From: Massalongia carnosa
Taxonomy: Eukaryota
DNA: 64,000 nucleotides
NCBI GenBank assembly: GCA_965645245.1
Contig: OZ287072.1
Location: 1,860,001 to 1,924,000 of the forward strand
Direction of reading: 5' to 3'
Position 1 is the first letter of the stretch. Every line of letters starts with the position of its first letter. Positions 1 through 64,000 of the stretch are shown in pieces. The position numbers were made by a program, and so were the translations under genes. The notes beneath the pieces were generated by a model. The model was not told the DNA's origin and did no database searches. It saw only the letters and a program-made list of their open reading frames with translations.

Positions 1-3000
1 AATAGCTTTTACGGATACGTTATGCGGAAAGGATCTCGATGGTACTCGATGGAAATGGCTGGGGTTACTTGTCTCACGGGAGCCCATATCATTCAAATGG
101 CCAGGGAACTTGTTGAGCGCATTGGCAGGCCTCTGGAGCTTGATACTGATGGGATTTGGTGCATGTTACCTGCTACATTTCCGGAAAACGTAGCATTCAC
201 GTTGAAAAGTGGAAAGAAAGTGCCAATATCCTATCCTTGTATCATGCTCAACCATCTTGTACATGATAAGTTTACAAATCATCAATATCAAGAACTCATT
301 GACCATCAAACCTTCCGCTACGAAACTCACAGCGATAACTCGATATTTTTTGAAGTCGACGGCCCATATAGGGCAATGATTCTTCCAACTTCCAAAGAAG
401 AAAACAAAAACTTGAAGAAGCGCTACGCTGTGTTCAACCATGATGGGACTATTGCTGAGCTAAAGGGCTTTGAAGTCAAGCGCCGAGGAGAACTAAAGCT
501 GATCAAAATTTTCCAAACCCAGATCTTTAAATTCTTTCTTGAGGGAACTACATTGATTGAGACTTACGCAGCAGTCGCCACGGTTGCGAACAAATGGCTG
601 GATGTGCTGTATCAAAGAGGTTCAACACTTGCTGATGAGGAACTCATCGATCTCATCTGTGAGAATAGAAGCATGTCAAAGGCCCTTGAAGAGTACGGAT
701 CACAGAAATCGACCTCTATCACAACAGCGAAACGACTGGCTGAGTTCTTGGGTGCTCAGATGGTCAAGGACAAAGGCCTGAACTGCAAATACATCATTGC
801 ATCAAGACCCAAAAATGCGCCTGTTACAGAACGTGCCATTCCAGTAGCGATCTTTTCAGCAGACGAGCAGGTTAAACGCTATTTCTTACGTAAATGGATG
901 CGTGAAGATCCAAGTGACGTGAACCCTCGAGCGCTCGTTGATTGGAATTATTACTTGGAACGTCTAAGCTCGGTCATCCAGAAGCTCATCACGATTCCTG
1001 CCGCGTTGCAGAAAGTGAGAAACCCTGTCCCGAGAGTTGTACACCCTGACTGGCTTCAGCGTAGGATCAATATTAAAGATGACAGACTCAAGCAGAAAAA
1101 AATGACTGATCTATTCGACAAGACACCATTATCCGAGATCGTTACCAATACTCTGGAACCTCGACTTCCCCTTGAATTAGAAGACTTTAGCTCCACTGAG
1201 CTATCAAAGCCTAAGTTAGGGCAGGTTTCGCGGTTGATTCAGAAGCGGAAGGCTTCGGACTTTTCAGCTTCCTCGAACTTAGACCCCTATGCTACTCTGC
1301 CAGCGGTAATGCCTTCCATGATGGACGATTACGAAGGATTTCTGCGCTATCAGAAAAAGAAATGGAAAATTCAAAAGCAAGCCCGTATACGCAGACGACA
1401 GCTTTTTGGTGAACGGAGCAATGTTACTTCGGATTCGCTCGGAAGCCTATTTCGCAACAGACTTGAGCTGCTTTTCATCAGTACGTGGCAGGTGCTGCAG
1501 CTTCGTGAGTCTGGAGTGCCAGGGGAGGTTAAAGCGTTTGTTTTGATCGACAAAAAGGTGCATACCCTAACCGTTAAAGTACCGCGGCAATTTTTCTTAA
1601 ACTTGAAGGGGAAAGATCTACCGGCGGTTGAAATCGAGGGCTGCGCGGTAGAAAAGGTTAGCCATATACTTCCAAATGGGCATCAGTCATTGCACCTATT
1701 CAAACTTGTAATGTCCGAAGAAGTCTACATTAGAGAAGCGCAGGAATTTGCGGCTTTGTTCGGGCATCCAAGTGTTGAAGGTGTTTACGAGAAACACGTG
1801 CCTCTACACGCTCGGGCCGTACTGGAGTTGGGGAGTCTTTGTACCTTTGATGAGACTCAGAAAGGGGTGTTGGGGAGGGGATTGGAGCATGGCTTCGATC
1901 TCGCAGCATTACGGAGGACTCCATCAAAACAACCATATTTGTCAGAGACCAAGATGGCTTTTCTCTTCCTCTATCACTTGATTGCCGGGAATCGGCAGAT
2001 CTTTGCTTTATTTTCAAGTATGCGAGACGAAGCTCACCTCATTGTTCTTGATCGATCAAAGGGAGCCCAAGGTTTGCCAAATCCCGAGAGAGTTTACGCT
2101 GAGCTTTTAGCGCGACGACTGAAAGAGAACGGAGGGCAGCGCTGGCAGAATACCTTCGATTATCAGGAAAAAATCCATTTCAAGACAAGCCAATTTGCAA
2201 CGAAGAGAAAAGCATATTTTGAAATCGCAACCTTAGTTAAGAAATTTCGAAATGACGAGAGCAAGCCAATAGTTTTGGTTATACAGTCGCCCCAAAGACG
2301 TATAATAGTAAACGATATACCCGCCTTGCAAGATTTGCCCACACTTCCGCTGAAGGCTGAAGCCTCGGATGCAAGCCTTCCACCACTTGGCTGGCAGTCT
2401 TTTGTTGTTAAGAGGATCATGACCCATTATCTAGCGTTAGGGTCATGGATCAGCCATCTTGTTGAACTCGCGAGATACGGGGATATTCCGCTTTGTAATC
2501 TAGAGAGGGAGGATCCACGGTTTCTCATTGATATCGCTTATGCTAGGCGTCTGCAAAGAAGCAACGTTGTTCTATGGTGGGCCAGCGGTCCTCTGCCAGA
2601 TCATGCAGGATATGAGAAAGACGAGATTCTTCAGCCAATGGAGACGGTCGAGATGCCATCGGTCAATAACCCTGGGACTTACTCGTCAGTGTGCATAGAA
2701 CTCAACGTTCGGAACCTGTCTATAAATACTATCTTGACTTCCTCCTTGATTAATGAAGCCGAAGGAAGCGATTCGATTAGCCTCAACCCAGCTGGTTCAA
2801 GTGATGGCGATCCCGGTGCTGGAATAGGTGTCCTTTATTCCGAAGATGCATTTGCTTCCGCAGGCATCGCGGTACTTCGAGAAATGGTCAAAGCGTGGTG
2901 GACCGAGGCTTGCAAGGGAAATACTATGGCTGATGTAATGGTGCAGCATCTTGTGCGATGGGTGGAAAATCCAGACTCGTTTCTTTATGACCGCTCATTG

Positions 3001-4260
3001 CATCACTATGTGCAAATGATGTCGCGAAAGGCCTTTCAACAGCTGATGACTAATTTCAGGAGGGTCGGGTCGCACATCGTCTTCGCAAACGCTAATCGTC
3101 TTCTTCTTCAGACTACAAAAGCAGAGGTTGGGAACGCGTTCGCGTACTGCCAGTACATCCTCAAGTCCATCAAAGCGAAACCGCTGTTTCACTTTCTTGA
3201 CCTTGAAATCAAAGAATACTGGAATTATCTAGTGTGGTATGATGAGTACAACTACGGTGGGAAGGCCTGTCAGGAGGTCGTGGAAGCCGAGTCTCAACCC
3301 TTGGACATGATCATGCACTGGCAGCTGAATACTTTTCTACCCACGCACTATCAAAACGATTTCTATCGATGGATCGTTGAATTCATTGATCTGATGCACG
3401 ATATGAAACATTCCCGGCAATCTCCCACGACGAGCGCGGGCTCAGAATCAACGCCTCGCCCGACCCAAATTCCTGCTCGAAATTTGGCCTCCGACAACGA
3501 CGATAGCCAGGAAGACAGCACAGCGGTGCTGGCAAAGTCCATTTCCAAGCCTCTCAAGCGTCAAATAGCGTCTCTCATCTCTCTTTATCGCGCAGAAATC
3601 AACCACCCCACGCTTCTCGCGGATCACTCCTATCCGCAACTTCCGGGCTCTCACCTCAACTTAAAAAACACACATCCTGTCCTTCAACTCGTCAAGTCAC
3701 TCATGCACGTATTTTCCCTCGACAAAACCATCGGCACGGAAGCCCGCCTGCTGCGCAAAGAACTCCTCGCCTTGTTTGAGATCAAAGAATTCAGCCCCCA
3801 GGCCCGCTTCGAGAACCCGAGCTCCAGCCTTCGCTTCGTGCAGCTAGTATGCGAACACTGCACCATGACCCGCGACCTCGACCTCTGCCGTGACGAGGAC
3901 GTCTTGCCCCCTCCGAACCTTGTCGATCGCGACGCGGCGCCAGTCACCAAGACCACTGTCAAGGCCTGGGAATGCACGACATGCGGCCACGAATACAACC
4001 GGCTGGCCATCGAGGAGAGGCTCATCGGTCGGGTTCACAAAACCCTCGTGCAATGGCAGACACAAGACTTAAAGTGCGGCAAATGCAGGAAGATTCGCGT
4101 GAATGATTTCATGGAGCATTGCACATGCAGCGGGGAGTGGGTGGTGACCGTTTCAAGGGAATACATCGTCAAGGAGCTCACCGTGTCGGGGAGAGTGGCG
4201 GCGTTCCATGATTTGAAAATGCTGGGCGAGGTTATACGTGGCATGTTGGCGGGCTTATGA
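1..4260 (+). CDS. POL2: DNA polymerase epsilon catalytic subunit, 5'-truncated by the window edge
   Basis: Frame is open from base 1 (NSFYGYVMRKGSRWYSMEMAG). Has the family-B motif ELDTDG and C-terminal Cys4 clusters (CEHC..CTTC, CGKC..CTC). Confidence 0.97.
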   Translation, partial: NSFYGYVMRKGSRWYSMEMAGVTCLTGAHIIQMARELVERIGRPLELDTDGIWCMLPATFPENVAFTLKSGKKVPISYPCIMLNHLVHDKFTNHQYQELIDHQTFRYETHSDNSIFFEVDGPYRAMILPTSKEENKNLKKRYAVFNHDGTIAELKGFEVKRRGELKLIKIFQTQIFKFFLEGTTLIETYAAVATVANKWLDVLYQRGSTLADEELIDLICENRSMSKALEEYGSQKSTSITTAKRLAEFLGAQMVKDKGLNCKYIIASRPKNAPVTERAIPVAIFSADEQVKRYFLRKWMREDPSDVNPRALVDWNYYLERLSSVIQKLITIPAALQKVRNPVPRVVHPDWLQRRINIKDDRLKQKKMTDLFDKTPLSEIVTNTLEPRLPLELEDFSSTELSKPKLGQVSRLIQKRKASDFSASSNLDPYATLPAVMPSMMDDYEGFLRYQKKKWKIQKQARIRRRQLFGERSNVTSDSLGSLFRNRLELLFISTWQVLQLRESGVPGEVKAFVLIDKKVHTLTVKVPRQFFLNLKGKDLPAVEIEGCAVEKVSHILPNGHQSLHLFKLVMSEEVYIREAQEFAALFGHPSVEGVYEKHVPLHARAVLELGSLCTFDETQKGVLGRGLEHGFDLAALRRTPSKQPYLSETKMAFLFLYHLIAGNRQIFALFSSMRDEAHLIVLDRSKGAQGLPNPERVYAELLARRLKENGGQRWQNTFDYQEKIHFKTSQFATKRKAYFEIATLVKKFRNDESKPIVLVIQSPQRRIIVNDIPALQDLPTLPLKAEASDASLPPLGWQSFVVKRIMTHYLALGSWISHLVELARYGDIPLCNLEREDPRFLIDIAYARRLQRSNVVLWWASGPLPDHAGYEKDEILQPMETVEMPSVNNPGTYSSVCIELNVRNLSINTILTSSLINEAEGSDSISLNPAGSSDGDPGAGIGVLYSEDAFASAGIAVLREMVKAWWTEACKGNTMADVMVQHLVRWVENPDSFLYDRSLHHYVQMMSRKAFQQLMTNFRRVGSHIVFANANRLLLQTTKAEVGNAFAYCQYILKSIKAKPLFHFLDLEIKEYWNYLVWYDEYNYGGKACQEVVEAESQPLDMIMHWQLNTFLPTHYQNDFYRWIVEFIDLMHDMKHSRQSPTTSAGSESTPRPTQIPARNLASDNDDSQEDSTAVLAKSISKPLKRQIASLISLYRAEINHPTLLADHSYPQLPGSHLNLKNTHPVLQLVKSLMHVFSLDKTIGTEARLLRKELLALFEIKEFSPQARFENPSSSLRFVQLVCEHCTMTRDLDLCRDEDVLPPPNLVDRDAAPVTKTTVKAWECTTCGHEYNRLAIEERLIGRVHKTLVQWQTQDLKCGKCRKIRVNDFMEHCTCSGEWVVTVSREYIVKELTVSGRVAAFHDLKMLGEVIRGMLAGL

Positions 4261-5312
4261 GTTTTTACAAAGTATATATGTGCGATAAATGGCTTGAACA
4301 TCGGGAGTTTTGTTGGTTTATACCCCCGTTTTTTGGGGGGGGCGTTTTATGTTATCCATCGTCTGGACGCTCTAAAACACCTTTTTCCTGCCTTAGCGTA
4401 CATAGAATATATGTCCGAGTCCCTGATAGCCTCGTTTATCTTGCCCCCCCCTGGTTTTAAATACCTAGATAATTGTCTATCGACTTTCCTCTTTCCCTGC
4501 TTCCCCTGCTTTCCAATTTCAAACCGCCCTCGTCATAGTAATAGTCAGTAACCCCCCCGCGTCTTACGTATTATCTATCCACTTATGATCTCATATTATC
4601 CGATATAAAAAATTTTTTATTAATTCATTTAGTGTACATATGCAACCTAAGGTTATAAAACTGAATTATTTACATGATATGTTTCTGATATATAAATCAG
4701 ATCAACCATTTAAAACCCAACCACTGATCGTCTATTTTGACCCATTTTTACTTCGTGTTGTTGAAAAACCTGAAATAATCGAATAAACGATTTAATCATG
4801 TATGTATGTAAAACGTTAGACTGTGATTCGATATGTTTATACAGAAGTGAAATGAAGATGCTCGAGACGACACTTCGGCCGATTGATGTTCTGTGAACTG
4901 TTCGTGAGATGATTTTAAAATCTTATAATGATGAAAATGACTATCTAAATAGCTTTTCTTCGAGTCGTTTATATAATGATGCGATGAATTTATGATTGAT
5001 CGTTCATGTGATGATTCAGCTGATGAACTATGAGTGATCGAATGATAGGGGGCCGGTCATCGAAATGACTCTCCATTAGGTTGTGTGTTTTGAAAAGCCT
5101 ATAACCCTCTCTGTAAATGTTGTTTGATGATAGATAAAGGCCTATCCCTTCGTCTGGCCGTTTGGCAGCCACCTCAAATAGGCTTAGTTTTTTACCGTAA
5201 GGCTGAGTCGCGAACATCAAAACTTTTACCCCTTTATTTCGCCGCATAGTAAATAAAGAGATAAACACACTTAAAAGTTACCTTAACAGCTAAATTTATC
5301 GAATAAATCATC

Positions 5313-6068
5313 ATGAGAGGCATAGAAATTGAGGGTCCTGATCAATCAGATACTCTGCCCCCCTCAGTGCTAAAAGAACAGTCAAAAAGAAATAAACCAA
5401 GCGTAAAAAGCATCATTGATTCTATTCCCCCTCCGTCATCAAGTTATTCTCCAATTTCAATCCCATTTCGATCACCTCAACCCTACGAGACATTGGGCTT
5501 GATAAAACAGACTCCCTTCAGTTTATTCTCTCTCTTTTTCAGCTCTGATTTATCGAGAATTGTAGCCGAAAACATCAATTTGAAAGCAAATAAGGAGTAT
5601 TCCCGCGACAGTAAGGAGCAACGTCGATGGCACGACACGTCAGCTGCTGAAATAAAAGCTTTTTTAGGAATTCTTCTATATATGGGCCTAGCTCGTATGC
5701 CTCGTATCACCGACTATTGGAATACCACTTCAAACTTTGCTATTCATGAGATGATTACCCAAACCATGAGTCTCAAAAGATAGGAGCAAATCAAGCGATT
5801 TTTGAAGATATCCAATCCCTACGAGACCATTGATACTCGAGGCCCTGATTGGTGGAAAAAGCTGGAACCATTGACCACAGACTTTCGAAAAGCATCAAAG
5901 AAATACTGGATTCCTGGAAGCCATTTGTCAGTTGATGAGCAATTGATTTTATTCAGGGGACGAAGTTGCCACACCATGCAAATAGCCACTAAGGCGGCTA
6001 GTGTAGGCTTCAAAATCTATAGTCTATGTCAGAATAATTACCTTTTTGGCTTCTTATTTACCTCCAAG
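5313..6068 (+). pseudogene. piggyBac-like transposase exon 1 of copy A, with a nonsense codon at 5781
   Basis: Motifs AFLGILLYMG, DYWNT, HLSVDEQLILFRGR. TAG replaces the TGG seen in copy B. Ends at the intron donor GTGAGT. Confidence 0.88.
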
Positions 6069-6444
6069 GTGAGTCAAAAGATGAGCTGGAAAATGAGCTA
6101 GAAAATGAGCTGAATATAAGTGTAATAGGGTAGGCCTAATATGCGTTCGTTGAACGTAAGACTGGCCTATGTGGCTATGTGGGATACGTACAGCCAAAAC
6201 AACCACCAAGACAATAAGGTCCCGCCTAACCAAGTTAGGCATAGTGTGGGGACTTAACTTATTATGGAGGTGTTTTCGTAGTACATGAAGTATCCCCTCG
6301 CCTCGCCTCACCTCCCCTAGCTCACCTGCCTAGTCTTATCTACCCGTGTCTTTCGGTGTCCGAAGTATTTCGGAGTCCGAAAATACCAGGTAGTATGAGC
6401 AAGGTATGGAAGAAGAGCTTAGGTTATGGATTGTCCTATCCTAT

Positions 6445-8586
6445 CCCTTCGTCTGGCAATTTGGCAGCCATTTAGGTAATATTCAATTTTACACGCGCCG
6501 TCTCCGGGTAATGACTAATAACTTTAATCTGGCCAATCAGATTTTCCCTTTTCAACGATAATGGGTACAACACCTCAATCACCCCTCATGATCTATGTAA
6601 AATTTCCCAACATGCCTCCTTTTTGCAACATGGTCCACAGCTCTTACATTGCCATCTGGTCTGACTTGCACGTCGTCTTTTGGTGCAATTTTCATCAATT
6701 TCCGCAAGTGGTCGGCGTCGTTTGAGTCTTGGCACTTGCCTTTTGCAGGCCAAACAATAGTCCTTCTTATTCAAATGCTCCCATTTGCAAGTTGACTCGA
6801 CGTCTTTATTAACGTCTTGATTAGTAGTAACTATGACATCTGTCGGACGTTTCCGTAGGGCACCGGCTTGATTGGATAGTAGGGCATTTACTATTTCTTT
6901 TTGAAAGTCCAAATGGCTGAGTGTTGAATTCGGATACAGAATTCTCCACAATTTGAAGGCATTTAGAACGGCTGCATCCAGAAGAAAGATGAAAATTGAC
7001 CACCAGTAGCGACGATCAGATCTTTGAGGTGAATAATATGCTCTTTGCTGAGCATTCCCATCTGACCCGCCTATGTGCTGGTTATATTCCACGATGGGCA
7101 TGGGAAATGGAAGCTTTTCTTCTTCATCATCAACGATGACTCTGGAATTTGCAGGAATTCCATGACGTCGACGGGAATTCTTGTAGAAAGAAGTCTTCAA
7201 ATCCTCAATTGTATGAACCGTGGTCATGAATTGCACGGTGTTTAAATCCACCCATGCCATACACAGAATGTCCCCGTCATCAATGTTTGATTTTTTACTT
7301 TTATTTGCAGGTACCGTCATCAATGCCTTCTTTCCCCAGTCCTTATTCTTGGTGGCTGCAACCCTCAGACGTAGAAGATCAACAGGAAAACCGCATCCTG
7401 ATTTAGCCGTCCCACAGGCACCAATTCCAATGGTTTTCAGAGCTTTGAATAGCTTCGTATTTGTGAAGAAGTTGTCCAGAAAGATGACGTATTTCAAGCC
7501 TTCATCAGACGGTAAACTTCGAGCCAGTTAAATGACGACTAGGGAGGAAGGAAACAAATCCCATTTGGTTGTCGGAAATTTCAATTGTCCAGGCGTTTTT
7601 AACTCACTAATTTTGGACACCTGTCTTGCAATTAGTACGATGCAAATTGAGGCCTTTTCTACTCACCTTGGAGGTAAATAAGAAGTCAAAAAGATAATTT
7701 TCCTGACATAAACTATAGATTTTGAAGCCTACACCAGCCGCCTTGGTGGCTATTTGCATAGTATGGCAGCTCCTACCCCTGAATAAAATCAATTGCTCGT
7801 CAACTGACACATGACTTCCAGGAATCCAGTATTTCTTTGATGCTTTTCGAAAGTCTGTGGCCAATGGTTCCAGCTTTTTCCACCAATCAGGGCCTCGAGT
7901 ATCAATGATCTCATCTTCGTCGGGGTTGGATATCTTCAAAAATCGCTTGAGTTGCTCCCATCTTCGAAGACTCATGGCTTGAATCACCATGTCATGTATG
8001 GCAAATTTAGGAGACGTGTTCCAATAGTCAGTAAGACGTGGCATCAGTGTATACCCCATATATAACAGAATTCCCAGAAAAGCTCCTACTTCAGAAGAAG
8101 AGGTGTCATGCCATTGACGTCTCTTGATGTCGTTTAGGGCATACTTCTTTTTCGCTTTAAGATTGGTGTTTTTAGCTATGATTTCAAGCATTTCAAAGCT
8201 AAAAAAGAGGCAGAATAAACTGAAAGGAGTCTGATTTATCAAGCGCAACGTCTCGTCCGGCTGTGGTTTTCGAAATGGGATCGAAATTGTACAATAATTT
8301 GATGACGGAGGGGGCATGGAGTCAATTATGCTTTGTACGCTGGGTTTATTCTTTTTGGCCTGTTCTTTCAGAATTGAGGGGGGCAAAGCGTCTGATTGGG
8401 CAGGAACTTCTATCTCAATGCCTCTCATGATTATTCTAAAGATATTGTAGATGTTTTAATGATTTTCAGCTGATGTTTACCTTCTTATTTACAAAAAAAG
8501 GGGAGAATGTTTTGAAGTTCGCGACTCAGCCCTACGGTATCTCACTAAGCCTATTTAAGGTGGCTGCCAAATTGCCAGACGAAGGG
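6445..8586 (-). mobile_element. piggyBac-like DNA transposon, full-length inner copy B (2142 bp)
   Basis: Perfect 26-bp TIRs CCCTTCGTCTGGCAATTTGGCAGCCA. Flanks are CTAT and ATAG. The empty site is visible in the 3' LTR. Confidence 0.95.
6586..8428 (-). pseudogene. piggyBac-like transposase, two exons, about 598 aa, one in-frame TAA
   Basis: Exon 8428-7667, intron 7666-7621 (GTGAGT..CTAAT..CAG), exon 7620-6586. Catalytic D motifs VSVDE, FLDNFFT, GGSD, and a C-terminal Cys-rich domain. Stop at 7530-7528. Confidence 0.9.
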
Positions 8587-8882
8587 ATAGATCAATGATC
8601 AAGCACTTCAAAAGGGTAGCATTTAGTCTACCCTTTGACCTGACCCTACCTATTTTGTACCTCTATTGTGACCATCACGTTGTGTAGCCCCTGTGGATCC
8701 CATCTTCCAGTAGTGAATGCCTGCTGGGAGAAGGTCTCCCCGTTTCAATTCTAATTGCTCTATATATCTCCGGATTAGCACGATCCGGTGGTCGCAATAA
8801 GGGTGCTGCTTTTTACCGCTTTCGCCATCCAGCACCATTTGGCCTTTCGTCGTTCAGGCCAAACTTCCTCATCGATTCTTCC

Positions 8883-10134
8883 ATGGTCACCCGCAGCCAG
8901 TCCGCTGCAATTAGGACCTCCATGGATCCTTCTCTCCTCGGCACCTCCGGTGCTTCAGCTAATTCAGCCAATGCATCTGGTGCTCCGCCGTCTAGTGGCC
9001 CACTTCCTGTCGGCCCGCACGGCTCCGCCCGTCCTTCCTCTGGCACGTCAGCTACCACAGTGACTCTGACTGCGGAGCAATGGGCTGCTATCCAGTCTAC
9101 CCTGGACCAAATCAACCAGGGCCATGGCCGAACTCCCTCTCGGTCTGCTCGCCGATCTCGATCGGCCCCACGATCTCCTCGGGCACCCCAGTCGCCTGAG
9201 AGGTCATCCAGGCGGAATAGTCATCATACCCGCCGGGACTCTCGCTCTCGCTCGCCCGGCCATTACCATCGCCGCCGGTCACCTTCGCGTGACTACTCAA
9301 GCCGCCGTTATGACGGCGCCTCTCGTCCCTTACTGAAGCCCAAGGTTTCTGACATATACAAGGGAAGTAGTCACAAGGAGCTGCATGAGTTCGCTCGTCA
9401 GTGTCACGAGTACTTCAAAAACTGCACGGGCGCATCCCGATGGTTCTTCCTCCGTCTCTTTCGCGGCTTCCTTTCTTCGCGGAGAGACTGTTGGCCATGT
9501 ATGGTCAGAATACGTCCAGACATTGCCGCTTGATTACGACCCACCCTGGGCCGAATTCTCAAAGGTCCTCTGGGATGAGCTTAGCAACGAGAAGACCTTC
9601 GTGGACAAAACCTGGGGAAAGTTCTTTAGTTTTGTTCAGCGCCCTGGAGACAACGTACGCACGTTTAGCGTACAGCTTCAACAATTGTGCTCCGTTCTTC
9701 AGGAGTATGACATTCATTTCCCCCGCGAGTCCGACATGATTCGCCGCGCTCGAGATGCTCTGCGTCCTGAGATTAAATCAGCCCTTTACAACATGGTTGA
9801 CAATGCGAGCACCTACTCGCAATTCGTCGCTCTCGCAATGCAGGCCGAGGCATCCGTTAATATGCACACCTCGACCAAGAACTCCTCACATCGCGACTCT
9901 CGTCGCGATAAGTCAAGGGATGCCTCGCAAACTCGATCGTCGAAGACTCAGGGTAAGAATCACAGACGTGGCAAGGGTAACAACAAGCCTACCGAATCTT
10001 CCGGCACCTCTGCCAACAAGACACCTGCCACTGGCGCCAACGCAGAGCCTCCTGCCGAAGTCACCTGCTATAGATGCGGTGAAAAAGGGCATATCTCTAC
10101 CCACTGCACCAATCCTCCCAAGCCAAAAAACTAG
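8883..10134 (+). pseudogene. gag of the gypsy element, one frameshift near 9430-9480
   Basis: Two overlapping ORFs (8883-9533 and 9385-10134). CCHC zinc knuckle CYRCGEKGHISTHC. Confidence 0.88.
10125..10131 (+). promoter_or_regulatory. -1 ribosomal frameshift slippery site A AAA AAC at the gag/pol junction
   Basis: The heptamer is in the gag frame directly before TAG, and the protease ORF (10161) is in the -1 frame. Confidence 0.8.
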
Positions 10135-13100
10135 CTGTCGCCGGCGTTACTTCCGAACCGGTGACTGACCCTAGGGAGGCAATTGCCAAGCATGCGCCCC
10201 GTTTGCAAAGAGAACCCTCTACGATAGATGGTTCTCGGTTGACTACCCATGGCATGGTGTTAGCCAAATTCTCTCTTGATGACAAGCTCGAACGAACTCG
10301 CTGGTTCGAGGAGACTTTTCTAATAGCAAACGTCTCTCATGATGTCGTGTTGGGGATGCCTTTTCTGAAACTCGGCAACCCGGAGGTCCACTTCGCTGAA
10401 GGGTCTCTCACTTGGAGAGATTATTCTGTCTCGACTTCTTTGCCGACCGAAAGGCGCATTGAGTTAGTTGAGCCGGAGACCTTCGCAGAGGATGCTCTGG
10501 ATGATAAGTCCGCTTGCTTTGTCGTACAAGTAGCCGCCATTCTTGATGCGTTGGACGACGCTAGGCGCGTGAACCTACAGGCTATTTCGACTACAGAGGA
10601 GATCAAGCTCCCTGTGGAATACGCCGGTTATGAAGGGGTATTCTCTGCGGAGAAAGCTGACGAGTTGCCGTCGCTGACCCCGGATGATCACAGAATCGTC
10701 CTAGAGGAGGCAAGTCGCCTCATGGGCCTATCTATAGCCTCGGTCCCACGGAGTTAGAAGCTCTAAGGGGTTATATCGAAGTCAACCTCAATAACGGGTT
10801 CATCAGACCGTCGACTTCTCCTGCGGGGGCGCCTATCCTCTTTATTAGGAAGCCCAGCGGAGGATTGCGGCTATGCGTCGACTACAGGGGTCTTAACAAT
10901 ATAACGATTAAAAACCGTTACCCCCTGCCGTTAGTAGGCGAGGCCCTAGATAGGCTCGGCCGAGCGAAGGAGTATACCCAGCTTGATCTCATCCATGCGT
11001 ACCATAGGGTGCGAATAGCAAAGGGAGACGAGTGGAAGACTGCCTTTCGAACTCGCTATGGCCATTTCGAATATCAGGTTATGCCCTTTGGGCTTTCCAA
11101 TGCACCAGCGACGTTTCAAGCTTTGATTAACAAGGTACTCGCTGAAAAACTTGATGTTTTTTGCATTGTCTATTTAGACGATATTCTCATTTACACTGAA
11201 GAGACTGGTTCAGCGCACACTGATGCGGTTAAGTGGGTGTTTGAACAGTTACGAAAGCACGGCCTGTATGCCAATTTGCAGAAGTGCCGTTTCAGTCAGA
11301 AAGAGGTTCGCTTTCTTGGGTATATTATTTCACCTGAAGGTATTCGGATGGAGAATGATAGGATAGAGAGCGTGCGCAGCTGGCCTAGACCCCAGTGCGT
11401 TCGCGATATTCAAGTCTTTATAGGCTTTGCCAATTTTTACCGCCGGTTCATCAAAGGGTTCAGTAAGATCGCTAGGCCTTTGACCGCGATGCTGAAGACG
11501 ACGGGCCCTAAGATGCCGAAATCGGACCCGTTTCTGACTGCTGAGGCGTTATTAGCGTTCGATCAACTGAAGGGGGCCTTTGTCACGGCCCCAGTCCTCA
11601 GGCATTTCGATGCGGAGCGACATATACGCGTGGAGACTGATGCATCTGGGTATGCCATCGGTGAGATACTATCACAAAAGGACGATGAGAGTCATTGGCA
11701 TCCAGTAGCCTACTTTTCTAGGAAGATGATTCCCGCGGAGCGTAATTATGAAACGCATGACGCGGAGTTGCTGGCCATTGTCGAGGCTTTTAGGCATTGG
11801 AGGCATTATCTCGAAGGCAGCACTCATGAAGTTCTAGTTCTCACCGACCACAACAACCTAAAATGGTTCATGGATACCAAACGACTCGGCGGACGCCAGA
11901 TCCGTTGGGCGCAGGAGCTCTCCCGGTATAACTTTCGGATTGACTATCGTCAGGGTTCTCACAACCCCGCAGACGCCTTATCTCGCCCCGCCCAGGCTGA
12001 GGCGGATGACGATGAGTTAATAGTTGAGAATAGGCAGATATTGCACCGCTTGCAGGATTCTTTGCTGTTGAACGAGCCCGTGACCATTCGGGCCTGCAAG
12101 GCATTAAGCCAACCTAAGAAGCCCCGCGAGCGTGACTACTCGCAGGGGTATAGGAAAATGATGTTAGAGGTGATTATCTGTGGGACTGCGGTGGTCCCGG
12201 ACCTCGTCAAGTCATGGGCTGTTATAAGGGCAGTCGTGGCTGAAGAGGGTCCCTACACTGCAATCGGTTCATTACTTCGACGTCTTCCTGAGTTGCTTGC
12301 GGAAGACAAGGGCGCCCAGGCTGTACGGAAGAGGCTAGCTACCTCCGAAGTTAATGCTTTTTCTGGTGTTTCGGGCGAGCCCTGGAAGGAGTCCGGGGAT
12401 GTCTTATATTATGAAGGCAAGCCTTATATCCCCGAGACGTTACGAACTGAGCTAATGGCGCGCCATCATGATGACCCCTTGGCGGGGCCTTTAGGCATTG
12501 AAAAGACCCAGGAGTTGCTGACTCGGAAATACCACTGGGACACTATCAAGGTGGACGTTGAAAAGTACGTGGATGCGTGTGACGTATGCATGAGGTCGAA
12601 GTCCCAGCGGCATAAGCCGTATGGGAGTCTCCAGTCCCTGCCGATTCCCTCGCATAAGTGGAAAGACATTACGATGGACTTCGTTACAGGGCTCCCGCGC
12701 AGTTGCGACTGGCGTGGAGTAGGATATGACTCCATCCTCGTCATTGTTGACTGCCTGGCGAAGATGGTCCATTACGAAGCAGTGATGAAAACGCTGACGG
12801 CTGAAGGCCTCGCGGAAGTAATTATTGATTCGGTCGTGAGATACCATGGGCTCCCTGACTCTATAGTTACAGACCGTGGCTCCCTGTTCACATCGCAGTT
12901 CTGGCCCTCGCTGTGCTATTTTGTTAGCATTAAGAGGCGTCTCAGCACTGCTTTTCACCCACAAACTGACGGCCATACAGAGCGTCAGAATAGCACGTTG
13001 GAGGCGTACCTCCGGTCCTTTGTCTCATTCGAGCAGGACGACTGGGTGCAGTATCTGCCCATGGCTGAGTTCGCCTTCAATAACTCCAAGCACTCTAGCA

Positions 13101-13740
13101 CCGGGTTGACTCCTTTCGAGTTGAACTGCGGTTATCATCCGCGGATGAGCTATGAGGATGAGCTGGAGCCCCGTTCGCGGTCTAGGGCGGCGGGGACTGA
13201 GGTCGCGGAACTCAAAGAGCTTATGGACCTGTGCAAGGCAAACCTTAGAGGTGCACAAGAGTCTCAAGCTCGCTACCATAACAAGGCTACAAAGGATCGT
13301 GTGTACAGCCCCGGCGAGTCAGTTTGGTTGGATGGCAAGCACTTTAACACGAAGAGGAATAGGAAGCTTGGACACAAGTTCCTAGGTCCATTCATGGTTA
13401 TTGAGCCGATTGGCAAGCAAGCCTATCGCATCCAACTGCCGCCGCGTTGGCGAATCCACGATGTCTTTCATGTGTCTCTTCTGGAGAAGAATGGCACTAA
13501 GAAGGGGGGAGTCGATAAAGAATTAGCGGAGCAGATAGAGTTCAATGAAAATGAACCAAAGGAGTACGAGGTCGAGAGTATTCAAGATTCGGCTGTCTAT
13601 GCTAGGGAGTCGGAGGACGGGAGACCTGTAGGCTTTATTATCTGATCCATTGGAAAGGATACCCTGAGTCTAAGGATAGCTGGGAACCGTATGCGGCCAT
13701 CAAGCATTTACGCAAGATGGTGAGCTTATTCCATAGGATA
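10128..13740 (+). pseudogene. pol: partial protease, RT, RNase H, integrase, chromodomain; frameshifts near 10710 and 13630
   Basis: RLCVDYRGLN, YLDD, ETDAS, DALSR, MDFV..TDRG..TER, HDVFHVSLL, EYEVESI..YLIHWKGYPESKDSWEP. Confidence 0.93.
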
Positions 13741-14357
13741 ATCCTTCAAAATCCACCACAAGCGGAACCCCAGTCGATTCAGGTCCTCCAGGTCCTCCTC
13801 TAGCGAAGAAATCGACGTACTCCGCGCTGCAGCCGGACTCCCCGCCTGGCCCTGTCGATGAGGCTTTGCCTTTAACCTCGCAAGTGGGGGTCGACTTGGT
13901 AACACCGCTGCGTCTAGGACGTCCCACGAGGGGTCGTCGGCAGTTAGGTATAGATGACGCTGGCGCGGCTGGGACGGTCCATACGCGCAAGAAGCCGCGA
14001 GTCTGGTCCTAAGGGACAGGCGAAGAAGTCCAATGCTGCGGCATTGGCAGTGAGTATGTAAGTCGGTGCCTAATGGCCGGAAGGGGCTGCATACTCACAA
14101 GGGGACCGTCGGCGCAGTGGATCATTCGGCTAGGCCGTACCCGTCATGACAGCGATGCCTTTTTGCCTCTGTCCCAAAGGGTCAGAGGGTTTTTATGGAG
14201 TTGTCTAGGTACGCACCCTAGGTCGTCATGAGGCTATCTTTTGCAGTGCATGTCTCGGATGGGACTCGACCATAGGAGGGAGGCAGTTGTAATAGGGTAG
14301 GCCTAGTATGCGTTCGTTGAACGTAAGACTGGCCTATGTGGCTATGTGGGATACGTA

Positions 14358-15693
14358 CAGTCCCGTGTCAAAAGTTTCCGACTCTACCCGCGATTTTCGT
14401 GATTTCGCGTTTTAACCTACCAACCCATCAACTTTGACCTCATCATTTCACCATGCCACGCACTCCGTTGACTTCAATTTCTGGTAATAAGCCTCGTAAT
14501 ACCGAATTGAATCAATGTCAAAGAGGTATGATTATTGGAGCCCAAGCGTTGGGGCATGCACCGGCCGAAATTGCAAAGACATTAAATGTACCTCGAACCA
14601 CCGTCATTTACACTCTTCAAAAGCACCCAGAACGCAACAACGAAAAGTCCAAATCGCGATCGGGTCGGCCTGGAATATTTTCGAACCGCGATCGAAGACG
14701 TATCATCAAACTTGCGCGAATCAATCCACGCATCACCTACGCGCAGCTGCGTACGGAGGTTGAGGTGCAATGTAGTCGATCCATTCTCTATCGGACGCTC
14801 AAAGACTATGGTCTAACAAACTGGCTGGCTAAAAAGCGACCTTTATTGACGCCCGAGGTGGCAAAGAAGAGACTGGACTGGTGCTTGCTTCGGCGTGAGT
14901 GGAATTTTGAGCAGTGGTCAAAAATAATATGGTCAGACGAGTGCTCGGTGGAAAAGGGGTCGGGAAAACAGCGTCAATGGGTGTTCAGGTTTCCGGACGA
15001 AAAATGGAAAAAACCTATGATACAACCGTACGGCAAAGGAAAAGAGGTTAAGGTCATGGTATGGGGGGCTTTTTGGGGGGGGGGAGGTCGGATCTTTACA
15101 AATTGGCCCGCGATTTCGAGGCAAAGAAGATGGGGTACTCCGCGAATTCATATTTGGAATTATTGAACGATAATCTGCTTGGAATTTGGGAACCAGGTCT
15201 CATTTTCATGCAGGATAATGCCCCCATTCACACTGCCAAAAAGGTGAAGAAATGGTTCGATGAAAACGGTATAACAGTCATCGATTGGCCCCCTTATTCT
15301 CCTGATTTGAATCCCATCGAGCACGTTTGGTACGTGCTCAAAAAGCTCGTCTACCAGGTCAATCCGGACATGGACTCGGTGACTGGTGGTGATGATAGGG
15401 TCCGCGAGGTACTTTGGAAAGCTTTGGAAGAAGCATGGGCCTTGATAGATGAGGAAATGCTGAAGAGTTTAGTAGACAGCATGGAAAGGAGGATTGAAGC
15501 TTGCATACAGTCAAAAGGATGGTATACGAAATATTAAAAATATATTTCTCAGCCCAATGTGCTTGCTATAATGTATGTAATCATCGTACGAAGTTTCAAG
15601 ACATCAAAATAACAACTTGATAGTTGATAATTCAAAGCAGTGAGGGGGTAAAAAGTTGATAGTGGGCTGTCGGAAACTTTTGACCTAGTACTG
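14358..15693 (+). mobile_element. Tc1/mariner (DD34E, impala-like) transposon with TA duplication
   Basis: TIRs CAGT(N5)GTCAAAAGTTTCCGAC. TA at 14356-57 and 15694-95. The empty site GATACGTACAGCC is present in the 5' LTR. Confidence 0.95.
14453..15537 (+). pseudogene. Tc1-type transposase with a frameshift in a G-run near 15075-15085
   Basis: N-terminal HTH, then WSDEC, FMQDNAPIH and WPPYSPDLNPIEHVW spread over two overlapping ORFs. Confidence 0.9.
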
Positions 15694-16736
15694 TACAGCC
15701 AAAACAACCACCAAGATAATAAGGTCCCGCCTAACCAAGTTAGGCATAGTGTGGGGACTTAACTTATTATGGAGGTGTTTTCGTAGTACACCCCTCGCCT
15801 CGCCTCACCTCCCCTAGCTCGCCTGCCTAGTCTTATCTACCCGTGTCTTTCGGTGACCGAAGTACCAGGTAGTATGGGCAAGGTACGGAAGAAGAGCTTA
15901 GGTTGTGGATTGTCCTATCCTATATAGATCAATGATCAAGCACTTCAAAAGGGTAGCATTTAGTCTACCTTTTGACCCGACCCAACCTATTTGTACCTCT
16001 ATTGTGACCATCACGTTGTGTAGCCCCTGTGGATCCCCTCTTCCAGTAGTGAATGCCTGCTGGGAGACGGTCTCCCCGTTTCAAAACCCTACTAACCAAT
16101 CAAGGGGGTATTCTACGAAAAGGCGTCTCAGCATCATCAATTTCAGATGAGGTAGTATGCAAATGGGAGCATTTATCTAAGAAAGCCTATTGTTTGGCTT
16201 GCAAAAGGCAAATGCCTACACTCAAACGCCGCCGGCCACGTGCCGAAATAGAAGGAAATTGCACCAAAAGAAGACGTGCAAGTCAGACCATCTGGCAATG
16301 TAAGAGCTGTGGGCCTTGCTGCAAAAAGTAAGCATGTTGGGACATTTTACATAGATCATGAGGGGTAATTGAGGTGTTGTACCAATTATCGTCAGAAAGG
16401 GAAAATGCAGTAAATCTGATTGGTCAGATTAAAGTTATTAGTCATTACCCGGTGACGGTGCGTGTAAAACTGGCCAGACGAAGGGATAGGCTTCGAACAT
16501 AGGCGGTCAATCTGTTGGAATACTCGTTTAGCCCCATTATTTCTAGCTCAGCTCTGCAGGCTGCCATAACTGCTATAAGCAGTCACCTCCGTAGTAATTT
16601 CAACATTATGCCGTCAACTGTTCATTTAACACAATCGACGCGAAAATGCAGACGATTTCGTGCAGACTAGAAATGATTTTAGAGGTGATCGTCGAATCAA
16701 ACAATGAACCCCGAATCCATGCGTGAAATAGCACTA

Positions 16737-16766
16737 CAGTCAGATCGGGTTAACGTAATTCACCTG
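16737..16766 (-). mobile_element. 30-bp miniature derivative of the pogo/Tigger-like element, termini only
   Basis: TA-CAGTCAGATCGGGTT-AACGTAATTCACCTG-TA. Each half matches one end of 18345-19575 in reverse complement. Confidence 0.75.
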
Positions 16767-16958
16767 TATTCGTGTTACAGCGGTACTCAGTACTGCTAGC
16801 CAGCGGGCGCAATACATGAGCGCCTAAGGAGGTACGGTAACGTACCGGGCGCGGGGCACCTATATGTAGTGTAATAAGCGGTAGTGTCTCTATAGCAGAA
16901 CTACCATAGTAGCCTTTTGGCTCAGTGGCTTAGGTGACTTATTACCACCCCTGTTACA

Positions 16959-18348
16959 ATTCGGAACACCCGCTTATTCGGAACTAACAAAACCACGAAA
17001 CTTACTTTCTACAACTTATTGAAGAAAACCCTAAAACTGATTTAATAAGGTAAAGGGTATTATAATGATTATAATAGCCGATTATCGATAAATTACACCG
17101 CTGAATTGGCTTCTTCCCGGCAGTTTCGAGTTACAAAATCGGGATTGCGTACTACCTAGAAAGACGAGGTTAGAGAACGTTTAAAATAGGCAGTTAAGGT
17201 CTATGAGAAGGCAGAAGGGTTGTTATCTATTACGCAAGCTACTTGACTTCATGCGGTACCGAAAACAACATTGTATCACAGGATAAACAGTCGCCAGGAC
17301 CAGGTATCGTACGTTACTTCAAAGCAGAGGTTAACGCCCGAGGAGGAGGGATCTCTTCAGAGCTGGGTTAACTAGAGCTACTAGACTCCGCCATTTGACA
17401 AAATATCAGCTAAGCCTTATACGGACGATGACACTCTACCCAGCGCTAGTACTCTTATTCAAACGCGTTATCTTTCAGGCCAAATATCACCAATGTCAGG
17501 AATCATAGTACAAGTCTCAGAGGTTAAGGAGTTTATATTACTATTTCGTCATCAGACTCTTGATTCCTCTAAGCTTACTCTTCTACAAAAAACCCTTAAA
17601 GCAGCTAGGCTTGCTATGACTGATCGTATTGTCTTGAATCGTACTAATACGGAGCTTTTAGCAGTCAATACACGAAAAAAACAACGAGCTCAACGTACGG
17701 GCACTCAATACGATGTTCAAGGGGCTCGCGTATTGAGTTTAGAAGATGTGGAGAAAAGAAGACAACTAGCTGAAAATGAGAAAAAAGGAGAAAGATGCTA
17801 GATCACAGGTAAGGAAAGAAAAACAGAACGATCGACTATTTTTTCAGGTATCTAAAGACCTAATGCGATTTGAACCCGACCTAATATACGCCTGATCTTG
17901 TAACATCTTGATCTTTACTTAAAAATAAGAAACGAGACGATTCTATCTTTCAAAACGCTTTTCACGACCTTATTCAGATTACACCTCATATTTTTAAGGA
18001 GACAGTTGAGGGCGACCTAGGGTTTAAAAAAACTGCTCGAAATAAAGGAAAAGGTATACCAAGAAAGAAAAATATCACTAGGTTGGTACAAGGTGATGTG
18101 GAAATAGTAGGAAAGGGGGAGAAGTAGGAAGTTTTAGAGGTTCGGGTTAGCTCGCGCGGTCGTGTCATCTGTAACACTCGTAAAATGTAACTCTACAAGC
18201 TTATGCTAGCTATATATATTCACTAGAACCTGTTCATCAATTCCCGAGTACATGTGCTAGAATTTTGCGGATGCGGCGGTGATAAAAAATTACGAAGGTT
18301 GGTATCAAATTTGTTAGTTCCGAATAAGCGGGTGTTCCGAATAGCAGT
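16959..18348 (+). mobile_element. Degenerate, internally deleted Fot1/pogo-like element
   Basis: About 33-bp inverted repeat ATTCGGAACACCCGCTTATTCGGAACTAACAAA. HTH relic (SKQRLTPEEEGSLQSWV) and a basic C-terminal relic. Confidence 0.75.
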
Positions 18349-19575
18349 GAATTACGTTATAAGAAACTGCTGATTAAGAAACCTCGGCTAGTAAGAAACC
18401 CGGACGAAAAGACCGGTTTTTTTCTGGTGAGGGATAAGAAACCTCGCTCTATTAGAAAGTTTCTTAACTTTCTCTAAAATTTTGCGGTGGTTTCTTATAG
18501 TAAATATGACTTCTCCTTCGACTTCTTTGAGATATAATAGTCAAAATCCGGAGACTCCATCTCGAAATCCTCGAAAACGTCCTACATCCCTGCTTTCTCT
18601 CAGAGAGAGAAGCAGAAAAAAGGTAATACGGGTACAGCTATTATCATACGATCAGGAAGATATCTACAACGTGGATGAAACTGCGTTATTTTGGAAGGCT
18701 ACAACCAGCACTACATTGGCTACGGAACAGCTCCCAGGCGGCAAGGTGGAAAAAGCGAGAATTACTGCGAATTTCTGTTGCAATGCTACTGGAACTCACA
18801 AGCTTCTCATATGATTCATTGGGACGGCCAAAAATCCGCGTGCTTTTGGTTCACAGGATGTTCACGCTTGTAACCTGCATATGATATGACGCAGTAACAG
18901 CAGAGCTTGGATGTCGGGCGATATATTTCGTGAGTATTTACGCTGGTTTAATGACAACGTAAGTCGTAAGGTTGACTGAAATCTCGTGTAATCGGGGCAA
19001 AATATGGGCCAATGACTCGAGAAGAGGCAGAGAAATATGGCTATCTCAATGAGACTCGGGCGCAAGAGCAAGAAACGGAGCAACGACTACAGATGCAAGC
19101 TACAATACGGCGTTTGGAAGACCGTGGTCATATACAAAGCGCCATGCGTATTGGCGAATTTCTGAACCCTGTTGAAGAGGTGGTAGAGGATACCGAAGAG
19201 GATTTGGAGGATCACATCGTTGCTATATATGATGGCCATGAAAGGGAATACGAGATGGAGGAGGAGGAGGTCATTGTATCACGTGTCCAAAACAAGGACG
19301 CTCTACGAGCTCTTGAAACGTTACGGTTATATGAGGAGCAACGAGAGGTCGGTGACGATGATTTGATACGTCGTCTGAATCGTAAAGAGTGGGATATCAA
19401 GACCTCAATGGCGATAAGCTCTAGGCAAGCTGTAATGACGGATTTCTTTGTCATTAGATAGTCGATAGGTATAGTCTTGAAAATATGCCAAGAATTTTGA
19501 TATTAGAAACCTCGCCTAATACATAAGAAACCTAGATGCTACGATTTTGGAGTTTCTTATAACCCGATCTGACTG
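18345..19575 (+). mobile_element. Degenerate pogo/Tigger (CENP-B-like DDE) element
   Basis: Imperfect TIRs containing GTTATAAGAAACT, subterminal TAAGAAACC repeats, TA at 19576. Relic IYNVDETALFWK..RITANFCCNATG with stops. Confidence 0.8.
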
Positions 19576-20794
19576 TAATAGATGTCATCACTCTCCTACC
19601 TTCCCTCCACTTTTGTCCTTTCTTTGAATGATTCTTCGACCGTCTTCCGATTATGTCCTCCTATTCTCCACTCCTTTCACCCCCCTTTTCTCGTTATCGT
19701 CCGTTCACTCCTCAGTTATTCTTCACTTCTACGTCCGATAGTGGCTCCACCTCATGTCCAGAAATCCTATAAGGGGTCACTACTCCTCTACAAAGACGGT
19801 GTGTCTAATGGCATCCATAGCTCAGTTCAGTTGTGTTTCACCTATTCATCCAGTTATATACCGCCTGGAGCCCATTTATAGCCCTCCTATTCCACCTTCA
19901 CCACTCCACCGAAGGTCCTCCGCTCCGGGTATGATGTTGACTATTTGACTGCATAGGCTGTCTGATAGTTGACAGGTCAGCTATAGAGCCTATGCGAGCA
20001 TCAATTAGTCGAGAATATAGCCCGACAATATCCGTTCACGCTGTGGTCCAGTTGACTTGCATCAACTGTAGAGCCTGACCGGTCAGTGAATAATCGGTCA
20101 TATAGCAGACATTGGCCACCCCAGCGAGTGCCCGGAGACCTCCTGGAGTGTATCTAGCCAGCACCATGAAGAGGTTTCTGTTGTCGCTGGCCTATCCGAT
20201 ATAATTCCCATTCCCATAAATGAAAATCTGACCGCATCGCATCACCAACAACAAGAGAGCGCAAAGCAGAGTTTAACCGAGTTTACACTCATTCATTCAT
20301 GCCTAACTAGATAGATAACTAGATCAAACTAGTCAGTTAGTCGGTCCATGAGGCCTATTTATCTATCTACCTGGGTAGAGAATTCTTGGATTCCCGGAGG
20401 CACAACCGCCTATCATCATCATCATCAAAAATATTCGAGAAAAACTCATGAAAAATTCAAGCTCGAGACAAGAATTTGGGCAACATACACATGTTTCCCC
20501 CCTACCCTCCTAAAAAGGATAAAAAATCAAGAAAGGGGGGGGAACTGTTTCGTGAGTAGTTTCCCATCAGCTAAGCAAAGACTTCTATGCTGCAGCCGCT
20601 CTGGCCGGCCCCGCCTTGGGAATGCTCCTGTGATTTGTCAAAGAGTGTAGAAGATTTAAGCCTAGGCGTTTGTGTGGGCAGTATGTAACCCCCCTTACGC
20701 GCTTGGGCGGGTTAGTTGGTTAGTTGGTGAGTGAGCGAGTGCTGGGCGGGTCATATATAGTAGAGTTAGGTAGGTAGGTAGAGTGCTATTATCA

Positions 20795-20801
20795 TGATGA
20801 T

Positions 20802-20842
<41 letters not shown>

Positions 20843-20843
20843 T

Positions 20844-20880
<37 letters not shown>
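20795..20880. repeat. (GAT)n microsatellite
   Basis: Long, nearly pure GAT run. Confidence 0.95.
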
Positions 20881-21792
20881 ACGACGTGATGGATCCGGAG
20901 ATTGGCAGAGTGACGATTTCTAAACACAAAGCCTTATACATTGTCATCTTTGGTGAAGTTAAGAAGGAACATGTTTAGCTACTGGCTAGGTAGATAGATA
21001 GAATAGCCAGCCAAATTATGAGTTCTTGGGTTTGGCCAGTTCTGCCAACTTCCCCCATGTCCGTAAAGTGTCAAGTATCAAGATCAGAAAATTTTTAGCA
21101 GAGCTCGTAGAAGCTGGAGTTGGGATGTTCAGATATGTATGTAGCTGGGGCTTGTAGAATTTGGGTTTCGGAGGAGTGGAATCAGCCAGTAGTTACTTGG
21201 TTGGGTATGACGGTCTGCCATTGGAGTTTGTAAATCCCCTTTAGAACTATTTATTCGGACTCAAAATGTGGATCACATAGTCCGTAGGGCGTGGCAAGGA
21301 GAGCGACCATACAAGGCCGTTAAGATATAAACCTCGAATGCCTAGGTCTTCCCTTTTCAGCTTGAGCTTGATAAATAGACTTGCAAAAAAATCATGCACT
21401 GTATTTGCTTTTTGCGTTCCTGGAAATGAACGTATATAAAGATATTCCATTCATGTACGCTCCAAGATTGAATACGATACAGGCCTTGCAATAAACCTGA
21501 CCTGCTCGTGGGTTCTGAGCATTCAATATCCGGACGAAATGAGAGCCAAATGACATAAGATGTCGTCGAAGAAGCCCAATTTCTTATCCGCTGTCATGTT
21601 ATGAGTTTCTATTCAATGACTGGAGAGGGTCCTTTATTAGGAGACAGAGGTCTGTAGTTAAAGACGGTCGTGAAGTACCCATTTCGCAAGATATACATTC
21701 AACAATCCTCGTCAAGCCCGCCTTTACCTATTCACAACGCCTTACACCCTCAAAACAACCCCACTAAGCTATCAAGTACCATACAAGACCAT

Positions 21793-22201
21793 TCAGTGTT
21801 TGGGGTCAGGGCCACCTCGGAACTGCTCTTTGAGCTCCTTCATGTAATGCTCGAGGAATGACTTGGCATCCGAGCCAGTTTCTGTGACATGCCATTAGGT
21901 TAACGATAGCCTGTGTTGAGGTAACTAGAGTACACTGACTTGCTATGTTGGTGCCGCCCATCTCTTCAGGGTCTGGACCATGTCGGAGGTTGCGCACCTT
22001 CTTATGCACATGTTGGACGGCTCGATGAAAAGTTCTACTTGCCAGGAGCTTCAGGGATTAGCTTACTATTGCATGGTTCTGATTGGTATAGCAAACTCTT
22101 TCTGTAAGCCATATCTGTATTTGGGTCAGTCAATCGCGAAGAAAGATTTCGGTAAGCTGGCTGAGAAAGCGGCAAACCTCGAATACTCGAAGCCACCACA
22201 T
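21793..22201 (-). CDS. Small four-exon protein, MRX7 (MIOREX component 7)-like
   Basis: Manual splicing gives MWWLRVFE|IWLTER|LLASRTFHRAVQHVHKKVRNLRHGPDPEEMGGTNIA|KTGSDAKSFLEHYMKELKEQFRGGPDPKH* with three GT-AG introns. Family assignment is from recalled similarity. Confidence 0.7.
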
Positions 22202-22536
22202 TATCGTAAGAACATTTGGAGATTGTTTATGTGCATAATATGAACCCTGTAGGCACGTTTAGATATGGGTTCCTTTACAGAGAGCGGAGTCAGTCATGCT
22301 GGCTGGAGGGTGTCACAGAAGAGGTGATGAAGTATCTGCTAACTACTCAATAGAAGATTAGCGGATCTAACTAACATAATTCATTGGTCCCGTTGAACGG
22401 TTTGTCCCGTTGACTAGAGAATTGTGTTAGCCTGATTGAGAGAGAATTTCCTGCCAATGCGTCATAAAGCGGTTGTACTATTCACCATCGCTAACGTCCC
22501 TCGCCTATTACCTACTCGAGATCACCACTCTAACTG

Positions 22537-24478
22537 ACCGTGCGACCGAGGTAAATCCGATGGACCGCACCCGGAACTACGCTCCAGGTGCGGCTCACCT
22601 CCATGACGCTATCATCTCCATGACGCATTTTTAAAAATTTCTATCATCTATCATCAACCATTTATTATTCAACCACATCATGTCTGATTCGTACAAGAAA
22701 CGAGAGGCTAACATTGCAAAGGCCTTAGATGCATTTGCGAAGAACACATACGAATCAGCCGCAGCCTGTGCCAAAGAATTCGATATTTCACCTCGTCTAT
22801 TTCAAAGAAGACTACATGGATATAGCAAGCGAAAAGCAGTCAATATGAGGCTGTCTGCTGCACAAGAACTAGCCCTGAAGGAGTATATTGAATTTCTTGA
22901 TGATATTGAATTATCAATGAGATTGCCATTGATTCGCGGTGCAGCTAATTATTTGTTGCAATTGCAACATCCTTCCTCGTCTTCATCTTCTCTCACCCGC
23001 GTAGGAAAATGCTGGACCGGACGATTCTTGAAAAGAAATCCCCAATTTTTCATGCAAAAAGGCAAGCCATTAGCAGCCGAAAGGAAAAACGCTCACAATG
23101 TTACGGATATTCAAACTTATTTCTCTTCATTTCAATCGACTGTAGCCCTTCTTGGTATAACTCCAGATGATATATGGAATATGGATGAGACAGGCTTTCG
23201 AGTTGGCTGTGGGGTAACCCATTTGGTGGTGACACTATCATCACATAAACGAATTATGATCGCTGATCCAGACAATCGAGACTATATAACTTCGGTCGAA
23301 TGCATCAATGGAGTTGGCGGAAGCGTCCCATCCTTTTTGATTTTGAAAGGGGTCAACATACTTCACAAATGGGCCTTAGAGAATGATTTGAAAGATGATA
23401 TCGTGTTGACTACAAGCGATAGCGGCTATTCGAATGATTGTCTAGCATTAAAGTGGCTAAAGCATTTTAATGCTCATTCAAAAAATGTTCAAAAAGGAGC
23501 GTTTAGGCTTCTTTTGTTGGATGGATATGGATCTCATCTAACGTATGAATTTTGGGAATATTCGAAAGAAAATAAGATCTGTTTATTCAGATTACCCCCC
23601 CATTCAACCCATTTGACGCAGCCATTGGACGTTGGTGTTTTTCAGCCAATGAAACATTATCATGCTGAAGCGGTTGACAACGCCATTCGGTTGGGTGACG
23701 TTGACTTCAATCGTCTGGATTTTCTGGCCGCATTCAATCAATTTCGTACAAAGGCATTCAAATCATCTACTATCAAATCAGCCTGGGAAAAAACTGGGTT
23801 GATACCTTACAATCCGGAGGTAGTCTTGACCAAAATTCGTGCTTTAAATCCGGCATTACCACCACTACCAATATCATCTTCGGAGACAATAATCCTACCT
23901 CATACCCCCAAAAAGCCCAAAGCCGTTGCTAAGGAAGGGGAAAACATTATTCTGCGAATGAATAATAATGAAGAAATTACTCCAGAAAGAATGCGACGTT
24001 TTATCAAAGGGTCGGTTGCAAACGCTAATTTACTAGAATTGACGCAACGCGACTTGCAAGCCACACACACAACTGCATTAGCTAAAAGGGCCCGAAAAAA
24101 GCTTGCTGGCACCGTTGTTCAGAAGGGAGGAATCGTTACCGTTCGAGATGTGAGGCAAAATCACCTACATCGTACCCAAGAAGAGGTGGAAAGGGAGGAG
24201 GGTCGTCAAAAGCGTGCTGAGACGGCTAGACAAAAGAAAATATTTCTCTATGGAAAAGCGATAGCTAAACGGTTTGGCTTGGTGGGTAAAAAGGCCGAAA
24301 GCTGGATAGATGAACGTCAGCCTTTGATTTTGAATAGCTTCATTTTGAAAGGGTCAATCAATGGATATAATGTAAATAGTTGAGAAATGCGTCATGGAGA
24401 TGATAGCGTCATGGAGGTGAGCCGCACCTGGAGCGTAGCTCCGGGTGCGGTCCATCGGATTTACCTCGGTCGCACGGT
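22537..24478 (+). mobile_element. Full-length Fot1/pogo transposon
   Basis: About 90-bp near-perfect TIRs ACCGTGCGACCGAGGTAAATCC... Flanks are TA on the right and TG on the left. Confidence 0.95.
22680..24383 (+). CDS. Fot1/pogo transposase, intact 567 aa
   Basis: HTH region plus the triad motifs WNMDETGF, LLLDGYGSH, QPLDVGVF. Confidence 0.95.
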   Translation: MSDSYKKREANIAKALDAFAKNTYESAAACAKEFDISPRLFQRRLHGYSKRKAVNMRLSAAQELALKEYIEFLDDIELSMRLPLIRGAANYLLQLQHPSSSSSSLTRVGKCWTGRFLKRNPQFFMQKGKPLAAERKNAHNVTDIQTYFSSFQSTVALLGITPDDIWNMDETGFRVGCGVTHLVVTLSSHKRIMIADPDNRDYITSVECINGVGGSVPSFLILKGVNILHKWALENDLKDDIVLTTSDSGYSNDCLALKWLKHFNAHSKNVQKGAFRLLLLDGYGSHLTYEFWEYSKENKICLFRLPPHSTHLTQPLDVGVFQPMKHYHAEAVDNAIRLGDVDFNRLDFLAAFNQFRTKAFKSSTIKSAWEKTGLIPYNPEVVLTKIRALNPALPPLPISSSETIILPHTPKKPKAVAKEGENIILRMNNNEEITPERMRRFIKGSVANANLLELTQRDLQATHTTALAKRARKKLAGTVVQKGGIVTVRDVRQNHLHRTQEEVEREEGRQKRAETARQKKIFLYGKAIAKRFGLVGKKAESWIDERQPLILNSFILKGSINGYNVNS

Positions 24479-24852
24479 TACCTATATTGACCTCAACTCG
24501 TACCTACTTATGTTTGATTGTAAATCTTCGCTGAAAACATGAGACAGGCGTGTTCTAGGTTACTGTTGTACAATTCCTGATGCCCTTTCGGCTTCTGCTA
24601 CAAGAAATACTCTCACTTCACTTCCCTGTGCAAAGGTCTTGCTTTAGTGACCGGAGCTGACTGTTTCCAATCCTTCAATGCTCATTGATTGATTGGAATT
24701 GGTATATTGTTGGATCTTGCTTCACCTTCAGTGCTCTTCTTCCTCATTGCATGAGATTTCACTGTGCTCCATCTGGCTACTTAGCTGTTTACACATCCTC
24801 CTGCGCAAACTCGGTCAATGCTATCGGAAAACCTTTTGACTTGCTCAACAAT

Positions 24853-26184
24853 ATGACCACGCTCTCAATTAAGGTGCCCAACACATCGTCTTCCAAGCGT
24901 GCTCGCTCGCAGGACAGCCAGCACTCGCTAAAGTCTTCTCCTATCCTGAAGGCCCCGAGGATAGAGGAATCTATAGGAAATATTAGCGCACCTAAATTTT
25001 TACGTCAAACAAGAGCTGGTATGCTGCCGTGCGATATCTAACTCTCGCACAACACGGGATTGCATGTACTAAACGTCGGTAGAGGTCCGCGCTAAGTTTG
25101 AGGAGCTGGAATGGCAACAGCAAATGCGTATAGCTCAAGGGCGTATTAACCCGGCTTCGAAATGGGTGCAGGAAGGAGGTTCTCAGGTGAAGCTGAGAAA
25201 CCGTTATCTAAACGTTCAGCCGTGGGAGAGGTCTAGAATTCATCTTAAGGTAGCAGAAGGAAACTCGGATTACATCAACGCCTCGCCAATCTCTTTGCGC
25301 GATCCAAGGTCCGGAGAGAAAACGAATTTCATTGCGACACAGGTATGCTGGCATTGAAACGAGATAGTCAAAAGTGATTGGAGCTGATCATTGTTATTCA
25401 GGGTCCAAAGCAAACAGGCGTAAGCCATTTTTGGCAAATGGTGTGGCAGGAGACGAAAGGGGTAGCCGTCATCGTAATGCTTACCCAAACCGCAGAGGCG
25501 GGCAGAGAGAAGTGTTTTCAGTACTTTCCGCTGGATGCAGATGCGGGGGATTTGCGAATAGAGCCTATAGCTAACAATGACGAGAGTCCTGAGGGTCGTG
25601 TTACTTTTATAGAGGCCGTCGAGGACGATGTATCAAGAACGACAATCAGAAAGTTACGTTTATCGTTTGGTAGAACTTCCAGGACAGTTTGGCATTTGCT
25701 TTTTAGCGGCTGGGCCGACTTTGCAATACCTGAGGGCGAAGACCGTACAGGTCTACAGGAGCTTTTGAAATTGTCTGCACTAAAAAACAACAGGCCAGCT
25801 AATCCAAGGATTGTTCACTGCAGCGCTGGCGTAGGGCGATCAGGCACGTTTATCGCCCTGGAGTATCTGCTTGCTCAGGTAGAATCTGGTGCGATTGCGG
25901 ATGTCAAAAACGACGATGATCCCATTTACGAGGTTGTGAATCAATTACGAAGACAACGCATGACCATGGTGCAGAGCGAGGCCCAGTACCATTTCCTTTA
26001 TCAAGTCATCCTTGAGCAGTTTAATAAATGGCAAGCCACAGCAGAAGCAAATATTGGCAGTGGCGAGCCGTCGCCGAGGCTTCGAAGGCTAGCTAAAAGT
26101 GTTGAATCAGCTTCTATTGGGGAGGAAGCCGGAGCAAGTGGGGAAGTCACTCTGGACCAAGGCAAGGCCCCAATCACATCGTGA
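24853..26184 (+). CDS. Protein-tyrosine phosphatase (Ptp1-like), three exons
   Basis: RNRYLNV, DYINAS, ATQ|GP, WAD, HCSAGVGRSG and MVQS motifs. Introns at about 25019-25082 and 25343-25401. Confidence 0.9.
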
Positions 26185-26713
26185 GATATTTTGATGATCG
26201 TTTGCGGGTCTGAACTTTGCGGTAGATGGTTCGACGCCGTGGGCTTCCGGTAGCCAATCAGCGCTCATCTGTGGAGTTTCTGTAGCCTTTCTGGCAGGTG
26301 TGCTTGTGATATATTTCTTAGGTGTCAATTTCTAATGCATAGCACGGCGCAGAGTGGCAATCTGATAGCATTGTCTACGGGGTTCGCTCGTGGAAGAGTA
26401 GCATAGGCGGGTATACATGCTTCATTGAAAGTCCAAGTTGTAGTTCTGAACATTATATGATGTGCATACAGCTGGTACCAACAGACATGCACGTTAACTG
26501 AAGGTAACCCCACAAGGTTCGTCCAGTTCATCGCGAAGTGGTTTTGACTGCTGCCCGAAATTATTGCTCCCAAAAAAATGAGCTTAAGCCTCTCCCAAAG
26601 AAATATAGTACTTCAGAGGATCAAAGTAAAACTGCATTAGAAGCTTTACTATTCTAGGTTACAGCAATTCCTCCAACCTCGTTCCTTTCCTCCACTCAAC
26701 ATCTACCCGTACC

Positions 26714-27347
26714 CTAAGCTTGAGCCGTCTTCGCCGCCTGTTGCGGGTTGATCTTCTTCCCATCCTTGTTGAATCGCACCCTGGGTGGAGGAGCACGGTT
26801 GCGGCGACCTTCCCGCGAACGAACGCTGCAACATACAGGTTTCATGAGTTTTTGTTTATTTCAGCGCTTGTCAGAAGAAGGAAAGAAGCTCCTACCGGAC
26901 AATCTTGCCGTGAATCGCACATGATACGCAATACTGCAGTTTGAGGTACATTTTGGGAACTGCGTATTCAGGGAAAACGGAGGCATCAGAAATGTCACCT
27001 GCGTGCGATCTATTAGCTGAGCCATTCACATGCTTTAACCGGTACGTTTTAGGGTATAGGATTTTCTTTAATGAGGAGGACAGCGCAGGAAGAGATGGCT
27101 GTGTAATGTCTGCAGGGGGACGTACGGATCGCAGCCGACTCGACCATGTTCCGGATGGTGAATCTCTTTATTGCCTTGTCCTTGGGCGTACATCTCGAGC
27201 AGTTGGAGCAGCGGATTGGCTTGACGTGCCCTCTACCTTTCTTATTGCGGCCGCTGTATCAACCAACATATTAGCGCAAGCCTGTTGCAAGACAAAGCAC
27301 ATCACCAAGGGGGGATATATGTACTTCGAAGCGCGTTTTTTAACCAT
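26714..27347 (-). CDS. RPS26: 40S ribosomal protein S26 (eS26), four coding exons
   Basis: Spliced product [39 protein letters not shown]...[20 protein letters not shown]. Absent from the ORF track. Confidence 0.96.
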
Positions 27348-27754
27348 AATTGAGAATCTGAACAGAGATCAGCATGTCTTCGCAACCTTCTAATAGCTCA
27401 TGCGACATCGTGACTTACATAGGTTGCGTGCTTGTAACTGCGGAAAGGACGTTTTCAGGGCAATTGTGGGATATTCGTAAACTGGAGAATCTGAGAGTGG
27501 GCTCGCTTAGCTAACTAGTTACCTCTAGGCAGGATCCTTATCTGATCCGTACCCCTTTATCACCTCAAAGTAGTTAAGTACGGGGTATGCTAGGACATGG
27601 TTTCTCTGACAGCCTGCAAGAGCTGCTAGCTTTATTTCTGTTTTTCGTGGAAAATAACACCAGCTGATGGAAAAGCAAATTTGGGAACAGCACATAAGCA
27701 CTGTCAGACTCTCAACAACAAGACGCTTACTGCAATTCTATCATTTGCTGAATC

Positions 27755-29922
27755 ATGTCGGTACCCGGTGGAACGTATAGAGGGACACCAAATCGTGGTC
27801 AGGGAAGAGGGCAGGTGCCTGTATTCGAGAATAGCCCCTCGAATATCCCCCGTCCCAAACTCGAGTCACAAGCAAGTTCTGCGATTCAGAGCGAAAGCGG
27901 AAATTCAACATTGAGTACAAGTCGGCAGAAGCAATCGAAACGAGATGAGGTATCTTCACAATTTTTTCATAGCCGAATCTCAAGGCTAACGAACATGGGG
28001 CAGGCAATCAGGAAGAAAATGGAGGCAGACCTTAGTAAGAAAAAGGGTAATGCTCCACGAGTCCGGCACACTCGCAAGGCTCCTCCAGGGACGGTTCTCG
28101 CTCTAAAACCGAGTCAAGCTCTTCAAATCAAGCCGAGCACTACAGTTGCCGAGGCAGCGCAGCTCATGGCAGCGAAGAGGGAAGATTGTGTTCTCGTTAC
28201 TGACGATGATGACCGTATCGCTGGAATTTTCACAGCTAAGGACTTAGCCTTTCGCGTCGTGGGGGCAGGTATCAAAGCAAGAGATATCACCATCTCCGAA
28301 ATCATGACGAAGAACCCCCTGTGCGCCCGAACTGACACCAGTGCTACGGATGCTCTGGATCTTATGGTACGGAAGGGCTTCCGTCATCTGCCCGTAATGG
28401 ATGAAAATCAGGACATCTCAGGGATTTTGGATATTACAAAGTGTTTCTACGATGCGATGGAGAAGCTGGAGCGTGCTTATAGTTCGTCGAGAAAGCTATA
28501 CGATGCGCTTGAAGGTGTTCAATCGGAGCTTGGTTCTAGCCAGCCTCAGCAGATCATACAGTATGTGGAAGCATTGAGGCAGAAGATGTCAGGGCCAACG
28601 CTGGAATCTGTTCTGAATGGCCTCCCGCCCACCACTGTCTCTGTTCGAACCTCCGTTAAGGAAGCCGCCGCATTGATGAAGGAGAACCATACGACTGCTG
28701 TCTTGGTCCAAGACCAAGGCGCAATCACGGGTATCTTCACCAGCAAGGACGTTGTACTTCGAGTTATTGCACCTGGATTGGATCCAGCAAATTGCAGCGT
28801 AGTCAGGGTAATGACACCACATCCGGATTTTGCACCGATGGACATGAGTATACAGGCTGCTCTGAGAAAGATGCACGGTAAGTAAATCTGGCTATAGAAA
28901 CATATCCCAAGAAAGTTGATTTTTTGAAGACGGTCATTATCTAAACCTTCCTGTAATGAACGAACCTGGAGAGATTGTTGGTATGGTTGATGTTCTCAAA
29001 TTAACTTATGCAACTTTGGAACAAGTCAGTTGACTCTATCGAGGGTATTTAGGCTTATCGACTAATACTGATCTAGATAAACACAATGTCAACCGGCGAC
29101 AGCGAAGGACCTGCCTGGGGCAAGTTCTGGCTTTCCCTAGATAATGACTCGGAGTCAATGGTCTCGGGTGACGGCAGCCATCGGCACACGGCAGGCCATA
29201 GATCACTCATGTCCCCAGACATCTCTTCGCGAACCCCTTTAGATCGTGTCGACAGTGTCCAGCCTAATGAGTCCGCCTCACACAATGGGGATGACTCTCA
29301 CTCGGACATGCCAGACATACCCTCCCCATCCTTAGAGGATATGCCATTTCCTTTCAAGTTCAAGGCTCCTAGTGGACGTGTCCACCGACTCCAAGTGATC
29401 GCCTCCGCTGGGATGGCAGATTTGATAAGTAGTGTAACCGCTAAGTTAGGTGGGGAAATCGATGCGGTAGGAGGCGAAGCGACCTTTGAGGATGGTAAAC
29501 TTGGGACTCTAGGTTATGCGTTGAGCTATCTTGATAACGAAGGCGATACGGTCTCACTTACTACGGATCAAGATCTGCTAGACGCTATTATGCTCTCTCG
29601 AAAACACCATTGCGATAAAGTGGACCTATTTGTGCACGACCCCAAGAAGCCGCCAATGTCAGCGACGGTAGACCCGCAGCCGGTAGTTTCAAGGGCATTG
29701 ACACCTCCACCATCGACCCTTCGAGAACGACGACGGTTAAATGACGAAGAAGAGGATATGACAACACCTGTCAAAAGAGAGCGGAAGCCGGTAACACCTC
29801 AGCCTCTACAACAAGAGCAGCTTGTTGCTGGAATCTCAAACGACTTGCTTCTGCCGGGGGCAATTGTAACATTGGCCGTGGTGATCATTGGGGTTTTCGC
29901 ATTGAGTCGATCTAGCCGTTGA
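27755..29922 (+). CDS. CBS-domain/PB1-domain protein with C-terminal TM helix (mug70-like)
   Basis: Two CBS pairs (GIFTAKDL, GIFTSKDV), PB1 acidic motif YLDNEGDTVSL, hydrophobic tail. Three introns. Confidence 0.88.
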
Positions 29923-30574
29923 TAGATTCTCTAGCTGCACTGTATTGCCTTGCCATTCTATTCGAGCTGAACCAAGCAGCTCTTTTTTCAAATATTTATT
30001 CAGTATCGAATACCAGCATTTAGCTTTTGTATGATAAGGCTGTGTATGCCTACTGCACATGTAACGGGATAGCAAAAGCTATTAGATATCATCAGATGCA
30101 TTTATATCATCAAGTGAGCATAAATACATGTAAGCGTTTTCTTCGTTCATGTCAAATAATTAATCTTCAGAGTACCACACTTTCTACTATGATAGCACTT
30201 TTAATGGATACAAACTCCTGATTGGTAGATTAACCGGGGTATCTATGGCTTTCATATTCGGCGCGGAGAATACTCTTCCGAGATAAACTTTTTTTGAGGG
30301 ACTGGAGAAGGCCCACACCCCCACCAGCTCCAACATTCTGATCATCACAACAATCTTTACCTTTCCCTTGATCTACCTTCACTCATGCAATTGATATCTG
30401 AATTGGCGTTGTGCTCTCCAATACCACCGTGACATCACTCTGCTTTCTCAGGCAAACGCTCTGAGTTCCTTTTATATTTAAAGCGCGTTTCTCGTCAACG
30501 CGCATGAGACTCTGTAGGCTTGCTGCATTCTCGCGACCTTTGCCATTGCTACTGTCACTACTCAGGCTTTCACT

Positions 30575-33500
30575 ATGTCTCTTCTACCGTCCGAAGTGCA
30601 TGCTGCCTTGACACAGCTACTTGAAGGACTATCATCTTCTAATAACAAGAGTCGGGCGTATGCCGAAGCGCAACTCAATGCTGAATGGATTACAGCTCGG
30701 CCAGACATGCTGCTTATGGGCTTGGTCGAGCATATACAAGCATCTGGCGAAGTCTCGGTGAGTGACTAGCACGCTGGGTCTTCATTGTAGTACCATGCGA
30801 GCTCTTCCCGCTAATCCAATCTTTTGCTCTAGGTTCGATCGCAGGCCGCCGTCCTTTTTCGCCGGATAGCCATGAAAACAAGAAAGCTCCCTGGAAGTGA
30901 TGATTCAAAGGAACTTTTTTTAACTCTGCAACAAGCACAAAAAGTTGCTATCCGGCAGAGGCTATTGGATTGTTTGGGACAGGAAACCATACCACAGGTG
31001 AGACATAAGATTGGCGATGCCGTTGCGGAAGTTGCCCGACAATATACGGATGACGGTAGGTTGCGGGAGTAGCTGTGAAATCCCGAGAGTGGAAATATTA
31101 CGGCTAGCTGAACTGAAATGTTTGTTAGGTGAACCATGGCCGGAGCTACTGCAAGTGCTATTTGTTGCTAGCCAGTCGCCAGAGGCTGGTCAGAGGGAAG
31201 GGGCGTTTCGAATATTTACGACCACTCCTGGTATCATTGAGAAGCAGCATGAAAACACTGTGCTGGCAGTTTTCACAAAGGGGCTTAAGGATGACGATGT
31301 TTTGGTGGGATATTGAGACTGAAACACGAACGTTGTCTAACTGCTCCACAGGTCAGAATAGCGGCAATGGAAGCCTTTGCATCCTTTTTTGGAGCAGTCA
31401 ACAAGAAGGGCCAAAAAAAATACTACATGTTGGTACCTGAAATACTCAATATTCTGCCGCCTCTGAAGGAGTCGGGTGATTCCGAGAACTTAGCGAAGGG
31501 TTTGATTGCTCTCATCGAGCTTGCAGGGGAAGCGCCGACGATGTTCAAAAACTTATTCCATAATCTGGTGCAATTTAGCATTACCGTGATCCAAGATGCG
31601 GAGCTTGATAACCAAGTCCGCCAGAATGCCCTGGAACTCATGGGAACATTTGCGGACTATAACCCTGCCATGTGCAGAAAAGATCCTTCTTACACATCAG
31701 ATATGGTCACGCAATGCCTCAGTCTAATGACTGATGTTGGGGCGGACGATGAGGACGCCTCCGCATGGAATGCCTCTGAAGACGTAAGTTCGCCACTACC
31801 CACCACTGGAAAGTGCCTCTAAGAAATGTATTGACCATATCAGCTTGACGGGGAGGAGAGTGATCTTAATCATGTTGTTGGGGAACAATGTATGGATAGA
31901 CTTGCCAATAAGCTTGGAGGACAGGCTATCTTACCTCCTACTTTTCAATGGCTTCCACAGATGATGCGGTCGTCGGTTTGGCGCGATCGACACGCTGCAC
32001 TTATGGCAATTTCAGCAATCTCAGAGGGTTGTAGAGAGCTCATGATAAGCGAATTGGACAAGGTCTTGGACCTTGTTGTTCCAGCTTTACGAGATCCTCA
32101 TCCTCGGGTACGCTGGGCCGGGTGTAATGCACTAGGTCAGATGAGCACGGACTTTGCTGGAACGATGCAGGAGAAATACCATCAGGTTGTACTTACAAAT
32201 ATAATACCTGTGCTTGATTCTCCCGAGCCACGCATACAATCCCATGCTGCCGCTGCTCTGGTCAATTTCTGCGAAGAGGCTGAGAAGCAAATTCTGGAAC
32301 CCTATCTCGACGATTTATTAAACCACCTTCTCCAATTACTTCGAAGCCCAAAACGATATGTGCAGGAACAGGCCCTTTCGACCATTGCCACTATCGCTGA
32401 CTCCGCCGAGACAGCCTTTGGGAAATACTACGATACCCTAATGCCTCTATTGTTTGGGGTTTTGAGGGAGGAACAAAGTAGGGAGTTCAGACTGTTGAGA
32501 GCAAAGGCAATGGAGTGTGCAACCTTGATAGGTGAGATCACATTAGGCGAGTTGTATACTCCATTGCTTATAACGTGATTAGCCCTTGCTGTTGGGAAGG
32601 CAAGAATGGGACAGGATGCAGTCGATTTAGTACAACTCCTGGGACTGGTACAAGGTACAATTGCTCTTCTCGTTTGTTCAAAGATTGAATAACCGATTTC
32701 GTATAATTAGGAAAAATCACAGATGTTGATGATCCACAATCGCAATATTTGCTGCATTGTTGGGGACGAATGTGCCGTGTTCTTGGCAACGACTTTGTCC
32801 CCTATCTCTCAGGTGTTATGCCACCCCTAATGGAACTAGCCAGCGCCAAAGCAGACATTCAGCTTCTCGATGATGATGAGCAAATTACAAGCGTTCAACA
32901 AGAAGAAGGGTGGGAGCTGGTGCCGCTGAAAGGTAAAGTAATTGGCATCAAAACGTCCATTTTAGAAGACAAAAACATGGCCATTGAACTCATTGCTATC
33001 TATGCGCAACAGCTTGAAGCCTCGTTTGAACCGTATGTTTTGGAGATCATGGAAAAGGTCGCTCTACCAGGTCTAGCCTTTTTCTTTCACGATCCCGTCC
33101 GGATAGCGTCCGCTAAGAGTGTCCCGTTGCTTCTTAATGCTTACAAAAAAGCGCATGGCTCTCGATCACAGCCAGTCGCAAAGCTATGGGGATTGACTAT
33201 TGAGAAAGTCCTCGAAGTGCTTAATCCCGAGCCAGCAATAGAAACTTTGGCTGGAATGTACCAATGCTTCTACGAGTCCGTAGAGGTTCTAGGGAAAGAC
33301 TGTCTCACCAGAGCACATATGGCGGCTTTTGTAGAGTCTGCGAAGTCTACTCTTGAGGACTATCAAATGAGAGTGAAGAAGCGGTTGGAAGATGGAGAGG
33401 ACATAGAAGATGGAGAGGACGAATCAGAAGATGCGATCTATGCAATTGAAGACGACCAATTGTTGCTTTCAGACATGAACAAAGCTTTCCATACCGTCTT

Positions 33501-34288
33501 TAAGAATCAAGATACGTCGTTTCTCCCCTCATGGTCACAGCTTCTTCCTTTTTACAACGCCTTCATCAAAAATTCAGATTCAACCCAACGACAGTGGGCA
33601 TTATGTATCATGGACGATGTATTGGAATTCTGTGGAGAACAAAGTTGGAGCTACCAAAATTACATCCAACCGCCTCTGATTGATGGGCTGCGAGACGAGA
33701 TCCCTGCCAATCGACAAGCTGCCTGTTACGGCGTTGGGGTCGCAGCACAGAATGGTGGAGTGGCATGGGCAACATTCGCAGCAGAGAGCTTACCTGCACT
33801 ATTCAGAGTCTGTCAACTCCCAAATGCACGGGAAGATGACCATGTCTTCGCGACTGAGAATGCTTGTGCAAGTATTGCGAAGATCTTGCAATCAAATGCA
33901 AGTAAAGTGCCAAATGTTCAGGACGTGGTGGCTCATTGGATCAACACATTGCCGATAGTGAATGATGAGGAAGCTGCACCCTATGCCTATATGTTTCTAG
34001 CGCAGCTGATTGACCAGTAAGCTCCTTACATTTTCTTATTCGTTTTTCCTGTAACGGCTTACCCTAACAACTCAACCCAGACAGAATCCAGCCGTGATGG
34101 CTGCGGCAAGTAATGTGTTCATCTCCATTGCTCTTGCGCTCGAAGCAGAGACTTTACAAGGCTCGAATGCACAGAGGGTTGCAGCAGCAGCCAAGCATTT
34201 AGTTCAGATCGCTGGCATTGATGCCACTGGGATTCTCGCAACCTTGAGTCCGGAAACGCAACAGACGATCAGACGCTATTTTGCATAA
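30575..34288 (+). CDS. KAP121: Importin beta-3 / karyopherin Kap121 (Pse1), multi-exon
   Basis: HEAT repeats; [44 protein letters not shown]. Confidence 0.93.
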
Positions 34289-34836
34289 TGTCTTGCCTCA
34301 TCTGGGGGGGTTCGCGGAGAGGTTTATGATAACATTAGATGGATCATGACTTAATGGGGATCTGGTCTTCTGGCTTTTTGGCATTGGCCAGCTCGGCAAG
34401 CTGCGTTCAGCAAGCTAGGGTTAAGAAATATAGCCTGGGGAAAGGAGGAGGATTTGTTCGCATCACCGTCGCTCAAGGCAGCTGATCGTTTCGTCTGGAG
34501 ATCTTACACAAAATTTTTCAAACAGAAATCGTAGTCCAATTTGGTTTTCGTGGTGGTGATCAAAACGTTTGTACTAGTAAATTAGATAATGAATGCCAAG
34601 AGATTCTAATTTGAAGACGCGTTAAAAAAGTTTTTGGTGGATACCATTATGTTCCTGTATGTCGTAAAGATTTGATCGCAACTGGACCAAAGGACGGAAC
34701 ACCTGGGCGCTGTGACTGATTTTGAATAATTGTTCTCCCTTTAATGATAAGAATTGTCTCGAAAAAATTCTTTCCGTCTTTCCATGTTGAAGTTGCCTAT
34801 TTATACACCTACCTTGATTGAGCTTCTTCCACAACC

Positions 34837-36790
34837 ATGTCGTTCGGAGGGCAAACACCGACCATAATCGTTTTGAAGGAAGGCACCGATGCCTCTCAGG
34901 GCAAGGGACAGATCATCTCAAATATCTTGGCATGTTTGAGTGTCCAGGATACTATACGTAGCACCTTAGGCCCTTACGGCGGCGACTTGTTGTTGGTAGA
35001 TTCAAATGGCAGACAAACAATCACAAATGACGGTGCTACGGTGATGAAAGTACGTTGACTCCGGAGACTGCATGGATCAGTTTCCCACACTCACCATTAC
35101 AGCTGCTCGACATAGTTCATCCGGCCGCCAGAATTCTCACCGATATAGCCCGCTCACAGGATGCAGAGGTGGGTGATGGGACCACCTCAGTGGTAGTATT
35201 GGCGGGAGAAATACTGAAGGAAATCAAAGAGCACGTGGAGCAGGGTGTCAGTTCGCAGACAATCATCAAGGGTCTAAGAAGAGCTTCGGCTATGGCGGTG
35301 AACAAGATCAAGGAGATCGCCGTGAATACCAGCGAAGGTAACAAGAGGGAGACTTTGAGGAGGTTAGCCGCCACTGCCATGAGTAGCAAGTTGATACATC
35401 GGAACTCAGATTTCTTCACCAAGAGTATGGTCTAACTCGGTACTAAGAATGTCGACTAATCAAAAGCTAGTTGTTGTTGATGCAGTCCTTTCGCTTGATC
35501 AGGAAGATCTCAATGAGAAACTGATTGGCATTAAGAAAATCACAGGCGGTGCCCTCCAAGATTCGCTTTTTGTGAATGGTGTGGCTTTTAAGAAGACCTT
35601 TTCTTATGCTGGATTTGAGCAACAACCGAAAAGCTTCGAGGATCCTAAGGTTGTATGCTTGAATGTGGAATTGGAGCTGAAGAGTGAGAAAGACAATGCC
35701 GAGGTTCGGGTTGATCAAGTAAGCGAATATCAAGCTATTGTGGATGCTGAGTGGCAGATTATCTACAACAAGATGGAGGCATTGTATAAGACAGGTGCAA
35801 AGGTAGTGCTGAGCAAATTGCCTATAGGTGATTTGGCTACACAGTTGGTGACCCCTAGGCAAAAGGCACATGTCAGAAGCTGACCTGAAATAGATACTTT
35901 GCAGATCGGGACGTTTTTTGTGCTGGTCGTGTCTCATCAGATGATCTTGAGCGTGTGGTTCAAGCTACAGGAGGAAGTATTTCATCCACCTGCTCGGATA
36001 TTCAACCGCAGCATCTGGGCACCTGCGAAAGATTTGAGGAACGCCAGATTGGCGGTGAGAGATTTAATTTCTTTGAGGGGTGTCCGGCAGCTAAGACGTG
36101 CACTTTGGTATTAAGAGGTGGAGCTGAGCAGTTCATCGCCGAAGTAGAGAGAAGTTTACATGATGCTATTATGATTGTGAAACGGGCGATAAAAAACAAC
36201 AATATTGTTGCGGGTGGTGGTGCGTGCGAGGTATGCTTGAAATCTTGATATTTGGGGCTATATCCCAAGGCCGTTCTGCTAAAGCTAAGTCGTATAGATG
36301 GAAATTTCCGCGTACCTTCACAAGTTCGCTGACCAGAACATCCCACGCAAACAACAGTCTATTGTGAAGGCGTTCGCTAAAGCCCTGGAAATTATCCCTC
36401 GACAACTTTGTGATAATGCTGGATTTGACGCTACCAACATACTTACTCAACTACGGGTCGAGCACCGTAAAGGCAACATTTGGGCAGGGGTAGATTTCGA
36501 TAATGAAGGTGTAAGGGACAATATGAAGGCATTTGTATGGGAGCCAAGTTTGGTGAAGGTCAATGCTGTGCAAGCTGCGGTAGAGGCGAGTTGTCTGATT
36601 TTAAGCGTGGATGAGACAATTAGTATGCACCCAGCTCTCCCGACAATATATGATCCTTACTTGAACTTTGCTGACACCCGGCTCAGAAAACGAGCAATCT
36701 CAGGATCCGCAGGCACCACAACGTGGCCTTCCTCCCGGCGCTGCTCAACGAGCGCTTAGAGGGAGGGGACGAGGAATGCCAAGGAGATAA
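34837..36790 (+). CDS. CCT7: T-complex protein 1 subunit eta, multi-exon
   Basis: [41 protein letters not shown], and a C-terminal [10 protein letters not shown] exon. Confidence 0.95.
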
Positions 36791-37098
36791 CGGTTATGTG
36801 TCATGACATCCATACGGAACAACTATGACGGGGGGGTCTCGTTAGATTGTACAGTTAGCAAAAAGCTATGCATGATTAATTAACTCATCTTCCTCAAGCC
36901 CGGAAAACATTTTAGCAAGTATATCAGCTTCTTTAATCCGAGAAGAATGGGTCCAAATCGCTTGTATAGGATGGAAGAGTGTACTGCTAAATGGCCAGCA
37001 TTGCAACCTACCTGGATTATTGTGCAATCACTTCAGCCATCAATCATTATAATGAATCAGAAACCTTGCCTGTCAATCTTCCTACGAGATCGCCCATG

Positions 37099-37766
37099 TC
37101 ACTTCTTCACGCCAACTCCTTCATCCGCGGCACTAGCGCTGCTTGGTGTAAGTCTGCCGTCGCCTTCAGTACTCTCTTCTCCACCCATATCATCCCAAGC
37201 CTCTACAACGCCACTCTCCTGCTCGCTGCTATCTGTTTCTCCTAATTCCAGATCGCCCATTCTACTTTCCTGTGGCACCCCGCCGTAACCCTTTTTCCGC
37301 CTCCGCCGATCGAGCATACGTTTGTGGTACAGTGTGGACAACCCGAGCGCAGAAAGCGATCCAACCACATTAACGACAATATCCAGTGGATCGAATTTAC
37401 GATCATTAGGAAGTATGCCCTGCACAATCTCCGAGCCCACACCGAGACCCAAAGTCACAGTAAAGAGAGTAAGATTCAACATGCGACGACGAGTTGTATC
37501 CAATATCCAGTAGAAGGTGATCTGAGATGAATATGGTTAGTTTGAGGATCGGTGGAAACGGCTTTACCAGTGCTCACAGTAAGCAGGAAAAATGTGAAGA
37601 AATGGAGGACTTTGTCATTCACTTGAGGAATTTGCAAAGACGTAAGCCCCGTGTATGCGGCCAAAAGGAGGACCAGAACGAATGCACCTATGAGTGGGAA
37701 TTAGAGACCAGGAACTTTGGAAGGAGGGCAGAAGTACCAACACGCAAAAGGGATTCTTATGCGCAT
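37099..37766 (-). CDS. VanZ-like membrane protein, three exons
   Basis: MRIRIPFA..NDKVLHFFTFFLLT..FYWILDTTRRR..SEIVQG..FDPLDIVVNVVG. Confidence 0.8.
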
Positions 37767-38190
37767 GGCCATGACCGTACCCGGCAAGATCAGCCTAGGT
37801 TATTTTGAGAAGCTTCAAGCTTGAAGCTCCGATTTTGTAATGGTGAGATGTGTTACGACACTGGAATTTCCAGTTCTCTGCCTGTGAGTGGTTACGAGCT
37901 CGCTTACATAATCCACGCTTTACTCTTTCCCTGAAGGCTTTCGAACCGTCAACCTCAGTCCGTCTCTTCAGCGAGTGGCCCGCGGTAATCACCACGAACT
38001 TCACCATCGCAACTCTACCCCATTCCATCAAATAGATCCATCAAAAGCGCTTCGCTCAACTCCCTAATATGTTAGCTATCCCTCAATGTCAATTTCACTA
38101 ACACGCGACACATCAACGAGCCTCACGGCCAAGTGCTTCCCGCGCTGGGAGCACCACCCCTGCTCGGGAGGGCGAGAGGGGTGTTGAGAT

Positions 38191-41100
38191 ATGTCGTCGC
38201 TGAAACACAATATCAACTTTCCCAATTCGGCGCTCAACCACGAATTTCGTGACGCTCTTCACGTTAATGGCTATCATGCATATCCATCACGCTCTAGAAC
38301 GCCTCTAGGCTTTTCCACACCTACCAATCCGAATAATTTGGCCCCCGCGGTGGAAAGCGAGCCCGGCGCAGATGAAGACCCGAAACTGTCGGTCTTTAAA
38401 GAACTATATGCGCGTAACGAGGCAAGGATTAGCACGCTACTCACGGAACATGGAGGGGCATTGCCAGCAAGCTCTGCAGGGTTGGGTGATCGGACGATGC
38501 AGGAAGATGGGGAATTGGAGGTCGAGGATCACCCGCAAATCGTTCTACCGCTAAAGAAAGCTACAAGAGCAATTGATGAGGATGACTACGATGAGTCCGA
38601 CGCCGAAGATGAAGAAAACGCCGGCCATTTCTCTCCGCTTAAACTAAAAAGCGCCGTTTCGTCTATTGCACCGATTGCGTCGTCTCATTCGTTATTACGA
38701 AGGATATCTTCTAGCTCGCTCCCAGCAAGCGTCAAGGGTGGAACAATTCTTGGGCTAGCCAAAGCATCGGAGGATGTGCGCAAAAGACTGGAAGACGATA
38801 AGAAAGCTGCTGAAGATGCTGCCAAACGTAGCTTTCATACTCTGTTTTATTCGCTTGAGAACGACAGAGATGCCATGCTGGACCAGGAGAAGCTCGATGA
38901 ATCGGAACGCCAAGTCGATGTCGAGATGAATGGTGGTACTGGTGGCGGGAGCCATGCTAACTCCTCATCGAGTAATGCGCAGCATGGGACTTTGAGCCAA
39001 ACCAACCTTGGAGCGTCAAGCCTAACCTTGAAACATTTAATAGCTCGCATTGATGCGAAGAGAGATCAGGTCCAAGCATCTGATGCGGAACTGAGGAGTC
39101 TCATGAGCGAAGTAAGGAAAAATAGAAGCAAGTGGGCAAGTGCAGAGAAGATAGGGCAAGAAGAGCTCTATGAAGCTGCAGAAAAGGTACTTAGCGAATT
39201 GAAAGCTATGACCGAGCACTCATCGGCATTCTTGACAAGAGTCAACAAGCGGGAGGCGCCTGACTATTATAACGGTGATCAATCTCGCTATATCTAAGGG
39301 AATTCTTCTAGCTAACAGCAAACTCGTAGTAATCAAACACCCCATGGATCTGGGAAGTATGACCAAGAAGCTCAAGGCAGTCCAATACAAATCGAAGCAA
39401 GAATTCGTTGATGACCTCAATTTGATTTGGGCGAACTGTCTGAAGTATAATGCCAATCCAGAACACTTCCTGCGGCGCCACGCCTTATTCATGCGCAAAG
39501 AGACGGAAAAGCTTGTACCTCTAATTCCAGTGATAGTCATCAAAGATCGTGCTGTCGTTGAAGCAGAGCAGCGCCGAATTCAGAATGGCGACGCTGATGT
39601 CGATGGGCTTGAGGAAAGCGATGACGAGCCTATAATATCTTCCCGGGGGCGGAAAGCCCCCGGTAAGACATCAAAGAAAGGCCCAAATGCTCGCAAAGCT
39701 CCGGCGGGAATGATCGAAGGCCCTCCTGCTACTGAGACCAAGCCGTCCCTGCACAGCTCGACTACAAATGGTCTTGGCTCCAACCTCAAACACGAGTCTC
39801 TAAGAGCGGACTCCGAAAGCCTCTTTGACGGAAGCTCGACGCCTCCACCTGGATCTCTCACTCCTGCTGGTTTAAACGGTTTGCTGTCGCATGGAACATT
39901 CAATTCCCACGACTCCATGGATATTGATGGGTTGGATTCCTCGCTCAGTGGAGTTGGTCCATCTGTAAGCGGTGTCAATGAAGAATTTCACGATGATATC
40001 GAGTACAAAACTTGGAAGCAAGTTACCAAGAAAGATCGTGCACTTGTAACGGCAGAACGCCATCGTTTATTCAAGGGCGATCAAATTGTGCCTGATGAGT
40101 TCGCGTTGCTGCGCAGAAAGTCAGGCATGCGTCGATGGTCACGCAAGCAAAAGGAGGCGGTTACCGAGGGGTCTTTGAGTAAACGCAGCGAAGCAGCTGA
40201 GGTTATCGAACACAACGAGGTAGAGCCAACTAGAGAGACGCTAGCCGAAGGTATGGAGGGTGATGAAGAGAAAATGCTGCCTGACTACTATGATACTATG
40301 TCTGCTATGCCCGACTTCTCGCCACGACAACGATGGATCGAAGATTCTGAGAGGCAGGTTCAAGATCCTTCGGAGGAGTTTCTCCGCATCCTACCAAAAG
40401 GCCTTTTTATCTCCCCAGAAAGCATTTTAAGCAAAAGGCTTGAGGCCAATATGAGGCAAGCGCAGGCGACGAGAAAGATTGTCTCGAAAATAGGGGTAGT
40501 GAAGCAGATGCAACTTCAGTCTCAAGTACGTCTCCTAGACTCCTATAGCGCCATGATCTAATTATAACCTTGCAGATGTACCACGGCCAATTTCAGAAGC
40601 ACGAACCTGTACCGTTGGTCGAGCAAGATATTGAACCCCATGTGATTTCGGATGAAGGACCGGTAATGTCTCCGATGGTCTGTAGAGCTGCTTTTCAACG
40701 TTCTGTGGGTAAGCTGTTTTTCCACGCAGGATTCGAGGAGTTTCAGCCGTCTGCACTTGAAGCCGCCACCGATCTAGCGGGTGATTTCTTCACCAAGCTT
40801 GCACGTACACTTGTTGAGTACACGCAAACGCCCAGAATCGCTGTCACAACCCCGGGTTCTGGAATATCAGGCGAAATCGAAACTACATGGCAAAGTAGAT
40901 TTACTACCGAAGAAGTTCTTCTGCACACCCTGCATGAAAACGGCTGCGACATGGAGGGCATTGAAAGCTATGTCAAGGACGACATGGAGCGTTTCAGCAG
41001 CAAGCTGAGCACCATGCACGAACGAATGAAGGCTCATCTTGCCGACCTTCTTCGCCCTGCTCTTACCGATACCGGTCCAGACGGCTCTAATGCATTCAAT

Positions 41101-41805
41101 GACGGCAGCGAACAGTTTATCGGTGGGGATTTCGCTGAGGATCTCGACGAGGACTTTTTTGGCTTCAAGGAATTAGGCCTTGACAAGGAGTTTGGCTATG
41201 CATCGCTGAGCGTGCCATTACATCTCCTTCAAAACCGCATGCACAGCGCTAATCAGGCACAAAACCCTAGGTACACCCCATCCCATTGTTGTCCCCACCA
41301 TAGTTTACGGCTAATCCCCTCTTTCATACCTAGCAGCCTCTCCTCTTCGCTTTCATATTCACTTACTCCGCCCCCTTCTCTCCCCCCGCTCAACATTCAC
41401 AATGTCAAGTCTCAAATTGGGCTTGTGCAAAACTTTTTTCTTGCAAAACTCCACGCCAATGCCGACGCGCCTCTTACCGAGGATGACGATCTTCCGCAGA
41501 AGCAACGATTCCCGAAACCCCGCCTACCGCCGAATGGAAAGATCAGTAGCCCACGGAAACGCCCCATGCGCGAGCAAGGGCCTGGCAAGGGGCATCCACG
41601 CAAGAAGGTTAAGTTGATGGAAGAGGAAAAGGAAAAGGAGCGACAGCGTGAAAAGGAGCGGGAAATGGAGAAGGCGGTGGACCAAGCGAGGGCGACGGCT
41701 GGCGGAGCCGTGCTTCTGGAGAGCGTGGGGAGCGCAGAGGGGGGTATGGGCAAAGGTGGCGACGTGCCCGGAATGATGTCGCCGGAGAGTCTGGAGGCTT
41801 CGTGA
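38191..41805 (+). CDS. SPT7: SAGA complex bromodomain subunit Spt7
   Basis: [10 protein letters not shown], bromodomain [23 protein letters not shown], histone-fold region [12 protein letters not shown]. Confidence 0.93.
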
Positions 41806-42283
41806 AATTACCGTTGTTCGTCTGACTTGCAAGGGGCGGGTGGAGGTAATTTGACGGCGCATGGTGGAGGATATGGTTGGAAAAAGGAGGCAGTATTTTT
41901 TGACTGATTGGGCATTTCACGGAGCATTTGAGGGAGTTTGCATGCAATGGGAAGGGGGGGCATACCTATGTAATCCTGATGACTATCGGTGAGAAAGGCA
42001 GAAGGGGAGAGGGGGAGGGTTAATGAGTGCATGGGGGTTTTTCCTACTTCTTCTTCTTCTTCTTCTTCTTCTTCGCCTGTACCATATCCTCCATCCCGTT
42101 GGGATAAGTTTTCCCCTTTCATTCTCCTTTCCTCTCCCCGTGCGGCCTTCGATAACGAAGGGCCGGACATCAATGGACAAGGTGGTGATGGTGGTGATGG
42201 TAGTTGGGGATGGGGAAGGGGAAGGGGGAGAGGGAGGGAGAGGAGTTGGTTTCTCCGAAGAGTTGAAGTTTCCCTAACCATCT

Positions 42284-42336
42284 GCCTACCTACATACCTC
42301 CCTACATACCTACCTACCTACTACCTACCTACCTAC
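42284..42336. repeat. Imperfect (CCTA)n tetranucleotide repeat
   Basis: cctacctacatacctccctacatacctacctacc... Confidence 0.8.
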
Positions 42337-45300
42337 GTATGTATCTAGTTACCTTGTTACCTAGTTACCTAGTTATCTACTTTCGAGTCCTTTTTAACGT
42401 GGAAACTACTTTTCTGTGCTTTTCTGGCTCTGGCTCTAGTCCTAGTTTCAACTATAAAACTTTTCTGGCGAGGATTTTTGGTTCCGTTTCCCGTTCTGTT
42501 CAGTTTGCTGAGTCGTGATTTTCTAGGGGGGGGGTTGTTATAGAGGTACATATCTATCTATTGAGGAGAACACCCAGGTGAGATGTTAAAACGGCAACCG
42601 ATGCCAAGTACCGAAACCAGCTGACAAAGCAATTTGCATCTACCTCGGCAAGGAAAGGCTTGTGGCGGTGGCAAATTTGTATGAAGTCATCGGAAGAGGG
42701 AACCGATGAGATGGAAATGGAAGCTTCTGGAATCGCTGGTGGACGGGCATAAATAGGAGCAGTTTTACCCTACGTAGTGGTAGAAAGTCAATTGTTTCTC
42801 CCAGATTGTTTTGCATGTGCAAGAACTCGTTTGTCGAACTAGTCATATCAATTGCCCAGTGCTACCATTCCGCCTGTTGCAGTCACAGTTCCAACATGAG
42901 AGAAAAAGGGGTGTATAGATAGGTATGTATAATCTGGACTGATATTTAGTTGTGTCTAGATAAGATAGGTAGTTTTAAATAAGAAAGATGGTGAGAGGAT
43001 CATTTTCATTTTCACCTTTGGTTTCAATCTCTAGTTTCTATCTTCTTCGAACCTTCAACTCGATCAGTATGACAGAAGTAGGTAGATATTTCATCGTATC
43101 TAAATATCCAGTTTATCTACAACAGGTAACTAGCCGCGTCAACCTGCCCTAAATACACGTCAAGCATACATGCATGCATGAACGCCATTTTTCTACTGAT
43201 CATTTTAGCAAGAGATATACTTGGATATGTCACCGGTAGGTGTTGAGTGATTTGAGTGGGTTTAGCTAGTTAGGTGTCACCACAGCAGCGGTGTGGTGAA
43301 AAGAGAAACTAATTGGTTATATGCTGAACGGATCACTCAATCACGCCTTACTGGTTAGGGTATCTCCCTTCTTCTTCGGCGGGGGGATCGTGTGCGTTTC
43401 CCGGCTGACTACGGGGTATAGAAGTACATATGGAGTTATTCGAAATCGGATGACTTGCAGCGTTGCATGCATGTAACTAAGTAAGTCTTAAGCGGCCAAT
43501 CAGAAATGCGCTTCAATCATGCTTCCTTTCATCTATCTTATAATCTCATCAAGTTTTAAAGGTCAATAAATAACAAATGATGGAATTGATGCTTGAGAGG
43601 GAGAATTGTTTAAAAAAAACAAAATCATGATTGATGATTCCCGAAAGAGGGAATTGGAGAAGGGAGATGAATGGAAAAGATGAAAAACATGAAAAAATCC
43701 ACCCTCCAAAAAAGCCAAAAAAGCCAAAAAAAAAACGAACTTAAAGAGCAACATCCATCTCAATCCCACTCTCGCCCATTCCTCAAGACATTACATATTC
43801 CCCAACCCCCGCCACTTATCCTAACAGATATCTCGACTCTTCCTCTTTTCCCTTCCTTCTCCAGACTGGCTGGTAACTATATCGGGATGAATGGGATGAT
43901 GATAAGGAATATACGATATATATGTGCGATACATACAATATGGAGTGAAGTCGATCGGAAAGGCGTCTGATTTTAATTTTTAACTTTAAAATTTTCTAAT
44001 TTTTGGAAATTACAAGTAATAGCGGATGATTCTGATGAGGAGGAGAATTAGGAGAGGAAATCCGGATAGAAAATTCTCAAGATCTTAAGAACGGGGGGTT
44101 GGGTTACCCAGCATCATAATAAACCCCTCTCCCCTGAAACGAACAACATCGAAAAATAATCAAAAGCAAATGACTCACTTTCGCAACATCTCACTTCCGT
44201 GGAGGAAAAAAAGCTCATAACAAAAAAACAATAACGTTTGAAATACCTATCTATCTCCCAAACCACATTTCCCCAAGCTTGCGGTTGGCGAGCGTTTGAG
44301 AACCTTTTTTTTTTACCCGGGGCATTGCGGAAAATTCTATACATATCTATACCTATATTAGTGGTGGATTACGTAATGTTGTAAAACCGAACTTTCTTTC
44401 AGGCAGAGGGAGCAACCAACTTGCGAGGGAACGTCTCGCTGGAAGCCGCGTCTGGGAACCTTGTGGGTTAGGATGGCTATTTCTTTTGTCGACACAGGTG
44501 TGGAGGGAGGTATAGCAAAGGAGAAGGTTTGGTGACTCATGGTGCAGGGGTGTAGGCTTGGCAAGTCTCGATGAGCGGGATCGCGATTATGCTTGGAAAT
44601 AAGACCGTAAGAGTAGGTAGGTATAAGATAGTTACAGTGGCGGCTGAACATGCTTGTGAGGTGGGCACCAAGGCCTTTTGATATAGACTAGACGGGACAA
44701 GCCAGTTGCGAGGGCTAATGAAATAGTTCTAACGCGGAAAACAAGGCCTCGTCCGTACGATAAGGAAAGGAAAGGAAAGGAAATGAATACAGCAGGTAGG
44801 CATGAGGTGGGACCTGGAAACAAGAGTTCAAAGCTTAACTCCGGACAAGACCCAAACGGTGGATCACGACGGGAGGGGCAATACAGAATAGAGTACTGGC
44901 AGCACATCCACTGTCTGCACCAGAGGTACGAATTCTTAGCCAGGGTGGATCATGCAATAGTTATCCGGAGATGGGTTGTGAGGAGAATAAGAGGGCGGCT
45001 GGTGTTTCGGAGATGTAAGCAGATTCTGATGTGTGCACGTTGCAATGTATAAAATCTGGAAGGGGTTGCAAGCGATGGTGAAAAGGCTATGCGGGGCGAA
45101 GGCAGTTGCTTGCTTCATCATCCATAAGACAAGATTTGGGTGCATGAATTCCCCAGGAAGTCCGCGTCGCCTATACACTCAAGTCTAGATTGAGCGTGGA
45201 AACAGACAACATCAAAGTAGCACAGGGGTGTTGTTACAGCATAAAAATAGGGTTCAATATTTTTAACAAATCGTAGAACGATACAATATATGGGGTATTT

Positions 45301-45562
45301 TGAAAATTTTACAGAACACGAAAGCACATTCAAAAACCAGAGGAAGAGGGCCCTTCCATGATGCACAGGCTCAAGCCCACAACCTCAAACGTCTGATACA
45401 GATTGGCAGAACTCTGACCGGCCGTATCTTAAAGGATCCTTCGTGGTATATCAAATGAAGTAGCCATTTGTAAAATTTCAGAAAAATTAGCGTAAATACG
45501 TCAATAGCCGTTGGTGTAGAAACAAACGATCATTGGCTTCGTAGAGGATCAAAAGGATGTGG

Positions 45563-46498
45563 CTATGTCATGCCGGTGTTCAATTCGAAGGGGTTAGGAT
45601 CGTCGTCAAGCCAAGGTGACATTGGTTCTTCCATCGAGTGAAGGCTGAGGAACTCCGAAGGCGTTTCGAAGCGCAGAAAATCCATGCCCTCATCGTATGC
45701 AGCAGGCTGTGGGTGCACCCAGGTCGACTGCTGCGACGGTAGCAGGGACGTATTCAAATCGGTTGCTATGTTGGTGGACTCAGGCGAACCCATCGAAGTC
45801 GTTTCATGCGGAGTTTGAAATGGCGGCGTCGGCGGGAATTGCGTGAGAATAGGGAAGAAGTCACTGAGATAGTGTTTGGGAGAAGTGGATTCCGGAAATA
45901 AACCCTGGCTCTGATACTCTTGACCTGTCGAGCTATTCCGCGACGAGAAAACTCCGTCTGCAACAAGTTTTTGACGTAATACATTTAGGTTGTCTTCAAA
46001 TGCCTCGGTTTCCACATTGGCGTCAAGTTTCAAAGCCCCCAGTCGTTCGAGTATGTCGTGCGTCAGAGGATGGCCATTCATTGATTCTTGTAGTGGCGCT
46101 CCATTCCACCCGCGCTGGGTGATCACAATCTCATATAATTCCTGCAAGCCATTGACTAACTGCTGCTGTTGCCGCTCGAGCATCTCCACGTAACTGCACA
46201 ATAACTCAGCTCGGCGATCGACCTATTTAGCTTGGGGGAGCTCTAACGAACCCTTTTGGATAGACTTTATCGTGTGACTTCTTGCGTTCGCCAAACACAC
46301 AGATTGCATTATCTGTCCTACAGCGATTACAAGGATTGGAGCCATCGCACTAGAAGTATTGTTAGTGTGATTCGGTTGAAGCCATCATGCTGAGCATGCC
46401 TTGGATTTCTTTAGTCGACATCGATCGCAAGCTTTGCAGACTCTTTTCCGAATATTGCTCTCATTATCGGATCCTAGACTTGGAGACTGTGCTGTCAT
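45563..46498 (-). CDS. Zn2Cys6 transcription factor, Fcr1-like, three exons
   Basis: Spliced RKRVCKACDRCRLKKSK|CDGSNPCNRCRTDNAICVFGERKKSHDKVYPKG|YVEMLERQQQQLVNGLQELY..HDILERLG. Confidence 0.92.
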
Positions 46499-48310
46499 TC
46501 TGAGAAATTCACCGACGAAATTCCCACGTTGCCCACCAAATACGTAGACAGTTATGTATTGGTATAATCAGGGTTTGAAGGATCTCTAGCTCGCCTGTGG
46601 TAGCACGGTAGAACCCTTGATATGCAGTACAGAGTACGTGCTGATGAGCTGTAATAGTTACAAGCACTAATCCCCAGCTAACTTAATATCGTACGGCCGA
46701 AATGTGGGAAGAGAAAGGAGCAGGATGTAAGAACAGAAGGTGAGCATGGGGCGTTGCATAATATATGGGAGATATTAGAACACACCGATGGTAGCTCCGA
46801 GGTAGATTTTCAACCCATTCTGATGAGATGGCCACAAGTCAGCGGGCTGCAGATGCCAATACTTAGTCGAGGAAGCTCCGACTGATAGACTTCGAGACCA
46901 TGCGTAGTAAGCATTTTTCGTGTCAGTACCGACCACCTTGTCGGATATGTAATCAGACCCAGGTACTCTGTACCGAGTACATAGTCCGGGGGACATCATC
47001 GAACAGAGTAGGTTTGTAGATGTAGGCTGATGGATACCACGTCACAAAACCTGAAGCGATTCTGCTTTTACCTAACTTCGGTCGGTCTCTTCCAGCCTCC
47101 AGGCCGCAGGTATTTCAAATACAGACCTGATGAAAGAGCACCTTTCATGCTCGGATTTCCCTTGGTCAGGCCAATCACACGGGAGAGCATAATGCCCCAG
47201 CACATGTACCAAGTATACTGAAAGGGTTTCTGGGGTGATTGACGATGGCCATGACCATTGCATGGCGATTGTCGTGGCATCCCTGCCCTAGACGCAGTCG
47301 TTAAGAGTTGAATTCGAACGGGCTAGAGGCTTTGAAGGTTTGGATAGGTCAATGAGGGGTTTCGCTGTCGTGGCTTGCTTGTCGCTTGTTGTTTGGCTTG
47401 ACTACCCGTGACTATCTTTACTCAAGCTTTCCAGCGGTCAGAATGCAAAGCGCGTCGGTAGGATCGACTATCCAGGAAAGGGTTAGATTCGTCTAGAGAT
47501 TCTCTGAACATTTTGATGGCGACACTTTTTTCCCGAAACAGGGAATGTGTTACAGATACCTCCATGATACATGTACATACGTAAGCTATGAGAACGACTC
47601 ATGTATTCGGATATGGTCATGAGCACCTCCTCCCTGTCCGTAGCAATCCCTCATGGCTTACAGAATCGATCTGATTACTAAAATGACTCATACGGAATGA
47701 TATACCTGGTAACAATGTGACAACAGCCAGTTATCAGTTACACGGTATTTTATACTCTGTATTCTATAGTTACTCGGTACTCTGTACGGTCGGTAATGTC
47801 GGGGTTTCCTGACGTGCTTATCGCCGACCAACCATACGAAAGCCACTGCCCGTTGCATTAATAAGGAATCGTCATCCATTACTATTCTCGTCCGGCATGG
47901 TTAATCTATAATTCTTTCGTACCGATTTTGTGATCTTTTCGCAATGTACACCCTCCGTACTCATACCGAGTCCTCTCTGCTAGCTATTCCGTACTCGGTA
48001 CTCGGCGTGTCTTCGCATTATTATCATCATCATCATCATCGGCCGCACATTGCATGACCCAACGGCAAAAAGCAAACGCCGACATCCTAGCCGCTCATGG
48101 CTTAACGGTCTTTACAAATACCGATCTCCTTCTCCGTCTTCGCATCCAATCATTTCGGCATTCGGCACATCCTAGTTCCCCGTGAGACCACGGAATCAGA
48201 GGCGGCATGGGCTCCGAAGACAACTACTCGGTACAGAGCAACCCCAAACCCATCATCTCCACTTCCAACTTCATACATCAACTTCGTCTCGGAGTCTCAG
48301 CCATCTCAGC

Positions 48311-50616
48311 TAGGGCTCTGAAATTTTCGAAATTTTGACAAGGTCGCACGAAAATTTCATCACGTGTGCGCGCCAAGCATGAAATTTTCGAAATTTATTA
48401 CTAAGCACATATACATATCTTGTAGATAGATCGATACCTCATTTTGATAGTCACTCTCATACATTTAAAGGTATCTTCCGATTTTATACTCATGGCTCAA
48501 CGCGGTGGAAGAAAGAAAAATTCTCTAATTGAGGAGAATTTCAAAGACGTGATCACCATGGGATTGAAAAACCTCAGCATCAATGCATTCATTGTGGTCA
48601 TCAGACTACCAAGAATGCTGTAAGAGGACTATCACATTTAGATCAATGTGATGCCTACAAACAGAAGATAACAAAGAATGAAGATGCCTCGTTCAGTTCT
48701 AGATCAATCCAACTGCCCATTACCACCATGATTCGTCCCCTTAGCCAGAGTCAAATTGCTCATGCTCATCGCGAGGCGGCGATGTCTGTTTATATGACAA
48801 ATCTTCCCTTCAACCACTTCGAGAATCCCTATGTTATTGCGGCATTTCAAGCTCTTTCTCCTGGATACAAGCCCCCTCATGCCAGACTGATGGCTGGACG
48901 ATTGTTGGATGAAGCCTATGAAACAGTTAAATTCAAAATAAATCAAGAATTGAATGCTTGCAATCATCTCAGCTTTTTTACCGACGAGACAGCCAACATT
49001 CGAAAAGAGCGAGTAATAAATCTCTGCTGTCACGTTCCCACATCTGTCACTTCTAGTGGCGGAGGATTTCAGCTAAAAGCTGATGTCGGAGTGGCGGAAA
49101 AAATGACGGCAGTCGTACAAGCTGAATGGGTGATAAATGGATGTAGGGATGCTACCAACAATCAGCTTGAAAGGGTTAATTGTATCTGCACCGACACGTG
49201 CTCTACAATGAAAGCCATGTGGACGAAAATTTCGAAAAGTGCAGAGATGAAGCATGTTTTCTTCGTACCTTGCGATAGTCATGGTTTGCAGCTATTGTTA
49301 GGAGACATTTTGAAATTTCCTTATTTTACAGATGTTATAGAAAAGGCTCAGTTGATCGTCATCAGTTTTCGCGGATCAAATAAGGAATTAGCTAGTTTAT
49401 GGAAATACCAAATGAAGGGATACAAACAGCGTCGTTCCTTGGTTCTCAACGTTCTCACCAGATGGGGTACGACGGTTGGTCTTTTAAATTCAGTATTGAA
49501 TAATCAACAGGCCTTGTTGGATTATTTTCAGCAGAAGAATCCAGGCATAGATCAGGGAAGAAATAAACCTTTGGGAAGTTTCGTCAACGATTATTCCTTT
49601 TGGAAGAAACTGACCATGGTCAAAAAGATACTGAATCCCATTCATAAACTTCAGTACATGTCCGAAGCCGAGGGATATAAGCTATACACCGTAACAAATA
49701 ACTGGAATATCATTCGCTCTCATCTGTACTCGATGGCCGAAGAAGAAAGCGACAGTGAGGCGGATCTATATCACATTGGTCGTTTGGGAAGATAGATATC
49801 TCAGTCAAATAACAGAGCTCCATGTGGTTGCATCTCTTCTGCTTCCGCAAAATCGTACGATAAAGGTGGTCGGCGTTACTACAGAACATGCTTTTTCATC
49901 GATCATGCATAGATTCTTTGCTCGATATCTGAATGCTGAAGATAGCATCGTTGCCATGAGACAATGGCTTGCTTTTCGAGATCAGGAAGATGGATTTCAT
50001 GCAAACTCAGAATGTTGGACTTATCAGATGACACCGGAGCTGTTTTGGAATTTTTGCAAGCATTTTGCATTGATTCTTAGCAAGCTGGCCAGAAAGGTAA
50101 TGATGCTTCCTGGCAATTCAATGTTGGCAGAAAGAAGTTGGTCGGTCATGAATTTGATCATGAACAAGACTCGAAATTCCATGGCATCGATCAACGTGGA
50201 TAAGCTGATGTTTATTTATCTGAATGAAAGAACTCTTAACCGACCGAAAGAAATCAAAAGGAAGCTACAATTCGCAGGCATTGACATAGAAGAAGACGAT
50301 CTATGTGAGATGGAAGACAGATTGTTGCAGGAAGAAATCTCTCTGCAAGAAACAGCGACAGTAAAATCGTTGAAACGACCAGCAAGTCAAGCGATAGAGG
50401 GAGATGCGGTCAGGCTCAGAGATACTTGAGATTGTATGAAGATTAATAGCTAAATCAAGTTCCTCGTTCCTATTTTCCGCTTTCCCCGCACCCCCCTCCC
50501 CCCTGCCTACCCCCCTGCAAAACATCCATGAAAATTTCACTCGTGAAAGTCGCAGTGAAACTTTCATCCCGATCGGGTTAGGCAAAATTTCATGAAAGTT
50601 TCATTTCAGAGCCCTA
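48311..50616 (+). mobile_element. hAT transposon with 8-bp target-site duplication
   Basis: TIRs TAGGGCTCTGAAA and TTTCAGAGCCCTA. TSD ATCTCAGC at 48303-10 and 50617-24. GAAA(A)TTT subterminal repeats. Confidence 0.96.
48492..50429 (+). pseudogene. hAT transposase with frameshifts near 48550 and 49780
   Basis: BED-like CIHC..HLDQC, FFTDE, CTDTC, PCDSH, TRW, and the dimerisation motif AERSWS. Confidence 0.88.
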
Positions 50617-53600
50617 ATCTCAGCCCATTTCAGCCATCGAACAGTCTCTTTAACTAGACAGGATGCAGTTACCACCAACAATAACACTCTGTTGAGCACC
50701 CTACCGCACGTCTGTCACCCAGCCCGTGTGCCATGCTTTGAGGAGGAGGAATACCAAAACCGGGGTTGTTAGATTAGGTGGTTACTTTACACGTGGGTTG
50801 GTAATCTGATGATGCCCGTGCCGCCACTAAAATGATGCTTCATTTCATGATACAGCCGGTTGGCCTTCGTTGCTCAGAAGTCTCGACCGCAAAACACCCA
50901 ATTTACATATAGGCAATTAGGCAGATCCCTTGGGAGTCTGCTTGGTTCGAGGCAGATCCTCTTCGATCAGGAACACCTAGTTCGTCTGCGAGTATGACCG
51001 CCTGCTAATCGTTAATGAGATGCCCTTTAAGTTATCCTTTCGGGAAAGGCTGAGCTCCTATGGCCATTCGACAGCTAGGGTTGGAATTGTATGTCTTGTG
51101 TGACTTGCTCTGTCGCCATGCTATGCATCATGTCCTCGATGCGGCCCTCAGATCAGCCACACAATGTGACTGACAGTTGTTGCCCTCGCTTCCGCTTTCT
51201 GTACCTAAACTCGCTCCCAAGACAATTAGGCTCTCTCTCCGACTCAGAAAAAGCTCATTGCTTGGGGATGAATACATCGCTGTTTCTTGTGGAATATTCC
51301 TTAATTGTTGGTCTGAGTTGGTCGTGGAGAAGTTTACGTTCATCCCAAGGTCTCTGTGTCTCGTGGCTGGTGACTCGGACGAGCCAAGCGTGAACATGCT
51401 TATTCTCAAACATACCCTGATCACGGTTTATACACCGGCCTATCGAACCAATAACGCATAAAATGCTGTTTCAACCACCATGGTTGCGCGAAGCAGCCCG
51501 AAAGCCGAGCTGCCCTGAGCACAACTAGATCTACCATGAGCTAAGCCTAAGATCGCCACCAGCCTTGTCAAGCGTTTGCCTCTGGTTCTTGATTTTGGCT
51601 TATAACTATTTTGGTGTGCGATGGTTCGCTGCGAGAGTCCCTAACTATCGATCTTTCAACCGTCTGCTCGGAGCTGGCACATTGGATGTCTTAAGATTTT
51701 AGCAAGGCAAGAGTCAGCGAATTTGGATTGCTAAAGTTGCAACGGCGAGACACCACCCAGCGATGGGTATAATGTAATCTGCCTGCCAATGGGCATTACT
51801 TGCAGCTTAACTCTTATGTTGCTTCCTAATTTCAAAGGCCCTACGAGCATTCCAAGTGCTGTTCTTGACGAGCGAGTTCTTTCTGCTAGTTTCTTTCTTG
51901 AAGCTGATCACCCATTTGCACTTATTCTGCGCTTCCTGTTTTGCCAACCTTTTCTTTTTGCCATCCCTGGGAATCCCGCTTATTACTACGTCCTCTATTA
52001 ATTCTAAACTCCACTTTATCCAACTATGAGCAAAATGTTTCGCCTAACTCGAAGTGGATTGACTGGCGCACGTTTTCTCCTTATCAGCAAGTTTTGCTAC
52101 CATGTCATTTCGGCTAGCTATCAATGTCTTTTATTCTAATATGGACCGCTCGGTTAAATTGAGGCTATGTAGGAGGAGATCGGAATGAGTTTTGACAGTG
52201 AAGGCAATTTCCTAGCGATGCCGCTGGTAGGGTTCCATGGTTTTCGAAATAACGTTAACAAGGGTGCTTTGGGAGAGTGGGATTGTTCTATTTCATCAAT
52301 GAAACTTTCCAATCATCTCGGGAGCGGCGGGTCTACCTAGTTAAAGTTGAGGAGATCCCCGTGACGGCGGAAAGACCAAAACTAAGGTAAAGCGCCAAGA
52401 GTTAGGAATAACACTGTTGGACTTTACCAGTGGCTGTGTTTCGGGGTGGAGTCGGACGTGGATGACCAACCATGTGAGGGTCTAGACTTGGATTCGGTCA
52501 GAGCCCCGTTGCTTACTTGATTGGATCGGGTTGGTGTAAGTAAGTATATCATAATGTGCCCGGGCTCAAGATAACCGGAACTCGGAGGAGTACGGAGTAC
52601 CTGTTGAAAGTAAGAAAACAGTCGCTAAGGAAATAGAACAATAATGCTGCAGGAAGTACTATTCCTTTAAAAATGATCACTTCTACAACCTTTTCCTTGA
52701 AGTCTAATAATGGTTTATCCCAGGGGATCTGGGGCTCCAAATTCCACGTAGCTACGGAGTACACTGTATGTACTGCTGTTTTGCGTGTTGACGATCAGGA
52801 AAACTAACAACAGCCACGTTGGATTGGTGACCATGGCGTACATTGGGCCTACCTAGAAAGCGAACTAGTTGCATATTAGATTACTTGTTATTTCGAACCA
52901 TGACGGCTCGCCGTCTCGGTAGAAACAGAAGACAAGCGATGGGCAAGCCACAAAGCAAAGTATCCTGGGAAATAGACCAAAAACCCATACTTTGGACCGT
53001 TCCAACGGGTTGGGCTGTATCTTCACGATCCGTGCACCTCGGATGACTTTCCGGATGGGGGAGATTTTCTCATGCGGTACTTGTCGGGGCAACCGATCAA
53101 CCTGGGACGTAAAATATGATGCATCTGCAAAATACCATTGTTGCCATCCTACTCTTTTAGAAGAGCTATCTCAACTTTGAAGAATTGAATCCTGGATTTT
53201 GGTTTAAAGGCTTCGAGGCCTCGGTTGATGGTAGGTCGACTATAGGACCACATTCAGGAACGAAGAGAAAAGATTGGTGAGGGTCTTAAGCTGCTCAACG
53301 ATTCCTCGAGGTATAGTGTGTCTTAGTATTCGCTAAAGGCCCTGACAACAAGCTTTGTCTTACAGCATTATCATTTTAGGTCCCTCATTCCCCTACACTA
53401 TTTCATACAACCGCAATTCCATCTCTTTTCATCATTCGCATTAGTTGCCGTAAATCTTTTTTTTTAAAAAAAACTTTTTTAGCTGCTAGTTCTCTTTCCT
53501 CAAATCATGCGTATTTTCTTAACTACATCCGGAAACCATAGATTCTTAGGAGCACCCAAGATTTCTCTATAAAATTAGTGGATGCCTTTGGAGAGTTCCG

Positions 53601-56097
53601 GATTTTACTTTCATCTTAGCGAATAGGTGGTTGCCATCGTGTAGGAGTAGTATTCACGGCGAAACAGTATCACAATAGTGACAATGATACACTCGTTTCT
53701 CTGTTTGAACGACAAATATGCCAGAGCAAAAGACGAAACAGGAATACGGAGATGAAGACGAGATGAGAGAAAACTATGCTTGAAGACACCAATACGTGGC
53801 ATTTATAAGCCGATTTTTACATATCTTCATCTATCCATTATCCCTCATTCACCTCCCAGAGCAAGAGCAGAACCCCGGATTTCTATCAAATCAAAATTAA
53901 TCGAAAGCAAACTTGCCTGGTTGCCCGCCCGCCCTTCTAGATAGATATGTGTTCCCCCACGCTTCCTCTTTACCAATCAATTCTACCTTAATCCAACTCA
54001 CAACGCCTCTTAAGTTTTCTCCTGCCTTGCTTAGCATGCATAGGAGACTTCGCTTGTACTTTAGAAGAGTTGAGTCGGAGGGAAGAATGGAAGAGTGAAA
54101 AAAATCATGTGAATGAAATACTCTTTCTTATGTTCCATTCCACCTTCTACCCCCCCACCCCAAAACTGAAGATCTCATCCAGGTTTGCTCAGTTATTGGT
54201 TGGATATTTCTTTAATTTCGCGGCTTCTGCATCGTTGCGATTCTTCACTATCGTTTAGGGTGGTGGTGATGGGAAACAGGTATGTATGCTGCGCGTTTCG
54301 TGTTGTTGGTTAGAGCACGAAATTGATGTCGGTGCAGCTGTGACTTGGTTCGAGAGTGATAGCTGCTAGTTGGCTAGCTGGCTAGGCTTTACGGCAGATA
54401 GGCCTCCTGTATGTGTTTTTCTTTTTTCGAAGAGGGATCTTGCTTCTCGAAGGGAAAACTTCCTGGGTTGTTAACAATTACAACTCTGTACAGCGAGGAC
54501 TAGTTGCGAAAAATCTGAAATTCAGATTATATTGAAACGACGGAGGGAAAACACAAATATATAATCACGAATACACTCTGTCCACACCAGAGCCGAAAAC
54601 CAAACATCTGAGAGAATGACCCTTGGTAATATACCTCCCACAACACATCCAAGGAGCCCCCTCCTCTGCTTCTCCAGCAACGACAACTTCCAGCTCAGGC
54701 TACACACATACACAAATACAAGTCCACTCAAATCTCAAGTCTCCGCGACCCCTGTATGTATACCCCGTACAAACTCCGTTGACGGTATGCTACAGAGATT
54801 CGCAAAACACATCCGTCTGCTCATTACCGTATCCCCGAGACTCTGTCATCTCGCCACACTACTCGCGCGGATGTTTCCGGCTATGCACGTTCTTGTGATG
54901 GTGGACGGACGGACAGACGCACGGTTTCGAGTGACGGGTGCTGATTGGTTGATTAGTTGATTGATGGGCTTGTTATTCCCTGCCGTCTGTCTGTCTACGC
55001 AAGGAAATTCCTATCGGAGCCTCGAGGGAACTTACCTCTTAGTCCTGAAGGTTATAAAGGTGGGTAGTGAGCTCATGTTTTTTCGAGATCCGGTATTTGC
55101 TGTTGGAGCTGGCTGCGAGCAAAGTCGATTTTACCCTTTTTTGATGGCCGGCTGGGATACTGTTCAGGAGTGATCGATGCAATCGATTGAGAATCCAGTC
55201 TCGTATCTAAAAGTAGCTTTCGCGGCATTTGAAAGCGTCAGGTAGGATCAAACTACCCTGATGCACGCGTGTGGATTACTTATGCGGTTTTACGTGCACG
55301 CATCGATGTGAAACATGATTACATCGTTCGAGATCTCCTTCGCTTCGCTGACGACTTAGCCGGTCGATAGACAAGTTTTGAAACGTTTAGGTAACTGATG
55401 GCACACGCAAAGAGTTTGATATCAGCTTGACGTGAGAGGCGCAGCAGCCTAGCTCACGCCTCGGCGGCGGTTCCGTTTGGGAATAATAATAGCATTAGCG
55501 GATGATTTTTCGGGGTGGATCTTGAATCCGTCATCATGAAGAAGGGGCTGAAAAACCTGCCAAAGGGTTCAAGTGGTGCGGTAGGTGAGAAAATTTTCCG
55601 GAAAAATTCGAAAAGCAGGCGATAGGATCAGTTGTGTTCATCGTCATGAGATGTAGTAGTTGATAACGCGGGTGTTGAAACGGGTCACGGGAATACCAAA
55701 AAAACGCCCTAGGAACAACATAGCGGACTAACTTGCAGCTTTCGAGAGAGGAGAAATTAAAAACAGAAAAGAAATTCTATCTTGCTGGCTATGGGCACCG
55801 CTCTGCCGCGCTGATAACCTTTTCTTTTGATACTCTGCAACCCAAATACTCTCCTGTTCCGTTCCATGCGGTCTGGATAAATATATGACTCTAGCTTCTA
55901 GTATCTGTTCTACTTCCGCGAGTTCTCGCCTTCAAAATCGTGATCCAGGCTTCCGTTTCATTCCCGCTCGAGTTGACACGGCTAACGGGAGCTTTCCATG
56001 GCTTGGGTTCAGCCAGCAGGTGCTGGATTGTTTCATCCCCTTCTGACCTAACTTGATGTTTAAGTTTCCGTATTTCTCACTTCTAACAGTTACAATC

Positions 56098-56855
56098 ATG
56101 CGCTACTCTCTCATCAACCTTATGGTAATAGCAATTGGCTTTACTCATGCCTTGACGCCAAGTTTCGAGTTTGTTACTCGAACAAAAGCAAATGGCTTAA
56201 TTGGCCAACCTTGCTTCGAAGCGATAAAGGGCTGGACAAACGATCAGAGCACGGGGGCCTGGTATCTGGAGGCCGCGTACGGCGATGCCTGCGAGGGAAT
56301 CATCTTGTTACACCCGTTCAAAGCCATCATCGGAATCGTCCATACACGTACGATGTGCCCTTTCGTTCTATTTGGGTTGACTGGCAACCAAAGACACAGT
56401 TACTGATGACACTTTGAGTCTTGCAGCGCTATTCAGCATTCCTGGACCAGCGGACTATTTGGCCTGCTGCAGCAGAATCCGCTGCGCCGCCCCCTTTACA
56501 TGGAGTTACTGCAGCAATTCTGATATGGAACCCAGCGACAAAGGAACCTGGGTCCAGTGAGAAGCCTCTCCATTTGAACCTGATCTATGGATAAATTCCA
56601 GACTAATCATCATGATCGGTTAGAAACTCGGCCTGCCCAACGGATACCAATTGCTGGGTGAAGCCAAATGAACCATATGTTCCTGGACGCGAAATGAAGG
56701 GCGATTATGATACCACGGGCAGCATCAATATCGAACAGACGAGCTTAGATCAGGCTGCATCGGAGAATACGCCAGGAGATTTCTCTGGTGCTAGTGTTGG
56801 TAACGTTTTAACCGGTGATGGTCAAGAACCTGCGGCTTCGGAAGATAGCGCTTAA
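56098..56855 (+). CDS. Orphan secreted Cys-rich protein, three exons predicted
   Basis: Signal-peptide-like MRYSLINLMVIAIGFTHA. Introns at about 56348-56426 and 56557-56623. About 8 Cys and an acidic tail. Confidence 0.6.
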
Positions 56856-57010
56856 TGGGATATTCCTAGCTCTTGGCTTGAGGAGGGAAATCAATCCTGA
56901 AGTAAAATAACTCGGAAGCGACTCGGATTTCTTTCAATCATTTTGTAGATACCTATGAATGAGTACGGATTACGAGCGAGGCCAGCCACCAGGTCACATG
57001 CTCAATATTC

Positions 57011-57054
57011 CACGTGATCTGGCCACGTGGGCTAGTTATTTAACTAGACACGTG
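57011..57054. promoter_or_regulatory. Cluster of three CACGTG E-boxes
   Basis: CACGTG at 57011, 57024 and 57049, about 200 bp upstream of the ATG at 57263. Confidence 0.45.
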
Positions 57055-57262
57055 ATCGTTGGCGTGCTGTATCCTCTGGACCGTGGCTTCAAGATGAATC
57101 ACCTTCCATCCCGCACGCTCTGAATAGCATAGAAACTGGCAGCGATATCTATTGCGCTGTTTATTCTTCGCTCAATATACGTCTACGATGGCTTTCCTCC
57201 TGGAGAAGCCTTCCTTCGCATAACCAGACCCCACATCCCCTTCCATCTTCCACCTATCCAAC

Positions 57263-58051
57263 ATGCAAAATTCCCGCCAATCACATATTACATACTCTTC
57301 TCCCAAGCGGAAAAGATCGGACTATTCACTCAATGCCTTTTCTCCCCCCTCGCGGTTAAAGACAACCAATCTTCCCGACCGGCCGGTGGGCGATAGCCAG
57401 CTTATCCAGGAGGGTAGTCCTTGCGCCGTGGTCGCTGGCCATTTCCGGCAGCTGGACTTGGGAGAGACAAACCCGATATCAAAACTGAATTTTGGCAAGG
57501 CGCTGGACAGCTCAATGGTCCACAAGAATAAGCAGTTGAGCATTGGCTTTAAACCCGATCCCCCCGCGTTGAGAAGTCAAAGCGACAAATGTTCAGCAGA
57601 TGAAGCTGGACGAGATCAGTATCCCACCGCACGCCTCACGGACCAGGATAGCCAGATACCAGCATCTCGGCTCGAGATCCCCGAGACACCCCGCCTAAAA
57701 CCCACACTTTCACCGTCTCCGGTCCCTCCGCACGTCGGTTCACCATATGCGATCTCGCCAGCTCTTTGGTGGAAAGACGCCGAAATAACCGGACACGATC
57801 CCAAGGACCCTGCGGACGACGGCTACGGGATCAACGGAGTTGGTTTCTTGCCCACACCTGCCGTAGCCCATGCTCGCGCCGAGCGGCGCAAGCGACAAGT
57901 GGTCGAGTGGAAAAACCGAGAGGCGAGGGAGGCGAGGCAGAAACGGAGCGAGATGCGGCGGCGGAGGGACATGGAGATTGAGAATTCGGGGCCTGGAACA
58001 GGGGGATTGCGGGGGGAGGAGACAAGGAAGGTGAGGTTTCTGGAGACGTAA
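57263..58051 (+). CDS. Hypothetical fungal protein, 262 aa
   Basis: Long ORF with a conserved-looking C-terminal block WWKDAEITGHDPKDPADDGYGINGVGFLPTPA..REAREARQKR. Confidence 0.75.
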   Translation: MQNSRQSHITYSSPKRKRSDYSLNAFSPPSRLKTTNLPDRPVGDSQLIQEGSPCAVVAGHFRQLDLGETNPISKLNFGKALDSSMVHKNKQLSIGFKPDPPALRSQSDKCSADEAGRDQYPTARLTDQDSQIPASRLEIPETPRLKPTLSPSPVPPHVGSPYAISPALWWKDAEITGHDPKDPADDGYGINGVGFLPTPAVAHARAERRKRQVVEWKNREAREARQKRSEMRRRRDMEIENSGPGTGGLRGEETRKVRFLET

Positions 58052-58496
58052 TGTATATATGCTATGGTGGAAGACGTGCAATATGATTTTACGATATATT
58101 TTGGTGGTGGCGATGGAAAGTTGGATATACCCCTTTTTCTGTTGGCGTTGAGTTCTGGAACGAGCGGTTGAACAGTTCCTTGGTTATAACCACCTCTTCA
58201 TTACTCTTACATACAAAAACTTAATACACTCTCGATATACATAAACATCTGCCTAGGTATTTGACAGAATCTTACCAGGTTGATGCATCCGGGGAAAGGG
58301 AAGGACCTCTCTATCAAAATATTGGTTGCGTCCACATTTTTATTTAGGTACCGTATCTACCTACCATATATTATATGTATTTGCATATAAAACCACATCA
58401 AACCTCTTAAAAATAAAAACACCACCCATACTCCCCTCTTTTGAAGGAAGTATCCCGTCTCTATCGTGAAAATCATACATTGATACTCCTCTAACC

Positions 58497-59854
58497 ATGA
58501 CCACCACCACCACAGCCGCCAACCACGGCACACTCGCCCACCCTCCTGCCCGCGACCTACCGGCGCACAGTGACCGCCTGGCTGGAGGAGGACTGCCCTA
58601 GCTTCGACTACGGGGGGTTCGTCGTGGGCGAGAAGGCCGCCGAGGCGAGGCTGTTGGGGAAGAGTGCGGTGAGTTGGGTTTTGTTTTGTGTGTCTATGTC
58701 TATCTATCCCCATGCATTCGTTCATTCACTCTTACTTGCTATGTACTACGTACAAGTTTCTTTTCGGATTTGTGTGTGTGTGTGTGTGTGTATGTGCGTC
58801 TATATATTTCCTTCTTCTCACGTACACCTCCACATCCATCCACCCTATCCACCATTCTAAACCCTCTCAAAAACCCTTAGGGCATGATAGCCGGTGTCCC
58901 GTTCTTTGACGAGGTCTTCAGACAGCTGGATTGCACGTTCGTCTCCTTTTCCTCCTCCTCTCCTCCTCCTCCTCTTCCTTTCCTTCCCAGACCCTCCACT
59001 CATATCACGTGACATCACGACCACCTAACCCCCACCGGAAACCTCAAGCGTGGAATGGCACATAAAGGAAGGCGACTCCTTCACGCCCATCACTGTCTGC
59101 GCCACCGTTCGGGGCCCTGTACGGAAAATCCTCTTGGGCGAGCGCGTCGCTCTGAACATCCTCGCTAGGTGCTCCGGGATAGCTACGAAGTATTCCCCCT
59201 CACTTTCCCTTTTCCCTTTTAAGACACCCCTCCAACCCCCCCCCAAATACAGATCCTCCCGCCTCCTACACCTCCTCCGCACAGCCGGCTACCCAAACAC
59301 GCTGGCCGGCACCCGCAAAACCACCCCGGGGTTCCGGCTCGTGGAGAAATACGGTATGCTCGTCGGCGGCTGCGACCCGCACCGCCACGACCTTAGCGCC
59401 ATGACCATGCTCAAGGATAACCACATCTGGTCGCGCGGCTCCATCCCCGCCGCTGTGGCGGCCCGCGCGCGCCGCCGGCGGCTTCGCCGTCAAGGTCGAG
59501 GTCGAGTGCGGCTCCGAGGGGGACGCGCACGAGGCCCTGGGCGCCGGCGCCGACGTCGTCATGTTGGACAATTTCCCCGCGGAGGAGGTGGGGCCGGTGA
59601 CGAGGGGGTTAAGGGAGAGGTTTGGGCCCTGGGGGTGGGAGGGGGGAAGGGGAGAAGGGGGGAAAGGGAAGGGGGAAACGCGCGGCAATGACACGCAGAG
59701 AGAGCACGGGAAAGCCTTCCTGGTCGAGGTAAGCGGCGGCGTGACCGAGGGTAACCTCGCCGCGCTGGCGGGCTCGGGCGTCGATGTCATCAGCACCAGC
59801 AGCATCCATCAAGGGGTGCCGCATGTGGACTTCTCCCTCAAGATTGTGCATTAA
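58497..59854 (+). CDS. BNA6: Quinolinate phosphoribosyltransferase, with an apparent 1-nt frameshift near 59463
   Basis: [57 protein letters not shown]. Confidence 0.9.
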
Positions 59855-60504
59855 TTTGGTTAGGCCTTGGGAAGGTTGGTTATGTCAAGCCACCACCACT
59901 AGCCGCGACGAATCGATACGTTTTTTTGATCCCCCCCCTCAAAATTTCACTTATCCATCCCCCCTTTCTCTTCCTCCCTCCCACTTGCTCCATTCTTTTT
60001 TTGTTTATTTCTGTTCTCACCCCCCACCCCCACCCCCACCCCAAAATCGTCTGCCAACCGTGTCAAGTCTTCTTCCTCCCATCTCAGCTCATTCATGGGA
60101 TTAGTTTATCCCTCTCCCTCCTCCTCCTCCTCCTCAATCTCCTTCTTGCCGACTTCCTTCCCTGTTTTCTATACCCATACCTCCACCGGGGGCTTGTATC
60201 ACCTATCTATTTTTGGGAAGATGGGGCATTAACACCCAGTTCCAATCATCCCCCCCCCAATCCATCGTTCTCCTTTTGGATGCCTAGATTTTCATTCATT
60301 CATCCCTTTTTTTTTTAAAAAAAAAAAACCTAAATCCAACCCCCTTCCCTCCAGCGGTATTCCTCGCTCCCCCAGCCCCAGAGAAAACCCAATTCCTTTG
60401 CCTCCCCCCCCTCCGAGTTGTTTTGCCGGACCGAACCTGCATGTTGCTCCGTCGGCCATCATCATCATCAGAGGGAGCTCGATCGAACCGGCCCGCTGGG
60501 ATCA

Positions 60505-61292
60505 TCAGGGAGATCCCTTCACCGGGAGCACAAGGATCGGTATATCGCCTTCCGGAGGGCACTCGGAGAAACATTCTAGCTCGAACTCGTTTCTCTGAAA
60601 CCCCATTTCGTTAGCCGTTACTGTTTGGCATGAGTGGGGAGGAACAGCTGATGCTTGGGCGAAGTAGGCTCTGATTTTGGGGGGGGAATAGGTAATTCAG
60701 GAACCTTTAAATTTACGTACCCCGAGAGGCACGTTCGCCAAGGAATGGCAGTCGGTAAAATACTTCGCACCTGGGCATTCGGTCGGTTCTGCGCGTGCAT
60801 GTCAGTCGACAAAACCGTTCTCGTCAAGAAAGATCAAAGCCTACTTCTGCTGCACAGTTGGTAGTGAACCGTATGTTTCGGCGGGGATTTGCTCGGGCAG
60901 CATACACCGTTGGTGCCGCCGCAGGTCCAAGTGGCATACTTCTGGTCCGTCGTGGTAGCGGCTAGATATTCGCTGGAGGACTCAGGGCTAAAGCTGTTGA
61001 AAAGGTTGTCGTCTGGAACGTCAAGCTCGGTTGATGGATTCTCAGAAGGGGCGCTGTTCTCAAAGGCAGTCGATGCATCACTAGGGACATTAAACGCCAT
61101 CAGAAGATTTCCCGGAAAGGTTCCCCCATTAGGAGTCTGGCCGTCGGTGGAAAAGGTTTCTGGCGGGATGTACGAATTGGATGCGGGGTCCATGGTGAAG
61201 TCGAGTCTATTGTCTTTGAAGTAACCGTTGATGGGGACAGGAGTGGCGATTGCCATTAATCCGGCCAGGATGAGAAGTGGTAGGAAACGCAT
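60505..61292 (-). CDS. Orphan secreted protein with Ser/Thr/acidic linker and Cys-rich C-terminus, three exons predicted
   Basis: Signal-like MRFLPLLILAGLMAIATP. CGGTNGVCC..LCS, then the exons PTECPGAKYFTDCHS and ELECFSECPP. Confidence 0.55.
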
Positions 61293-61892
61293 GATGAAGA
61301 TGGAGAGAACGATGACGCAAAGAGATTCAATGGAGCCGATGGGCACACGCAGCATTCTAGGGAAATCAACTACTTATATATTGTACGCATTTCTTCCAAA
61401 AACAAACCACGCAACACTCCAGCAGAACAGGCCACCTCCAGCGCATCGCACAGGACGTAGGATGTCAAAAAACGAGCCCGTTAAGGTCCACGTTTCATGT
61501 TTCTTAACGACGTGGTCCAATCGTACCATGTGACAAACGAAAAAGAACGAAGAAAAGAAGAAGAAAAAATTGACGCATCGGGACCGGGCGTTAGGAGGTA
61601 AGATAACTTAGCGAGCTGGTCAACGATAGATTTAGGCACGTGCTGGGCGAGAAATCGGAGTTGACGAGAATGATGAAAGGTGTCAGTGAGGTGAGGTGAG
61701 GGAATATAAGGCTTTAGGTATGGATGTACAGTACATACTTGCTCTGCACATCATGAACGGTCGCTCAGCACTGTCGTGAAGCCAAATGCTTTACCCACTC
61801 CATCCGCCAGGATCGGGACTAATTATCGATAGTATGTAATCGTCGGCTAGTCGCTCGCTTAATCCTCTCCCTCCAAGAAGCATTCGCTTCTA

Positions 61893-64000
61893 GTCGGGGA
61901 AAGCAAACTTCGTAGGAAAGCGAAGCTTCGTAGGCTCGCAACGTTAAACCACCACCACATCACTAAAGCACCACCGCATCATTTAAATTACTATCACATT
62001 TAATATTACATTATTATATTATTATCACATCATAAATCATTGCTATCTATATCTACAATGGATTCTGTATCCTTACAAACACGTATTAGTGATGCTAAAA
62101 CATTCTTGTTGGAAAATCCTGACGAACGAACTGCATGCGCAGCTCAGATATTCAAAATTCGGCCTACAACGTTGTACAGCTCTATTGCGACTGATAAGAA
62201 ATCTTCTTCCAGTGCAAAAAGTGCAAGAGGTGGACAAAACAAGATACTTGAGGAGCATCAAGTAAAAGCGATTCATCACTTTATTCGATCCTTACTTGCA
62301 CAAGGTATTCAACCATCGCACGGAGTTGTATTCAATGCAATTGTCAGTTTAAAACGCGGGCAAAATCCTGAGTCGAGTGGACCTACTTTACGCTGGTTCA
62401 GAACATGGTGGAAAAAGAATAACCTACACAAGATCAAGACTAAGCCATTAGCAATGATACGATTCACCGCTGCACAAGAGAAGGATATACAAGCATGGTT
62501 TGTAGATTATAGACAAGCTTTAAAGACGTTACAGATCAAAACAAAGAAGAATATCGTCAATTTCGATGAGGCAGGCTTTCGTGTTGGGTGTATGAAAGGG
62601 CATCAAATTCTGGCACCCACAGACGTATTAGAAGTTAGATTCTATATTCTTATTCATTTATTCAGCAAGTTAAATATATATTTTAGTTCTATGCGATAAG
62701 TCCTGAAAATCGTAAATCTCTCACGATATTTGAATGCATCAATGCAGCGGGCGACTATCCTCCACCACCTTTAATTCTTATACAAGGACATGAAATCATG
62801 CTGGACTGGTTTTCAAAAGAGCTGCCAAAGGGAACTCGAATTATACCTTCAGAAAACGGATTTACCTCTGACAAGATAGCACAGGTGTTTCTTCAGCATT
62901 ATATTGATCATTCAGACTCTGGACCAGAAGCAGACTGGAAAATAATGCTCATGGATAATCATGGCAGTCATTGTACTCCTGAGTTCATAGCTCTTGCTAA
63001 TATAAATCACATTCGTCCTTATCCGCTTATACCGCATCTTACACACTGTATGCAGCCGCTTGATGTTGGAGTATTTCAACCTTATAAACACTGGCATGAT
63101 ATGGCAATTCAAGATGCTCTACTGGAATTCAATGTTGAGTATACATTACAGCGATTTCTTGCGGATCTTAGTAAGATACGTGATAATACTTTCAAGAAAT
63201 ATACTATTCGAAGTGCTTTTGAGAAATCAGGAATGTGGCCTGTTAATGCTAAAAACTGCATCTCATTGCTTAAAACTTTCAAGCCGCCTGATGCTCAAGA
63301 AAAGCTACATAATAAAGAAAAAGAGCCCACTCTTCCAATCTTGCCTCATATTCAGCCAACATCCTCAATGGATATTGAAATAGGACTTCAAACATGGCAG
63401 AAGAAAATTCAACAAGGAATGTTGTGGAGTGATCCGGCTCGCTCAGAGCAATTTGAGTCGTTTGTTAATGATACAAAAACCGTTTGTACACAAGCTACGT
63501 TTAATGATATTCAATTATCTATATATCAGAAAAGAAGAGAAGATGACTTAAAACAGAAATCTACCTCTCGTAAGCGATTACGAACCTTAGGTTCAGGATT
63601 AGGGCTTACTAAAGAGAATGCTGAGGAGATGATTGCAGCAAAGGAAAAACAAGCTAAAGAAACAGAAGCAAAGAAGCAGCATCAGACATGGATGAAGATT
63701 TGGCGTATGGAAAGAGACGCCAAATATGCCGAAGGAGTGATTGCTCGAAAGCAAGAAAGAAATCGTTTACGACAAATTAAAGAGCTTTCAAAACAAGATC
63801 TTGCTATTTCCTCCGAGCATCTTATTCCTATTCCCGATCCCGAAGCAATTTGGAAGGCAACAGATGTTACTTGGCAAGAAGAAGAGAGAAAGAAAGCGAA
63901 AAAGACTAAATCTCAAGTATATAATGAAGATGAAGATGAAGATGAGGCGGAGACAACATTCATCACAGATGTTACAGGTGATTCTTCTTTGCAAAGAGAT
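61893..64000 (+). mobile_element. Fot1/pogo-like transposon running off the window
   Basis: Repeated GAAAGC..CTTCGTAGG units after a TA at the presumed left end, an abrupt AT-rich shift, and a transposase gene. Confidence 0.8.
62058..64000 (+). CDS. Fot1/pogo transposase with one intron (62634-62686), 3' end beyond the window
   Basis: NFDEAGFRVG in exon 1. MDNHGSH and QPLDVGVFQP in exon 2, with no stop seen. Confidence 0.88.

Follow-up and report, generated by a model that had tools for sequence, protein, structure and literature searches.

The window analysed here, a 64,000-nucleotide stretch of the Massalongia carnosa genome, contains transposable elements nested within one another. An older piggyBac-like copy (5146-16485 overall) has been split by a Ty3/gypsy-type LTR retrotransposon, and each of the two LTRs of this retrotransposon is itself interrupted by a further element, in one case a second piggyBac-like element that is the subject of this report. 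The outer copy is 75-93% like the inner one, lies in the opposite orientation and is missing ~770 bp from its middle. The features of the nest are as follows.

5146-6079, plus strand: left part of the outer, older piggyBac-like copy, preceded by the flank GCCTAT (to 5145); repeat pairs I1, I3, I4 and I5
6121-16084, plus strand: Ty3/gypsy-type LTR retrotransposon splitting the outer copy; RVT_1, RNase H and integrase, with LTR repeats
6121-6444 plus 8587-8748: 5′ LTR of the retrotransposon, interrupted by the inner piggyBac-like element
6445-8586, minus strand: inner piggyBac-like element, 2,142 bp, with termini CCC...GGG; inverted repeats and sister-LTR comparison
14288-14357 plus 15694-16084: 3′ LTR of the retrotransposon, interrupted by the Tc1/mariner element
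14358-15693, plus strand: Tc1/mariner element in the 3′ LTR with a TA duplication, used as internal control
16085-16485, plus strand: right part of the outer copy, followed by the flank ATAGGC (from 16486); repeat pairs I2 and I6

The Tc1/mariner element encodes HTH_Tnp_Tc3_2 and DDE_3 domains over two frames, and its copies are abundant in sequencing runs. The remainder of the window carries eukaryotic host genes and more transposons. Its DNA also occurs in sequencing runs labelled lichen metagenome and in those of four organisms, and the host is presumably a fungus. We observe a pogo-like DDE_1 ORF within an inverted-repeat pair and a hAT-like gene with DUF659 and a hAT dimerisation domain (22570-24445 and 48533-50429), and the transposon-rich region lies beside host genes for a tyrosine phosphatase, a CBS-domain protein, an importin, bromodomain proteins and a quinolinate phosphoribosyltransferase.

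The inner element and its transposase gene

Counted with the adjoining CTAT, the inverted repeat of the inner element is perfect over 30 nt, and the element carries a single gene, on the minus strand. The 13-mer CCCTTCGTCTGGC has exactly four occurrences, at 5146 and 6445 on the plus strand and at 8586 and 16485 on the minus strand.

8561-8586, minus strand: terminal inverted repeat at the 5′ end of the gene (repeat pair I7)
7667-8428, minus strand: transposase exon 1, with the ATG at 8428 and the first catalytic Asp motif, VDEQL (frame and homologues)
7621-7666, minus strand: putative transposase intron of 46 nt, GTGAGT...ACAG (sequence, frame and alignment to the homologue P0001)
6586-7620, minus strand: transposase exon 2, with the Asp motifs LDNF and GGSDG and a Cys-rich C-terminus; natural stop at 6586-6588
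7528-7530, minus strand: in-frame TAA stop, private to the window copy (comparison with four sequencing runs)
6445-6470, plus strand: terminal inverted repeat at the 3′ end of the gene (repeat pair I7)

The exon limits were placed from the reading frame and homologues. Both exons match PF13843 (DDE_Tnp_1_7, the piggyBac transposase domain), exon 1 at positions 1-182 (E 4.9e-33) and exon 2 at positions 204-349 (E 7.4e-20). Together with the Asp motifs, these matches bear out the proposal, made in an earlier note on this DNA, that the element is a piggyBac-type DDD transposon. We take the Asp residues of VDEQL, LDNF and GGSDG to be the DDD triad by their presumed correspondence to T. ni residues. 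When the window transposase is aligned with four homologues, both Asp residues, in LDNF and in GGSDG, are invariant, as are C258, C261, C294, C297, C301, C306 and H311. The C-terminal part of the window transposase aligns to the C-terminus of piggyBat, for which a structure has been solved (chain 9c0f_C).

The TAA at 7528-7530 is the sole premature stop in the window transposase, and position 7530 is G in 4/4 sequencing runs, giving CAA (Gln) on the coding strand. Judged by its sequence, the window copy is disabled by this private nonsense codon; intact members of the family probably exist and, since the other copies carry Gln at this codon, the family may still be mobile. Copies ~99% alike to the inner element are found at other loci in sequencing runs of two other organisms.

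The insertion site in the window

The retrotransposon provides both a filled and an unfilled version of the insertion site. The 5′ LTR reads GATTGTCCTATCCTAT (6429-6444), followed by the element as CCCTT...AAGGG (6445-8586) and then by ATAGATCAATG (from 8587), and the 3′ LTR reads GATTGTCCTATCCTATATAGATCAATG from 15908.

6442-6444, unstranded: left flank TAT of the inner element, target-derived judging by the sister LTR (other copies match from 6442 onward)
8587-8589, unstranded: right flank ATA of the inner element (another copy matches up to 8589)
15920-15927, unstranded: empty site CTATATAG in the sister (3′) LTR (LTR comparison)

When the flanks of the inner element are joined by script they equal the sister LTR exactly (CTAT|ATAG), with 0 bases gained or lost and a subject gap of 0, so the strings and the exact joining reported in the earlier note hold when checked against the sequence. 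The insertion point cannot slide, as the insert has C for its first base and G for its last and is bordered by T and A. The same note was correct in giving the outer copy its own flanks, GCCTAT up to 5145 and ATAGGC from 16486, and TAT/ATA is found at 4/4 element ends within the window. With these flanks, the claim of a non-TTAA site with no 4-bp duplication also stands. A search for a target-site duplication outside TAT/ATA found none.

How far this LTR pair can be trusted to report a duplication is indicated by the Tc1/mariner element, which has TA on both sides in the 3′ LTR versus a single TA in the 5′ LTR. Since this TA duplication is visible, the LTR pair reports a normal duplication when one is present. 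Across ~459 aligned bases the 5′ and 3′ LTRs show 12 substitutions, and three further indels (8, 18 and 1 nt) distinguish them. In addition, a 156-nt contig from another organism covers 15889-16044 of the LTR without a gap, so that TATATA is probably the original LTR reading. The earlier note had also considered that LTR copies might generally read CTATAG; this one contig, which spans the site, argues against CTATAG as the usual reading.

Flank conservation in other copies and in the clade

Among the matches listed from copies in two other organisms, 4/4 loose ends lie at 6442 or 8589, with an adjoining base unlike that of the window in each case; this tally covers four matches, with 516 more beyond them. 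TAT...ATA is conserved and the fourth base (C/G) is not.

We sampled relatives as 80 metagenome loci encoding transposases with 25-43% protein identity to that of the window, and scanned them for CCC...GGG inverted-repeat pairs with the flank left unconstrained. Element-sized pairs were flanked by TAT/ATA in 14 loci, by TTAA in one (L069) and by CAT/ATC in one (L041). For a census of ends, 17 terminal-repeat seeds from clade elements were used, yielding 74 non-redundant ends, and TAT precedes 66 of them. Three of the eight non-TAT ends are apparent chance matches, and another three come from the L041/L038 family, which keeps AT alone. The base at -4 is C in 30 of the 74 ends, G in 22, T in 13 and A in 9. 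The share of A (9/74) compares with a background of 34-37% beside TATA/TATATA, so A is depleted whether insertion duplicates AT or is blunt. C or G at -4 thus accounts for 52/74 ends, and sites within longer TA runs are seemingly avoided.

The closest relatives (42-43% identity) also have ends of the form ...AAGGG|ATA or TAT|CCCTTAA, and canonical TTAA was seen among the relatives in L068/L069 only. In a quick tree the window transposase groups with L001, L002, L003, L004 and L009 (98% SH-aLRT). TAT-type elements occur in all major groups of this tree, whose root is arbitrary, and the branch that leads to the TTAA pair is long. Searched against 1.84 billion representative proteins, the window transposase gave 44 matches at E ≤1e-30 and 373 at ≤1e-10. 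An exact scan of metagenome contigs did not find the terminal repeat of the window family, and a scan of prokaryote genomes returned two loci, both irrelevant.

Several other repeats were observed in the sampled loci. A related family with CCCCTAATCC ends (L041:1753-4357 and L038:1504) keeps only AT adjoining the element (CAT, GAT, AAT), a hint that AT is the core of the site. A repeat family starting CCCCGGTGGTTAG always follows TA (L001:1760, 3794 and 5395; L002:5153; L025:5600), and in L001 and L002 it directly adjoins the piggyBac-like copy on the right (GGG-ATA-CCCC). The L025 member lies at the same TAT where L026 carries a 214-bp miniature piggyBac-type element. This gene-less derivative (L026:5560-5773) has perfect ends, TAT|CCCTTTAACC...GGG|ATA, so the clade makes miniature elements too.

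Two empty sites that differ by two bases

A left flank xTAT combined with a right flank ATAx excludes any direct repeat of 1, 3 or 4 bases beside the CCC and GGG, and the fourth bases agree in 3/15 flank pairs, which is the chance level. The flanks leave three readings: an AT duplication (target TATA), a TA duplication in which T and A are the element ends, and no duplication (TAT|ATA). A 4-base stagger with donor-derived flaps was rejected, since either the length would be wrong or ATAT would have to stand on one or both sides.

An all-against-all insertion-polymorphism search of the 80 loci and the window returned two events with TAT/ATA-type ends. Besides the LTR pair of the window, there is a copy in L033 (2567-5038; region L033:1604-6217) that has inserted into an older, inverted copy of its own family. 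Its filled site reads CTCC-TAT[...]ATA-AGACCC versus CTCC-AAT(C/T)-A... in 17/17 paralogous copies, which is a net gain of 2 bases and fits an AT duplication in length. The T at -3 and the A at +3 of the filled site are absent from the 17 paralogues and are explained by no simple model; they are either two extra substitutions in the host copy or bases that travel with the element. L025 and L026 were also considered as an empty/filled pair and rejected, since L025 holds a different insertion at the same TAT and is not empty.

The two empty-site comparisons disagree, with 0 bases gained in the window LTR pair and 2 in L033, and an uninterrupted palindromic target with 0 gain or loss fits 1/2 events (the window but not L033). 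AT duplication and blunt insertion each call for a 2-nt indel that is not observed, the former in the (TA)3 tract of the window and the latter in L033, and both require the two L033 substitutions. A 2-nt indel in the window LTR is not far-fetched, because the LTR pair has three unrelated indels per ~460 nt. The blunt integration without a target-site duplication that the earlier note had favoured thus agrees with the sister LTR in the window but not with the net gain of 2 in L033, and the alternative that it had offered, a 2-bp AT duplication, agrees with L033 but not with the net gain of 0 in the window.

A piggyBac clade with a short A/T palindrome as its probable target

We consider it likely that the window element is a cut-and-paste DNA transposon of the piggyBac superfamily, belonging to a widespread, probably fungal clade that integrates at a short A/T palindrome other than TTAA. 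Its family membership and the clade-wide flank pattern are established, as are the lack of TTAA and of any 1-, 3- or 4-bp duplication. Clade members keep the hallmarks of piggyBac (a PF13843 transposase, the Asp motifs, a Cys-rich tail and CCC...GGG termini). In the mechanism that we propose, the TAT on the left and ATA on the right that appear to bracket copies, with a mild C/G preference one base out, would be target DNA. We regard TAT/ATA as target-derived because TATATA stands at precisely this position in the sister LTR, the chance of this hexamer at a given site being ~1 in 4,096, and because flanks carried by the donor do not dictate the new flanks of T. ni piggyBac, according to the passages of PMC7351741 that deal with this point. 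A transposase dimer would attack the centre of the palindrome, with the two strand transfers presumably 0 or 2 bases apart versus 4.

The spacing of the two strand transfers can be stated only tentatively. That T|AT|A is attacked with a 2-bp stagger, so that AT is duplicated, comes close to an even chance in our estimation; with a palindromic AT, such a stagger would keep the complementary overhangs and the seamless excision of piggyBac logic. Blunt attack on TAT|ATA, giving no duplication, is possible but rather doubtful, and would parallel Spy as described in the relevant part of PMC4122938. A mechanism other than these two is unlikely.

The narrower reading put forward in the earlier note, in which the target is an 8-bp palindrome, CTAT^ATAG, specific to this family and entered bluntly without duplication, now seems improbable. 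It draws on the exact match of the joined flanks to the sister LTR, on the same CTAT/ATAG flanks around the outer copy, on C or G at -4 in 52/74 ends and on the contig that spans 15889-16044 without a gap, which makes TATATA probably ancestral. Spy, in the part of PMC4122938 that concerns it, is a precedent for an element that enters the middle of a palindrome and duplicates nothing. However, the match ends at TAT/ATA in two other organisms, the fourth base is not conserved either in these same-family copies or across the clade, where the -4 base shows a mere C/G preference, and L033 has its net gain of 2. The trait is moreover common to a whole clade of relatives, contradicting the claim that it is peculiar to the window family, and is partly in print for the Tuber indicum element Ti_tr1. 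With a variable fourth base and a clade-wide trait, we reject the 8-bp and the family-specific parts of this reading.

We give similarly little credence to TAT...ATA being the true inverted-repeat termini of an element that inserts without duplication or sequence preference and sometimes deletes target bases. TAT/ATA is invariant over very divergent families, as terminal bases usually are, and the L033 paralogues are without T/A at -3/+3, as if these had been brought by the element. However, the TATATA of the sister LTR would then be a 1-in-4,096 coincidence combined with a 6-base target deletion, and L033 would need a 4-base deletion, so that the two events would differ again.

Ciliate piggyBac-derived enzymes cut around TA, and a TA direct repeat is present in nearly all copies, both of which would suit a TA duplication with T...A as the outermost element bases (TA-[TCCC...GGGA]-TA). 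This reading, published for the related ascomycete element Ti_tr1 in the section of PMC3864998 on its ends, is nevertheless very improbable, as it predicts CC-TA-GATC in the window where CC-TATATA-GATC is observed (4 bases short) and CTCC-TA-AGACCC in L033 where CTCC-AATC-AGACCC is observed (2 bases short), and as the L041/L038 ends read CAT, GAT and AAT before CCCC, without TA.

A clade that integrates at a short A/T palindrome, the reading that we prefer, bears on what is regarded as typical of the superfamily. TTAA targeting and a 4-base stagger are treated as defining piggyBac and underlie its seamless use in genome engineering. Because the clade keeps the enzyme fold and the CCC/GGG ends, it provides a comparative handle on how the protein encodes target choice and stagger, and its transposases are, from their sequences, candidate enzymes with a different site preference. 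The clade also offers a reason for the way in which TTAA-dependent pipelines overlook or misassign fungal piggyBac-like elements, as in what the 2013 and 2017 papers discussed below say of such flanks. It is conceivable, though we hold it to be doubtful, that the strand-transfer spacing has been reset from 4 to 0 in the whole fungal clade, with blunt insertion into TAT|ATA and no duplication. If blunt insertion is true, the piggyBac superfamily would here have its first lineage without a duplication, which would also offer a natural way to insert and excise DNA scarlessly at a site other than TTAA.

Comparison with known systems

Canonical piggyBac (T. ni IFP2) and piggyBat share with the window clade the PF13843 domain, the Asp motifs, the Cys-rich C-terminal domain and the CCC...GGG termini, as well as a size of ~2.1-2.7 kb with a single gene. 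Unlike them, the window clade has neither TTAA nor a 4-bp duplication, and its flanks are inverted (TAT/ATA) and not direct.

The nearest published case is Ti_tr1 from Tuber indicum (Belfiori et al. 2013; PMC3864998), a 2,351-bp piggyBac-like element with an intron-containing gene for a transposase of 566 aa. In the account of its ends in that paper, the authors report a lack of TTAA and describe the repeats as flanked by TA, call this a TA duplication and leave the classification open. Compared by its description alone, Ti_tr1 is like the window element in being an ascomycete piggyBac-like element without TTAA; however, its TA reading, as published in that account, fits neither empty site examined here. 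In the survey of Bouallegue et al. 2017 (PMC5381638), the passages on flanks report four rare types whose 5′ and 3′ copies are unequal, ATAG, TTAT, ATAT and ATAA, and blame them on TTAA having mutated in individual copies. Elements of the form TAT|...|ATA would be expected to have precisely these 4-mers beside them, although the elements involved are known by those reported flanks only. In these two papers, as far as the passages cited here go, a clade-wide non-TTAA piggyBac lineage has previously been glimpsed but misread. Within full-text literature, the scope of our search as distinct from Repbase/Dfam, we found no duplication-free or clade-wide TATA-targeting piggyBac lineage.

Outside the superfamily, the two systems that most resemble the possible behaviours of the clade depend on which spacing is correct. 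Spy elements, related to PIF/Harbinger-IS5, insert without duplication, as documented by many empty sites in the relevant part of Han et al. 2014 (PMC4122938). If the window clade is blunt, both would insert into the middle of a palindromic A/T hexamer, AAA|TTT in Spy versus TAT|ATA here, with no duplication. Spy differs in belonging to an unrelated transposase superfamily and, going by that part of the paper, in its many empty sites, versus one for and one against here. If the stagger is instead 2 bases, the parallel would be with ISL2EU elements, which have a 2-bp duplication, typically AT (cited in PMC4122938, in the text on duplication lengths). This comparison concerns behaviour only, since ISL2EU elements, as presented there, use a transposase of a different superfamily, and an AT duplication would be the trait that they and the window clade have in common.
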